Source: a virus
Taxonomy: Duplodnaviria; Caudoviricetes
Length of the DNA: 64,000 bases
Direction: 5' to 3' (one strand)
Virus record (IMG/VR): IMGVR_UViG_3300025759_000062
Coordinates: 1-64,000 of that record
Shown here: piece after piece, positions 1 to 64,000 of the stretch
Position numbering within the stretch: the stretch's first letter is position 1
How the letters are laid out: each line of letters starts with the position of its first letter
Made by a program: the position numbers and the translations under genes
Notes under the pieces: model-generated
Seen by the model: the letters and a program-made list of their open reading frames with translations, nothing else
Databases searched by the model: none
Told to the model about the DNA's origin: nothing

Positions 1-293
1 CATTTCTCTTTTGTTTTAATTGGTGTAAAATTCCTTCTTTAACTGCTTAAATACTCGTTAATGATGCAAATAAGCAGCATTCAATCTGCTTAAATAAACA
101 TTATCTCTCTTTGGTTTTAAAGGTTTTTATATGTTGTTTCGTATAATTTGATTTCTTTTCCCATCATTATATGCCTTAACATCCTTTAATGGTGGGACTT
201 CCCATCATCTCATTTGATATGTTATGTTGTACCATTTGAGATGTTATCCGTATTTATACGCTTATATACTTTACACTTTGAGTGCTTTTAATT

Positions 294-497
294 TTACACT
301 TTGGTTTTAAAGGTTTTGTCATACCAATGGCTAATAGCAAATTCATCTGCTGCCATTAGATTACGACACTTATAAGCGAAGTCAACCATCACCTTTTCTT
401 CTTTCTCAAGCAAGTCTGTATTTAGCATCCAAGATTTAAAGTCTGCATCACTCATTAAATTGAAGTTCTCATAAACTTCTTGCATTGGTGTTTTCAT
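294..497 (-). CDS. Hypothetical protein (67 aa) ending KTFKTKV
   Basis: ORF track; starts and ends in copies of the junction repeat. Confidence 0.8.
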   Translation of the reverse strand: MKTPMQEVYENFNLMSDADFKSWMLNTDLLEKEEKVMVDFAYKCRNLMAADEFAISHWYDKTFKTKV

Positions 498-625
498 CTC
501 TCTTTGGTGTTAAAGAATTCAGATAAGTCATCATATAAAGATATAATTTCATTATCAGTTAGTTCACTAACTTGCTGCATTAACGAAGCTCTTAATAACT
601 CTGTTTCTTTATTGTTATCACTCAT
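494..625 (-). CDS. Hypothetical protein (43 aa, MSDNNKETELL...FFNTKER)
   Basis: Read manually; ATGA overlap with the 294..497 start; bounded by junction repeats. Confidence 0.75.
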   Translation of the reverse strand: MSDNNKETELLRASLMQQVSELTDNEIISLYDDLSEFFNTKER

Positions 626-673
626 TTCTCTTTGGTGTTAAAGGTTTACCCTTACTTTGTGAAAATTTAAGGT

Positions 674-808
674 TCATTGTTGTGAGGATTTGTGATGTTC
701 ATCTTTTACTTCTTCCTTGTCATACATATAGCTTAGGAAACTTATCATCCCAAGGGTTGATAAGCCTCCTGCTACTGCAATCATTAATAATAATATCCAA
801 TCCATCAT
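674..808 (-). CDS. Small membrane protein (44 aa, MMDWILLLMIAVAGG...)
   Basis: Read manually; ATGA overlap with the stop of 805..1020; one hydrophobic helix followed by a charged tail. Confidence 0.7.
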   Translation of the reverse strand: MMDWILLLMIAVAGGLSTLGMISFLSYMYDKEEVKDEHHKSSQQ

Positions 809-1020
809 TTAAATCTTAAACTTCCTTCTACTGATACAAAGTCTTGTGCACATCTATCACATGAATAGTTATGCTTTGTCATTTGAATAAGCATTGACTC
901 TGTGCAATTAGGGCACAGTTCATTTGTTTTGTATACAGGATATACATCATACATATTTTGTAGATCCATACTTTCTTTTTGTTGCTCTTCTATGAAGAGC
1001 TCTTTCATTCTTCCCATCAT
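805..1020 (-). CDS. Small zinc-ribbon protein
   Basis: CPNC...CDRC pairs; TAATG coupling to the helicase gene. Confidence 0.75.
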   Translation of the reverse strand: MMGRMKELFIEEQQKESMDLQNMYDVYPVYKTNELCPNCTESMLIQMTKHNYSCDRCAQDFVSVEGSLRFK

Positions 1021-2117
1021 TACTCTAAAGGGTTATAGTATTTAATCTTACTCTGATCAAATCCCTTTAGAGCCTTTTCTACCCAATACTCATCTTGTGT
1101 ACCTTTATAACATAGTACATGACAAGTAGCTGTCTCTGTTGGATTTAATCTTAACAAACGGCCAATACGTTGTGCCGTCTTTCTCTCATTACCATACGCA
1201 TGCATGATAATTCCCTGCTTTAGATTAGGTATAGTAACACCTTCACTAAGCTGGAGTACACAAGACATTTTATCTATGCGTCCATCACTAAATAATTCAA
1301 AGTTTTCCTCAGACTTAGGATTGTTAGAATGATAGGAATGTCTGCAGATTCTATCTGCTTGGTCCTGGGTGTTTGCAAATACAATGCATTTAGAACTAAT
1401 GTTGGATAGAATAGATTTGACATATGCCTCTTTACTTGTATAGTCCATAAGAGCTCTCATCCGCATAATAGAAGCAAACTGTTTTTGCTTTGGTGTATTA
1501 GCTTCTTTAACTCTATTGTCTACATATAGATAATCTCTGTATTCTGATGTATACCAGTGACCGCCTTTCTTATTTTTCTTTTTATAAGTTGGTGTTTTAT
1601 CTAATAGCAGGTAATGAACTACAATTTTATAATCATTAAGAATATTGTTATCAGTAGCATCATCTACAGAGAACTCATACTTAATAGGACAGTACTTTTG
1701 CACCATTCTATACTTTTCTGTACCCTTACGTACTGGTGGTGTACCAGTGAGACCAAGAATCTTACCTGAATAAGCAGTTAAGAATGATTCATGGTTCTCT
1801 AGCAAACTATGACACTCATCTAAGTATACAAGCTGATATTCCATTGGATTATGCTTGTTAATAGATAAGTAAGTTGTAAAGGTAAAGTGTGGTTGTAAAT
1901 GTTCAAGATCCATCTTTTCAAGCTCAGTAAGCCAGGCTTCTTTGATAGATAGTTTTGGTATTACAACCAGTGCTTTTATAAATGGATCATAATTCTTTTG
2001 AAAATGTTGAATTGCAATACGTGTTTTACCTACACCCATTGATATTCCTAATCCACAACGGTTATATTCTAATGATGTTTCTAATGCTTTTGATTGTACT
2101 ACTTCTCTATGTGTCAT
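1020..2117 (-). CDS. Superfamily 2 (DExH) helicase, UvsW/ResIII-like
   Basis: Walker A GVGKT, Walker B DECH, motif III GLTGTP, motif VI QRIGRLLR. Confidence 0.92.
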   Translation of the reverse strand: MTHREVVQSKALETSLEYNRCGLGISMGVGKTRIAIQHFQKNYDPFIKALVVIPKLSIKEAWLTELEKMDLEHLQPHFTFTTYLSINKHNPMEYQLVYLDECHSLLENHESFLTAYSGKILGLTGTPPVRKGTEKYRMVQKYCPIKYEFSVDDATDNNILNDYKIVVHYLLLDKTPTYKKKNKKGGHWYTSEYRDYLYVDNRVKEANTPKQKQFASIMRMRALMDYTSKEAYVKSILSNISSKCIVFANTQDQADRICRHSYHSNNPKSEENFELFSDGRIDKMSCVLQLSEGVTIPNLKQGIIMHAYGNERKTAQRIGRLLRLNPTETATCHVLCYKGTQDEYWVEKALKGFDQSKIKYYNPLE

Positions 2118-2118
2118 T

Positions 2119-2325
2119 TTAAAATGTTAACCATTTTAATCTTCTTTGATATTTTCTGATTAAAACAGCATTGTTATTTAGATGTTTTGTAACTCCTTTA
2201 GACCAATTTGATTCTACTTCTGCTCTTATAACAGTATTAATGGTATCAAAGTGTAATTTATGTAGATAATCTCTTACATAATTAAGATGTCTTCTCTTTT
2301 TAAATAAATTTTTAATTCTTTTCAT
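2119..2325 (-). CDS. Hypothetical basic protein
   Basis: ORF track; abuts the helicase start. Confidence 0.7.
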   Translation of the reverse strand: MKRIKNLFKKRRHLNYVRDYLHKLHFDTINTVIRAEVESNWSKGVTKHLNNNAVLIRKYQRRLKWLTF

Positions 2326-2350
2326 AACAAAATGTTTAGTGAAACATAGG

Positions 2351-2424
2351 TGCTCCCTACAGGGCTTGAACCTGTGACCTACTGATTATGAGTCAGTTGC
2401 TCTGACCAACTGAGCTAAGAGAGC
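2351..2424 (-). tRNA. tRNA with CAT anticodon (probably Ile2, possibly elongator Met)
   Basis: Cloverleaf GCTCTCT..., D arm TAGCTCAGTTGGTCAGAGC, anticodon arm ACTGA-CTCATAA-TCAGT, T loop GGTTCAAG; no encoded CCA; lacks initiator features. Confidence 0.9.
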
Positions 2425-2428
2425 TAAG

Positions 2429-2514
2429 TAGCCGGAGTGGGACTTGAACCCACACGGGTATTACTACCCAACAGATTTTAAGTCTGTCATGTCTACCACT
2501 TCCATCATCCGGCC
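2429..2514 (-). tRNA. tRNA-Leu(TAA)
   Basis: Acceptor GGCCGGA/TCCGGCT, anticodon arm ACAGA-CTTAAAA-TCTGT, long variable arm GGGTA..TACCC, T loop GGTTCAAGTCC. Confidence 0.93.
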
Positions 2515-2520
2515 ATCTAG

Positions 2521-2594
<74 letters not shown>

Positions 2595-2601
2595 AATGTT
2601 G

Positions 2602-2826
2602 TTAATCTATATTCTTCTTCCAGAATCTAGTGTATTTACCATTCTCCTCAATAATAATGATGTTTCCGTGTATATCCACAACAGTAATTGTGTCAACTCT
2701 CTCAAAATTTTCTTGATGTTTATTCTCAACGTACTCATGATCTTGAAATAATACTACAATTGTACCTACAATTATAATCATTATAAGAGACCATAAAGTA
2801 AATTTAAATAAGCTTTCCTTATCCAT
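2602..2826 (-). CDS. Small single-pass membrane protein
   Basis: N-terminal hydrophobic helix FTLWSLIMIIIVGTIVVLF. Confidence 0.75.
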   Translation of the reverse strand: MDKESLFKFTLWSLIMIIIVGTIVVLFQDHEYVENKHQENFERVDTITVVDIHGNIIIIEENGKYTRFWKKNID

Positions 2827-3230
2827 TAGTCTATTCTTTTTTCAGAAAACCCAAGTTCTTCTGCTTCAGCCGGATGTTCCTCTATATACATATGACAGTG
2901 TCTACATACAGATAGCCAAGTACTAACCATAAGATGATATTGACCTCTGCCTTTTTTGTGATGAACATCTGTTGACTGCCCTGTACATCCAGGTAATGCA
3001 GCTTCACACATTGGTTTCTCCTCCATAAACTTTTTTCTAAGTTTACTGTAAGCTAAATCAATGATTTGCATTGTCTTAGACTTCTTGTTGATTGGTTTTC
3101 TTTTAAGTGGTTTATTTTCTTGCCTATACTTATACCAGCAATTCTTGCAATACCGGCTACCTTTATCATTTTTCCAGATAAACTGCTCAGTATTGCAATT
3201 ATTGCATAGTTTCTTTTTCTTCTCAATCAT
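2826..3230 (-). CDS. Zn-binding HNH-like (NinG-like) endonuclease
   Basis: N-terminal CxxC pairs; CEAALPGC...DVHHKKGR...CRHCH pattern. Confidence 0.7.
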   Translation of the reverse strand: MIEKKKKLCNNCNTEQFIWKNDKGSRYCKNCWYKYRQENKPLKRKPINKKSKTMQIIDLAYSKLRKKFMEEKPMCEAALPGCTGQSTDVHHKKGRGQYHLMVSTWLSVCRHCHMYIEEHPAEAEELGFSEKRID

Positions 3231-3739
3231 TTTACAGTCAAAAAGTTTTTGGGCAATAAGCCTTTCTTCATGTAGAATAAGATTAAATCTTCATAAGTTA
3301 AACCAAGATCTTTAAAACTTAGTTTGTTTACATATGTAGGATCTATTTCATCTACAGGGATAGAATTAATCTGTCTTCCTAGCTCTGTGGTGTTAAAGAT
3401 ACTAAAAATTTGCATAGCTTTTTTGTTAGTAATTACTTGCTTCCAAGCATTTACCTCTCTTTGTCCACGTTGCCAGACTTTTTTGATTCTTCTTTTCTTA
3501 TCCCAATGAAGTTTACTCACTTGTTCAGGAGTATAAACATTTAAACCGTGCAACACTCTTTTGAATAAGAAGTGCTGTGTTGGATTGAGTTTAGTGTAAT
3601 CTAAACGTTGTGCTATAAGTTCAGGTTGAGTTTGATACTCACTCAGTATACCCAAGTACTCATAACGTTCTTTGCGTGCTTGTAATTCAGCTATTTGCTG
3701 CTCAAGCTTAAGGATTTGTTTTTGTTCATTAGAAAGCAT
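3227..3739 (-). CDS. Hypothetical phage protein (170 aa)
   Basis: ORF track; ATGA overlap with the downstream gene. Confidence 0.85.
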   Translation of the reverse strand: MLSNEQKQILKLEQQIAELQARKERYEYLGILSEYQTQPELIAQRLDYTKLNPTQHFLFKRVLHGLNVYTPEQVSKLHWDKKRRIKKVWQRGQREVNAWKQVITNKKAMQIFSIFNTTELGRQINSIPVDEIDPTYVNKLSFKDLGLTYEDLILFYMKKGLLPKNFLTVK

Positions 3740-3766
3740 GTTTAAGTATATTAATTAGGTGAAAAT

Positions 3767-3797
3767 AAAAAGAGGGCCGGTATTTCTACCAGCCCTC
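3767..3797 (-). terminator. Rho-independent terminator
   Basis: Minus strand GAGGGCTGGT-AGAAAT-ACCGGCCCTC followed by TTTTT. Confidence 0.8.
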
Positions 3798-3869
3798 ATA
3801 AAAGGTTTACTCTAAGCGCGCTGTTCCCTGTATTATTTCAACAGTTGGTGGGAAGCGGAGTAAACGTGT

Positions 3870-4442
3870 TTATAACTCAAAAGTGGCATCCTCTAGTTCT
3901 TCTTCTACCACTTCTTCTTCAGCTTCAGCTTGAACCTCTGCTATTGAGTCTTCAAGATCCACTTGCTTATCATTCTCAAATGCTTCTTCTACAGTAGCAT
4001 TTTTGATTTTATTACCATTATCTTCATTATTTGCTTCACGGATTGCATCACCATTATCGTGTGCTACAAGTACATCCTCTGCTCCTGTATCAGCAGTGTA
4101 CATTGTTTTCCTATAAATAGGTTGTCCGTCTTGGCAACAAATGATACCAGTATTACCAGCAATCTTAAGATCTCTATCAGGATCATTGTTGCTAAATGGC
4201 TCTAATGATTCTCTAATTACAATCTTACCTGGTAATTCTTTCATGTTTTGAATACCCATTTCTCTTAGGTCTTCAACTTTACCGTGTAATAGTGTACTAA
4301 CTGTTTTACGGCTTACCCATCCTGTGTTACCAAAAGTCACTCTTTCTTGTTGTAGTCTTACATGACCATACTCACTGTTGTTTTGAGACACACGGATTAC
4401 GCTCCCTAATTCATCAGGGATAATTTGAACTTTGTTTTGCAT
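3870..4442 (-). CDS. Putative single-stranded DNA-binding protein
   Basis: Beta-rich N-terminal domain plus a very acidic tail ending in FEL, the usual SSB architecture; function inferred. Confidence 0.5.
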   Translation of the reverse strand: MQNKVQIIPDELGSVIRVSQNNSEYGHVRLQQERVTFGNTGWVSRKTVSTLLHGKVEDLREMGIQNMKELPGKIVIRESLEPFSNNDPDRDLKIAGNTGIICCQDGQPIYRKTMYTADTGAEDVLVAHDNGDAIREANNEDNGNKIKNATVEEAFENDKQVDLEDSIAEVQAEAEEEVVEEELEDATFEL

Positions 4443-4466
4443 TTTTTAAATTATAAAAGGTTAAAC

Positions 4467-4742
4467 TTATATGTCATCTGGGTGAAAGTAATCATCTTCT
4501 AATTTTTCATTTGGATCTATTTCAAATAAATCTGGTTCAAAGTCATCATCTGATAGTAGTTCTTTTACTACTGTCTTATCTTCATTATTACCATTTGCAA
4601 ATAAACTATAAAAAGGATTGCTACACTCAAGACTATATGCTGAACTTAAACCATTAAGCTCTTTAACCTCTATATCATCCAGTTCTAGGAACTGCTCTAC
4701 AGAAAGTTCAATTATACGTCCATTTGGTAACTGATATATCAT
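4467..4742 (-). CDS. Acidic hypothetical protein
   Basis: ORF track; A-rich leader. Confidence 0.8.
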   Translation of the reverse strand: MIYQLPNGRIIELSVEQFLELDDIEVKELNGLSSAYSLECSNPFYSLFANGNNEDKTVVKELLSDDDFEPDLFEIDPNEKLEDDYFHPDDI

Positions 4743-4852
4743 TTCATTACAACAATAGTTGTAAATTTAAAAATATAAAAGCTATTATAGAAGTATAATT
4801 AAGAGCTTATAGTATATGTTCTGCAAATAATTAGCAGTATATAGCTAAGTAT

Positions 4853-5110
4853 TTATCTTAGAATTAATTTTCTACCCTGTCTTCTTATGTATTTCTTATC
4901 TTTTAGTTCTTTTAATAGTATTGCTGTGTATCTTACTGTAATATTGCAGTGATCTGCCATAGTGTTCCTTGATGGAAAGCACTCTCTATTTTTATCAGCG
5001 TATGTACACAAAAAACTATAAAGTCCCTTAGCTTGAATACTTAATTCAGGGTCTTGTAATACATCTTGACTGACAATACCAAACTTCTTAGTGTACGACA
5101 TGTCTATCAA
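4853..5110 (-). CDS. Winged helix-turn-helix protein (phage replication-initiator-like HTH)
   Basis: LSIQAKGLYSFLC...CFPSRNTMADHCNIT...LKELKDKKYI matches the HTH_36-type pattern. Confidence 0.75.
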   Translation of the reverse strand: MIDMSYTKKFGIVSQDVLQDPELSIQAKGLYSFLCTYADKNRECFPSRNTMADHCNITVRYTAILLKELKDKKYIRRQGRKLILR

Positions 5111-5285
5111 GAATTAATCTAGTGGCTGTAAACCATGATGAGGTATCAGCCAATTCAGTATCTCTCATATGATACCGTTTATTCATATAGCTTCCAAAGC
5201 TATGAACTTGTTTTTGATAAAGCCTCTTCAAGGTTCCCCACTTCTTTATCTCCGATCTGAGTAGATGTTTGTTTATTCTTGCCAT
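5088..5285 (-). CDS. Hypothetical basic protein
   Basis: ORF track; overlaps both neighbours. Confidence 0.55.
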   Translation of the reverse strand: MARINKHLLRSEIKKWGTLKRLYQKQVHSFGSYMNKRYHMRDTELADTSSWFTATRLILDRHVVH

Positions 5286-5748
5286 TGTTTAAACTTGTAA
5301 AGTATTTTATATCACTCTTATCAACTTTAGTTACACTTAATGTGTGTACTTTGTGTTCATGGTAAGATAATTTACCCTCATCATCATGATATAGAAACTT
5401 AACTCTAACTGTACCATAGTAAGGATTGTACTTAGATGAATAAGAACCGTCTTCTGTTACTATAGCATACACCATATCTGTATCAGGACATATCAAACCC
5501 ATCTCTTTTAATGTATCATAGTTAAAATAAGTCTTAGCATGATAAGAATCTATCTCGGTTTTGATATAGTCACCACGGTTTATAAGTTGTAGTGGTTTAT
5601 CATCACTAAGCATATCAACGATATACTCCAAAGAATCTGAATCTAATAAAGAAATTATAGCCTTAATAGCATGATCATAATTTACATGATCTTCCTTAAG
5701 CAGTGATTTAAAGATGTTAAAGATTGTTTTATTTGTTACTCTATGCAT
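5200..5748 (-). CDS. Hypothetical protein (182 aa)
   Basis: ORF track. Confidence 0.8.
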   Translation of the reverse strand: MHRVTNKTIFNIFKSLLKEDHVNYDHAIKAIISLLDSDSLEYIVDMLSDDKPLQLINRGDYIKTEIDSYHAKTYFNYDTLKEMGLICPDTDMVYAIVTEDGSYSSKYNPYYGTVRVKFLYHDDEGKLSYHEHKVHTLSVTKVDKSDIKYFTSLNNGKNKQTSTQIGDKEVGNLEEALSKTSS

Positions 5749-5767
5749 TATTATTAATTTTTAAATA

Positions 5768-5861
5768 GAAAGATAACTTGCCTGGCTGCGTAACCAGCTT
5801 ACGTCCCTGTTTAACACTTACGTTAACAAACCAAAACCAAAAGAGGAACAAGTTATCTTTC
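5768..5861 (-). ncRNA. Candidate structured RNA element (13-bp closing stem, U/G-rich single-stranded segment)
   Basis: GAAAGATAACTTG/CAAGTTATCTTTC inverted repeat enclosing hairpin CTGGTT-ACGC-AGCCAG and the segment CTTTTGGTTTTGGTTTG. Confidence 0.45.
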
Positions 5862-5884
5862 ATCACCTAAACATACTCACAATA

Positions 5885-5959
5885 GGAACTATAGTTCCCT
5901 ATAACAATAGTATATATAATAATAATATACTGGTACTGTTAGGGGGAACTATATTTCCC
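5885..5959. promoter_or_regulatory. Pair of palindromic sites flanking an AT-rich core (operator or origin candidate)
   Basis: GGAACTATAGTTCC (5885-5898, perfect palindrome) and GGGAACTATATTTCCC (5944-5959). Confidence 0.45.
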
Positions 5960-5966
5960 TTTTCAT

Positions 5967-6554
5967 TTATGTATATAAAGACTCTGCAATAAAAACGTCT
6001 TTACCTTTAATCATTCTAATCTTATTGCAGAAGTCTTTACTACTTCCATTCTCACGTATGATAGATTTAAATCTTTTCATATGTATCCTGGCTTGATCAA
6101 CAATCCTAATGTTCTCAAAATGTCCTAAAGCAACAAACTCATCATAAAATAATGTGTTTGTTATTGACACACCACCCATTTGGTCTATGTGTAGTTCTGA
6201 TTTATTATCATAAATACCAGTTGGACTCTGATTTTGTAGATTGTATTTACCATTTTCAGTTATCTTCTTGTAAAATGCTTCCATGTATTTTGTTGGTAAT
6301 GCATGTACAGTGATAGATATCTCACTTTTGTTTGACTCAAAATTGTAGTTAAAGTATATCCAAGCATCATAGTATTGATTCATTATAGTGAGATAAGAAG
6401 TTTTATCTTCATATGCACCATAAGTAATACTACCAAGATGTCCTTTGAATAGTCTGTTTCTATCAAATTTCATTATGGTCTTAGCATATCCGTTTAAAGG
6501 TCTTTTGCTTTTACCTTTAATTTCTTCAATATACTTCTTTAGTATTTTGTCCAT
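5967..6554 (-). CDS. Hypothetical protein (195 aa)
   Basis: ORF track. Confidence 0.8.
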   Translation of the reverse strand: MDKILKKYIEEIKGKSKRPLNGYAKTIMKFDRNRLFKGHLGSITYGAYEDKTSYLTIMNQYYDAWIYFNYNFESNKSEISITVHALPTKYMEAFYKKITENGKYNLQNQSPTGIYDNKSELHIDQMGGVSITNTLFYDEFVALGHFENIRIVDQARIHMKRFKSIIRENGSSKDFCNKIRMIKGKDVFIAESLYT

Positions 6555-6682
6555 GATATCTCAAGCATTACAAATGGTATACATATGGCAATACGATTTC
6601 TTTGCCAAGCAATACCTAATCCTAAGAATGATGCCCATTGAAGTTCAAAGTTTAAATTTTTCATGATTATGTTTTTTAAGTG

Positions 6683-6710
6683 AAAAAAAAAGAGCACCGT
6701 TAAGTGCTCT
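6683..6710 (-). terminator. Rho-independent terminator
   Basis: Minus strand AGAGCAC-TTAACG-GTGCTCT followed by a long T run. Confidence 0.75.
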
Positions 6711-6717
6711 GTTAAAG

Positions 6718-6867
6718 TTAAATTTTTATTTCCCTGGATTCACCATCATAGCATTTCATTAGGATTCTTTTCTGATCCGTTCTGTCTATTGCATGTTCAA
6801 GAGAGGGTGTAATAAATTCTGACCCATCTCTAAAATAGATGTAAGTACATTCTTTATCTTCTTCCAT
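6718..6867 (-). CDS. Hypothetical protein (49 aa, MEEDKECTYIYFRDG...)
   Basis: Read manually; ends just before the terminator. Confidence 0.7.
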   Translation of the reverse strand: MEEDKECTYIYFRDGSEFITPSLEHAIDRTDQKRILMKCYDGESREIKI

Positions 6868-6932
6868 GATTAAAAGTATTTCCAGCTAATGTATATAACA
6901 GGTAAGACTTATACAAATCCTACCTGTTAAAA

Positions 6933-7229
6933 TTAAAATGAGAGTGTATAATTTAAGTAGCTACCATCATCTTGGTGATAGTCTCCAACTTCAATTAAAT
7001 CATCTTCAAGAGCAATCTCACGCAAACCAATGTTGCTGTGTAGCTCTCCTACAAGCTGCTCATATGTCAACTTGTAATCTAATGTGTGTGTTTTGACACG
7101 TTTGTAATCTCCGTCTTGGTTACGGATTACACTAAAGTTTCCAAAGTGGCCTGGTGAATCAGGTACTAAGGTTACTACTTTGTCTGAATGTTTAACAAAC
7201 AATTGTGGGTGTACAATGTAAATACGCAT
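6933..7229 (-). CDS. Hypothetical protein (98 aa)
   Basis: ORF track; CACCTAAAAC leader. Confidence 0.75.
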   Translation of the reverse strand: MRIYIVHPQLFVKHSDKVVTLVPDSPGHFGNFSVIRNQDGDYKRVKTHTLDYKLTYEQLVGELHSNIGLREIALEDDLIEVGDYHQDDGSYLNYTLSF

Positions 7230-7262
7230 AATAAAAAATGTTTTAGGTGATTAATGTTTCAG

Positions 7263-7487
7263 TTAATACTCATACCATTCTTCAGGAGCCAATGTAAACG
7301 GTTCATCTTTATACCATATTACAGTGGCAATACCAGTGGTATCAGCAACAATTTGACAACGATCTGTATAAACTACAGTGTTCTCTTCCGGTGAATAGTA
7401 CTCAATACCTTCATCATGTATACGACCATATTGAAATGATGCATAACACATAATGAATACTACCAAGTACCAGTAGTATCTTTCCAT
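7263..7487 (-). CDS. Small membrane-anchored or exported protein
   Basis: N-terminal hydrophobic segment YYWYLVVFIMCYASF. Confidence 0.7.
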   Translation of the reverse strand: MERYYWYLVVFIMCYASFQYGRIHDEGIEYYSPEENTVVYTDRCQIVADTTGIATVIWYKDEPFTLAPEEWYEY

Positions 7488-7511
7488 ACAATTTTGTTTT
7501 AGGTGTTATAA

Positions 7512-7799
7512 GTGTGTGAGATATTATTTCAACCCCACACACATATGTCTTACACAGTAGGTACCTACCTTGTGTCCTGGATTAAGACTCACATAGTTTA
7601 ACAATTTGATTCCAGGTAACGTTATTACTAATACTAATTACTTCCTATCAATAAGGTTTAGGGTGCTACCCTTGGCCTCTGACCCCTTATTCTTGCAACG
7701 CGTTTACTGAGACTCTCTTTCTTAGTCTCACGGAAATAATTAGTACCTATAACTGCAGATTGTTTTAGATAGGCCTCTCTTGACCAGTTGGCAGTTATA
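7512..7799 (-). ncRNA. Candidate multi-stem noncoding RNA
   Basis: No ORF; nested inverted repeats over the whole interval (see findings). Confidence 0.5.
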
Positions 7800-7811
7800 T
7801 TTTATTTAGGG

Positions 7812-8012
7812 TTAATAACTCTCATAATAGTCTACTGATACTATTGCGGATGGAACCCATCCAACAATAAGCATGAACACACCATATGCCGGGTGTACTA
7901 ATACTTCTCTATATGATACAGTAGAAGATAGTACATAGATAAGTAAGCCAAGTAATGTATATGTAAGTAACATAGTACCAATGGCAATAAGCATTGTCTT
8001 AGTAGCTTTCAT
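7812..8012 (-). CDS. Two-TM membrane protein (66 aa from MKATKTML)
   Basis: Two hydrophobic helices; start reassigned to ATG 8012 behind an A/T-rich leader. Confidence 0.7.
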   Translation of the reverse strand: MKATKTMLIAIGTMLLTYTLLGLLIYVLSSTVSYREVLVHPAYGVFMLIVGWVPSAIVSVDYYESY

Positions 8013-8173
8013 AGCTATATTTATATATTTAAGTGATACAATAAGTAGAGTGTGTAAGAAAGTGGGTATATGTGGTGTTTTTGACCACACATTCACAATG
8101 CAACACACAAATAAATAGTTTTTGCAGTGAAATAATAAGTGCAAGGGCTTTTACACCCCTGCACTGCAATTTC

Positions 8174-8449
8174 TTAGTGTGCCCAGTATAAGTTGGGTAC
8201 AACTTCACCAGTAATGTTGTTTACTACTGGCTTATCTGTGATTTCAAGTGGCAACTTGTCACCTACTTGTAGCTTCATAGAAGCGGCTAACTTGGCATCA
8301 ATTGCCGTAAAGCCAAATTTCACATCTTCAGTTTGTACACGTACTGGTACTTCAATTCCGCCAATTTGTTTTGTTTCCATTGTTTGGCTCAATGGAGCAG
8401 TGCTGGTTACTATACCTTTGCCAGTCTGCGTGAACTTGTAAAAATACAT
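8174..8449 (-). CDS. Early protein, paralog A (MYFYKFTQT...PNLYWAH)
   Basis: Start set by alignment to 8600..8887; highly similar protein. Confidence 0.85.
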   Translation of the reverse strand: MYFYKFTQTGKGIVTSTAPLSQTMETKQIGGIEVPVRVQTEDVKFGFTAIDAKLAASMKLQVGDKLPLEITDKPVVNNITGEVVPNLYWAH

Positions 8450-8599
8450 ATGCTTTTGTTTTATGATTAATAGCATGATGTGGCTGGGGAGAGGGATAAA
8501 TAGTGTCTGTAGCAAGTGTGTGAGTGGGATAATATGTGAGGGGTAATAAGTCCCTGTAGCAGGTTTCCTTTGGGGAAGCTTTTACACTTCCCCTTTGGC

Positions 8600-8887
8600 T
8601 TAGTGAGCCCAGTACAGGTTAGGTACTACCTCTCCTGTTACGTTGTTCACCACCTGCTTGTCAGTCAACTCCAATGGGAGCTTATCACCAACTTGCAGAT
8701 TCATCTTGCTTGCTAGCTCAGGGCTAATAGCAGTAAATCCAAACTTAACATCTCCTGTTGCACCAGTCTGTTCTCTGACTGGTACTTCTACACCACCAAT
8801 CATCTTGGTAGTAGTGTTAAGTCCTGTGAGAGGCTCTGTGCTTGTGACAATGCCTTTCTTTGTTTGAGTGAATTTGTAAAAATACAT
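8600..8887 (-). CDS. Early protein, paralog B (MYFYKFTQT...PNLYWAH)
   Basis: Tandem duplicate of 8174..8449; first gene of the minus-strand arm. Confidence 0.85.
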   Translation of the reverse strand: MYFYKFTQTKKGIVTSTEPLTGLNTTTKMIGGVEVPVREQTGATGDVKFGFTAISPELASKMNLQVGDKLPLELTDKQVVNNVTGEVVPNLYWAH

Positions 8888-9139
8888 AAGCGTATATGTT
8901 TAAATGATAGGTACCACTTGTGCGGGGGTACCCTAACCGCGTAATGTTGCTGGGGAGTTGTATAGTATGACCCTCTCAGAACTTAAAACACACAAATTTT
9001 GCAGTACCGTGGGGGCATTGTTGAAAAATAATTCTCTCTGGTAGAGGAGCAGATCCCAAATTTTGGGGGTATAAAAATTTCTTAACCCCCTTTTATTTTT
9101 GTATCTTGTGTTTATAAGGGATTTCTAAAGCACAGTATT
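8888..9139. other. Divergent strand-switch region between the early and late arms
   Basis: All credible genes to the left are on minus and all to the right on plus; locally GC-rich with G/C runs and hairpins. Confidence 0.8.
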
Positions 9140-9454
9140 ATGGACCATAATGAAGAAAACTATGATGATTGGAATGATCCTATGTTTGAGGGTCTTTCAG
9201 AGATAGAACAAATAGAGCAAGAAGAAGAACTAATTGCTTTGGCCTTTAATAACTCTTATAGCATTATTACTAGGGAGGTAACCTTTGATGAGTTGCTTAT
9301 TCGTAATGAGGGTGCTATTGACGGGGTCACAACCGTGGCTCATGACGTTGAGAACGGTCCCACTAGCAATGATCTAGAGAATATAATCATATACTTTCAG
9401 GAAAGAGAGGAATATGAGAAATGTGCTGTAATACACAAGATGCTTACAGCGTAG
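9140..9454 (+). CDS. Acidic protein with C-terminal UVR-like motif
   Basis: YFQEREEYEKCAVIHKML resembles the UvrB/C coiled motif. Confidence 0.65.
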   Translation: MDHNEENYDDWNDPMFEGLSEIEQIEQEEELIALAFNNSYSIITREVTFDELLIRNEGAIDGVTTVAHDVENGPTSNDLENIIIYFQEREEYEKCAVIHKMLTA

Positions 9455-9885
9455 TGTACAAACTAATTGCAATATTGTACATTCTGTTATGCAATGTTGC
9501 GTATGCACAGGAGTGTACCCCTTATAAATCACCTAAGAATTACTTACTGGATAATAATAAGTCTGCTGCTATAGGGTATGTAGCATGTTTACATGCAGCT
9601 GGAGTTGTAGCTGAAGTAGGGTATGATAGGATGTTTGTAGGTGTACTGGCTATGGGAGATGGTCATCATGGTGCTACCTACTCTTTTTTGCAGTATGAGA
9701 TACCTTATGGTAGATCTAGAATGTATATAGGGCCCGCATATAGATTAAATCATAACTCAAGTCTATTGATTGGTAGAGCTGGTTTTGATTATAGGCTTTA
9801 TAGAAGGATTTATAGTTCTGCAAGCGTACTTCAAATAAATCGTAATCTCAATTACTTACACGTAGGAGTAAAAATAATCCTTTAA
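9454..9885 (+). CDS. Putative small outer-membrane beta-barrel protein
   Basis: Signal-peptide-like N-terminus ending VAYA-Q; amphipathic strands; C-terminal YLHVGVKIIL; probable GTG start at 9454. Confidence 0.55.
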   Translation: MYKLIAILYILLCNVAYAQECTPYKSPKNYLLDNNKSAAIGYVACLHAAGVVAEVGYDRMFVGVLAMGDGHHGATYSFLQYEIPYGRSRMYIGPAYRLNHNSSLLIGRAGFDYRLYRRIYSSASVLQINRNLNYLHVGVKIIL

Positions 9886-9889
9886 ACTT

Positions 9890-9919
9890 TTTGTATTTAA
9901 ACTTAGTTTGTTATATTTG
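9890..9919 (+). promoter_or_regulatory. Bacteroidota sigma70-type promoter (TTTG ... TATATTTG)
   Basis: Matches the -33 TTTG / -7 TAnnTTTG consensus, upstream of 9946. Confidence 0.55.
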
Positions 9920-9945
9920 TTACTGAACATATAAAATCAACAATT

Positions 9946-10239
9946 ATGTCAGAACAAGAACAACCGCAAGAACTCTCTAAAGAAGAGTTGAAGCAACGTA
10001 GAGAGGAGATCACTGCTTTCTACAAAGAGAACATCAAACATCTTAAGGTTCAAAGAGAATATGAAGAACTACTTAGAGATGTTGAGAAGGCACGTGCAGA
10101 ACGTGTACAAGCACAAATGTTTTTAGCACAGGCTTTTGGTTCAGGCCAAGAAGAGTCTGATGAGGAAATGAGTGAAGCTGAAAGAGAATTTGAAGCTGCT
10201 ATGTCTGAAGAACCTCGTAGAACACTAAAACGTACATAA
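9946..10239 (+). CDS. Coiled-coil acidic hypothetical protein
   Basis: ORF track; TAATG coupling to the endolysin gene. Confidence 0.8.
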   Translation: MSEQEQPQELSKEELKQRREEITAFYKENIKHLKVQREYEELLRDVEKARAERVQAQMFLAQAFGSGQEESDEEMSEAEREFEAAMSEEPRRTLKRT

Positions 10240-11156
10240 TGGAAATGCTAAGAGAAGGTTCTAAGGGAGCCGCAGTTAGAAATTTACAAAGAGCATTGAA
10301 GATTAACGTTGATGGTATTTTTGGTCCTGGTACTAAAAAAGCCGTAATTAGATTTCAATTAGGCTCAGGTCTTACTGCAGATGGTATTGTAGGAAATGAC
10401 ACATGGACTTTACTTCTTAGTAGAGGACCAGAGACTGAAGCAATTGATGAAGACACTGATACTATGGAGCAATACTTTACAACTCCATATGATCAAACTA
10501 TTCATAGACATTACTTACCAAAAGGGGAATACCTAGATGGACCTATTAGTAATGACTATATTTTCTTACATCATACAGCAGGATGGAATAATCCATATAA
10601 AACTGTTGATCACTGGGGTAGAGATAGCAGGGGGCGTGTAGCCACTGAATTTGTACTAGGGGGTCAGAAGATCACAAATGGTGATGATGAGTATGATGGT
10701 GTTATGGTACAAGCATTTCCTGAAGGAGGATATGGTTGGCACCTAGGAAAAACAGGTAGTGGCTTTATGAACCGTCACTCTTTAGGTATTGAGATTAATA
10801 ACTTTGGTTATTTGACAAAAGATCTAAAGACATATGCTGGCCAAAAGGCTCATGAATCTCAAGTATGTACATTGAAGGAACCTTTTAGAGGTTACACCTA
10901 TTGGCATAACTATTCTGCAAGACAAATAGAAGAGTTAGAGAAATGGCTTAAATATGTTGCTGAAAGAGATAACGTAGATATACGTATTGGATTAGTACAA
11001 TGGATTAAAAAGTTTGGACCAAACAAAGCATTTGAATTTCAAGAGGATGCTTACTATGGTAAAGTTAAGGGTCTTTTAACTCACACCAATGTGAGAAGAG
11101 ACAAGTTTGATTGTTACCCACATCCAGACTTAATTGATATGTTATTAAGTTTATAA
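10239..11156 (+). CDS. Endolysin: peptidoglycan-binding domain plus N-acetylmuramoyl-L-alanine amidase (Amidase_2)
   Basis: VRNLQRALKINVDGIFGPGT...DGIVGNDT PG_binding_1 pattern; LHHTAG, SLGIEINN, THTNVRRDKFDC amidase motifs. Confidence 0.9.
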   Translation: MEMLREGSKGAAVRNLQRALKINVDGIFGPGTKKAVIRFQLGSGLTADGIVGNDTWTLLLSRGPETEAIDEDTDTMEQYFTTPYDQTIHRHYLPKGEYLDGPISNDYIFLHHTAGWNNPYKTVDHWGRDSRGRVATEFVLGGQKITNGDDEYDGVMVQAFPEGGYGWHLGKTGSGFMNRHSLGIEINNFGYLTKDLKTYAGQKAHESQVCTLKEPFRGYTYWHNYSARQIEELEKWLKYVAERDNVDIRIGLVQWIKKFGPNKAFEFQEDAYYGKVKGLLTHTNVRRDKFDCYPHPDLIDMLLSL

Positions 11157-11157
11157 T

Positions 11158-11529
11158 ATGGCATTAGTAAATAAAGTAGATCAAAAGGCTAAAGTAAATC
11201 TTGACACTACAATACAGTATCAGATTGTTACTTACTGCTTCTTTAATCAAGTACAGATCAGCAACTCTGATTTAAAGTGTTTGGCTGAGCTTGCAAAGAG
11301 TGGAGAAGTAGAGCTTACTTTTTTCTGCCTTCACGTGACTGATCTGGGGATTTTTAAAAGTCCTCAGTCAGCACGTAATGCAATTACAAAAGCAAGCAAG
11401 AAAAATCTTGTAATCAAAGACGGTAAAAATAGAAAGAAAATTTTCTTGAATAAAGAAATGAATGTACAAACGTCAGGAACTGTTTTATTAGATTATAAAA
11501 TTTTAGGAGTTGAGACCCAAGAGTCATAA
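11158..11529 (+). CDS. Hypothetical protein, possibly winged-helix DNA-binding
   Basis: ORF track; SPQSARNAITKASKKNLVIK helix-wing pattern. Confidence 0.6.
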   Translation: MALVNKVDQKAKVNLDTTIQYQIVTYCFFNQVQISNSDLKCLAELAKSGEVELTFFCLHVTDLGIFKSPQSARNAITKASKKNLVIKDGKNRKKIFLNKEMNVQTSGTVLLDYKILGVETQES

Positions 11530-11878
11530 AGATTTTAAGAAAGGTATTGCTGAAAAGGTAGGTGTACACCCAGAAGTTGTAGATGATTTTATAACTTTTT
11601 ACTTTGGTAAACTTAGAAAGCACCTTTCTAATTTAACTTATCCTAGTATAAACGTAACTGGTTTAGGTACGTTTCACATTAGGAAGAAAATACTCAATAA
11701 GAGTATTAAGAAGAATAAGAGTATGCTTGGTAATCTTGTTAAGAATACGTATGATGGATATGAAAAACATCTAACAGTAGTTGAAAGACTTGAAAGAATG
11801 GAAAACATGAAAGGTATGATTGACAAAGTAGATCAAGAAAGAAGAGAGTTTAAACAGAAAAGAAATGAATCTAAGTAA
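11510..11878 (+). CDS. HU/IHF-like DNA-binding protein
   Basis: IAEKVGV...INVTGLGTFHIRK matches the HU/IHF signature. Confidence 0.7.
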   Translation: MRPKSHKDFKKGIAEKVGVHPEVVDDFITFYFGKLRKHLSNLTYPSINVTGLGTFHIRKKILNKSIKKNKSMLGNLVKNTYDGYEKHLTVVERLERMENMKGMIDKVDQERREFKQKRNESK

Positions 11879-12167
11879 ACTAATAGAGGCTTTTAAGAAT
11901 CTTGATAAGATTGGTGAGGGTGTTTATAGAACACTTTTTACCAAAAAAGAAGTGGAGATTGTTGCAGAAGAAAGAATGAAAATCTGTAATGAATGTGAAC
12001 TACTTGATAATCAAGGAGATAGCTGTTTTGCTCCTGGAACACAACCATGTTGCTCAGACTGTGGTTGTAGTTTGAAATTTAAAACTAGGTCATTATCATC
12101 AGAATGTCCACAAGGTAAGTGGTCAGCTTTAATGACAGAAGAACAAGAAGAACAACTAAATTTATAA
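11865..12167 (+). CDS. Cys-rich putative Zn-binding protein
   Basis: ERMKICNEC...CCSDCGC...KTRSLSSECPQGKW. Confidence 0.75.
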   Translation: MNLSKLIEAFKNLDKIGEGVYRTLFTKKEVEIVAEERMKICNECELLDNQGDSCFAPGTQPCCSDCGCSLKFKTRSLSSECPQGKWSALMTEEQEEQLNL

Positions 12168-12169
12168 TT

Positions 12170-12370
12170 ATGACTGTTTCAGAAATAGTAAAAGATCTTT
12201 TGAAATATAAAATGATCACACAAGAAGCGGCAACTGTATTGCTTAGAGCAGAAGTTGACGCTATTGCATATAGAATAACAAATAGTGATGTTAGTAGTAC
12301 ATATGATTTTGAAAGCCTTAAAGAAATTGGTATTTGGACTACAACAACAACTAATGATAAACTAAAATAA
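12170..12370 (+). CDS. Hypothetical protein (MTVSEIVKDLL...)
   Basis: Start reassigned to ATG 12170, just after the upstream stop. Confidence 0.65.
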   Translation: MTVSEIVKDLLKYKMITQEAATVLLRAEVDAIAYRITNSDVSSTYDFESLKEIGIWTTTTTNDKLK

Positions 12371-12371
12371 T

Positions 12372-13190
12372 ATGGCAATAGTATTTAAAGAAGAAGGTCA
12401 TGTTTATGAAAGTGTAGACCAAGATAAAATAAACTGGACTAGTGTAACTTCTTTTGTTGGTATGTTTAAACCTAAGTTTGATGCTAAGGCACAAGCAAAG
12501 AAGTCAGCTAAGAATAAAAGATCTAAGTGGTATGGTATGACTGAAAAAGAAATACTTGCTGCTTGGGATAAGGAAACAGAAAGAGCAATTGGATTAGGTA
12601 ATTGGTATCATAACCAAAGAGAAGCAGATATGCTTGACTTTAAGACCATTGAAAGACATGGTGTAGAGCTACCTATTGTAAAACCTTTATTTGATGAAGA
12701 TAATGGTGCTAAAGTTGCTCCTTTTCAGAAACTAAAAGACGGAGTATATCCAGAACATTTGGTTTATTTAAAGTCGGTTGGATTATGTGGACAAGCAGAT
12801 TTAGTGGAGATTGTAAATGGGTATATTAATATTACAGATTACAAGACAAATAAAGAAATTAAGGAAAAAGGATTTACTAATTGGGAAGGTATAACATCTA
12901 AAATGTATAATCCAGTTAGTCATTTAGATGACTGTAATTTGAACCATTATAACCTACAACTCAGTATTTATGCGTATATTATTAAAAAGCACAACCCTAA
13001 ACTGAAGATTGGTAAACTTACCATTCAGCATGTAAAATTTAAACAAGTTGGGGTAGATGAGAATGGTTATCCAATCAATGAACGTGTTAATGGTGAACCG
13101 GTTATTGAAGAGATTAAAATGTATAACTTACCATATTTAAAAGATGAAATTAATAGTCTTATAATGTGGTTCAAAGACAATAAAAAATAA
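12372..13190 (+). CDS. PD-(D/E)XK-family nuclease
   Basis: SVTSFV, GNWYH, GLCGQADLV, ITDYKT, HYNLQLSIY motifs. Confidence 0.85.
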   Translation: MAIVFKEEGHVYESVDQDKINWTSVTSFVGMFKPKFDAKAQAKKSAKNKRSKWYGMTEKEILAAWDKETERAIGLGNWYHNQREADMLDFKTIERHGVELPIVKPLFDEDNGAKVAPFQKLKDGVYPEHLVYLKSVGLCGQADLVEIVNGYINITDYKTNKEIKEKGFTNWEGITSKMYNPVSHLDDCNLNHYNLQLSIYAYIIKKHNPKLKIGKLTIQHVKFKQVGVDENGYPINERVNGEPVIEEIKMYNLPYLKDEINSLIMWFKDNKK

Positions 13191-13441
13191 TGGCAAAATT
13201 AGAATTTACAAAATTAGATAAGATATCAGAAAGACCCGTTACTTATAGAGAGAGTTTAATTACTGTTGAATCTAATTTTATTGAATCATACTATGGATTA
13301 GTATATGAGAATAATACTCCAGACGATGATGTTACAGTATTAGTGACAACTGGAACTGCAGCTTCTTTAACTGGTCCTTATCTTGTTAAAGGTTCTTATA
13401 GTGAAATAAAAGCATTTATTGAAAATACACCTCAACCATGA
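13190..13441 (+). CDS. Hypothetical protein
   Basis: ORF track; translationally coupled on both sides. Confidence 0.75.
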   Translation: MAKLEFTKLDKISERPVTYRESLITVESNFIESYYGLVYENNTPDDDVTVLVTTGTAASLTGPYLVKGSYSEIKAFIENTPQP

Positions 13442-13956
13442 TAGTAAGATTATTTGACGTACAGAATGGTAAAGTTATACCAACTGAACATTGTTATACA
13501 TTAGAATTTTTAAAGGACTTGATGGAAGAATATCCTGATACATACATGAGTATATATCAATATTTATTTTATATGTCTTGTCCTAATCCAGATTTAAACC
13601 CATTTTTTAATTTACCAGAACATGAAAAAGAAGATATTATAGTAGAACAGGTTGGACTAGAAGAATCAACTGAAGATTCTAAAATTAGATATTCATTGGA
13701 CATGTGCAGAAAGCTTTATGAAACTCCAACCTATAGAGCGTATGTGGGTATTAAATCTATGCTTGATAGACTAGCTAGATATATGGAAACCACACAGATT
13801 GAACATGGACGTGATGGAAATATTAATTCTCTTGTAAATGCTGCAGCCAAGTTTGAACAAATTAGAAACTCTTACAAAGGAGCTTTTAGTGATATGAAAG
13901 AAGAACAAGAAAGTCAAGTCCGTGGTGGTGCAGGTTTAGCTTATGATCAAATGTAA
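13438..13956 (+). CDS. Conserved crAss-like protein upstream of TerL (possible small terminase subunit)
   Basis: Position in the packaging module; helical; ends VRGGAGLAYDQM; function inferred from synteny only. Confidence 0.5.
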   Translation: MIVRLFDVQNGKVIPTEHCYTLEFLKDLMEEYPDTYMSIYQYLFYMSCPNPDLNPFFNLPEHEKEDIIVEQVGLEESTEDSKIRYSLDMCRKLYETPTYRAYVGIKSMLDRLARYMETTQIEHGRDGNINSLVNAAAKFEQIRNSYKGAFSDMKEEQESQVRGGAGLAYDQM

Positions 13957-14031
13957 TGACTACTAAAAAAGAAAAGTGGGTATTCTGTTATTGGGATGAA
14001 CCCGTTGATTTAAAACCAAATAAAACAAAAA

Positions 14032-14313
14032 ATGAAAACAAGAATAGTTCCCGTAGGGAAAAAGGTTCTAATAAAACCTAAAGAAGCACAAAGAACAATA
14101 CCAGGTACTAGTATTATAATTCCAGATTCAGCATTAGAAAAAGTTTATCAAGGTTATGTAATAGCCGTGGGTGCTGAAGTAGAAGAGATCAAGATAGGAA
14201 ATCTTATTCAATATGCTGATTACTGTGTACCAACTGAAATGAAACATGAAGGAGAAGATCATTACTTGATTAATGCAGGTGATGTATTTGCAGTAATTGA
14301 GACTATTGATTAA
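14032..14313 (+). CDS. groES: Co-chaperonin GroES (Cpn10)
   Basis: IVPVGKKVLIKP...IIIPDSA..GYVIAVG...IKIGNLI...LINAGDVFAVI. Confidence 0.85.
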   Translation: MKTRIVPVGKKVLIKPKEAQRTIPGTSIIIPDSALEKVYQGYVIAVGAEVEEIKIGNLIQYADYCVPTEMKHEGEDHYLINAGDVFAVIETID

Positions 14314-16502
14314 TGTTTATTGAAATCCCAACATATAAATCCGGAGTATGGACAACCACTTCTTTTGAAACAAGAGAAGACTTCACTGATTTTATATTTT
14401 CTATATTTAAAGAACCGGGATTATATAACTTCAATGAAACAGCTTTTTTGTTTAATCAAGAAGCTAGAAACTTCAACAAAGATGGTTTTTATTGTGGTGC
14501 TCCTTTTAGATCTAGGGATTTTATAAACTACTGGGATGATCAAAAGAATAAATGCCGTGTAGGAGTTATTTACAAAGATAAATCTAATACATGGTTTCTT
14601 ACCAGAGATTATTACATGTGGTTAAACTTTCTTCCAATCTATGATAAAGAAGAGAAGAAGTATGGTTTTGCTAAAGTAAGGGATGCTCAATATCATATGG
14701 CTCTTTATGAGCTATTAGCTGAGCTTAACTATAAGCACTCTGCTATTCTAAAGAAACGTCAGATTGCATCCTCTTACTTTCACATGGGTAAGATTATTAA
14801 TACGTACTGGTTTGAAGAAGGTAGTACGTGTAAAATTGGTGCATCACTAAAAGATTATATAAATGATAAAGGCTCATGGAAGTTCCTAGATGAATATAAG
14901 ACATTTCTTAATGAGCATACTGCCTGGTATAGGCCCAGTAACCCAGAGAAAGTTCTATTGTGGCAACAACAGATTGAGGTGAAAGTTGGCAATAGAAAAA
15001 CATCTAGAGGTCTTAAATCTAAAATACAGGGTGCTTCCTTTGAGAAAAACGCTACAACGGGTGTAGGTGGTCCAACAACTTACTTCTTTCATGAGGAGGC
15101 AGGTATTGCACCTAAGATGATGCAGACCTATGAGTATTTACGTCCTGCAATGTCATCAGGCATGGTTACAACTGGTATGTTCATAGCAGCTGGTTCTGTG
15201 GGTGATCTGGATCAGTGTGAACCTCTTAAGGATATGATACTAAATCCTACAGCAAATGATATATATGCTGTAGAAACTAATTTAATGGATGCTGATGGTA
15301 CAATCAACATGGCTGGTTTGTTTATACCAGAACAATGGTCTATGCCACCACACATTGATAAGTATGGTAATTCACTTATAGAACAAGCATTAGAAGCTAT
15401 TAGATTAGAAAGAAAGAAATGGAAAGCTGATCTTAATCCAGAACAATATCAATTACGTATTTCACAGAAACCAACTAATATTGCTGAAGCTTTTGCTTAT
15501 AGAAAAGAATCTGTTTTTCCACAAGGTATATTATCTAAACAACTTAAGAAGATTGAAGACAAAGAGTATGCATATGAGCATATTGAACTTGAAAGAACGC
15601 AAGCAGGAATAGAAGCAAAGCGTTCACAGAAACTTCCTATATCAGAGTTTCCTGTAAATAAAAAAGCACAGGATAAAACTGGTTGTTTAGTTGTATGGGA
15701 AAGACCTGTAGCTAATCCTGAGTTTGGTGCTTATTATGCTTCTATTGACCCCGTATCAGAAGGTAAGACAACTACATCAGATTCTTTGTGTAGCATATTT
15801 GTTTATAAGAATTCTGTAGAGATTACAAGAGAAACTCCAGCTGGATTAGAGCAGTTTATTGAACCAGCCAAAATTGTAGCTGCCTGGTGTGGTAGATATG
15901 ATGATATCAATAAAACACATGAGCAGTTAGAGTTAATTATAGAATGGTATAATGCTTGGACTCTTGTTGAGAATAACATATCTCTTTTTATACAGCACAT
16001 GATTGCCAAGAAGAAACAAAAATATCTTGTACCTAAACAACAGATTTTGTTTTTAAAAGATCTAGGTAGTAATAGAACCGTATATCAAGAATACGGCTGG
16101 AAGAATACTGGTACTTTATTTAAAAGTCATTTGATATCTTATGCAATTGAGTTCCTTAGAGAAGAGATTGATATAGAAACAGATCAAGATGGTAATGTAT
16201 TAAGTAATACTTTAGGTATTGAAAGAATACCAGATCCTATGCTTCTAAAAGAAATGTTAGCTTATTACCCTGGGTTAAACGTGGATAGATTGGTGGCTTT
16301 CTCTGCTTTGGTAGCTTTTGCCAAAATTCAAGAGTCAAACCGTGGATATTTGAAAAGAAGAGAGTCAGAATCAGATAATTCCTTGGATAATTCAAAAAAT
16401 TTGTATAAATTAAAGTATAGTCCGTTTAAAAATTTAGGCCGGGGTAAAACTAGTATTGGTGGTAAAAAAATTAAAAGGTCTGCCTACAAAAATTTTAGAT
16501 AA
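14313..16502 (+). CDS. terL: Terminase large subunit
   Basis: Walker A region LKKRQIASS, Walker B FFHEEAG, nuclease ASIDPV...DS, LVENN, NVDRLVA; directly upstream of the portal gene. Confidence 0.92.
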   Translation: MFIEIPTYKSGVWTTTSFETREDFTDFIFSIFKEPGLYNFNETAFLFNQEARNFNKDGFYCGAPFRSRDFINYWDDQKNKCRVGVIYKDKSNTWFLTRDYYMWLNFLPIYDKEEKKYGFAKVRDAQYHMALYELLAELNYKHSAILKKRQIASSYFHMGKIINTYWFEEGSTCKIGASLKDYINDKGSWKFLDEYKTFLNEHTAWYRPSNPEKVLLWQQQIEVKVGNRKTSRGLKSKIQGASFEKNATTGVGGPTTYFFHEEAGIAPKMMQTYEYLRPAMSSGMVTTGMFIAAGSVGDLDQCEPLKDMILNPTANDIYAVETNLMDADGTINMAGLFIPEQWSMPPHIDKYGNSLIEQALEAIRLERKKWKADLNPEQYQLRISQKPTNIAEAFAYRKESVFPQGILSKQLKKIEDKEYAYEHIELERTQAGIEAKRSQKLPISEFPVNKKAQDKTGCLVVWERPVANPEFGAYYASIDPVSEGKTTTSDSLCSIFVYKNSVEITRETPAGLEQFIEPAKIVAAWCGRYDDINKTHEQLELIIEWYNAWTLVENNISLFIQHMIAKKKQKYLVPKQQILFLKDLGSNRTVYQEYGWKNTGTLFKSHLISYAIEFLREEIDIETDQDGNVLSNTLGIERIPDPMLLKEMLAYYPGLNVDRLVAFSALVAFAKIQESNRGYLKRRESESDNSLDNSKNLYKLKYSPFKNLGRGKTSIGGKKIKRSAYKNFR

Positions 16503-16504
16503 GT

Positions 16505-19261
16505 ATGAAGGTATTTAATGCAATGCAATTGAAGAATGGGGCAAAAGCTGAGAGCGGTTATCCTACTACAGCTAGTCTCACACAGCCTATACAATTTTTA
16601 CCTGCCAAAAAGAAGGATGATAACTGGGCGGCTTGGAACTTAGATTGGCTTGAATTGCAAGGTATGCAGTTCTTAAGACAAAATGCACGCAAACTTTTAA
16701 AGAACTATAAGTTAGCTAAAGGTATTATTGACAAGACAGATTATATTGTTGAGGATGATAATGAGTACAAAGATTTAGTTAATGTTCTTACAAAGGAAGA
16801 TGAATCAGCTTTAGAATTAAAGTTTTATCCTATTATTCCAAATGTTGTAAATGTATTAACTGGTGAATTTTCTAAAAGATTTAGCAGAGTACAATTTAGA
16901 GCAGTGGATGATTTATCTTACAATGAAATGCTTGAACAAAAAAGAGCTCTTATTGAAGAGAACTTGCTTGCTGATGCAGAGCAAAAACTTTTGTTTAAGA
17001 TGATTGAAATGGGTGCAGATCCAAATGACCCAGAAATACAACAAAGACTAGCTCCTGAAAGTTTAAAAACCTTACCTGAAATAGAAGACTTCTTCAGTAA
17101 AGATTATAGAAGTTTAGTTGAAGAGTGGGCTACACACCAACTTAATGTAGACACAGAGCGTTTTAAAATGCAAGAATTAGAAGAAAGAGCTTTCCGTGAT
17201 ATGCTTATTACTGATAGAGAGTTCTGGCATTTTAGAATGATGGAGGATGATTATGAACTAGAGTTATGGAATCCTGTATTGACTTTCTATCAGAAGTCAC
17301 CAGATGCAAGATACATTTCTCAGTCTAACTATGCTGGTAAAATAGATCTAATGACAGTTGCTGATGTGATTGATAGATTTGGTTATCTAATGAATCAAAA
17401 GCAATTAGAATCATTACAAGAGATTTATCCTGCTAAATCTGGCAGATATCAAGTATCTGGTTATCAGAATGACGGTGCATACTATGATCCTACTAAATCA
17501 CATGAGTGGAATACAAATGCTCCAAGTTTAGCTTACAGACAATTCACTAGTAATTGGAACAGTGCTCCTGAATATGGGGGTGATATCATCAGTTCTATTC
17601 TTAATGAGGGAGATGATTTACCTAATTGGGGGGAAGGGTCCTTAATGAGAGTTACCACAGTATACTGGAAAACTCAACGTAAAGTTGGACACCTAACAAA
17701 AATCACAGAAGAAGGGGAGGTAATTCAGGAGATTATAGATGAGACATTCAAGGTTACAGAGAAACCTGTGTATGACACAACTATATTTAAAAACAAGACC
17801 AAAGAGAATTTAGTACAAGGTGAGCACATAGATTGGATTTGGATTAATGAAGTATGGGGTGGTGTTAAGATTGGACCAAATCTACCGGCATTCTGGAAAT
17901 CAGATGCCAGCAATAATATCAATCCTATATATTTAGGAATTAATAGAGAAAAACCAGGGAGAATACCTTTCCAATTTAAAGGAGATAGTTCTTTGTATGG
18001 ATGTAAATTACCAATTGAAGGACGTGTATTCTCTGATAGAAATACTAGATCAACATCTTTAGTAGATCTTATGAAAGCTTATCAGGTTGGATATAACATG
18101 GTAAACAATCAGATTGCAGATATATTAGTTGATGAACTTGGTACTGTAATTATGTTTGATCAGAATGCATTACCAAGACACTCTATGGGAGAAGATTGGG
18201 GTAAGGGTAACTATGCTAAAGCATTTGTTGCAATGAAAGATTTCCAGATGCTTCCATTAGATACATCAATTACTAATACAGAGAATGCAACAAACTTCAA
18301 TCATTATCAAACTCTAAACATGGAGCAGACTAATAGATTGATGTCACGTATTCAATTAGCTAATTATTTTAAACAACAAGCATTTGATGCCATTGGTATA
18401 AATCCTCAAAGACTAGGTGCACCTATGGGTAATGAAACTGCAACTGGTATTACACAAGCCCTGAATCAATCATATGCACAAACAGAGATTTACTTCACAC
18501 AACACTCTGATCATTTAATGCCAAGGGTGCATCAGATGCGTACAGACTTATCACAGTACTACTACAGTACAAATCCAAGCGTAAGACTATCTTATATAAG
18601 CTCAGAGGCAGAGAAAGTAAACTTTACTATAAATGGTACTGATCTTTTATTAAGAGACTTTAATGTCTTTGCAACAACTAAAACAAATCACAGAGCTACA
18701 CTTGAGCAGTTGAAACAACTAGCAATTCAAAATAACACATCAGGTGCTAGCATATATGATCTTGGTAATATAATCAAAGCAGATTCTATTGCTGAAGTTT
18801 CAGATATCTTGAAAGATGCAGAAACTAAACAACTGCAACTTAGAGAACAAGAAATGCAACAGCAAAGAGAAATGCAAGAACAACAGCTTCAAGCTAGAGC
18901 TCAAGAAGAACAACTCAAACGTGAGTATGAATCAATGGAGAATGATAAAGAACGTCAAAAAGATGTTGAGGTTGCACAAATCAGATCTGCAGGTTATGGA
19001 GCTATGGTTGATATAAATGAGAACAAACGTTCTGATTATCAAGATGAAATGGAAAACATCAGAAGAGAAAGAAAAGACAGAGAAAAAATGGACTTCCAAA
19101 GAGAACAAGCAGCTGTCAAAAACTCTAATGACCAAGCCAAACTTCAAATTAAAAGAGAAGAATTATCTGCAAGAAGAGAAATAGCAGATAAACAACTTCA
19201 AATAGCTAGAGAAAACAAAAATAGATTTGATGTTAAAGGTGATAATAAATCTGAAAACTAA
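16505..19261 (+). CDS. Portal protein (crAss-like)
   Basis: 918 aa after TerL; YPIIPNVVNVLTGE, SLVDLMKAYQ, GINPQRLG motifs; C-terminal Q/E coiled coil. Confidence 0.88.
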   Translation: MKVFNAMQLKNGAKAESGYPTTASLTQPIQFLPAKKKDDNWAAWNLDWLELQGMQFLRQNARKLLKNYKLAKGIIDKTDYIVEDDNEYKDLVNVLTKEDESALELKFYPIIPNVVNVLTGEFSKRFSRVQFRAVDDLSYNEMLEQKRALIEENLLADAEQKLLFKMIEMGADPNDPEIQQRLAPESLKTLPEIEDFFSKDYRSLVEEWATHQLNVDTERFKMQELEERAFRDMLITDREFWHFRMMEDDYELELWNPVLTFYQKSPDARYISQSNYAGKIDLMTVADVIDRFGYLMNQKQLESLQEIYPAKSGRYQVSGYQNDGAYYDPTKSHEWNTNAPSLAYRQFTSNWNSAPEYGGDIISSILNEGDDLPNWGEGSLMRVTTVYWKTQRKVGHLTKITEEGEVIQEIIDETFKVTEKPVYDTTIFKNKTKENLVQGEHIDWIWINEVWGGVKIGPNLPAFWKSDASNNINPIYLGINREKPGRIPFQFKGDSSLYGCKLPIEGRVFSDRNTRSTSLVDLMKAYQVGYNMVNNQIADILVDELGTVIMFDQNALPRHSMGEDWGKGNYAKAFVAMKDFQMLPLDTSITNTENATNFNHYQTLNMEQTNRLMSRIQLANYFKQQAFDAIGINPQRLGAPMGNETATGITQALNQSYAQTEIYFTQHSDHLMPRVHQMRTDLSQYYYSTNPSVRLSYISSEAEKVNFTINGTDLLLRDFNVFATTKTNHRATLEQLKQLAIQNNTSGASIYDLGNIIKADSIAEVSDILKDAETKQLQLREQEMQQQREMQEQQLQARAQEEQLKREYESMENDKERQKDVEVAQIRSAGYGAMVDINENKRSDYQDEMENIRRERKDREKMDFQREQAAVKNSNDQAKLQIKREELSARREIADKQLQIARENKNRFDVKGDNKSEN

Positions 19262-19360
19262 ACTTTTCTAATATTTATAATATAAGAAAAACATAGATAG
19301 CTATATACTGCACAAAATGAAAATCAGGTTGTGCATTTTGTAAGTTTATTTGTGGAAATA

Positions 19361-19379
19361 TTTGTATATTGTATATGTA
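19361..19379 (+). promoter_or_regulatory. Late-promoter-like motif TTTGTATATTGTATATGTA
   Basis: Recurs upstream of several structural genes. Confidence 0.6.
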
Positions 19380-19410
19380 AGAATTAGTAATTACAAAAAC
19401 CAACAATATT

Positions 19411-20697
19411 ATGGCAACAGAAACTAAAACAGTTGAGAGTAAAGTTACTCAAGAAAATATTGATTTAGATTCTCTTTTTGATGGAGCAGCTGGTGCAGAA
19501 AGTGTAACAGTTCCTGAAGATAGTAAACCTAAATCAGTGTTTAGTAAACCAACACAAGAAGCTGATTTTTCTTTTGCAGATCCAGAAGGACAAGTAGAAG
19601 AAGAAACAGAAGTTGAAACAGAAGCAAATGCTGAAGAGACAACAGAAACAGAAACTAAACCAGAAACCAAGGATAGTGCAGAAGAAGTATTTGACGCGCT
19701 TGATAACTTGGAAGATGAAGAAGTTGAAGAAGAGAAAAAGGAGACAAGAGGAAGAAAGAAGATATCAGGAATAAGTGATGTATTTGACAAGCTTATAAAA
19801 GATGACAAGATTGTTCCTTTTGATGATGACAAGCCGTTAGATGATTATACGGCTAAAGACTGGGAAGAATTAATTGAAGCTAACTTGGAAGAAAAGGCAA
19901 ACCAAGTTAGAAGAGAAACTCCCAAACAGTTCTTTGAAAGTTTGCCACAAGAACTCCAGATTGCTGCACGTTATGTAGCTGATGGTGGTACAGACCTTAA
20001 GGGTTTATTTTCAACTCTAGCTCAGTCTGAAGAAAAGAAGAGCTTAGATGTTAAAAATGAAAGTCACCAAGAGGTTATTATTAGAGACTACCTGCAAGCT
20101 ACCGGATATGGTACAGCTGAAGAGATTGCAGAGGAGATTGAAGTTTGGAAGGACTTAGGAAAGCTTGAACAACAAGCTATGAAGTTCAAACCAAAGTTGG
20201 ATAAGATGCAAGAAAAAGTTATTGCACAAAAGTTGCAAGAACAAGAAATGCGTAAAAAACAACAAGAACAAGCTTCTAAGCAATACATGGAGAACGTATA
20301 TAATACTCTTAAGGAAGGATCCTTGGGTGATATTAAAGTTGATAGAAAGACACAGTCTATGCTATACAATGGTTTAGTACAACCTAATTATCCTTCAGTG
20401 AGTGGTAGAAATACTAACTTGTTAGGTCATTTGCTAGAAAAGTATCAGTTTGTTGAACCAAACTATACATTGATTTCAGAAGCACTTTGGCTGTTATCTG
20501 ATCCAGATGGATATAAGTCCAAGATTATGGAGAAAGGTGCTCAGAAAAGTGTAGAGAAAACTGTTAGAAAGCTTAAGACTGAACAAGCAAATGCTGGAGG
20601 ATCTTCTCTTGGTGTACAAGAACGTGAACAAGAAACAAAACAACGTTCTACTAAAAGAAAGATTCCAAGAAGCAATAACATATTTAAAAGGTTTTAA
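19411..20697 (+). CDS. Capsid scaffolding-like acidic protein
   Basis: Highly acidic N-terminal half with coiled coils; lies between the portal and major capsid genes. Confidence 0.7.
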   Translation: MATETKTVESKVTQENIDLDSLFDGAAGAESVTVPEDSKPKSVFSKPTQEADFSFADPEGQVEEETEVETEANAEETTETETKPETKDSAEEVFDALDNLEDEEVEEEKKETRGRKKISGISDVFDKLIKDDKIVPFDDDKPLDDYTAKDWEELIEANLEEKANQVRRETPKQFFESLPQELQIAARYVADGGTDLKGLFSTLAQSEEKKSLDVKNESHQEVIIRDYLQATGYGTAEEIAEEIEVWKDLGKLEQQAMKFKPKLDKMQEKVIAQKLQEQEMRKKQQEQASKQYMENVYNTLKEGSLGDIKVDRKTQSMLYNGLVQPNYPSVSGRNTNLLGHLLEKYQFVEPNYTLISEALWLLSDPDGYKSKIMEKGAQKSVEKTVRKLKTEQANAGGSSLGVQEREQETKQRSTKRKIPRSNNIFKRF

Positions 20698-20738
20698 TAA
20701 TAAACACTAATAATAATTAACTTAAATAACAATCAATT

Positions 20739-22355
20739 ATGGCAACTCCTGTATTAAACAATGGAATTTTCCTAAGAGATACTGCCTACAAAGCAAGCTC
20801 TCATATTGATTCTTATCACCTTACCCAGATGCTTGGTTCTGCTGAGCCTATGGATATGGGACCAGTTGATCTTTGGGCTATGACCCAAAAGGTAGAAATG
20901 CCTTTGTATCAAATGGCTTCTTTTGGTGGAAAGAATACAATCTTAGTAGACAACGCACGTGGGGAGTACAAATGGCAAACTCCTATTGCTCAAGATCTAC
21001 CATTCGTGGTGGCTGATATTGAGCCTGCAAATGATGAAAAGGGTATTGATGGTACTACCTTTAAGATCAAGCTTTCTAAGAGAGCATTTGGTCACGGTGA
21101 CATCATTACTTATGACAAGTACAACGGTTTGGAATTGTACGTTACTGCTGATGATATTATCCCAGCTGGTGACGGATTTATCTACACTGTACAGCTTGTA
21201 AACAACAACAGTGCTTCTTCATTGGATAATGCTTACCTAGCATCTGGAACTAAATTCTTTAGAAAAGGTTCTGCACGTGGTGAGTACGGTGAAAGATTCT
21301 CTGACATTGAAACTGGATCTGGTTTCAGAGAGTTCTACAACTTTGTTGGTGGAGCTGAAGCACACGTACACTACTCTGTATCTAGCCGTGCTGATCTTAT
21401 GATCAAAGGTGGTTTGAATGCTGACGGTACTGTACCTGTAACTGAGATCTGGAGAAACTTTGATGAAAGCGGTAACCCATCTGTATCTTCTATTGAAGAA
21501 TTAGTAGCTAGCATGGGTAAAGCTGGAGCTAGAGATGCATTTGAAAGTGGTAAACTTTCTAGAACTTTTGTTACTAATTTGGAAGCTGCTCACTTGAGCA
21601 AGATTGCAAATGACATTGAAACTTACCTCATGTGGGGTAAAGGTGGTAAGGTTAAGCAAGATGGACCAGATGATATTAGATTGTCTGTTGGTCTTTGGTC
21701 ACAGTTGGATAACTCATTCAAGAGAGTATACAACAAATCTGCTTTCTCTCTTGACATGTTCAAATCAGAACTATACAACTTCTACCAAGGTAAAGTTGAG
21801 TTCAAAGGACCGGACCCACAGAGACAACTTGTTGTACAAACTGGTATTGGTGGTATGCAATTAATCAACAAAGCTATTGCTGATGAAGTATACGGATCAG
21901 GTCTTGTACAGAATGCATCTGACATTGGTGCAGTTACTGGTCAGGGAATGGATCTTGACTTTGGTTTTGCTTACACAAGCTTTACTATTCCATTCTTAGC
22001 TAACGTTAAGTTTGTTCTTAACCCAGCGTTTGATAACCTTCACACTAATGATGTTGAGAATCCATTGATTGATGGAAGACCATTGAGCTCTTACAGCTTT
22101 ATCATCTTTGATGTGACTGAGAACGGTAATGATAACATTCACTTGTTGAAGTTGTCATGGGATAACCAATTGAAGTGGTTCTACCAAAATGGTACTATGG
22201 ACTACATGGGAAGAACGCAAGGATTTGCATCTTCTGGTAACTTCAATGGTTACAGAGTATACATGACTCAAACCATGCCAGCTGTATGGGTTAAAGACCC
22301 AACTAAAGTTCTTAAGATTGTAATGAGAAATCCTGTTACAGGAGGATCATTCTAA
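20739..22355 (+). CDS. Major capsid protein (crAss-like)
   Basis: 538 aa; synteny; biased codon usage suggesting high expression; YLMWGKGG, GLWSQL, TQTMPAVWVKDPTK; strong terminator follows. Confidence 0.88.
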   Translation: MATPVLNNGIFLRDTAYKASSHIDSYHLTQMLGSAEPMDMGPVDLWAMTQKVEMPLYQMASFGGKNTILVDNARGEYKWQTPIAQDLPFVVADIEPANDEKGIDGTTFKIKLSKRAFGHGDIITYDKYNGLELYVTADDIIPAGDGFIYTVQLVNNNSASSLDNAYLASGTKFFRKGSARGEYGERFSDIETGSGFREFYNFVGGAEAHVHYSVSSRADLMIKGGLNADGTVPVTEIWRNFDESGNPSVSSIEELVASMGKAGARDAFESGKLSRTFVTNLEAAHLSKIANDIETYLMWGKGGKVKQDGPDDIRLSVGLWSQLDNSFKRVYNKSAFSLDMFKSELYNFYQGKVEFKGPDPQRQLVVQTGIGGMQLINKAIADEVYGSGLVQNASDIGAVTGQGMDLDFGFAYTSFTIPFLANVKFVLNPAFDNLHTNDVENPLIDGRPLSSYSFIIFDVTENGNDNIHLLKLSWDNQLKWFYQNGTMDYMGRTQGFASSGNFNGYRVYMTQTMPAVWVKDPTKVLKIVMRNPVTGGSF

Positions 22356-22368
22356 GAATTATACTGAT

Positions 22369-22401
22369 AAAAGGGGAGGGGATAAAACTCCTCCCCTTTT
22401 T
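22369..22401 (+). terminator. Rho-independent terminator after the major capsid gene
   Basis: AAAAGGGGAGGGG-ATAAAA-CTCCTCCCCTTTTT. Confidence 0.9.
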
Positions 22402-22534
22402 ATTTTTTATGATGTTATTTAACTCAAATAACTTTAGTCAGGGTAAACCTGGCTTTAGAAATATTAATAATAATTATAGCAAATTTGCTATTTTTGAGTT
22501 GAAAAACAATTATTAATTTTTAAAACCAATTGAA

Positions 22535-23551
22535 ATGAGTGATTACACTATTGTAGAAAAGTATCAGCAAACTAAAAGTGATAGTATTGCTATACGCCCT
22601 TACTTCAATCCTGGAAAACAAAACATGGGATTGGAAAATTATGGAATGGCACTTCATGAAGGAGTGTGGCATGAAGAATCTTTAGCATGTTTAGAGATAA
22701 ACGGTGTTAAGAGATATGTTACAGGCCTTAATGAATTTGCTCCAGAAGTAAAAAGATTATCTCCGGGTGACCGTGAGGTAAAGATAAAAGAGATTAGACA
22801 GGTTGTAGTACAGCTTGAAGCTGAGTTAGCTGCTAATGTAATTGATCCAGAAGATAAAGACTTTTGGAATAAAGTTACTTTACTAAAGCCTGACAATGAT
22901 AAGTTCTGGTCACGCATCAGTTTAAGATGTGGCAATGATCCAGTATTTTTGGATCCTTCAAAGGATTCATATGATCTTATTAAAATTTATGCTATTAACG
23001 CTGGAGGGTTCTCTATGGTGGCTAAATCACTTAAAGAAGCAAAGAAGGCTGTTAATCCACCTAAGTTTTACCTAGATCAACTTGAAGAAACCATCAGTGA
23101 AAGAACTGAGTACACTAAGCTAAGAAACAGAGCTTTAGTTGAACTTCAGAATATGTATGATACTGATACTACAAAGTTGATGTATGTAGCAAAATGTGTT
23201 GATGTTGAAAGTGTACAATACACCAAGTCAACACCAAATGATATTATGTACGAAAACATGGATATGTATATTAATGGTGAAGGAACAGAATCTAATAGAA
23301 AGAGGGCTGCTCAAAACTTCTTGGATGCTTCAAAAGACAGCATGGAGAATTTAAAAATCAGAGCTCTTGTAAAAGATGCTATGTATTATAGATTCTTAGT
23401 TCCTAAATCTTCTGGTTGGATTGAGACTATGGATAGCTCAGAAAAACTTGGTAAAAGATCTACTGAGGTTATTGAGTATTTAAAAGATCCAGGTAATGAA
23501 GATACACTATTAAGTTTATTGTCTAAGGTTGAACCTTACTGGAACTCATAA
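22535..23551 (+). CDS. Conserved crAss-like capsid-module protein
   Basis: Position after the major capsid gene; RYVTGLNEFAPEV motif. Confidence 0.7.
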   Translation: MSDYTIVEKYQQTKSDSIAIRPYFNPGKQNMGLENYGMALHEGVWHEESLACLEINGVKRYVTGLNEFAPEVKRLSPGDREVKIKEIRQVVVQLEAELAANVIDPEDKDFWNKVTLLKPDNDKFWSRISLRCGNDPVFLDPSKDSYDLIKIYAINAGGFSMVAKSLKEAKKAVNPPKFYLDQLEETISERTEYTKLRNRALVELQNMYDTDTTKLMYVAKCVDVESVQYTKSTPNDIMYENMDMYINGEGTESNRKRAAQNFLDASKDSMENLKIRALVKDAMYYRFLVPKSSGWIETMDSSEKLGKRSTEVIEYLKDPGNEDTLLSLLSKVEPYWNS

Positions 23552-23562
23552 CTTAATAAAAA

Positions 23563-24264
23563 ATGAACAATCAAACTCTACAAATTAAAATAAGACAAAG
23601 GCTTAATAAGCTGGCTAGTAATGATTATGACAACATTGAATGTTGGCAAATTGTAGAGGCTTTTAACAAAGCTCAGGTTGAGTGGGTTAGACGTCAACTT
23701 CATGGTAATAATTTATACCGTGAAGGAGATGAGATGTCTAAAAGAAGAATTGATGATTTAAATATTCTTTTAGAAGAAGTTAACGTACCTGGTTTTGAAG
23801 GAGATAATTATTTTGAATCTACTACAATTCCTGATAACTACATGGAATACAAGAGAGTGACTGCATTTGCTACAAGTGAGTGTTGTCCTGATCCTAGATC
23901 AATGACTGTGTATTTAGCAGAAGAAGCTAATGTAGATTTAATTATGAGAGATCCTTTGAAGAGACCTGATTATGATTGGGGAGAAACATTTTGTACATGG
24001 ATAGGTAATGATCTTAGAGTATACAGAAGAGATTTTAATATCACTGATGTTAATCTAACATATTACAGACAACCAAGATTAATAGAAATTCAAGGTTGTC
24101 AAAATCCATATGATGGAACACCAACATTTGCTGAGGTTGAATGTGAATTTAAAGATGATATTGTTGAAGTACTGATAGATGAAACAGCTTCATTAATTGC
24201 TGGGGATATAGAAAACTTTAATCAGTATAGCACTAATCAACAAACAGCTGAAAGAAATAACTAA
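23563..24264 (+). CDS. Head-tail adaptor / ring protein
   Basis: RLNKLASNDYDN...FNKAQ...LTYYRQP...CEFKDDIVEVLIDE pattern of crAss ring proteins; synteny. Confidence 0.65.
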   Translation: MNNQTLQIKIRQRLNKLASNDYDNIECWQIVEAFNKAQVEWVRRQLHGNNLYREGDEMSKRRIDDLNILLEEVNVPGFEGDNYFESTTIPDNYMEYKRVTAFATSECCPDPRSMTVYLAEEANVDLIMRDPLKRPDYDWGETFCTWIGNDLRVYRRDFNITDVNLTYYRQPRLIEIQGCQNPYDGTPTFAEVECEFKDDIVEVLIDETASLIAGDIENFNQYSTNQQTAERNN

Positions 24265-24740
24265 TGGACTATAAAAGACCTTTAAAAGCAAAAAGCTCTG
24301 ATGGACTATCAAGACCATCCACTAAAAAGAAAATGGGTGACAGATCACCTGAAATGAAAAAAGTGGATGCAATGACATCTTCTATGGTTGTAGAGTTAAT
24401 GAATGCAAGAACAAGCTTTCATAAACTACATTTGCAAGTAACAGGAGATGGTTCATATGCTCAACATAAAGCATTAAATGAGTTGTATGATGCTCTTCCT
24501 GATTTAGTAGATACTATTGCAGAAGGATATCAAGGTGCTTGTGAAGTTATTTTAAGTTATCCTGATAAGGCTCCAGCTACTCTAACAAGTGTAGATGGTG
24601 CTTTAGATTATATGAGAATGTTATCTATGCAGATTAGTGAATTACAGAAAGTTGTACCACATTCTGAAGTAGTTAATAATCTTGATTTAATCAAAGATGA
24701 GATTAACTCAGCTAAGTATAAATTATTATTTCTCAGTTAG
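24264..24740 (+). CDS. Ferritin-like (Dps-like) protein
   Basis: HKLHLQ...YAQHKALNELYD...DTIAEGYQG...KYKL four-helix metal-binding pattern. Confidence 0.75.
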   Translation: MDYKRPLKAKSSDGLSRPSTKKKMGDRSPEMKKVDAMTSSMVVELMNARTSFHKLHLQVTGDGSYAQHKALNELYDALPDLVDTIAEGYQGACEVILSYPDKAPATLTSVDGALDYMRMLSMQISELQKVVPHSEVVNNLDLIKDEINSAKYKLLFLS

Positions 24741-24759
24741 TTGGTATTTTAAAAGAAAA

Positions 24760-24778
24760 ATTGTATATTATATATGTG
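24760..24778 (+). promoter_or_regulatory. Late-promoter-like motif ATTGTATATTATATATGTG
   Basis: Copy of the recurrent motif, upstream of 24824. Confidence 0.55.
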
Positions 24779-24823
24779 CATAAAGCACAAAATTTTATTT
24801 GTTAAACTTAAATTTTTTTAAAA

Positions 24824-26044
24824 ATGGCTTATTTTAATCACGCTTTTTATAAAAGCTTTTTAGCACTAGACACAGCAGGTGCTGGTGTTAAGACTAAAGA
24901 CCTAGGCGCAGGTCAGTTGGCATTGGTTGATGGAGACACTTGGACTTCAGCAGCTGCACTAACTGCTCCAGCTATGGCTTATTTAGTACAAGGTTCTTTG
25001 CATGCAAGTGATACCATTGGTGGTAACAAATTCCACGGTGGTTATGCAGAATCTGTAAAATCAAAAGGTATCAATCCAAGATACTTAACTAGAGTATGGG
25101 AATCTGAATGTATTCAGGCTACTCCTGCAACTGTTTCAGTATCAGTTGGTCCTAAGTGTCACCCATGTGGAGAAACTTTAATGTTACGTTTAGATGTTAA
25201 AGGTGCTCCTGCATTGAGATTTTTGAATCACAATGCTTATGCTATTGGTGATTCTGCAGGTGATGCAGCTGATGGTGATGTACCAGGATTATGTTGTGCA
25301 GATGGTCAAGAGTATCTTGATCCTGTAGTAGCTCTTGCTAAAATTGGTAAGATGCTTCTTGCTGATCCTATTGTTTCTCCATTTGTACAAGAATTAACAG
25401 GTGGTGGTATTGAAGCAACTGTGGGTGGTGTTGCAACTGTTTACACTATTGCACAAGTATTAGATGGAACTTATGTAGCTTCTTCTGATCCAGTTGGTGA
25501 TGATGTTTCTGCTAAAATTTCTTTTGAAGGTGCATATGTAGATACTAAGTTTGGTGACTGTTCTTTTGATACTAGAGATTACTACGGAAAAGAACCTATT
25601 CAATTAGTTGCTTCTTTGTTAGATGAAACTGGTGATCCTTGTAATGATTGTGGTGTTGTTGTAAGCACTGCAGGTACAATGCAACAAACTATTGGTGAAG
25701 GTGTATTGAGAAAAATCTTGTTGACTGAATCTTACGGTCAAGCTCCTTACCACCAAGGTAATGCAGATTCTGTAAGAATGAGAGAGATTGAAGGTTCTGA
25801 GGAAGTAATTGCTGCAGTTGATAGAGCTGCTTTATACAAAGCATACTACGTACAACACAGCATTCCTAGACTAAACAATGCTACAAGCGTATTTGATAAT
25901 GACCAATACGTATATGAGATCTTTGTAAAATGTGGAGATGATGCAAACATTACTGCAATTGAAGCTATGCTAGATGCATTAGTAGATGTAGCTAACGATT
26001 CTGGTAATCCAATTGTTAGAGAAACTGCTATTGATCAGCAATAA
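24824..26044 (+). CDS. Abundant structural protein (auxiliary capsid-like)
   Basis: Own promoter motif and terminator; Ala/Gly-rich; synteny with crAss auxiliary capsid genes. Confidence 0.6.
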   Translation: MAYFNHAFYKSFLALDTAGAGVKTKDLGAGQLALVDGDTWTSAAALTAPAMAYLVQGSLHASDTIGGNKFHGGYAESVKSKGINPRYLTRVWESECIQATPATVSVSVGPKCHPCGETLMLRLDVKGAPALRFLNHNAYAIGDSAGDAADGDVPGLCCADGQEYLDPVVALAKIGKMLLADPIVSPFVQELTGGGIEATVGGVATVYTIAQVLDGTYVASSDPVGDDVSAKISFEGAYVDTKFGDCSFDTRDYYGKEPIQLVASLLDETGDPCNDCGVVVSTAGTMQQTIGEGVLRKILLTESYGQAPYHQGNADSVRMREIEGSEEVIAAVDRAALYKAYYVQHSIPRLNNATSVFDNDQYVYEIFVKCGDDANITAIEAMLDALVDVANDSGNPIVRETAIDQQ

Positions 26045-26065
26045 TAGATCTTTTAATATCTTTTT

Positions 26066-26099
26066 AAAAAAGGTGGGGGAGCAATCTCTCACCTTTTTT
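26066..26099 (+). terminator. Rho-independent terminator
   Basis: AAAAAAGGTGGGGGA-GCAA-TCTCTCACCTTTTTT with a GNRA loop. Confidence 0.88.
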
Positions 26100-26120
26100 A
26101 TTTCCTAATCTTATGATTTT

Positions 26121-26139
26121 TTTGTATATTATCTATGTA
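26121..26139 (+). promoter_or_regulatory. Late-promoter-like motif TTTGTATATTATCTATGTA
   Basis: Copy of the recurrent motif, directly after the terminator. Confidence 0.6.
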
Positions 26140-26170
26140 GTATAGTATTTATATAAAATTAGAGACAATC

Positions 26171-26722
26171 ATGGCTGATAAGCATATATTAAGTTTAGAA
26201 GTTCCTACGGTATCCAATCGTGAGATATTGAGTGTGAGAGACACAAGTCAATACTCATCAAAACTTGATATAGACTGTGGTGAACTTTTAATTACTTCCC
26301 CTGGATACAACGTACCAGTTTTAATACAAGTTAATAAAGATTTTAATCTTCATTTAAATGCATGTCAATTAGCATTGCAAACACAAAACTGTGGTACGGT
26401 TAGAACAAATTTACCAGATGGTATTTTTGTAATTAAGTATAGTGTTGCACCTACTGATAAGGTTTATGTAGAGTATAATCATTTACGTGTAACAAGTTTA
26501 TTGACATTATACTTTGAAACATTATGTCACATTGATGTAAAAGATTGTGAGCCTCACAGTGAGAGAAAACAACTTATTGATGAAATGAAATACATAAGAA
26601 CTCTTATTGATGCAGCTGTAGCAAAAGTTGAATATTGCAATAGTCCAAAAGCCGGGATAGAGTTATATGACTATGCTAAGAAAAGATTACAGAAAATTTC
26701 CTGCAAGACTGTAGGATGCTAA
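26171..26722 (+). CDS. Tail structural protein (Cys-containing)
   Basis: LPDGIFVIKYSV motif; position in the structural module. Confidence 0.6.
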   Translation: MADKHILSLEVPTVSNREILSVRDTSQYSSKLDIDCGELLITSPGYNVPVLIQVNKDFNLHLNACQLALQTQNCGTVRTNLPDGIFVIKYSVAPTDKVYVEYNHLRVTSLLTLYFETLCHIDVKDCEPHSERKQLIDEMKYIRTLIDAAVAKVEYCNSPKAGIELYDYAKKRLQKISCKTVGC

Positions 26723-26744
26723 ATATTAAGTTAAAAACCAAATT

Positions 26745-26873
26745 ATGAATTGTGCACATTGTAATAAATCATTTTCATGTGGATGCCAAAAGACACGTGC
26801 AAAAGATGGAGCAACAGTACATAAAACTTGTAAGGCAACTTATGAGAAAGAATTAAAGACTGTAAAAGAATAG
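26745..26873 (+). CDS. Small Cys/His-rich protein (42 aa, MNCAHCNKSFSCGCQK...HKTC)
   Basis: Read manually; AAAAACCAAATT leader; fills the gap between two genes. Confidence 0.75.
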   Translation: MNCAHCNKSFSCGCQKTRAKDGATVHKTCKATYEKELKTVKE

Positions 26874-26876
26874 ATA

Positions 26877-27437
26877 ATGGATTACGCATTAATCAAAAAG
26901 ATTGAAATAGAAACAAAGTTTGCTACTGCAGTATATAAGAATTTTGTATCACTAAGATTTGGTATGGATCCTTGTTGTATTATAGATGCAGAGGCGGCAA
27001 GCATTGACAAGCAACTTTGTGATTGGCAAGATAAGATTAAATGTGAATCAACTTGTGTAGATGAACCGGTGGAATCAACAGGATATTTAACTAGTACTCC
27101 TTATGATGAACCTATTAAGTCATCAAGTAAATCAGCAGCATCATGTGCTCCTGTAACATACTGCCCTGATAATAGTGTATTAGAAAGTATTCTAAAATCT
27201 ATACAGGAAATAAATCTGAAATTAGAGAATGCAGATTTAGATGAAGATGGATTTGTGTTTACACAACCAACGGATTCTTTACAGTGGGATATAGAACACA
27301 ATTTGGGTAAGTTCCCTAATATAAGATTAGAGATGTTAGATGGAACAGATATTAATGGACAGATTACTTATATAGATGAAAATAATTTAAGAGTAAACTT
27401 TGATGTAGCTGTCTCTGGAAAAGCATTTTTAAGTTAA
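26877..27437 (+). CDS. Tail-associated protein
   Basis: C-terminal WDIEHNLGKFPNI...VSGKAFLS domain typical of phage tail-fibre-associated proteins. Confidence 0.65.
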   Translation: MDYALIKKIEIETKFATAVYKNFVSLRFGMDPCCIIDAEAASIDKQLCDWQDKIKCESTCVDEPVESTGYLTSTPYDEPIKSSSKSAASCAPVTYCPDNSVLESILKSIQEINLKLENADLDEDGFVFTQPTDSLQWDIEHNLGKFPNIRLEMLDGTDINGQITYIDENNLRVNFDVAVSGKAFLS

Positions 27438-27477
27438 ATACAAACATGAACAATAAATAAATTTAAATTAAACAATT

Positions 27478-29412
27478 ATGGCAATCAAATATTTGTCTCA
27501 TTTAGAGACGTTAAACATTGATCTGCAGGGAAATCAGTTATTGAATGCTGTAGTGCATCCTGATATCACTGCAAACAGACCTACTGCTCCAAACGCGGGT
27601 CAGTTATTTTTTAATACATCTACTTCTGAATTAGAAGTATATGACGGAACTAATTGGGTTTCTGCAGCTGGTGATATTACTGCTGTTCTAGCAGGAGATG
27701 GTATAACAGGTGGAGGTAATTCAGGATCTGTTACTTTAGCAGTGGATTATACCAATTCTGCTACTAACGTTGTTTCAGCTGCACCTACAGGAACACCTTC
27801 AGCTTCATCAACAGTTTTATTTGCTGCTACAGGTGGTGTTTCTAAAGTAGCTTTTAATAATATAGATATTTCATTATTTAATAATGATGCAAACTATTCT
27901 ACTACAGTTGGTACGGTAACTAGTGTTGGTGCTTCTGGTTCTGGTGGTGTAACTATTTCTGGTAGCCCTGTTACTACTTCAGGTGTTCTTAACATTGGTC
28001 TTTCTAATGTTCCTAACAGTTCATTGGCTAATAGCTCAATTACTGTTACTGCTGGTAAAGGTTTAAAAACAGGTGGTACTGTATCACTTGGTGGCACTGT
28101 ACAAGTTGACGTTGATTATGCAGGTTCTGCTAACGTAATCTTGGATACTGGTAATAAAGTTGGTACTGCTGTAGAGACTGATTGGAATATTCTTGTTTCT
28201 GATGGAACCATGGCAGCGGAATACTACGCTGTAGGTGACCTACCATTTGCTCCTGCTGGTACAGTAACTGGTGTTACTTCTGTAGCTATTGCTGGAACAG
28301 ACGGTATTGATGTAGATTCTGGGTCTCCAATAACTGGAGCTGGAACAATTACTCTAGGTTTATCAAACGTACCTAATAGTTCACTTGCAAATGATGATGT
28401 AACATTTGGTTCTACAACTGTAGCATTAGGTGGTACTTCAACTTCTATTGCAGGTTTAACTGCGTTAGATTTTGCTGCTGGAAACAGAACTATTGGTGCT
28501 TCTATTGGTGCAAATAGCTTAACTCTTGCTTCTTCTTCTTCTACTGTTGTTATTCCTGGTAACTTAACTGTATCTGGTACTACAACTACTATTGATTCTA
28601 ACACTGTAAATATTGGAGACAATATTATTACATTGAATGCAGATGAGACTGGTACTCCATCACAGAATGCAGGTATTGAAATTGAAAGAGGTACTGAAGC
28701 TAATAAATCTTTACTTTGGGATGAAACAAATAATGTTTGGACTGTTGGTAGTGAATCATTTACAGCTAATACATTCAATGGTGCATTAAATGGTAATGCA
28801 AGTACAGCAAGTAAATGGCAGTCATCAAGAACAGTTACATTTGCAACAGGAGACGTAACAGGTAGCTTTAGTATTGACGGTTCTGCAAACGTAAATAATG
28901 TTAATTTAACTGTTACTGGTGTTTCTGCAAATTCAATTGCTCTTGGTACAGATACTACTGGTAACTATGTTGCTACTGCAAGTGGTTCTAATGGTATTAC
29001 TGTATCTGGCTCAGGTTCTGAAACTGCAGCTATTACTATTTCTGGTGTTAATGCAAGTACTACTGCAAAAGGTGTTGTTGAATTAGCAAATAGTACTGAA
29101 ACAATTACTGGTACTGATACTACGCGTGCTGTAACTCCTAAAGGTGCTAGTGACTTAGTTGCTAATAGAATTGATAAACATAGATTTACGGATACAATTC
29201 CAGCTGGTAATCCAGTTCACACTGTACCTCATACATTTGGTACTACCTTTGGTGTTAGTGGTGTTGTGCCTATAATGGTAAGTTATTTTGATGTAGCAAC
29301 TGGAGATCAATTAATGATTGATACAGTTCAAATATCAAAAGATGAATTTGAGGCTAGACTAGCTGCCCCACATGGAGCTGACATTTTAATATCTGTAATA
29401 TATGCAGGTTAA
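27478..29412 (+). CDS. Tail fibre protein
   Basis: GQLFFNTSTSELEVYDGTNW, Gly/Ser/Thr-rich repeats, T4 gp34-like ASTTAKGVVELA...AVTP repeat. Confidence 0.8.
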   Translation: MAIKYLSHLETLNIDLQGNQLLNAVVHPDITANRPTAPNAGQLFFNTSTSELEVYDGTNWVSAAGDITAVLAGDGITGGGNSGSVTLAVDYTNSATNVVSAAPTGTPSASSTVLFAATGGVSKVAFNNIDISLFNNDANYSTTVGTVTSVGASGSGGVTISGSPVTTSGVLNIGLSNVPNSSLANSSITVTAGKGLKTGGTVSLGGTVQVDVDYAGSANVILDTGNKVGTAVETDWNILVSDGTMAAEYYAVGDLPFAPAGTVTGVTSVAIAGTDGIDVDSGSPITGAGTITLGLSNVPNSSLANDDVTFGSTTVALGGTSTSIAGLTALDFAAGNRTIGASIGANSLTLASSSSTVVIPGNLTVSGTTTTIDSNTVNIGDNIITLNADETGTPSQNAGIEIERGTEANKSLLWDETNNVWTVGSESFTANTFNGALNGNASTASKWQSSRTVTFATGDVTGSFSIDGSANVNNVNLTVTGVSANSIALGTDTTGNYVATASGSNGITVSGSGSETAAITISGVNASTTAKGVVELANSTETITGTDTTRAVTPKGASDLVANRIDKHRFTDTIPAGNPVHTVPHTFGTTFGVSGVVPIMVSYFDVATGDQLMIDTVQISKDEFEARLAAPHGADILISVIYAG

Positions 29413-29459
29413 TAATTTTATAATAATTACTAGATTTGTATAAATCTGAATATTAAGGC

Positions 29460-32400
29460 ATGGCTATTAAATTTTTATCTGCTATAAACCACGGAGCTTA
29501 TCAACTGCCAACAGTTGATGGCTCTGCGGGTCAAGTACTAACAACGGACGGTAGTGGAAATGTAACATTTCAAAGTGTATCATCTTCTTCTAATTACTAT
29601 TTATCTGGTGCATCTTTTAATACAAGTGATGGTGTTCTTACCTTAACTGTAGCTGGTGCTACAAATCAGACTGTTGATCTTGATGGTAGATATGCTTTAA
29701 GTAGTCATGTTCATAATTATGATAACTATGGTTCTTGGAATCTCAAAACTAATGGGACTCAAAGAACAACTGTACAGTCTGGGGGAGACTTAAACCTGGT
29801 AGCGGGTTCTAACGTTTCCCTCAGCTACAGTGCTGGAGGTACAGTAACAATTACCTCCACAGACACAAATACAGACACTAATTATTATTTAACTGGATTA
29901 AGTTTTGATACTGGGAGTGGTGTACTTAGCGCAACAGTAAATGGGGCTTCTAATCCTACAGTAGATTTAGATGGTAGATATGTAGAAATTGCTGGTGATA
30001 CTATGACTGGTGATTTAAATTTAGGAAATAATAGTTTAAATGCTGTTGAAAATATTTATCTGGATAATGCCATTTACAGTCAAGGAGATACTAACACATA
30101 TACTCAGTTTCATTCTGGAGATCAATGGAGAGTTGTAACAGGTGGTAGTGAAAGATTAGAAGTAACCAATACTCATACTTATCTTCAAAATATTTTATAT
30201 TTAAATTCAAATTTAAATACAACAAGTACATCAGAAGTTCACTATGGAAATATTAGCACATCTGCTAATGGTACTGTAGTTAGAGGAGGGTTTATGAATC
30301 CAGCTTCTGAAGGAAATATGGTTCATTTACCTCATCTTGTAAATGATCTTTCTGGTTTTAATCATTGGGGTACAATAAGTGTTTCTGGTTTATATAAGTC
30401 ACGTTCTGGATCATCTGGTAACTATACTTATGGAAGTCCTGTTACAGTAAGTGATTTTGATAATGGTGCTGCATTTGATAGCTATTCAAGTACTGCGGGT
30501 AGTTGGTACAGCGATAATGGTGGTAATGGTATCTATGAGGATGGAACAGATACTCCAGGTGTTATTACACTAGAATGGACTAATGAATTAACATATAGCG
30601 CATGGGTTGGTATTGTATTTGGCTCTGGTAGCTTTACAGCTACAAAAGTTAAAATTGAAGCTTACCGTGGTGGAGCTTGGCAAACATTATGTGATTTAAC
30701 TGATAATACAAGCAACGTTGTATTAAGACAAATAGGAAGCAACAGCGGAACTGGGTCTGCAACAACAAAATTAAGATATACTTTAGGAGGATCTATAAAC
30801 AACAGCTATTTTAGAATACACACATTGTATGCTGCTAACTACAGAGCTGGGGATAATAATTTAGCAAACATTTCTACAGATGTAACTAGAGGTGTTCATT
30901 TCTTTGAAAAATATAAAGATAATTATGGTTGGGGTAGTTATTTCCCAGCAACTAATGCTTCTTATGATTTAGGTAGTAGTGGTAGAAGATGGAAATCTAT
31001 ATATGCAGATGGTGGTGATTCTACACAGTGGAACACGGCATACGGATGGGGTGATCATTCTACAGAAGGTTATATTAAAGATGGTAACACTAACTGGAAT
31101 AATACTTATGGTTTTATAACTGCGTCTTCTACAGATACACTAACTAATAAGTCTGGTAATATATCTATGTTTACCAATGATGCAGGATATCTTACTTCAT
31201 ACACAGATACTAATGACATAGACTATATCAATAGTGCGTCATTTAATACTAGTAATGGTGTTATAACAGGCACGGGTGTTGGTAATGCAGGATTTACTGT
31301 TGATATTGATGGAAGATACTTATTACGTACTAATGATACATTTACCGGAGCACTTTCAATTAATGGATATATTAAAGGTAATGGTCAGGAGCTTATACTT
31401 AGTGCAGGTGAATCACACTCATATGCTACAGGACAAACATCAGAAATTGTATATATCAACGCAGAGGCGGGATTAGAGATTTTATCTTCACCCGACAATT
31501 GGTCAACAGGATGGGCAGGACGTAATAGTGCATACATTAACAGAGCAGATGCCACATCATACTTGCCAGGTACTTTAACAGTAAATGGACATGGTAACTC
31601 CTCACAATGGAATACTGCATATGATAATATGATTACAGCTGCTGCTGTAGCTGGAGGTGCAAATAAAACTTTAACATTAACACAACAAGATGGAGGTACT
31701 ATAACTGCAACTTGGACTGATACTGACACTAATGATGTAGATTATATTAATTCTGCATCATTTAACACAGGTAACGGAATTTTAAGTCTTTCTGGGGTAG
31801 GAAATGCAGGTGCATCAGTAGACCTTGATGGAAGATATCAACTTGCTGGTACATATAACACGGTAATTGGTACAGATGCAGATATTACTACTTCTGGAGC
31901 TACTGTTATAGATGATATTTATATGACAGATGGGGTTATTACATCCCATACTACTCGTACTCTTACACCCGGTGATATTGGTGCTGCTTACTATGATCAT
32001 TTTAGATCATTAGGTACTACTGCATTTACAGCAGGTGGTGGTAGTAATAGTACAATCACTACAACTCAGTTAATTTCTGAAATGGAAGGTGATGGTGCAT
32101 TTGACTCTTATACTTCCGCTTTTAAGACTAGCTGGTCATATGCTAGCAATGATGATCTTAGTGATGCTGGTAATTTTACAGAAACTGCAGGATCTTCCTG
32201 GTTAACATGGACAGATAATTCTAGTGATTCCACAAGAGGAAATATTACAGCTCTTGCTATTGCACCTAATACAGGTGGTTCTGCTGGTAGAGTATTTATT
32301 TATAATGATCAAGGTTCAACTTATGATCCAGGATGGAGAGAAGTTTGGACTAATATGTCATTAGATCCTATTATTAATGCTACAGTATCAAATGATACTA

Positions 32401-33248
32401 TTACATTTACTAAGGCTAATGGTAGTACTTTTAACATTTCAACAAGTGATGCTAATACAAACTACTATTTAGACGGATTAAGTTTTAATACAGGCAATGG
32501 AATATTAACAGCTTCTGTAAACGGAGCTACTAATCAAACTGTAGATTTGGACGGCAGGTATCAATTAGCCGGTACCTACAATACAATTATAGGAACAGAC
32601 TCTGATATTAATACATCAGGAGCAACTGTAATAGGTCAGTTAAATATGACAGATGGTGTGATTACTTCACACACAACCCGCACATTAGATGCAAGTAGTT
32701 TAGGTATAACACAACCTGATCCACCAAGTTTAAATGCTTTAAATATTGTTGGGGAAACTATAGAAGTTGTGTTTGACCAATCCCCTACACCTGATATTGA
32801 TAAATATGAAGTATGGTCTTCTGTTAGTGGTGGATCTTATGGCCTTATTGCTAACATTCCAACAGAGGATATTACCCCTGTAATGACTGCCATTGATGCA
32901 GTATTTTCAGTGAGTGGTACTCAAGCTTACAGAGTTTACGCAATTAAGAATGGTATTTATTCTGTTGCAGCCACTGGTTCTACAACATTTAATACACCTA
33001 GTTTGAGTGTTGTTAATATGTCTGTAATTAATTTAAATCCTGCTTATTATATTCAGTATGATTTACCAGATTCAAGATTTATAGATCATATAGAAATTTA
33101 TATGGATGCTGAAACTACATCTAGTAGTTTATCAAGATCAGGTGCATCTTTAATATATAGTGGTTCTAATAGTTCATACATGTACCAAATTGGTGCATCA
33201 GATTTAGATAAGTTTCATCAATTTTGGGTGGAAGTAGTAGCAAATTAA
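29460..33248 (+). CDS. Tail fibre protein with repeated ...TVDLDGRY modules and C-terminal FN3/Ig-like domains
   Basis: LPTVDGSAGQVLTTDGSG; five NYYL/DYIN...DGRY repeats. Confidence 0.82.
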   Translation: MAIKFLSAINHGAYQLPTVDGSAGQVLTTDGSGNVTFQSVSSSSNYYLSGASFNTSDGVLTLTVAGATNQTVDLDGRYALSSHVHNYDNYGSWNLKTNGTQRTTVQSGGDLNLVAGSNVSLSYSAGGTVTITSTDTNTDTNYYLTGLSFDTGSGVLSATVNGASNPTVDLDGRYVEIAGDTMTGDLNLGNNSLNAVENIYLDNAIYSQGDTNTYTQFHSGDQWRVVTGGSERLEVTNTHTYLQNILYLNSNLNTTSTSEVHYGNISTSANGTVVRGGFMNPASEGNMVHLPHLVNDLSGFNHWGTISVSGLYKSRSGSSGNYTYGSPVTVSDFDNGAAFDSYSSTAGSWYSDNGGNGIYEDGTDTPGVITLEWTNELTYSAWVGIVFGSGSFTATKVKIEAYRGGAWQTLCDLTDNTSNVVLRQIGSNSGTGSATTKLRYTLGGSINNSYFRIHTLYAANYRAGDNNLANISTDVTRGVHFFEKYKDNYGWGSYFPATNASYDLGSSGRRWKSIYADGGDSTQWNTAYGWGDHSTEGYIKDGNTNWNNTYGFITASSTDTLTNKSGNISMFTNDAGYLTSYTDTNDIDYINSASFNTSNGVITGTGVGNAGFTVDIDGRYLLRTNDTFTGALSINGYIKGNGQELILSAGESHSYATGQTSEIVYINAEAGLEILSSPDNWSTGWAGRNSAYINRADATSYLPGTLTVNGHGNSSQWNTAYDNMITAAAVAGGANKTLTLTQQDGGTITATWTDTDTNDVDYINSASFNTGNGILSLSGVGNAGASVDLDGRYQLAGTYNTVIGTDADITTSGATVIDDIYMTDGVITSHTTRTLTPGDIGAAYYDHFRSLGTTAFTAGGGSNSTITTTQLISEMEGDGAFDSYTSAFKTSWSYASNDDLSDAGNFTETAGSSWLTWTDNSSDSTRGNITALAIAPNTGGSAGRVFIYNDQGSTYDPGWREVWTNMSLDPIINATVSNDTITFTKANGSTFNISTSDANTNYYLDGLSFNTGNGILTASVNGATNQTVDLDGRYQLAGTYNTIIGTDSDINTSGATVIGQLNMTDGVITSHTTRTLDASSLGITQPDPPSLNALNIVGETIEVVFDQSPTPDIDKYEVWSSVSGGSYGLIANIPTEDITPVMTAIDAVFSVSGTQAYRVYAIKNGIYSVAATGSTTFNTPSLSVVNMSVINLNPAYYIQYDLPDSRFIDHIEIYMDAETTSSSLSRSGASLIYSGSNSSYMYQIGASDLDKFHQFWVEVVAN

Positions 33249-33252
33249 TATT

Positions 33253-33414
33253 ATGGAAGAGACATTAGAATACTGGCAAGAAATGTTAGCAGAGTTTGAA
33301 GAAGCTTTGCATTTGGAAGAACAAATGAATGAAATAGAAAATTCTATGTACCGTCTGTTAAAAATGGAAATTGAATATTGTCAAAACCAGATAAACTTAT
33401 TATCAAATGATTAA
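33253..33414 (+). CDS. Small helical protein (53 aa, MEETLEYWQEML...)
   Basis: Read manually; fills the gap between fibre genes; possible chaperone. Confidence 0.7.
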   Translation: MEETLEYWQEMLAEFEEALHLEEQMNEIENSMYRLLKMEIEYCQNQINLLSND

Positions 33415-35137
33415 GACAGAAGTTTTAACAACGAGTAATGTAATTAGTATTGTAGGTGCTGCAACTAATAATTATGATGGTCAAAAGTCTATTGTTCCTG
33501 TATGGAAAAGGGGCATTAGTAATACTATTGTAAATAGTGGTAGTGGTGAATATGATGGTGGTGACCGTGTTATTGGTGGATGGAATGGATATGAGGTTGA
33601 TGGAGATTTGCTTTTTACTGTAGGCTGGGGTGATGGTTTTGCAGTACGTAGGTTAAATGATGACGGTACAATGACAAGGTTGTTTTATGACGGCAACTTT
33701 CTTTGGAGGGATACAGGCTCTACATACAACCATATACAATCAGTTGCAATTGATAAGATAAATAAGAAGGGTGTAGCGATGACATACAATGTTTATGGCT
33801 ATACCACCTTTGATTATAGTGGATTAATGAATGGGGGTACAACATTTGTAAAAGACCCTAGACCATCACATAGCAATCCTCAATACTTTATTGGTTCTCA
33901 GGATACAGGCAATGGGTATGTAAGAAGAGTTGGTAGTAGCTACCAAGGAGGTTTATGTGCTGCAGGTGAATGGATTTATGCTCATGAGCACGATGCAAGG
34001 CATTATCAAAAAGTAATGCGTAGAAATTTACACACAGGTGTTGAAGAAAGACTTGATATGATTAGTATTAAATATCCAGGTTCTGCAGATATTGATAGAA
34101 ATGGATACAGAGGTTGGATATTTTATGATGAAATTAATGATAGAATATATTACTGTACTTTTTATAATGCAAACTTTACTTTAGTTTTAAATGCATCAAC
34201 AGCCAATCCTCAAACAGTATGGTGTGACATGGGTGATGCTGGTATGGGAGATGATGGTTATGAACAAGGTTTATTTGTACCGGATCCTGTTAATGAGCCT
34301 AACTTAATTTACATAGGTGCTAATAGTAGAATTGCTTACATAGATATTACACCTTGTTTTAGTGGAACAAAGCCTACAGTTCTTAAACAGTTTTATACAG
34401 AAAATGGAGAGAGAGGTGCTGCTTTTGGTGTTCAATTTAGAGCAGGTACAAAGTATCAGGGATTAAATGGTGACGCTATGGATAAGCATCCGGGAGATCC
34501 TTATTTTTGTCCTACAACTTCAGACCGTGGTAAAAATATGCTAGATGGTTGGATTGATTTTGAAAATGAAAGAATTGTTGGTTTAGAAAGACATGATACT
34601 GTAGTTGAAGATACTACAACATTAGGTAGAGGTAGGAGCTATAGAGCTGATTACGGAACTAATGTATTTAAAATGTATAGTACAAACGGTACGCCATATT
34701 GGATTAAGTTAGGATATGGATATGATGGTCATGGTTTTAGAGTATGGGAGGATTCTGTGGGTAATGGTTTAGTGGGTAACTGGTCTATAGAATATGGAAC
34801 ATTTACTTTAGATAATAGTGCTAATGTAGATTTTGTAAATATTCAAATAGATGAACATCATGTTCCTTCGGGTTGCTCTTTAAGTTATTATGTAAGTAAT
34901 AATAATGGGACTAGTTGGGAAAACTATACAAGTACAAATGAAACTGATCATCATATATTTAGTTCAACCGGTGGACAATTAAGAGTTAAGTTTGTAGCCA
35001 TGGGTCTTGAAACAAAAGCTCCTTATAAAATGTCCCAAACTTTTGACACAGTAACATATGGCACATTATATGAATCTGTTAAAGATGTAACTATTCCTTA
35101 TAAAGTTTCAAGGAAAAGAATTAGAGGTAAAAATTAA
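33407..35137 (+). CDS. Putative receptor-binding protein (beta-propeller-like)
   Basis: Gly/Asp/Tyr/Trp-rich beta-strand pattern; VSNNNGTSW motif; lies inside the fibre cluster. Confidence 0.55.
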   Translation: MIKTEVLTTSNVISIVGAATNNYDGQKSIVPVWKRGISNTIVNSGSGEYDGGDRVIGGWNGYEVDGDLLFTVGWGDGFAVRRLNDDGTMTRLFYDGNFLWRDTGSTYNHIQSVAIDKINKKGVAMTYNVYGYTTFDYSGLMNGGTTFVKDPRPSHSNPQYFIGSQDTGNGYVRRVGSSYQGGLCAAGEWIYAHEHDARHYQKVMRRNLHTGVEERLDMISIKYPGSADIDRNGYRGWIFYDEINDRIYYCTFYNANFTLVLNASTANPQTVWCDMGDAGMGDDGYEQGLFVPDPVNEPNLIYIGANSRIAYIDITPCFSGTKPTVLKQFYTENGERGAAFGVQFRAGTKYQGLNGDAMDKHPGDPYFCPTTSDRGKNMLDGWIDFENERIVGLERHDTVVEDTTTLGRGRSYRADYGTNVFKMYSTNGTPYWIKLGYGYDGHGFRVWEDSVGNGLVGNWSIEYGTFTLDNSANVDFVNIQIDEHHVPSGCSLSYYVSNNNGTSWENYTSTNETDHHIFSSTGGQLRVKFVAMGLETKAPYKMSQTFDTVTYGTLYESVKDVTIPYKVSRKRIRGKN

Positions 35138-35142
35138 GAATT

Positions 35143-38100
35143 ATGGCAACAATAACTGGATCTAAAAGATTATTAACTATTTCTGCTGATGCAATGGCAG
35201 CTGAGAACACTCTTACATTGGGTGGTTTAGGCGTTGCTACACAGACATGGGTAAATACACAAATAGCAAATTTGGTTGATTCTGCCCCTGCTACATTAGA
35301 TACTCTTAATGAGTTAGCAGCTGCATTGGGAGATGATCCAAATTTTGCTACAACTATAACTACAAGTATTAGTACAAAGCTTGATGCATCTGTAAATCCT
35401 ATTAAGAATGCAAGTGTGTCAAATGATACTATTACATTTACCCGTGCAGATAATACTACTTTTAATATTACTACTTCTGATGCTAATACTAATTATTATT
35501 TAGACGGTTTATCATTTGACACAGGAACCGGTGTGCTAACTGCATCAGTAAATGGAGCAACAAATAAAACAGTAGATTTAGATGGAAGATACCTTACTTC
35601 TTTTGATATAACAACTCAAACAGATCCAAAGTATTTAAGAAGCAATGCTGCTGATACTGCAACAGGTCTTATAACTTTTTCTGGAGGTATCACTGGTTTT
35701 ACAAACACTGCTGGTATTAGTGGTAATAACTACAATATTACTGGTGTTAATCAATTAACAATTAATGATCCAGGAGAGGGTATTGTTTTTTCTGGAACAA
35801 CAAATCTTACGTTAGCAGTTATAGATGATGCCTCTGATAACATTCTTAATCTTGCGGGTACTAATGCTAAACTACAAGTAAATGGAACGGATGTTTTAAC
35901 TGCTCACCCAAGTATTAGTGCAGCTACATCAGTAAATAATTCTGGTAGAACATACATCCAAGATATTACATTGGATGCTAATGGGCATGTAACAGGTATT
36001 GCGTCTGCTGCGGAGACAGTAACTGACACAACTTATACTTTAACTGTTGGTGCAAATGGTGGTAACGGCTCAAACATCAACTTAAATCCTAGTTCGGGTG
36101 GTACTAATACAATTAGACTTGAAGGTGGTTCTAATGTAACAATTACAGAGAACACATCTACGGGTGTAATTGAAATTGCTTCTACAGATACTAATACTGA
36201 CACAACATATTTAGCAGGGTCTGGTATTGATCTAACCGGTATTACATTTAGTCATACTGATACTAGTTCTCAATCAAGTGTTAATAATTCTAATGGAACC
36301 GTTATTCAAGATGTAACGCTTGACACATATGGTCACGTTACTTCATTAGGATCTGTAAATCTTGATGGAAGATATTATACAGAGAGTGAAATAAACACTG
36401 GTAATATAACTACAAGTGGTACTTGGACATTTAATGGTGTAGTTAATGGTCTATATCATTCTGTTGAAGAAGATCATTATTACTTTGATGACTATAATGG
36501 CCGTAGAAATGTAAATGCATTTTTAAAGACACAATATTCTGATATTATAAAATTTAGAGAAGTAGCTGATCTTGAGTATTGGAATGGAAGTGCTTGGGTT
36601 GATGGTTCAAGTCAATTAAATAATCTTAAAAATTTATTAGATGGTAGAAAAGATACTAATTGGTATGTTGATTCTACTTATTATAAATTTAGATTTTCTG
36701 TAACTGCTTCTTCATCTTGGCCAACAATGGCTCTTATAGGTATAGAAAGCTCATGGACTGGTTCATCATTTCCTGGTTTTGAAATGATTATAGAAGAACA
36801 ACAAGCAGATAGCTCATGGTCTACAATTGTTACTGCTGATTTTGCAAGTAGTAATGGAGTAACCAACTGGGGTACAATGTTTAAAGCTGATTCAGCTTTA
36901 CATACAGGTAGAGGTGGTCAAAGTTTATCAACTCGTATTACTATAGACTTTTATGGCTGGACACCTAGTAACTCTAGTTATGTAACTATACCTTTACAAA
37001 ATATATTTATATACTCTAATTTTTCTGGTATTGCCAACAATGATTATCATAATTTAATTAATTATGACCGTCATGTAACAGTTCCTAATAAGTTGTTTAT
37101 AACAACTACAGACACTAATACATCATCAACAACTGCACTTGTATTAAATGGCACAGAAGTAGAAAAACGTACATTAGGATCTAATGCGTTTAATAGTACA
37201 CAAATACCTACTGTTAATAATGCAACTCTTACTGTACAAGGTACAGGTGCTCTTGGTGGATCTGGTACATTTACAGCAAATGCTTCTAGCAATGCTACCA
37301 TTAGTATTACTCATGATGACACATCTACTTTATCTGGTTTATATGGTGGTAATAATAATGGTGTTGTTATAGAGGACATTACTGTTGATGGATATGGTCA
37401 TGTTACTGCAATTGGTACTAGAGATTTAGATAGTAGATTTGACAACTATGGTAGTTGGACAATTAGTGACACTGTAAACAGTGAATCAATCAGCTCTGGA
37501 GATACGGTAAATGTAATAGGTGGAGGTGCTACTTCAGTAAGTTATGATGTAGCTAGTAATACTTTAGAAATTAGTTCTACAGATACAAACACAAATACTA
37601 ATTATTATTTAACTGGTCTTAGTTATAATTCTGGTACTAGTGTATTAACAGCAACTGTTAATGGTGCAGCTAATCCTACAGTAGATCTAACTGACAAAAT
37701 ATATGCAGATGCTTTAGCAGTAACTGGAAATGGTACCACTTCTCAGTATCTAAGGTCAGATGGTGATGGAACATTTACTTGGGCTACACCACCAGACACC
37801 AATACAGATACTAATTATTATTTAAGTGGCTTAAGTTACACTTCATCTAGTAGCGTATTAACTGCTACAGTTACTGGGGGAACTAATCAAACTTTAGATT
37901 TAACTAATAAAATATATGCTGATGCTTTAGCTGTAACGGGTAATGGTACAAGTGGCCAGTTCTTAAGGTCTGATGGTGATGGCACTTTTACCTGGGCAAC
38001 ACCTACTGATACAGATACAAATACAACATACACTTTAACAGTTGGTTCAGGTACTTCTAACGCTGCAAACATTAATCTTAATCCTAATACAGGTGGTACT

Positions 38101-39321
38101 AACACCGTTAAAATTGCAGGTGGAACTAACGTTCAAGTTACAGAGGACACATCTACAGGTGTAATTGAAATTGCTGCAACAGATACTAACACAACCTATT
38201 CTGCTGGTGCTGGTCTTATATTAAATAGCCCTACTGTATTTGAAATAGACTATTCAAATAATCCAACTGCTATTATGGGTAGTAATGTTCCAACCGGTAC
38301 AGCAGCTCCTTCTTCAGAAATATTACTTAATGATTCAGGAGGTTCTTTTAAACAACCTATTAATACTATTGGTTTATCTAATTTTTTTAATGATATTGGA
38401 GCTGGTTCAAGTACAGGTGATATTACGAGTGTAAGACTTTCTGGTGATAGTGGATATGCACAAGTTAACAGCGGTGCTGCAATATTTGATGTAGTTGGTG
38501 GTACTGGTATTACAACATCAGGTAGTGGTACAACTTTAACAATTACTAACACGGTAACAGATACCACTTATTCAGCGGGGTCTGGTCTTGAACTTAGTGG
38601 CACAACATTTAGTGTTGATGTGGTTGATAGTACTACACAAACAACAATTGCTAATGCTAGAACTACAACTTCAGGTAGAACATATGCTATACAGTTTGAT
38701 GCAAGTGGTAATTTAGTAGTTAATGTTCCTTGGGTAGATACAAACACAAATACAACTTATACTGCTGATGGTAACTATGGTATGACTTTATCTGGTACAG
38801 CTTTCCGTTTGGAAAATGACCGTAGAAGAAATAGTAGTAGTACAGATATTTATACAGGTAATACTCATGACTATACACACTATGATGCTTCACACGGTAT
38901 TAGATGGTATACGGCAGGTTCTCAAGATATGTTTTTAACAGATGCGGGTGTGTTACATGTTGATAGTGATGTCATTGCTTATTCTAGTACAATATCAGAT
39001 CAATCATTTAAAGATGATGTTGTTACTATAGAAAATGCTATAGATAAAGTTAAGAAACTGAGAGGTGTTGAGTACACTTGGAATGCAGGTTCTAGAAAAG
39101 GTAAAAAAGATTTAGGTCTTATTGCTCAAGAAGTTGAAGAAGTATTACCAGAAATTGTTCATGAGCATGAAATGCCGCTTATGGAAGATGCAGAAGCTGG
39201 TAAAACATATAAGACTGTAGATTATGAAAAAATGGTTGGGGTTCTTATAGAAGCAGTTAAAGAACAACAAACACAAATAGATTCTCTAAAAGCACAGATA
39301 GAACAATTAAAATCTAAGTAA
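35143..39321 (+). CDS. Long tail fibre with C-terminal intramolecular chaperone (peptidase S74)
   Basis: LVDSAPATLDTLNELAAALGDDPNFATT; SDQSFKDD...GLIAQEVEEVLPEIV...VDYEKMVGVLIEAVKEQ. Confidence 0.88.
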   Translation: MATITGSKRLLTISADAMAAENTLTLGGLGVATQTWVNTQIANLVDSAPATLDTLNELAAALGDDPNFATTITTSISTKLDASVNPIKNASVSNDTITFTRADNTTFNITTSDANTNYYLDGLSFDTGTGVLTASVNGATNKTVDLDGRYLTSFDITTQTDPKYLRSNAADTATGLITFSGGITGFTNTAGISGNNYNITGVNQLTINDPGEGIVFSGTTNLTLAVIDDASDNILNLAGTNAKLQVNGTDVLTAHPSISAATSVNNSGRTYIQDITLDANGHVTGIASAAETVTDTTYTLTVGANGGNGSNINLNPSSGGTNTIRLEGGSNVTITENTSTGVIEIASTDTNTDTTYLAGSGIDLTGITFSHTDTSSQSSVNNSNGTVIQDVTLDTYGHVTSLGSVNLDGRYYTESEINTGNITTSGTWTFNGVVNGLYHSVEEDHYYFDDYNGRRNVNAFLKTQYSDIIKFREVADLEYWNGSAWVDGSSQLNNLKNLLDGRKDTNWYVDSTYYKFRFSVTASSSWPTMALIGIESSWTGSSFPGFEMIIEEQQADSSWSTIVTADFASSNGVTNWGTMFKADSALHTGRGGQSLSTRITIDFYGWTPSNSSYVTIPLQNIFIYSNFSGIANNDYHNLINYDRHVTVPNKLFITTTDTNTSSTTALVLNGTEVEKRTLGSNAFNSTQIPTVNNATLTVQGTGALGGSGTFTANASSNATISITHDDTSTLSGLYGGNNNGVVIEDITVDGYGHVTAIGTRDLDSRFDNYGSWTISDTVNSESISSGDTVNVIGGGATSVSYDVASNTLEISSTDTNTNTNYYLTGLSYNSGTSVLTATVNGAANPTVDLTDKIYADALAVTGNGTTSQYLRSDGDGTFTWATPPDTNTDTNYYLSGLSYTSSSSVLTATVTGGTNQTLDLTNKIYADALAVTGNGTSGQFLRSDGDGTFTWATPTDTDTNTTYTLTVGSGTSNAANINLNPNTGGTNTVKIAGGTNVQVTEDTSTGVIEIAATDTNTTYSAGAGLILNSPTVFEIDYSNNPTAIMGSNVPTGTAAPSSEILLNDSGGSFKQPINTIGLSNFFNDIGAGSSTGDITSVRLSGDSGYAQVNSGAAIFDVVGGTGITTSGSGTTLTITNTVTDTTYSAGSGLELSGTTFSVDVVDSTTQTTIANARTTTSGRTYAIQFDASGNLVVNVPWVDTNTNTTYTADGNYGMTLSGTAFRLENDRRRNSSSTDIYTGNTHDYTHYDASHGIRWYTAGSQDMFLTDAGVLHVDSDVIAYSSTISDQSFKDDVVTIENAIDKVKKLRGVEYTWNAGSRKGKKDLGLIAQEVEEVLPEIVHEHEMPLMEDAEAGKTYKTVDYEKMVGVLIEAVKEQQTQIDSLKAQIEQLKSK

Positions 39322-39322
39322 G

Positions 39323-39826
39323 ATGCCATTACAAGGATCAGGTCAAATATCAATTTCTGAAATTGTAGGTGAACTATATCAAGTATCCCCTGCAAATGAT
39401 TCAGATAGAAGTTTAGCTAATTTATCTGCGGCTGCAAATAATACAGATTCCTGCAATACAGGTTCATTACCGGCTTCTAATGCAGCACCACATGCAATGT
39501 CAGAGTTTTATAACTATGATCATCAATGTACGTCAGGACCTACATTAACACAATGTAATGTAGTTGGACCATATGGATCTGATTTTGAAGCTTGTTCATT
39601 TGGACCTATGCAATGTGAAGGTGAAGGTATGACTGTTTATGTTACAGGTACTTGTTGTATTCAAATGGGGGATGCAGTGTATGTAGATTCTAATGGAGTA
39701 ACTTCGTTATTTCCTGGTATATACTATTTGTGTGATTGTTTTACTCCTCAAGCTGTTGAAATAGGAGATGAAGGTCAAGTTATTCTAGTATATTTATGTG
39801 AAGAAGGTGAAGGGGGAGGAAAATAA
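39323..39826 (+). CDS. Tail-fibre-tip-associated Cys-rich protein
   Basis: MPLQGSGQISISEI N-terminus typical of small genes after S74-type fibres; APHAMSEFYNYDH. Confidence 0.6.
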   Translation: MPLQGSGQISISEIVGELYQVSPANDSDRSLANLSAAANNTDSCNTGSLPASNAAPHAMSEFYNYDHQCTSGPTLTQCNVVGPYGSDFEACSFGPMQCEGEGMTVYVTGTCCIQMGDAVYVDSNGVTSLFPGIYYLCDCFTPQAVEIGDEGQVILVYLCEEGEGGGK

Positions 39827-39842
39827 AATTTTTACAATTTTT

Positions 39843-39873
39843 TTTGACTTCTTTTAAAAAAATTATATATTTG
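39843..39873 (+). promoter_or_regulatory. Bacteroidota sigma70-type promoter
   Basis: TTTG (39843-46), 19-nt spacer, TATATTTG (39866-73). Confidence 0.65.
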
Positions 39874-39895
39874 ATCAATTAATTAATTATATGTC

Positions 39896-40180
39896 ATGGC
39901 AAAAAAATCAACAAAAAAAGCAGCAGCTGAAAAAAAGATCACTGCTGAGGAGTTAGAACAACTTCAAGCTTTACAACAAGCAATTAGTAATGCTGTTAAT
40001 AATCTAGCTAATATTGAAATTGCAAAACATGAACTATTAAAAGATCATGCTGCAATGAAAGCTAAAATGCAAGAAGTATCTTTACAACTCCAAGACAAAT
40101 ATGGAGAAGTAAATATTTCTCTAGCTGATGGTGTTATTTCAGATATCCCAGAAACAAAGCTAGAAGCAGTAGCAGAATAA
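39896..40180 (+). CDS. Small coiled-coil protein
   Basis: KITAEELEQLQ...LQDKYGEVNISLADG. Confidence 0.8.
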   Translation: MAKKSTKKAAAEKKITAEELEQLQALQQAISNAVNNLANIEIAKHELLKDHAAMKAKMQEVSLQLQDKYGEVNISLADGVISDIPETKLEAVAE

Positions 40181-40309
40181 GCTTAAACAAGCTTTACATT
40201 TAATCCTATTTTACAGCTGAATAGTAATTAAACTTCTTGTTTGATTACAAAAATTTACGTATATTATAATGTATACTAGTAGGTTTTATTAGTTGTAAAA
40301 TAGGATTTT

Positions 40310-42415
40310 ATGTTACCAAAGACTGAGTCTAGCACAGTACCGTGCTCAAATATATCATCAAACTGTGTTGTCTGGCAAGGTCCAGATATTCCCTGTATTG
40401 AATTATGTACTGGAGACACTATTAGTGACGTAGTTGCAGCATTAGCTCAGCAATTATGTGACTTAGTTATACCTGAACCTAATCTAGATGGTTTAGATTT
40501 ATTGTGTGTTTTACCACAAGGACAGTCACAACCTGATACAGTTAAAGATATATTTCAACTAATAGTAAACTATATATGTGATGATGAAGGTGAAGGTGAC
40601 TATGAATTACCTACATTAGCTTTACCACAGTGTTTATATTATGATGATCCAACAACTGGTGATCCAGTTACTGCGTTACCATTAGACCAATACGCTTTAT
40701 TATTAGCAAATAAAATTTGTGATATATTACAAGCTATTGATATTATAAATGTAACACTGTCAGATCATGAAACTAGAATTACAATTTTAGAAGATTGCGT
40801 ATTAGATGGAAATGGTAACTGTAATATTGGAGGTGGAGATCCAGATGTTTTTTCAACTTGTATTTTAGAAAATCAAACTGTTGCAGCATCTGTTTTATTA
40901 TTAGCCTTAGAAGAGGCTTTTTGTGATTTACAAGATGCTGTAGGTGCACCACCTCTTGTTAGTGCTGCGGTTAATCAAGCTGGATGTATCACAAGCTCAG
41001 ATCCCATGCTTAGCTCAGCAGGCACTTATGGTGGAGTAGCAGGATGGACAAGTACACCAACAACTTTATCTCATGCTGTAGGAAATGCTTGGATTGTTAT
41101 ATGTGATATGCATCAAGCAATTAAAGATATTCAATTAAATTGTTGTCCTGGAGCTTGTGATGATGTTGTATTTGCATATACAACAACACTTACTACTAAT
41201 GCATCAAATGTTCCAAATGGTATTGATTTTGATTTTTCAGGATCAAGTGTTCCTGCTGGATTTAATGATTGTGGTGGTTCTACTACTATTGTTGTAACAG
41301 ATCAAAATGGTGTAGTTGCTAATCAAACGTTTACTTTTGTAAACTATGCTGGAACTAATAATATTTTAAACTTTAATTTAGCAACAACATCTTTAAACCT
41401 TGCTGATGATTTAGATGTGTCTATTAGTTTCTGTATAACAGATGGCGTAGATCAATGTGATGCAGTAATTACAGATGTAGTTGAATCTTCTGTACCGTGT
41501 CCAACAGATACACAAGTAGAAGGAGTTACGGATGAAGAAGCATTTTTAACATTTACTAATGTATTAGGTACTTCTGCGGTATACACAGCAACCTTAACTG
41601 ACACAACTGATGGTTCAAGTAATAATGTATTTATGGTTACAGGATTGGGTACAAATGCATCAATACATTTAACACCTTTAGATGAAAGTACAGATTATTC
41701 AGTAGTATTAAGCGTTCAAGTAAATGGGGTTACGCAAACTTGTGGAACATTTACATTTACTTCACTAGCTGATTTAGGTATTCCGGTTGGTCAAGGACTA
41801 ACAGCAACTGGAAGTGAAGGTGAGTATTTAATACCTGTTGTAGTTGGAACAGGTGCTGGAACATTTGAAGTACATTTTAATGCTCAGAGTATTCCAGATA
41901 GATTCCAAATATATGCAAGTCCTTCAAGTGATGTTTACGCTAATATGGCTGTAGTTGCTGACTCTTTATATGTAGGTGATGGAGTAAATGCAACAACGCC
42001 TGCTAATGGTGTATATCAAAATTTACCTCAATATACTTATGTAGGTGATGGTACAGGTAATGCTACTGGACCAGGTGAACCAGGTCCAGATTGGAATATA
42101 AGTCAAGGTACAGTTACTTTAACTATATCTGATTCATCAGTTTGTAATCCTACTTCTACTAAAGCGGGTACAGATCCTACAAATGGTGCTGCAAGAAATG
42201 GTGCACCGGGTGCTCAAATTGGTATGATGCCTATATGGTATCAATCACAATTTAATTATGATAATGGTACTTCAAGTAATGGTGGATTACATGTAAATGG
42301 TAATGGGTCTATATCATTTACTAAAGGAGTTACAACAAGTAGTGTTGTATATATAAGAGTAGAAAGTGCTAATGCAGCGACTGGATGGAATATATGGGGT
42401 ACTAACTTTAGTTAA
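40310..42415 (+). CDS. Cys-rich structural protein with FN3/Ig-like region
   Basis: ISSNCVVWQGPDIPCIELCTGD N-terminus; many cysteines; LTPLDESTDYSVVLSV. Confidence 0.7.
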   Translation: MLPKTESSTVPCSNISSNCVVWQGPDIPCIELCTGDTISDVVAALAQQLCDLVIPEPNLDGLDLLCVLPQGQSQPDTVKDIFQLIVNYICDDEGEGDYELPTLALPQCLYYDDPTTGDPVTALPLDQYALLLANKICDILQAIDIINVTLSDHETRITILEDCVLDGNGNCNIGGGDPDVFSTCILENQTVAASVLLLALEEAFCDLQDAVGAPPLVSAAVNQAGCITSSDPMLSSAGTYGGVAGWTSTPTTLSHAVGNAWIVICDMHQAIKDIQLNCCPGACDDVVFAYTTTLTTNASNVPNGIDFDFSGSSVPAGFNDCGGSTTIVVTDQNGVVANQTFTFVNYAGTNNILNFNLATTSLNLADDLDVSISFCITDGVDQCDAVITDVVESSVPCPTDTQVEGVTDEEAFLTFTNVLGTSAVYTATLTDTTDGSSNNVFMVTGLGTNASIHLTPLDESTDYSVVLSVQVNGVTQTCGTFTFTSLADLGIPVGQGLTATGSEGEYLIPVVVGTGAGTFEVHFNAQSIPDRFQIYASPSSDVYANMAVVADSLYVGDGVNATTPANGVYQNLPQYTYVGDGTGNATGPGEPGPDWNISQGTVTLTISDSSVCNPTSTKAGTDPTNGAARNGAPGAQIGMMPIWYQSQFNYDNGTSSNGGLHVNGNGSISFTKGVTTSSVVYIRVESANAATGWNIWGTNFS

Positions 42416-42436
42416 AGAATAAAAAAAAAATAAAAA

Positions 42437-43033
42437 ATGAGTTGTAATAATCAATGTGAAAACTGCAATGGATGTCAAGACTGCAATTGTTCTTGCTCTA
42501 AGATTCCTTGTGGTTGTAAAGATGTAAGCACAACAACTCCATGTGGATATACTTTATGTACTACTGGTGTAGAACGTTGTGATGATGCGGAGTGTGCTGA
42601 ATGTGTAAGCTACTGTGGTACTACATTTCAAATAGAAACTCCACAAGGTACAGTAAAGATTGAATCAGGTGAAAGACTTGATCAAATCATACAAAAACTT
42701 GCTATGTTTTCTGCACTTGGTGTAGGAGCTTGTACAGCAGATAACGTACATCATGGCCCATATAATATTTATGCAGAAGCAATAGACACTGACAAGGTAA
42801 CAATTGTTTGGGGTGGTGTATCATCATTTACTGAAAGCTTTAATGTATACTATGATACTGTAGTAGCACCAACAGGATGGACTCAAGCTAATGTAAATCC
42901 AGTAAATGCAACAGACACTCAATATGAGTTAACTGGTTTAACATCAGGTACAGAATACAAAATAAAAGTTAGTTCTTTATTCTCAGGAAACTATTGTGAT
43001 TCTGTAGAAATATTGATTACAACTTTAACATAA
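42437..43033 (+). CDS. Cys-rich protein with C-terminal fibronectin type III domain
   Basis: Metallothionein-like Cys cluster at the N-terminus; IVW...FNVYY...YELTGLTSGTEYKIKV. Confidence 0.75.
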   Translation: MSCNNQCENCNGCQDCNCSCSKIPCGCKDVSTTTPCGYTLCTTGVERCDDAECAECVSYCGTTFQIETPQGTVKIESGERLDQIIQKLAMFSALGVGACTADNVHHGPYNIYAEAIDTDKVTIVWGGVSSFTESFNVYYDTVVAPTGWTQANVNPVNATDTQYELTGLTSGTEYKIKVSSLFSGNYCDSVEILITTLT

Positions 43034-43035
43034 TA

Positions 43036-43080
43036 TCAACAAGAAGTAGTGGTTTGTTGGTTTTCTACTACTAACGTTGG
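43036..43080 (+). ncRNA. Candidate 3'-UTR hairpin RNA with loop GGUUUGUUGGUUUU
   Basis: AGTAGT/ACTACT stem plus TCAAC/GTTGG basal stem, directly before the terminator. Confidence 0.4.
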
Positions 43081-43109
43081 AGAGGGTCCCTACGGGGACC
43101 TTCTTTTTT
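43081..43109 (+). terminator. Rho-independent terminator
   Basis: GAGGGTCCC-TACG-GGGACCTTC followed by TTTTTT. Confidence 0.88.
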
Positions 43110-43154
43110 ATTAGATTTTTTTTATTAAATTTGGAAAACCTTTAATTATTTATT

Positions 43155-44375
43155 ATGGATAAACTCAAGAAAAAAGTTATAGAGAGTTTAAAATGGAAAA
43201 AGCATCCTTCTATCAGTAGTGCCAGAATAGGGATTAGTGAAGAAGATTATGTAAAATTAAAAAAAGAAGTCTTACAAGAAAGAAAGACTGATAGAAAAAA
43301 ACGTAGATTTTTTAGCAATGCATCTAAGAATGCAGAAATAGCAGAAGCTATTGACCTTGATAAGGGAGAAGGAAAGATTTCAGGAACATTTGATCATGAA
43401 CCTAAATCAGCTGAAGAAATAATCCAATTACTTAAAATTGATACAGATAGATGGAGATTATCTCAATACTGGAATAAACAGATGGGAGATCACTGGAGAG
43501 TATCAGCTTTAGTTTCTCAGATCAAGAATCCAGAAGAACAATTATTTAAAGATCTTTTAGAAAATTGGGAACCTAAAACTTATAAGATTCCAACAGCAAA
43601 AATTAAAAGAGGAGATAGGGAAATTGTATGTGGTGTTATGTCACTTCAAGATATACACTTTGGTAAAGAAGGTAATGACACCATTGACAAAGACTTTGAA
43701 GATACTGTAAAGAATCTGATGCAAAGAGCTGCAACATCACACTATATAGAAAAGATGTATTTTGTTATAGGAGGTGATTTAATTAACATGGATACCTTTG
43801 AAGGTACAACTACTAGCGGAACTGGTTTAGACAATTGTATGACAGCTACAGAAGCTTATGTACAAGCTTTTGATGCCATGCATTGGGCTGTTAACTATAT
43901 CAAGGCATTCTGTAAAGATTTAGTTATTGTATACGTACCTGGTAATCATGATAGATTATCATCTTTTCATCTGGTTCATGCTTTATCTAAGTCAATAAAA
44001 TCTAATGAGATTACATGGGATATAAACTATGAAGAAAGAAAAGTTCATGTATACGGTAATAACTTTAATGCTTTTGAGCATGGAGATAAACGTAGTAAGA
44101 ACAATCCTTTAATATATGCCAGTGAGTATCCTAAGCAATGGGGTTCTACTATTAATAGAACTTTGTTTAAGGGTCATATACATACTGACAGAAGAGTTGA
44201 GTATATGACATCTAATGAAACAGCAGGTTTTATAGAAAAGACATTACCAAGTCTAGGTAAGACAGATTATTATCACTATTCAAATAAATATGTTTGTAAT
44301 AGAAGATCTGGTAAACTAGAATTACAACATCCAATAATGGGTAATATTTGTGAATTAACCTATCAAGCACTTTAA
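43155..44375 (+). CDS. Calcineurin-like metallophosphoesterase
   Basis: DIHFG, GGDL, PGNHD, EHGD, GHIH motifs; TAAATTTG (-7-like) element at 43126. Confidence 0.85.
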   Translation: MDKLKKKVIESLKWKKHPSISSARIGISEEDYVKLKKEVLQERKTDRKKRRFFSNASKNAEIAEAIDLDKGEGKISGTFDHEPKSAEEIIQLLKIDTDRWRLSQYWNKQMGDHWRVSALVSQIKNPEEQLFKDLLENWEPKTYKIPTAKIKRGDREIVCGVMSLQDIHFGKEGNDTIDKDFEDTVKNLMQRAATSHYIEKMYFVIGGDLINMDTFEGTTTSGTGLDNCMTATEAYVQAFDAMHWAVNYIKAFCKDLVIVYVPGNHDRLSSFHLVHALSKSIKSNEITWDINYEERKVHVYGNNFNAFEHGDKRSKNNPLIYASEYPKQWGSTINRTLFKGHIHTDRRVEYMTSNETAGFIEKTLPSLGKTDYYHYSNKYVCNRRSGKLELQHPIMGNICELTYQAL

Positions 44376-44410
44376 AGAACAGACTTTAAACTTTTATAAG
44401 TGCTGTTTTT

Positions 44411-44429
44411 TTTGTAAATTAATAATGTA
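44411..44429 (+). promoter_or_regulatory. Late-promoter-like motif TTTGTAAATTAATAATGTA
   Basis: Copy of the recurrent motif, 4 nt before ATG 44434. Confidence 0.55.
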
Positions 44430-44433
44430 AACT

Positions 44434-45000
44434 ATGATTAGTAATTTCAAAAAGCCTAATCTAAATGCTCCTAGATATAGGAGAAAAACATTAGGCCTAC
44501 TGAATAAAGAAACATTTAAGGAATTTAAAGACAAGAGACCACTATACTCTAATATAGATGATAAGAAACTAAAAGAGATTATAAAACTATATAACAGAGC
44601 ATTATGGGAAGGAGTCATAAAACATAGAGACGGTGTAGAGTTACCAGACTCATTAGGTTATTTGTTTATAGGAACATGCCCTCCAGCAAAGAATGTAAAC
44701 ATAGATTATTCAAAGTCTAATGAATATGGTAAAGTGCTAAGAAATAAGAACTGGGATACGGATGGCAATATAGGTAAGATTTTTTATACAAACTGGTCAA
44801 CAAAGTATAGATTTAAGAATAGAGAACTTTGGTCATTTGTTGCCTGTAGAGATTTTAAAAGAAGCGTTGCCAAAGAATATCCTCAGAACTGGACAAAATA
44901 TATAAAGATGCAAAACAAGATGAAAGTTTCACATCTATATGATCCTAACTTAGAAGACACTAACAAAACACTAAAGGACTATGATGAATTTGAAACATAA
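44434..45000 (+). CDS. crAss-type IHF-like protein of the tail module
   Basis: GVELPDSLGYLFIG and FVACRDFKRSVAK; precedes the ring/muzzle genes as in crAss-like phages. Confidence 0.55.
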   Translation: MISNFKKPNLNAPRYRRKTLGLLNKETFKEFKDKRPLYSNIDDKKLKEIIKLYNRALWEGVIKHRDGVELPDSLGYLFIGTCPPAKNVNIDYSKSNEYGKVLRNKNWDTDGNIGKIFYTNWSTKYRFKNRELWSFVACRDFKRSVAKEYPQNWTKYIKMQNKMKVSHLYDPNLEDTNKTLKDYDEFET

Positions 45001-45005
45001 ACATC

Positions 45006-45677
45006 ATGACAACTATAGGATCAGTAATATCAAGAATCAGAGGTCAAGTAAAAGCAGAAGTTCAAGATGCTTTTGTAACTGATAGATATATTTATAGCTT
45101 AATTCAAAAGTTTGCACAGCTATTAATTAGAAGACAAGACAGTGCAAATAAGTTAATGAAATTTAATGCTATATGGAAAACCTTACCTTTTATAGAGTTA
45201 ATTGAAGTAGATAAGGTTGAAGCTGAGTGTACAGGGATTCAATCAGGCTGCACAATTAAAAGAACAAAATACAAATTACCTAATATGCTACAAGGCTATT
45301 GGGGTCCTCTTATTAGAACCGTTAGTTCAATTGATGGTTCTAAAGAATTACAAGCAACACATCCGGGTACTTACACATCACTAACTAAGACTACTTCTTT
45401 TAAATATAATAACAAGAAGTATTTTTGGTTTTTAAATGGATACCTATACTTTCCAGATCTTGAATGGGATGCTGTTAAGTTAGAAGGTGTATTTGATGAT
45501 GATATCTCAGACTGGTTGTGTGACTCAGAAGATAAATGTCAACCTAGATATTTACATGAGATAAACATACCAGAAGCTTTGTTTGCTGAAATAGAACAAC
45601 AGGTGTTAGTTACTATGTCTAATGCTATAAGAATTCCACCTGAAGATTCTGATAACAAAATTAATATCCACAGATAA
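45006..45677 (+). CDS. Tail ring protein
   Basis: KYFWFLNGYLYFP; synteny. Confidence 0.6.
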   Translation: MTTIGSVISRIRGQVKAEVQDAFVTDRYIYSLIQKFAQLLIRRQDSANKLMKFNAIWKTLPFIELIEVDKVEAECTGIQSGCTIKRTKYKLPNMLQGYWGPLIRTVSSIDGSKELQATHPGTYTSLTKTTSFKYNNKKYFWFLNGYLYFPDLEWDAVKLEGVFDDDISDWLCDSEDKCQPRYLHEINIPEALFAEIEQQVLVTMSNAIRIPPEDSDNKINIHR

Positions 45678-46558
45678 TGGCAATTTCACATAAATATAGA
45701 ACCTTTGATAGTTTGATGGAGGATGTATCCATTGACTTTTCTAGCTATGCGCTAGATGGTATGATAGATCCTGCACAACTTATTAAAGTAGCAACACGGG
45801 TAAACTATGACCTGGGTCTTAGGATACATAGAACAAAACAAATAGTTTTAGAAGTAGAACATAACAAGGCTAGATTACCTCATGACTTTGCATATTTAAA
45901 CTATGCATTTGTTTGTGGTGATTATACAATTGAACAGAAGATGCCTTCTGGGACACATGTAGAAGATGTAGCTATAGATTATGTACCAGATCCTGGAACT
46001 ACTGGACCTTGTGAAGATCCTAAATGTAATGATGTTTGTGTGCTTACTAACTGTGGAGGTAACGTAGAATACAAACTTGTACAGAAAACAGGTTCATCTG
46101 AATATAGAACATACACTGCTTTTGCTCCTTTGCGTATATCTACCGTAAATGACCAAACTTGTGATTGTCCAAATATTAATGTTAGATCATCTATGATTGG
46201 AGAAATCAAAGATGGTTTTTTAAAAACCAATTTTAAGACAGGTAAAGTATATATAAATTACCAAGGAGCTATGGAAGATAGTGAAGGTAATCTTCTTGTA
46301 TTTGACCACCCTTATTGTAATGAATATTATGAGTATGCTCTAAAACAAAGAATTTTAGAGAACATGATATTTGCTGGTGAGAATGTTGCAAATCAATTAA
46401 GTCTCATTGAACAAAGACTTAGAGCTGCAAGAAATAATGCATTGTCATTTATTAATACACCAGACTTTGAAGAACTAAGAAAGATGTGGGAAGTGAATAG
46501 AAAAGCACAATACCACAACTATTACAATATGTTTAAAAGCGGATCTACATTAAGATAA
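45677..46558 (+). CDS. Tail tubular (ring) protein
   Basis: LEVEHNKARLPHDF...KTNFKTGKVYINY...DSEGNLLV pattern; directly upstream of the muzzle gene. Confidence 0.7.
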   Translation: MAISHKYRTFDSLMEDVSIDFSSYALDGMIDPAQLIKVATRVNYDLGLRIHRTKQIVLEVEHNKARLPHDFAYLNYAFVCGDYTIEQKMPSGTHVEDVAIDYVPDPGTTGPCEDPKCNDVCVLTNCGGNVEYKLVQKTGSSEYRTYTAFAPLRISTVNDQTCDCPNINVRSSMIGEIKDGFLKTNFKTGKVYINYQGAMEDSEGNLLVFDHPYCNEYYEYALKQRILENMIFAGENVANQLSLIEQRLRAARNNALSFINTPDFEELRKMWEVNRKAQYHNYYNMFKSGSTLR

Positions 46559-46562
46559 TAAG

Positions 46563-64000: not shown

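Follow-up and report, generated by a model that had tools for sequence, protein, structure and literature searches.

An array of small genes in a phage with no detected integrase

The left end of the stretch analyzed here (the window, 64,000 nucleotides of the genome of a crAss-like phage with giant open reading frames [ORFs]) raises the question of why unrelated small genes should share one short sequence at their junctions, and whether that sequence serves translation, recombination, or both. Read directly from the strand, AAACCTTTAAMACCAAAGAGARATG stands on the minus strand at 623-647 and 495-519. The motif measures 20 to 25 nt and has the form TTTAAMACCAAAGAGAR-ATG-A, usually with AAACC before it. 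The original prediction placed five minus-strand copies within positions 1 to 647, all of which were borne out; a sixth, at the opposite contig end, was added (Table 1). Copy 1 is entered by no upstream ORF. At copy 2, ATGA at 497-494 overlaps the stop codon of a 43-aa ORF with the start codon of a 67-aa ORF, and these two ORFs indeed end in the motif, as had been proposed from their tails (FFNTKER-stop and KTFKTKV-stop). Copy 3 breaks off after ...ACCAAAG, where it is joined to a AAAGTGTAA box; one relative (L027) has a complete motif and another gene at this site. Copy 4 (...GAGAGATAATG) forms a TAATG overlap, and its ATG gives three codons only (MFI-stop). When the contig ends are joined, the ATG of copy 5 opens a 13-codon ORF (MKKEIETFNTKER, then a stop codon) that reaches into copy 6. 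Because both end regions of the contig are found together on a single piece in two relatives (L133 and L166), the array continues past the left edge, as anticipated, by wrapping round onto the other contig end. This crAss-like phage genome is complete at 117 kb, and the motif array runs across its ends.

Within this genome, the motif is largely confined to the array. A scan of the window with a 16-mer, allowing up to 3 mismatches, returned 11 matches against 4.41 expected, a count reached in 0 of 100 shuffles; the 4 exact matches all lie on the minus strand within positions 1 to 647. The 14-base 3′ half occurs exactly 3 times in the 117,277-bp genome, each time inside the array, and all good copies in the genome fall in the small-ORF array, where all 6 are on the minus strand. 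Equal frequency in core genes would have spoken against the original interpretation; the core genes hold a single partial resemblance, at 3383-3398. This match was considered as a fusion scar or functional copy and rejected, the gene being a conserved core gene. Since the homologous site varies in relatives, the match is best read as chance or partial resemblance.

Table 1. Motif copies, cassettes, and flanking features (window positions unless marked otherwise)
Feature	Position	Strand	Details
Motif copy 1	623..647	-	AAACCTTTAACACCAAAGAGAAATG read 647-623; ATG 625-623 opens 43-aa ORF
Motif copy 2	495..519	-	gaattcTTTAACACCAAAGAGAGATG read 519-495; ATG 497-495; core TTTAACACCAAAGAGAGATG at 514-495
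Motif copy 3, truncated	294..316	-	AAACCTTTAAAACCAAAG read 316-299, then TGTAA (stop 296-294); without ATG
Motif copy 4, 3-base insertion	99..126	-	AAACCTTTAAAACCAAAGAGAGATAATG read 126-99; ATG 101-99
Motif copy 5, degenerate with insertion	1..30	-	TTTTACACCAATTAAAACAAAAGAGAAATG read 30-1; ATG 3-1
Motif copy 6, perfect	genome 117240-117264	-	13 bases from the other contig end
Partial look-alike CTTTAACACCACAGAG	3383..3398	-	1 mismatch in 16; without ATG; within a conserved 170-aa gene
43-aa ORFan cassette	494..625	-	Ends ...FFNTKER-stop; last 7 codons and stop are motif copy 2
67-aa ORF, MKTPMQE... family	294..497	-	Ends ...HWYDKTFKTKV-stop
Conserved noncoding module	125..303	-	Double CAAAGTGTAAA box (about 302-269), then structured stretch
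Conserved noncoding module	20..99	-	TAAGCAG/CTGCTTA hairpin options (92-71, then TTTG)
44-aa membrane-like ORF	674..808	-	Between Zn-ribbon gene and motif copy 1
Conserved left flank of variable region	805..2117	-	Helicase 1020-2117 and 71-aa Zn-ribbon protein 805-1020

The motif starts and stops reading frames

We assembled 265 unique motif copies with at most 2 mismatches in the 20-nt core. An ORF of 30 aa or more begins at the motif ATG in 215 of the 251 copies that could be assessed, compared with 482 of 1,286 random ATGs used as a control (median ORF lengths, 55 and 18 aa), and many of the shorter ORFs that follow the motif belong to conserved families. The base after the ATG is A, giving ATGA, in 255 of 265 copies versus 447 of 860 non-motif ORF starts. 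Two of the three incoming frames terminate within the motif, one at the TGA that overlaps the start codon (ATGA) and the other at a TAA. Of the upstream ORFs, 110 enter in frame 0 (107 of them ending at that TGA), 59 in frame 2 (ending at the TAA), and 27 in frame 1 (no stop); 99 of the 265 copies have no upstream ORF. Read in frame 0, the sites of the motif that vary most are nonsynonymous. Given the copies without an upstream ORF, the several entry frames, and the nonsynonymous variable sites, the motif is conserved at the nucleotide level rather than the protein level.

These counts bear on the idea that the repeat is a protein feature, in which paralogous small proteins carry a C-terminal ...TFNTKE(K/R) and the DNA repeat is a by-product. 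The 107 copies that end an upstream ORF in the tail frame, many of them extended to ...YYNETFNTKEK, speak for it, as does the MKTPMQE family, whose members often begin and finish at the motif. However, the copies that lack an upstream ORF or are entered in the TAA or no-stop frame largely refute it, and further points run the same way: variation is not concentrated in synonymous sites, copies are found after tRNA genes and noncoding boxes, and the best-kept part of the motif, the ATG and the next A, belongs to the following gene. We give this explanation practically no weight.

Composition and openness of the motif as an initiation region

Members of the Bacteroidia initiate translation without Shine-Dalgarno sequences. 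The motif has A at positions -1, -2, -4, -6 to -8, -11, -13, and -14 and G at -3; position -12 is A in the A variant (41 of 265 copies). In Flavobacterium johnsoniae, initiation regions prefer A at -6, -12, -13, and -3, and in a reporter the A-3G substitution was described as the most damaging change (PMC6847099). The composition of the motif is thus consistent with a Bacteroidia initiation region, save for the G at -3. Its surroundings are also predicted to be more open than controls, with an unpaired probability over -20 to +10 of 0.588 (n = 237) versus 0.530 at non-motif starts (n = 250; Mann-Whitney p = 2e-7) and 0.470 at random positions. We infer that the motif promotes translation or reinitiation.

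Several forms of RNA pairing were considered and rejected. A hairpin within the motif (CUUU/AAAG) would have just 4 bp of possible pairing, and variation in the 5′ CCTTT is not matched by covariation of AAAG; the fold of positions 600 to 700 gave a z score of 0.1. For an enhancer of the epsilon or TURBS-like kind, pairing with a Winogradskyella 16S rRNA fragment (model positions about 488 to the end) reached -14.7 kcal/mol versus -13.1 ± 2.1 in 300 shuffles, 20% of which did at least as well. Pairing with the 3′ tail of 16S rRNA showed no excess (-7.5 versus -7.5).

A promoter, or promoter core, with very short leaders and read by a phage or host RNA polymerase is a further candidate. T7-type promoters are roughly 23 bp, and promoters of single-subunit RNA polymerases are long and exactly conserved, a length and exactness that the motif shares. 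Promoter-like boxes immediately precede some copies (AAAGTGTAAAAT or TAGGCGCA in doubled form, or TTGACA), and the giant ORFs of this crAss-like phage are of a kind that, in phage phi14:2, is described as including a virion RNA polymerase (10.1101/2020.03.07.982082). The conserved block ends in a start codon, however, and a transcript starting downstream would drop the ATG; moreover, upstream ORFs read through 196 of the 265 copies, and the motif is present in phages of very different size and type. Sigma-70-like sites numbered 17 versus 14.4 expected in positions 1 to 3000, none of them on a motif copy, in a consensus scan whose scope does not extend to Bacteroidetes-type promoters. The Bacteroidetes -7 box has the consensus TAnnTTTG, and direct reading of the sense strand found no box of this type. 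In phi14:2, early transcripts are reported to share no upstream motif (10.1101/2020.03.07.982082). We consider a promoter quite improbable.

Cassettes and modules between motif copies

What lies behind the motif is diverse. Its cargo falls into 89 families, just a handful of which have a Pfam match; the largest, with 35 of 161 proteins, is the MKTPMQE... family to which the 67-aa ORF belongs. The 43-aa ORF has no PHROG match, and its cassette recurs with 96% nucleotide identity in L193 and L194 and 83% in L050, each time with different neighbors. The 44-aa ORF is kept in L143 and L126 and missing in L127, where the Zn-ribbon gene is joined straight to the motif.

The units at 20-99 and 127-294 had been taken for decayed or empty cassettes. 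That part of the original prediction did not hold: as judged from their recurrence in other contigs, both are conserved noncoding modules rather than decayed cassettes. The 127-294 module shows 85 to 97% identity in 5 loci (L143, L110, L086, L095, and L030), and the 20-99 module 75 to 83% in at least 9 (L111, L055, L114, L072, L045, L173, L166/L027, L007, and L071). The fold of 125-270 is more stable than its shuffles (minimum free energy, -28.3 versus -16.2 ± 3.1; z = -3.9; 0 of 200 as good), that of positions 1 to 130 less markedly so (z = -2.0). Relatives offer 0 compensatory pairs in the module at 125-303, and an RNA structure there is therefore unproven. An Rfam search of positions 1 to 3000 returned three tRNAs and no further match. 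A contig from an RNA library spans positions 1 to 270; a contig of this sort reveals neither the strand nor the ends of a transcript, and it may stem from carried-over DNA.

The motif is shared by unrelated phages and nearly missing from cellular genomes

To gauge how widely the motif occurs, we searched viral and cellular collections. At least 125 IMG/VR stretches contain the exact 22-mer. A single 63.6-kb fragment has 21 motif copies, all on the same strand, and contigs of 212 kb, 100.9 kb, and 63 kb (the last of them complete) contain the motif as well. Among 5 such records, only 1 has a large terminase subunit (TerL) relative, at 33% identity. Relatives of the 43- and 67-aa cassettes occur in records 30, 37.6, and 51 kb long (80, 99, and 85% complete, respectively), which hold neither the TerL nor the DNA polymerase of this phage.

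Among 185,579 prokaryote genomes, by comparison, the 20-mer was found in 14 stretches. Four metagenome-assembled genomes (MAGs) have several copies (2 to 4 each), always on one contig, and a Winogradskyella isolate genome has 1. A 248-kb Flavobacteriaceae MAG contig with 2 copies, considered as a possible link to the host, has mixed neighbors: an amidase with a peptidoglycan-binding domain, a protein with a T9SS sorting domain, a glycosyltransferase, and an M23 peptidase. A 31-nt motif query against 50,697 cultured-phage records gave nothing meaningful, and blastn of positions 1 to 4000 against a cultured-phage database gave tRNA matches only. Loci whose helicase relative is at most 71% identical (36 of 40) have zero motif copies, and a search for another repeated start motif in three of these 36 loci (L129, L139, and L144) found only 2-copy, chance-like families. 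The motif is phage-borne, common to unrelated lineages, and nearly missing from cellular genomes.

Homology between related contigs breaks at the motif

We compared the flanks of motif copies among these metagenomic contigs. Homologous pairs shared the upstream flank only in 101 cases, the downstream flank only in 78, and both flanks in 5; when at least 90% identity across 100 nt was required, 45 upstream-only and 37 downstream-only pairs (82 one-sided) stood against 5 two-sided ones, counts that are not independent events and that mis-joins at a shared 25- to 45-nt repeat could inflate on the one-sided side, the compared sequences being short-read metagenome assemblies. At 19 of the 265 copies, both an upstream-only and a downstream-only partner of 90% identity or more were found. 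Copy 2 of the window is among them; one partner, matching it upstream only, is 95% identical, and others, matching it downstream only, are 91% identical.

Alignment ends tell the same story. Of 4,982 informative blastn alignment ends, 23.4% fall within 12 nt of a motif, a zone making up 3.75% of the sequence. The break fraction is 0.92 at the motif (1,121 alignments end and 95 cross), 0.65 at non-motif ORF starts of the same loci (1,373 end and 747 cross), and 0.32 at random positions (334 end and 724 cross), again in alignments that are not independent events; as per-site means, it is 0.87 at the motif versus 0.51 at non-motif starts. Gene order is not kept among relatives: L143 is 95.6% identical over 1100-696, and beyond that its modules stand in a different order. 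In the assembled sequences, then, homology breaks at the motif. The original interpretation, in which gene gain and loss would have their breakpoints there, stood in this respect, as it did for the start codons supplied by the motif, the upstream ORFs ended by it (in two frames), the lack of an integrase among the ORFs scanned, and the continuation to the left; the decayed cassettes are the part that fell.

Assembly itself could produce such a pattern if short-read assemblers mis-joined or broke sequences at the shared 25- to 45-nt repeat, in which case the motif would still be real and the shuffling largely an artifact. All compared sequences are metagenome assemblies, and the motif lies within 150 nt of a contig end in 27 of 80 IMG/VR loci, against at most about 6 expected (contigs of at least 4 kb). 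In one metagenome, motif-bin contigs have depths of 3,270 and 1,000 versus 21.6 on the backbone (50 to 150 times), unitigs break at each copy, and many contigs agree at the motif only, with both flanks divergent. The depth, the divergent flanks, and the contig-end count also speak for the joint proposed below. Yet both a read and the large k-mers of current assemblers exceed the motif in length, and the excess of contig ends indicates that assemblers break rather than join there; the motif would also explain why assemblies of these phages break at the array locus. At the unitig level, diverse flanks extend at least 20 letters on either side of the motif, and the differences from L143, L127, and L133 span hundreds of bases, including modules present or absent. 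We regard an artifact as improbable. Four contig joints (513/515 to 622, 125/126 to 494, 127 to 622, and 20 to 620) do not demonstrate deletions or circles, as each side spans only the 20 to 25 letters of the motif itself.

The breaks might also follow from expression alone. The motif would then be purely a start region, or a site for binding or cleavage by a factor acting on small early or accessory genes (the T4 proteins RegA and RegB act on early mRNAs), and junctions would lie there because viable junctions need gene borders. Its fixed place at an ATG, its strand consistency, and its restriction to the nonstructural small-ORF region accord with this account. Mosaicism extends over the whole region, non-motif ORF starts often break homology too, and selection for intact genes would by itself place junctions at the edges of genes. 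Two variable positions within the motif (A/C and A/G) show no clean association with the upstream or downstream flank, and this marker test does not locate crossovers inside the motif. The break fraction is nonetheless higher at the motif than at other gene starts by either measure. The same letters and homologous cassettes in phages without a common terminase or polymerase would be hard to account for without exchange, and a trans-acting factor common to all these phages is not evident. We consider expression alone rather unlikely, although a serious alternative.

Cutting by a homing-type nuclease, with repair driving cassette exchange, would suit a 20- to 25-bp site, since homing sites are of such a length. 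HNH genes lie at 2826-3230 and at genome positions 107891-109054, and in L050 an HNH_3/NUMOD4 gene stands behind one motif copy. Against this, a phage with 6 to 21 copies would repeatedly cut its own DNA, HNH genes are not regularly beside the arrays (1 of 89 cargo families), and a nuclease site leaves the strict link to ATG and frame stops unexplained. We find this very unlikely.

A candidate joint that doubles as a recombination handle

On balance, we favor a reading in which the motif is a Shine-Dalgarno-less start and stop-restart joint that also acts as a recombination handle. Its RNA would most likely be an unstructured, A-rich initiation region of the Bacteroidia kind. Translation arriving from upstream would halt in two frames, at the TAA or at the TGA within ATGA; because the motif holds stops in two frames and a start, the gene before it could end cleanly and the gene after it begin. 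Identical stretches of 20 to 25 letters, placed between ORFan micro-genes and noncoding modules in many co-occurring phages, would then offer a preferred crossover point for homologous or single-strand-annealing recombination. Crossovers there could shuffle, insert, or delete cassettes without a site-specific recombinase. The genome encodes a Sak4-like annealing protein, an exonuclease VIII-like nuclease, and a RusA-like resolvase, and PHROGs scans found no integrase or recombinase family among the 117 of its 118 predicted ORFs that were scanned. Against this reading, an initiation region that was simply optimal for the host should turn up now and then in host genomes, where the motif almost never occurs. 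We infer that the mosaicism is caused by recombination within the motif rather than by selection on junctions.

A broader possibility, which we advance tentatively, is that the motif is a universal plug among unrelated phages of the same Bacteroidota hosts, combining the stop-restart joint with short-homology swapping and a phage-specific initiation signal. If the proposal is right, phage families would draw on a common cassette pool without integrases, co-infecting phages would swap ORFan micro-genes and small noncoding modules by short-homology annealing, and Shine-Dalgarno-blind ribosomes would have a signal that they read unlike host start sites.

Hyperplastic regions of phage genomes are rich in small ORFans, whose movement has been documented for few model groups, such as T4 with its promoter-early stem-loops (PeSLs). 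The motif is an easily searched junction marker in uncultured freshwater, estuarine, and marine-type Bacteroidota phages of unrelated types, and could locate accessory-gene arrays in metagenomes, a likely home of host-takeover or antidefense genes. It also offers a natural test case for start choice by Bacteroidia ribosomes and for reinitiation after ATGA overlaps.

Comparison with known systems

Literature searches (motif strings, promoters of crAss-like and Cellulophaga phages, PeSLs after 2015, and boundary sequences) found the motif described nowhere. Integron arrays are tandem, promoterless small cassettes in one orientation with a repeated boundary site, and they need the tyrosine recombinase IntI and a folded attC. 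The present array likewise has repeat-bounded small cassettes in one orientation, with content that differs strongly between relatives, but no integrase was found and the motif has neither inverted-repeat arms nor covariation. Lambdoid boundary or linker sequences are short, conserved sequences at gene borders, proposed as exchange sites between unrelated modules; the motif is likewise a short conserved sequence at gene borders and a proposed exchange site. The lambdoid sequences are weakly conserved and are not known to be tied to start codons or to occur in tandem micro-gene arrays.

By analogy, the motif functionally resembles two further systems, although it is a member of neither. The PeSLs of T4-type phages, described as "mobile regulatory cassettes" (Arbiol et al. 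2010, PMC2839356; Comeau et al. 2014, PMC4122927), are short conserved signals repeated in hyperplastic regions, mostly directly upstream of ORFans; they lie at the endpoints of insertions, deletions, and replacements between close relatives and were proposed to supply homology for recombination without a dedicated recombinase. The motif shares the hyperplastic location upstream of ORFans and the indel and replacement endpoints at the element. For PeSLs, recombination between neighboring copies is reported to have been shown as mini-circles (PMC2839356, PMC4122927). A PeSL, as these papers portray it, is a transcription unit in which a sigma-70-type promoter and a terminator stem-loop precede a Shine-Dalgarno sequence and the start codon. 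In contrast, the motif has no stem-loop and no sigma-70 promoter match in the consensus scan of positions 1 to 3000; it extends through the ATG, often encodes the tail of an upstream ORF, has stops in two frames, and is common, letter for letter, to unrelated phages whose host group makes no use of Shine-Dalgarno sequences.

The start-associated sequences (SAS/ESAS) of Cluster K mycobacteriophages (Pope et al. 2011, PMC3203893) are, in that account, asymmetric repeats in a single orientation in the nonstructural part of the genome. Like the motif, they stand right before the start codons of unrelated gene families with a strong preference for ATG, sometimes contain the stop of the upstream gene, and are missing from host genomes; a role in translation initiation was suspected (PMC3203893). 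They differ in having a 13-bp consensus, GGGATAGGAGCCC, with an AGGAG Shine-Dalgarno core 3 to 7 bp before the start, and in being confined to one phage cluster, and the available text states no role at mosaic junctions (PMC3203893). The motif is longer, includes the ATG and the following A, has no AGGAG, occurs in unrelated phages, and marks homology breakpoints.

A repeated start motif at the left edge of the window

A repeated motif had been proposed in the first 650 bases of the window. Five minus-strand copies were read there (see the table), and a 16-mer scan allowing up to three mismatches returned 11 sites against 4.4 expected, a count reached in 0 of 100 shuffles; the exact 16-mer sites number four, all on the minus strand within 1-647. 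The two ORFs that the original prediction had described as ending in the motif were recovered on ORF reading, and an ATGA overlap joins them as proposed. Conserved helicase and Zn-ribbon genes border the array on one side and a conserved 128-aa gene borders it on the other.

The 67-aa ORF belongs to the MKTPMQE family. Many sequences with no other relationship share the first 20 to 21 nt of these genes (ATGAAAACACCAATGCAAGA; window 478-497) exactly, which extends the common junction to about 45 nt in this family. The start of these genes resembles the motif itself (ACACCAA-G), and a captured motif copy may be the origin of the family's N-terminus.

Features of the window and of the whole record ("genome" coordinates)
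Feature	Position	Strand	Remarks
Motif AAACCTTTAAMACCAAAGAGARATG	five copies in first 650 bases	minus	direct reading
Copy 1	647-623	minus	perfect
Copy 2	519-495	minus	20-nt core perfect, at 514-495
Copy 3	316-299	minus	truncated after ...ACCAAAG, runs into TGTAA
Copy 4	126-99	minus	three additional bases, ...GAGAGATAATG
Copy 5	30-1	minus	degenerate, with insertion
Copy 6	genome 117240-117264		perfect
43-aa ORF	494-625	minus	C-terminus FFNTKER*
67-aa ORF	294-497	minus	C-terminus KTFKTKV*
Folding non-coding module	125-303	minus	behind double CAAAGTGTAAA box
Second non-coding module	20-99	minus	75 to 83% conserved in at least nine loci
TerL	14313-16502		portal gene follows
Major head protein	20739-22355		

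The motif is conserved as nucleotides and stands at the start of diverse small genes

The analysis set comprised 265 unique copies, each with two or fewer mismatches in the 20-nt core. Of 251 assessable copies, 215 have an ORF of 30 aa or longer starting at the motif ATG (median, 55 aa), compared to 482 of 1286 random ATGs in the same sequences (median, 18). Some shorter ORFs behind the motif are recurrent families, such as a 20-aa M-K-x...LCxRD...NGIE.. family that also follows copy 6. An A directly follows the ATG in 255 of the 265 copies versus 447 of 860 non-motif ORF starts, so the motif includes ATGA. The 161 cargo proteins of 45 aa or more fall into 89 families, only a handful of which have any Pfam match.

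Upstream ORFs, counted from 30 codons, enter in the TFNTKE(K/R) frame at 110 copies (107 terminating at the TGA of ATGA), in the TAA-stopped frame at 59, and in the stop-less frame at 27. The 99 of 265 copies without an upstream ORF are preceded by tRNA genes, a double AAAGTGTAA box, a double TAGGCGCA box, a GTAAGG..CCTTAC hairpin, or TTGACA. Because entry frames vary and these 99 copies lack an upstream ORF, we conclude that the motif is conserved as nucleotides and that the peptide tail is a by-product. Its best-kept portion is the 3′ two-thirds, TAAMACCAAAGAGARATG. A hairpin within the motif was ruled out, the 5′ variants being uncompensated.

In two relatives (L005 and L096), the motif directly follows a tRNA 3′ end. 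The window carries three consecutive tRNA genes (Met-CAT, Leu-TAA, and Arg-TCT; 2349-2594, minus strand); the gene after them (2119-2325) lacks the motif here, although 18 motif loci contain members of its protein family.

Bacteroidia ribosomes are described as making no use of Shine-Dalgarno sequences, and initiation in F. johnsoniae as favored by low structure and A at positions 0, −3, −6, −12, and −13 (PMC6847099). The motif has A at −1, −2, −4, −6 to −8, −11, −13, and −14, C or A at −12, and G at −3. Predicted openness of −20 to +10 was 0.588 for the motif, 0.530 for non-motif ORF starts (Mann-Whitney P = 2e-7), and 0.470 for random sites. No significant complementarity was detected to the Flavobacteriaceae 16S fragment searched, and no sigma-70-like site was detected at any motif copy. 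We interpret the motif as a putative stop-restart joint: a portable start region lacking a Shine-Dalgarno sequence, with stops built into two frames.

Modules change at the motif

Copy pairs sharing a homologous flank of 60 nt or more matched upstream only in 101 cases and downstream only in 78, whereas 5 matched on both sides; with the threshold set at 90% identity or higher across 100 nt, the numbers became 45, 37, and 5. Nineteen of the 265 copies have both upstream-only and downstream-only partners at 90% or more, the window junction at 495-514 among them. Of 4982 informative alignment ends in an all-against-all blastn comparison, 23.4% fell within 12 nt of a motif copy, a zone occupying 3.75% of the sequence. 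Of alignments reaching a motif ATG, 1121 end there and 95 cross (break fraction, 0.92), compared to 0.65 at non-motif ORF starts (1373 end, 747 cross) and 0.32 at random positions (334 end, 724 cross); these pair and alignment counts are of non-independent events. Non-motif gene starts in motif loci are frequent breakpoints too.

Close relatives differ from this genome by whole modules. L143 matches at 95.6% identity as far as base 696; past that point, the non-coding module precedes the MKTPMQE gene rather than following it as here; in L127, the 44-aa gene is missing and the Zn-ribbon gene is joined to the motif. At the two variable internal positions of the motif, variants do not segregate with the flanking sequences.

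All compared sequences are short-read assemblies, and the motif locus is a systematic assembly breakpoint. In one metagenome, contig depth reached 3270 and 1000 over motif bins versus 21.6 over the backbone, and contigs were broken at every motif copy, many matching the motif alone; this pattern shows many motif contexts in one sample. The motif lies within 150 nt of a contig end in 27 of 80 listed IMG/VR loci. Because assemblies break at motif copies, the window's contig ends inside the array. Several near-complete relatives of 100 to 123 kb terminate a few hundred bases past the helicase. Some joins in the compared contigs could be chimeric, and the read "joints" between motif copies span only the motif's own 20 to 25 letters and so demonstrate no deletion or circle. 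The repeat is a solid observation and the shuffling pattern a strong one; the mechanism behind the shuffling and the joint we infer from sequence.

The array had been predicted to be integrase-free, which holds as far as the 117/118 ORFs scanned, where no integrase was found. Recombination genes of the phage include those for a Sak4-like annealing protein, an exonuclease VIII-like nuclease, and a RusA-like resolvase.

Non-coding units are conserved modules

The units at 127-294 and 20-99 had been taken for decayed or empty cassettes. Conservation contradicts this for both: the last ~119 nt of the first are 85 to 97% identical in five other contigs, and the second recurs across loci (see the table). 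AAAGTGTAAAAT-type boxes precede the 127-294 module here and in those five contigs. Its predicted fold, for which no compensatory changes are available, reaches −28.3 kcal/mol, whereas shuffled sequences give −16.2 ± 3.1 (z = −3.9; none of 200 as good), and the module could be a small RNA or leader. An RNA-library contig spans 1-270, which is no proof of a transcript. In the 20-99 module, three TAAGCAG/CTGCTTA words allow alternative hairpins (92-71 or 77-41), with TTTG after 92-71; it may be a terminator or attenuator. Both look like regulatory or small-RNA modules travelling in the same arrays. Long intergenic RNAs are described among the most abundant transcripts of crAss-like phage phi14:2 (preprint 10.1101/2020.03.07.982082).

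The array continues across the contig ends

The window takes up the first 64 kb of one contig of 117,277 bp, complete by CheckV, on which no terminal repeat was found. The phage is crAss-like. Its giant ORFs measure 4374, 1913, 1703, and 1520 aa; the first two (genome 63818-83301, partly outside the window) have no PHROG match, the other two are virion proteins, and the four form a set typical of crAss-like phages.

A long minus-strand replication block spans the contig ends. HNH endonuclease genes lie in this block at window 2826-3230 and genome 107891-109054, and the distance from one of the two to the array is 2.2 kb. Because L133 holds both contig-end regions within 2.5 kb and an L166 alignment spans the junction, the array extends beyond the left edge, as had been anticipated, and does so by wrapping round to the other end, where copy 6 lies. 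When the ends are joined, the ATG at 3-1 starts a 13-codon ORF (MKKEIETFNTKER*) terminating in copy 6, followed in order by a 20-aa ORF, a 28-aa membrane-like ORF, and the conserved 128-aa gene. The micro-ORF directly behind the motif at genome 117180-117242 (minus strand, outside the window) reads MKGVITLCQRDLDENGIEND. Micro-ORFs of 20 to 27 aa behind the motif recur as MKD..LCNRD...NGIE.. in L040, L041, L053, L055, L067, and L119, a tiny-peptide family conserved across contigs.

The motif is shared by unrelated phages

The exact 22-mer occurs in at least 125 IMG/VR stretches, of which the 80 listed represent 77 contigs. Both flanks are very diverse among these loci, and 31 of 125 (at least 125 in all) have any protein in common with this genome within ±2 kb. 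Among 40 helicase relatives, the motif was found only in the four closest having downstream sequence (L127, L128, L133, and L143; 77 to 95% amino acid identity) and in none at 71% identity or below. It is not a lineage trait. Sequences without a related terminase carry it: a 63.6-kb fragment (21 copies, one strand throughout), a 212-kb contig (3 copies), a complete 63-kb contig, and a 114.6-kb contig; it also occurs in a 100.9-kb contig whose TerL is only 33% identical. Relatives of the window's 43- and 67-aa cassettes occur in 30- to 51-kb records (80 to 99% complete) without this phage's TerL and DNA polymerase.

The motif is nearly absent from cells (14 stretches in 185,579 cellular genomes) and was not found in 50,697 cultured-phage records. 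Multi-copy cellular stretches belong to Flavobacteriaceae, Flavobacteriales, and Saprospiraceae MAGs, the copies in each MAG lying on one contig. Helicase relatives occur in Flavobacterium, Cellulophaga, and Bacteroides crAss-like phages; these relatives and the multi-copy MAG matches point to a likely Bacteroidota host. In L182, a 1.47-Mb contig of a Winogradskyella isolate, one exact 20-mer lies at the start of full-length pdxJ (Pfam PdxJ, E = 4e-88), a host housekeeping gene bearing the phage motif; this copy could be accidental, or it could suggest that host ribosomes can use the motif. The 43-aa cassette also occurs at 96% nucleotide identity on short contigs L193 and L194, from single-cell assemblies labelled Alphaproteobacteria and Marinimicrobia, probably as phage DNA in sorted samples rather than a host signal.

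A literature search found no printed description of the motif. T4-type promoter-early stem-loops (PeSLs) are described as expression signals that precede ORFans and lie where indels end (PMC2839356, PMC4122927), and Cluster K mycobacteriophage start-associated sequences as repeats of a single orientation found where unrelated non-structural genes start, missing from the host (PMC3203893). The motif is functionally like both but belongs to neither. Unlike them, it lacks a promoter, a stem-loop, and a Shine-Dalgarno core, contains the ATG itself together with frame stops, and is common to unrelated phages.
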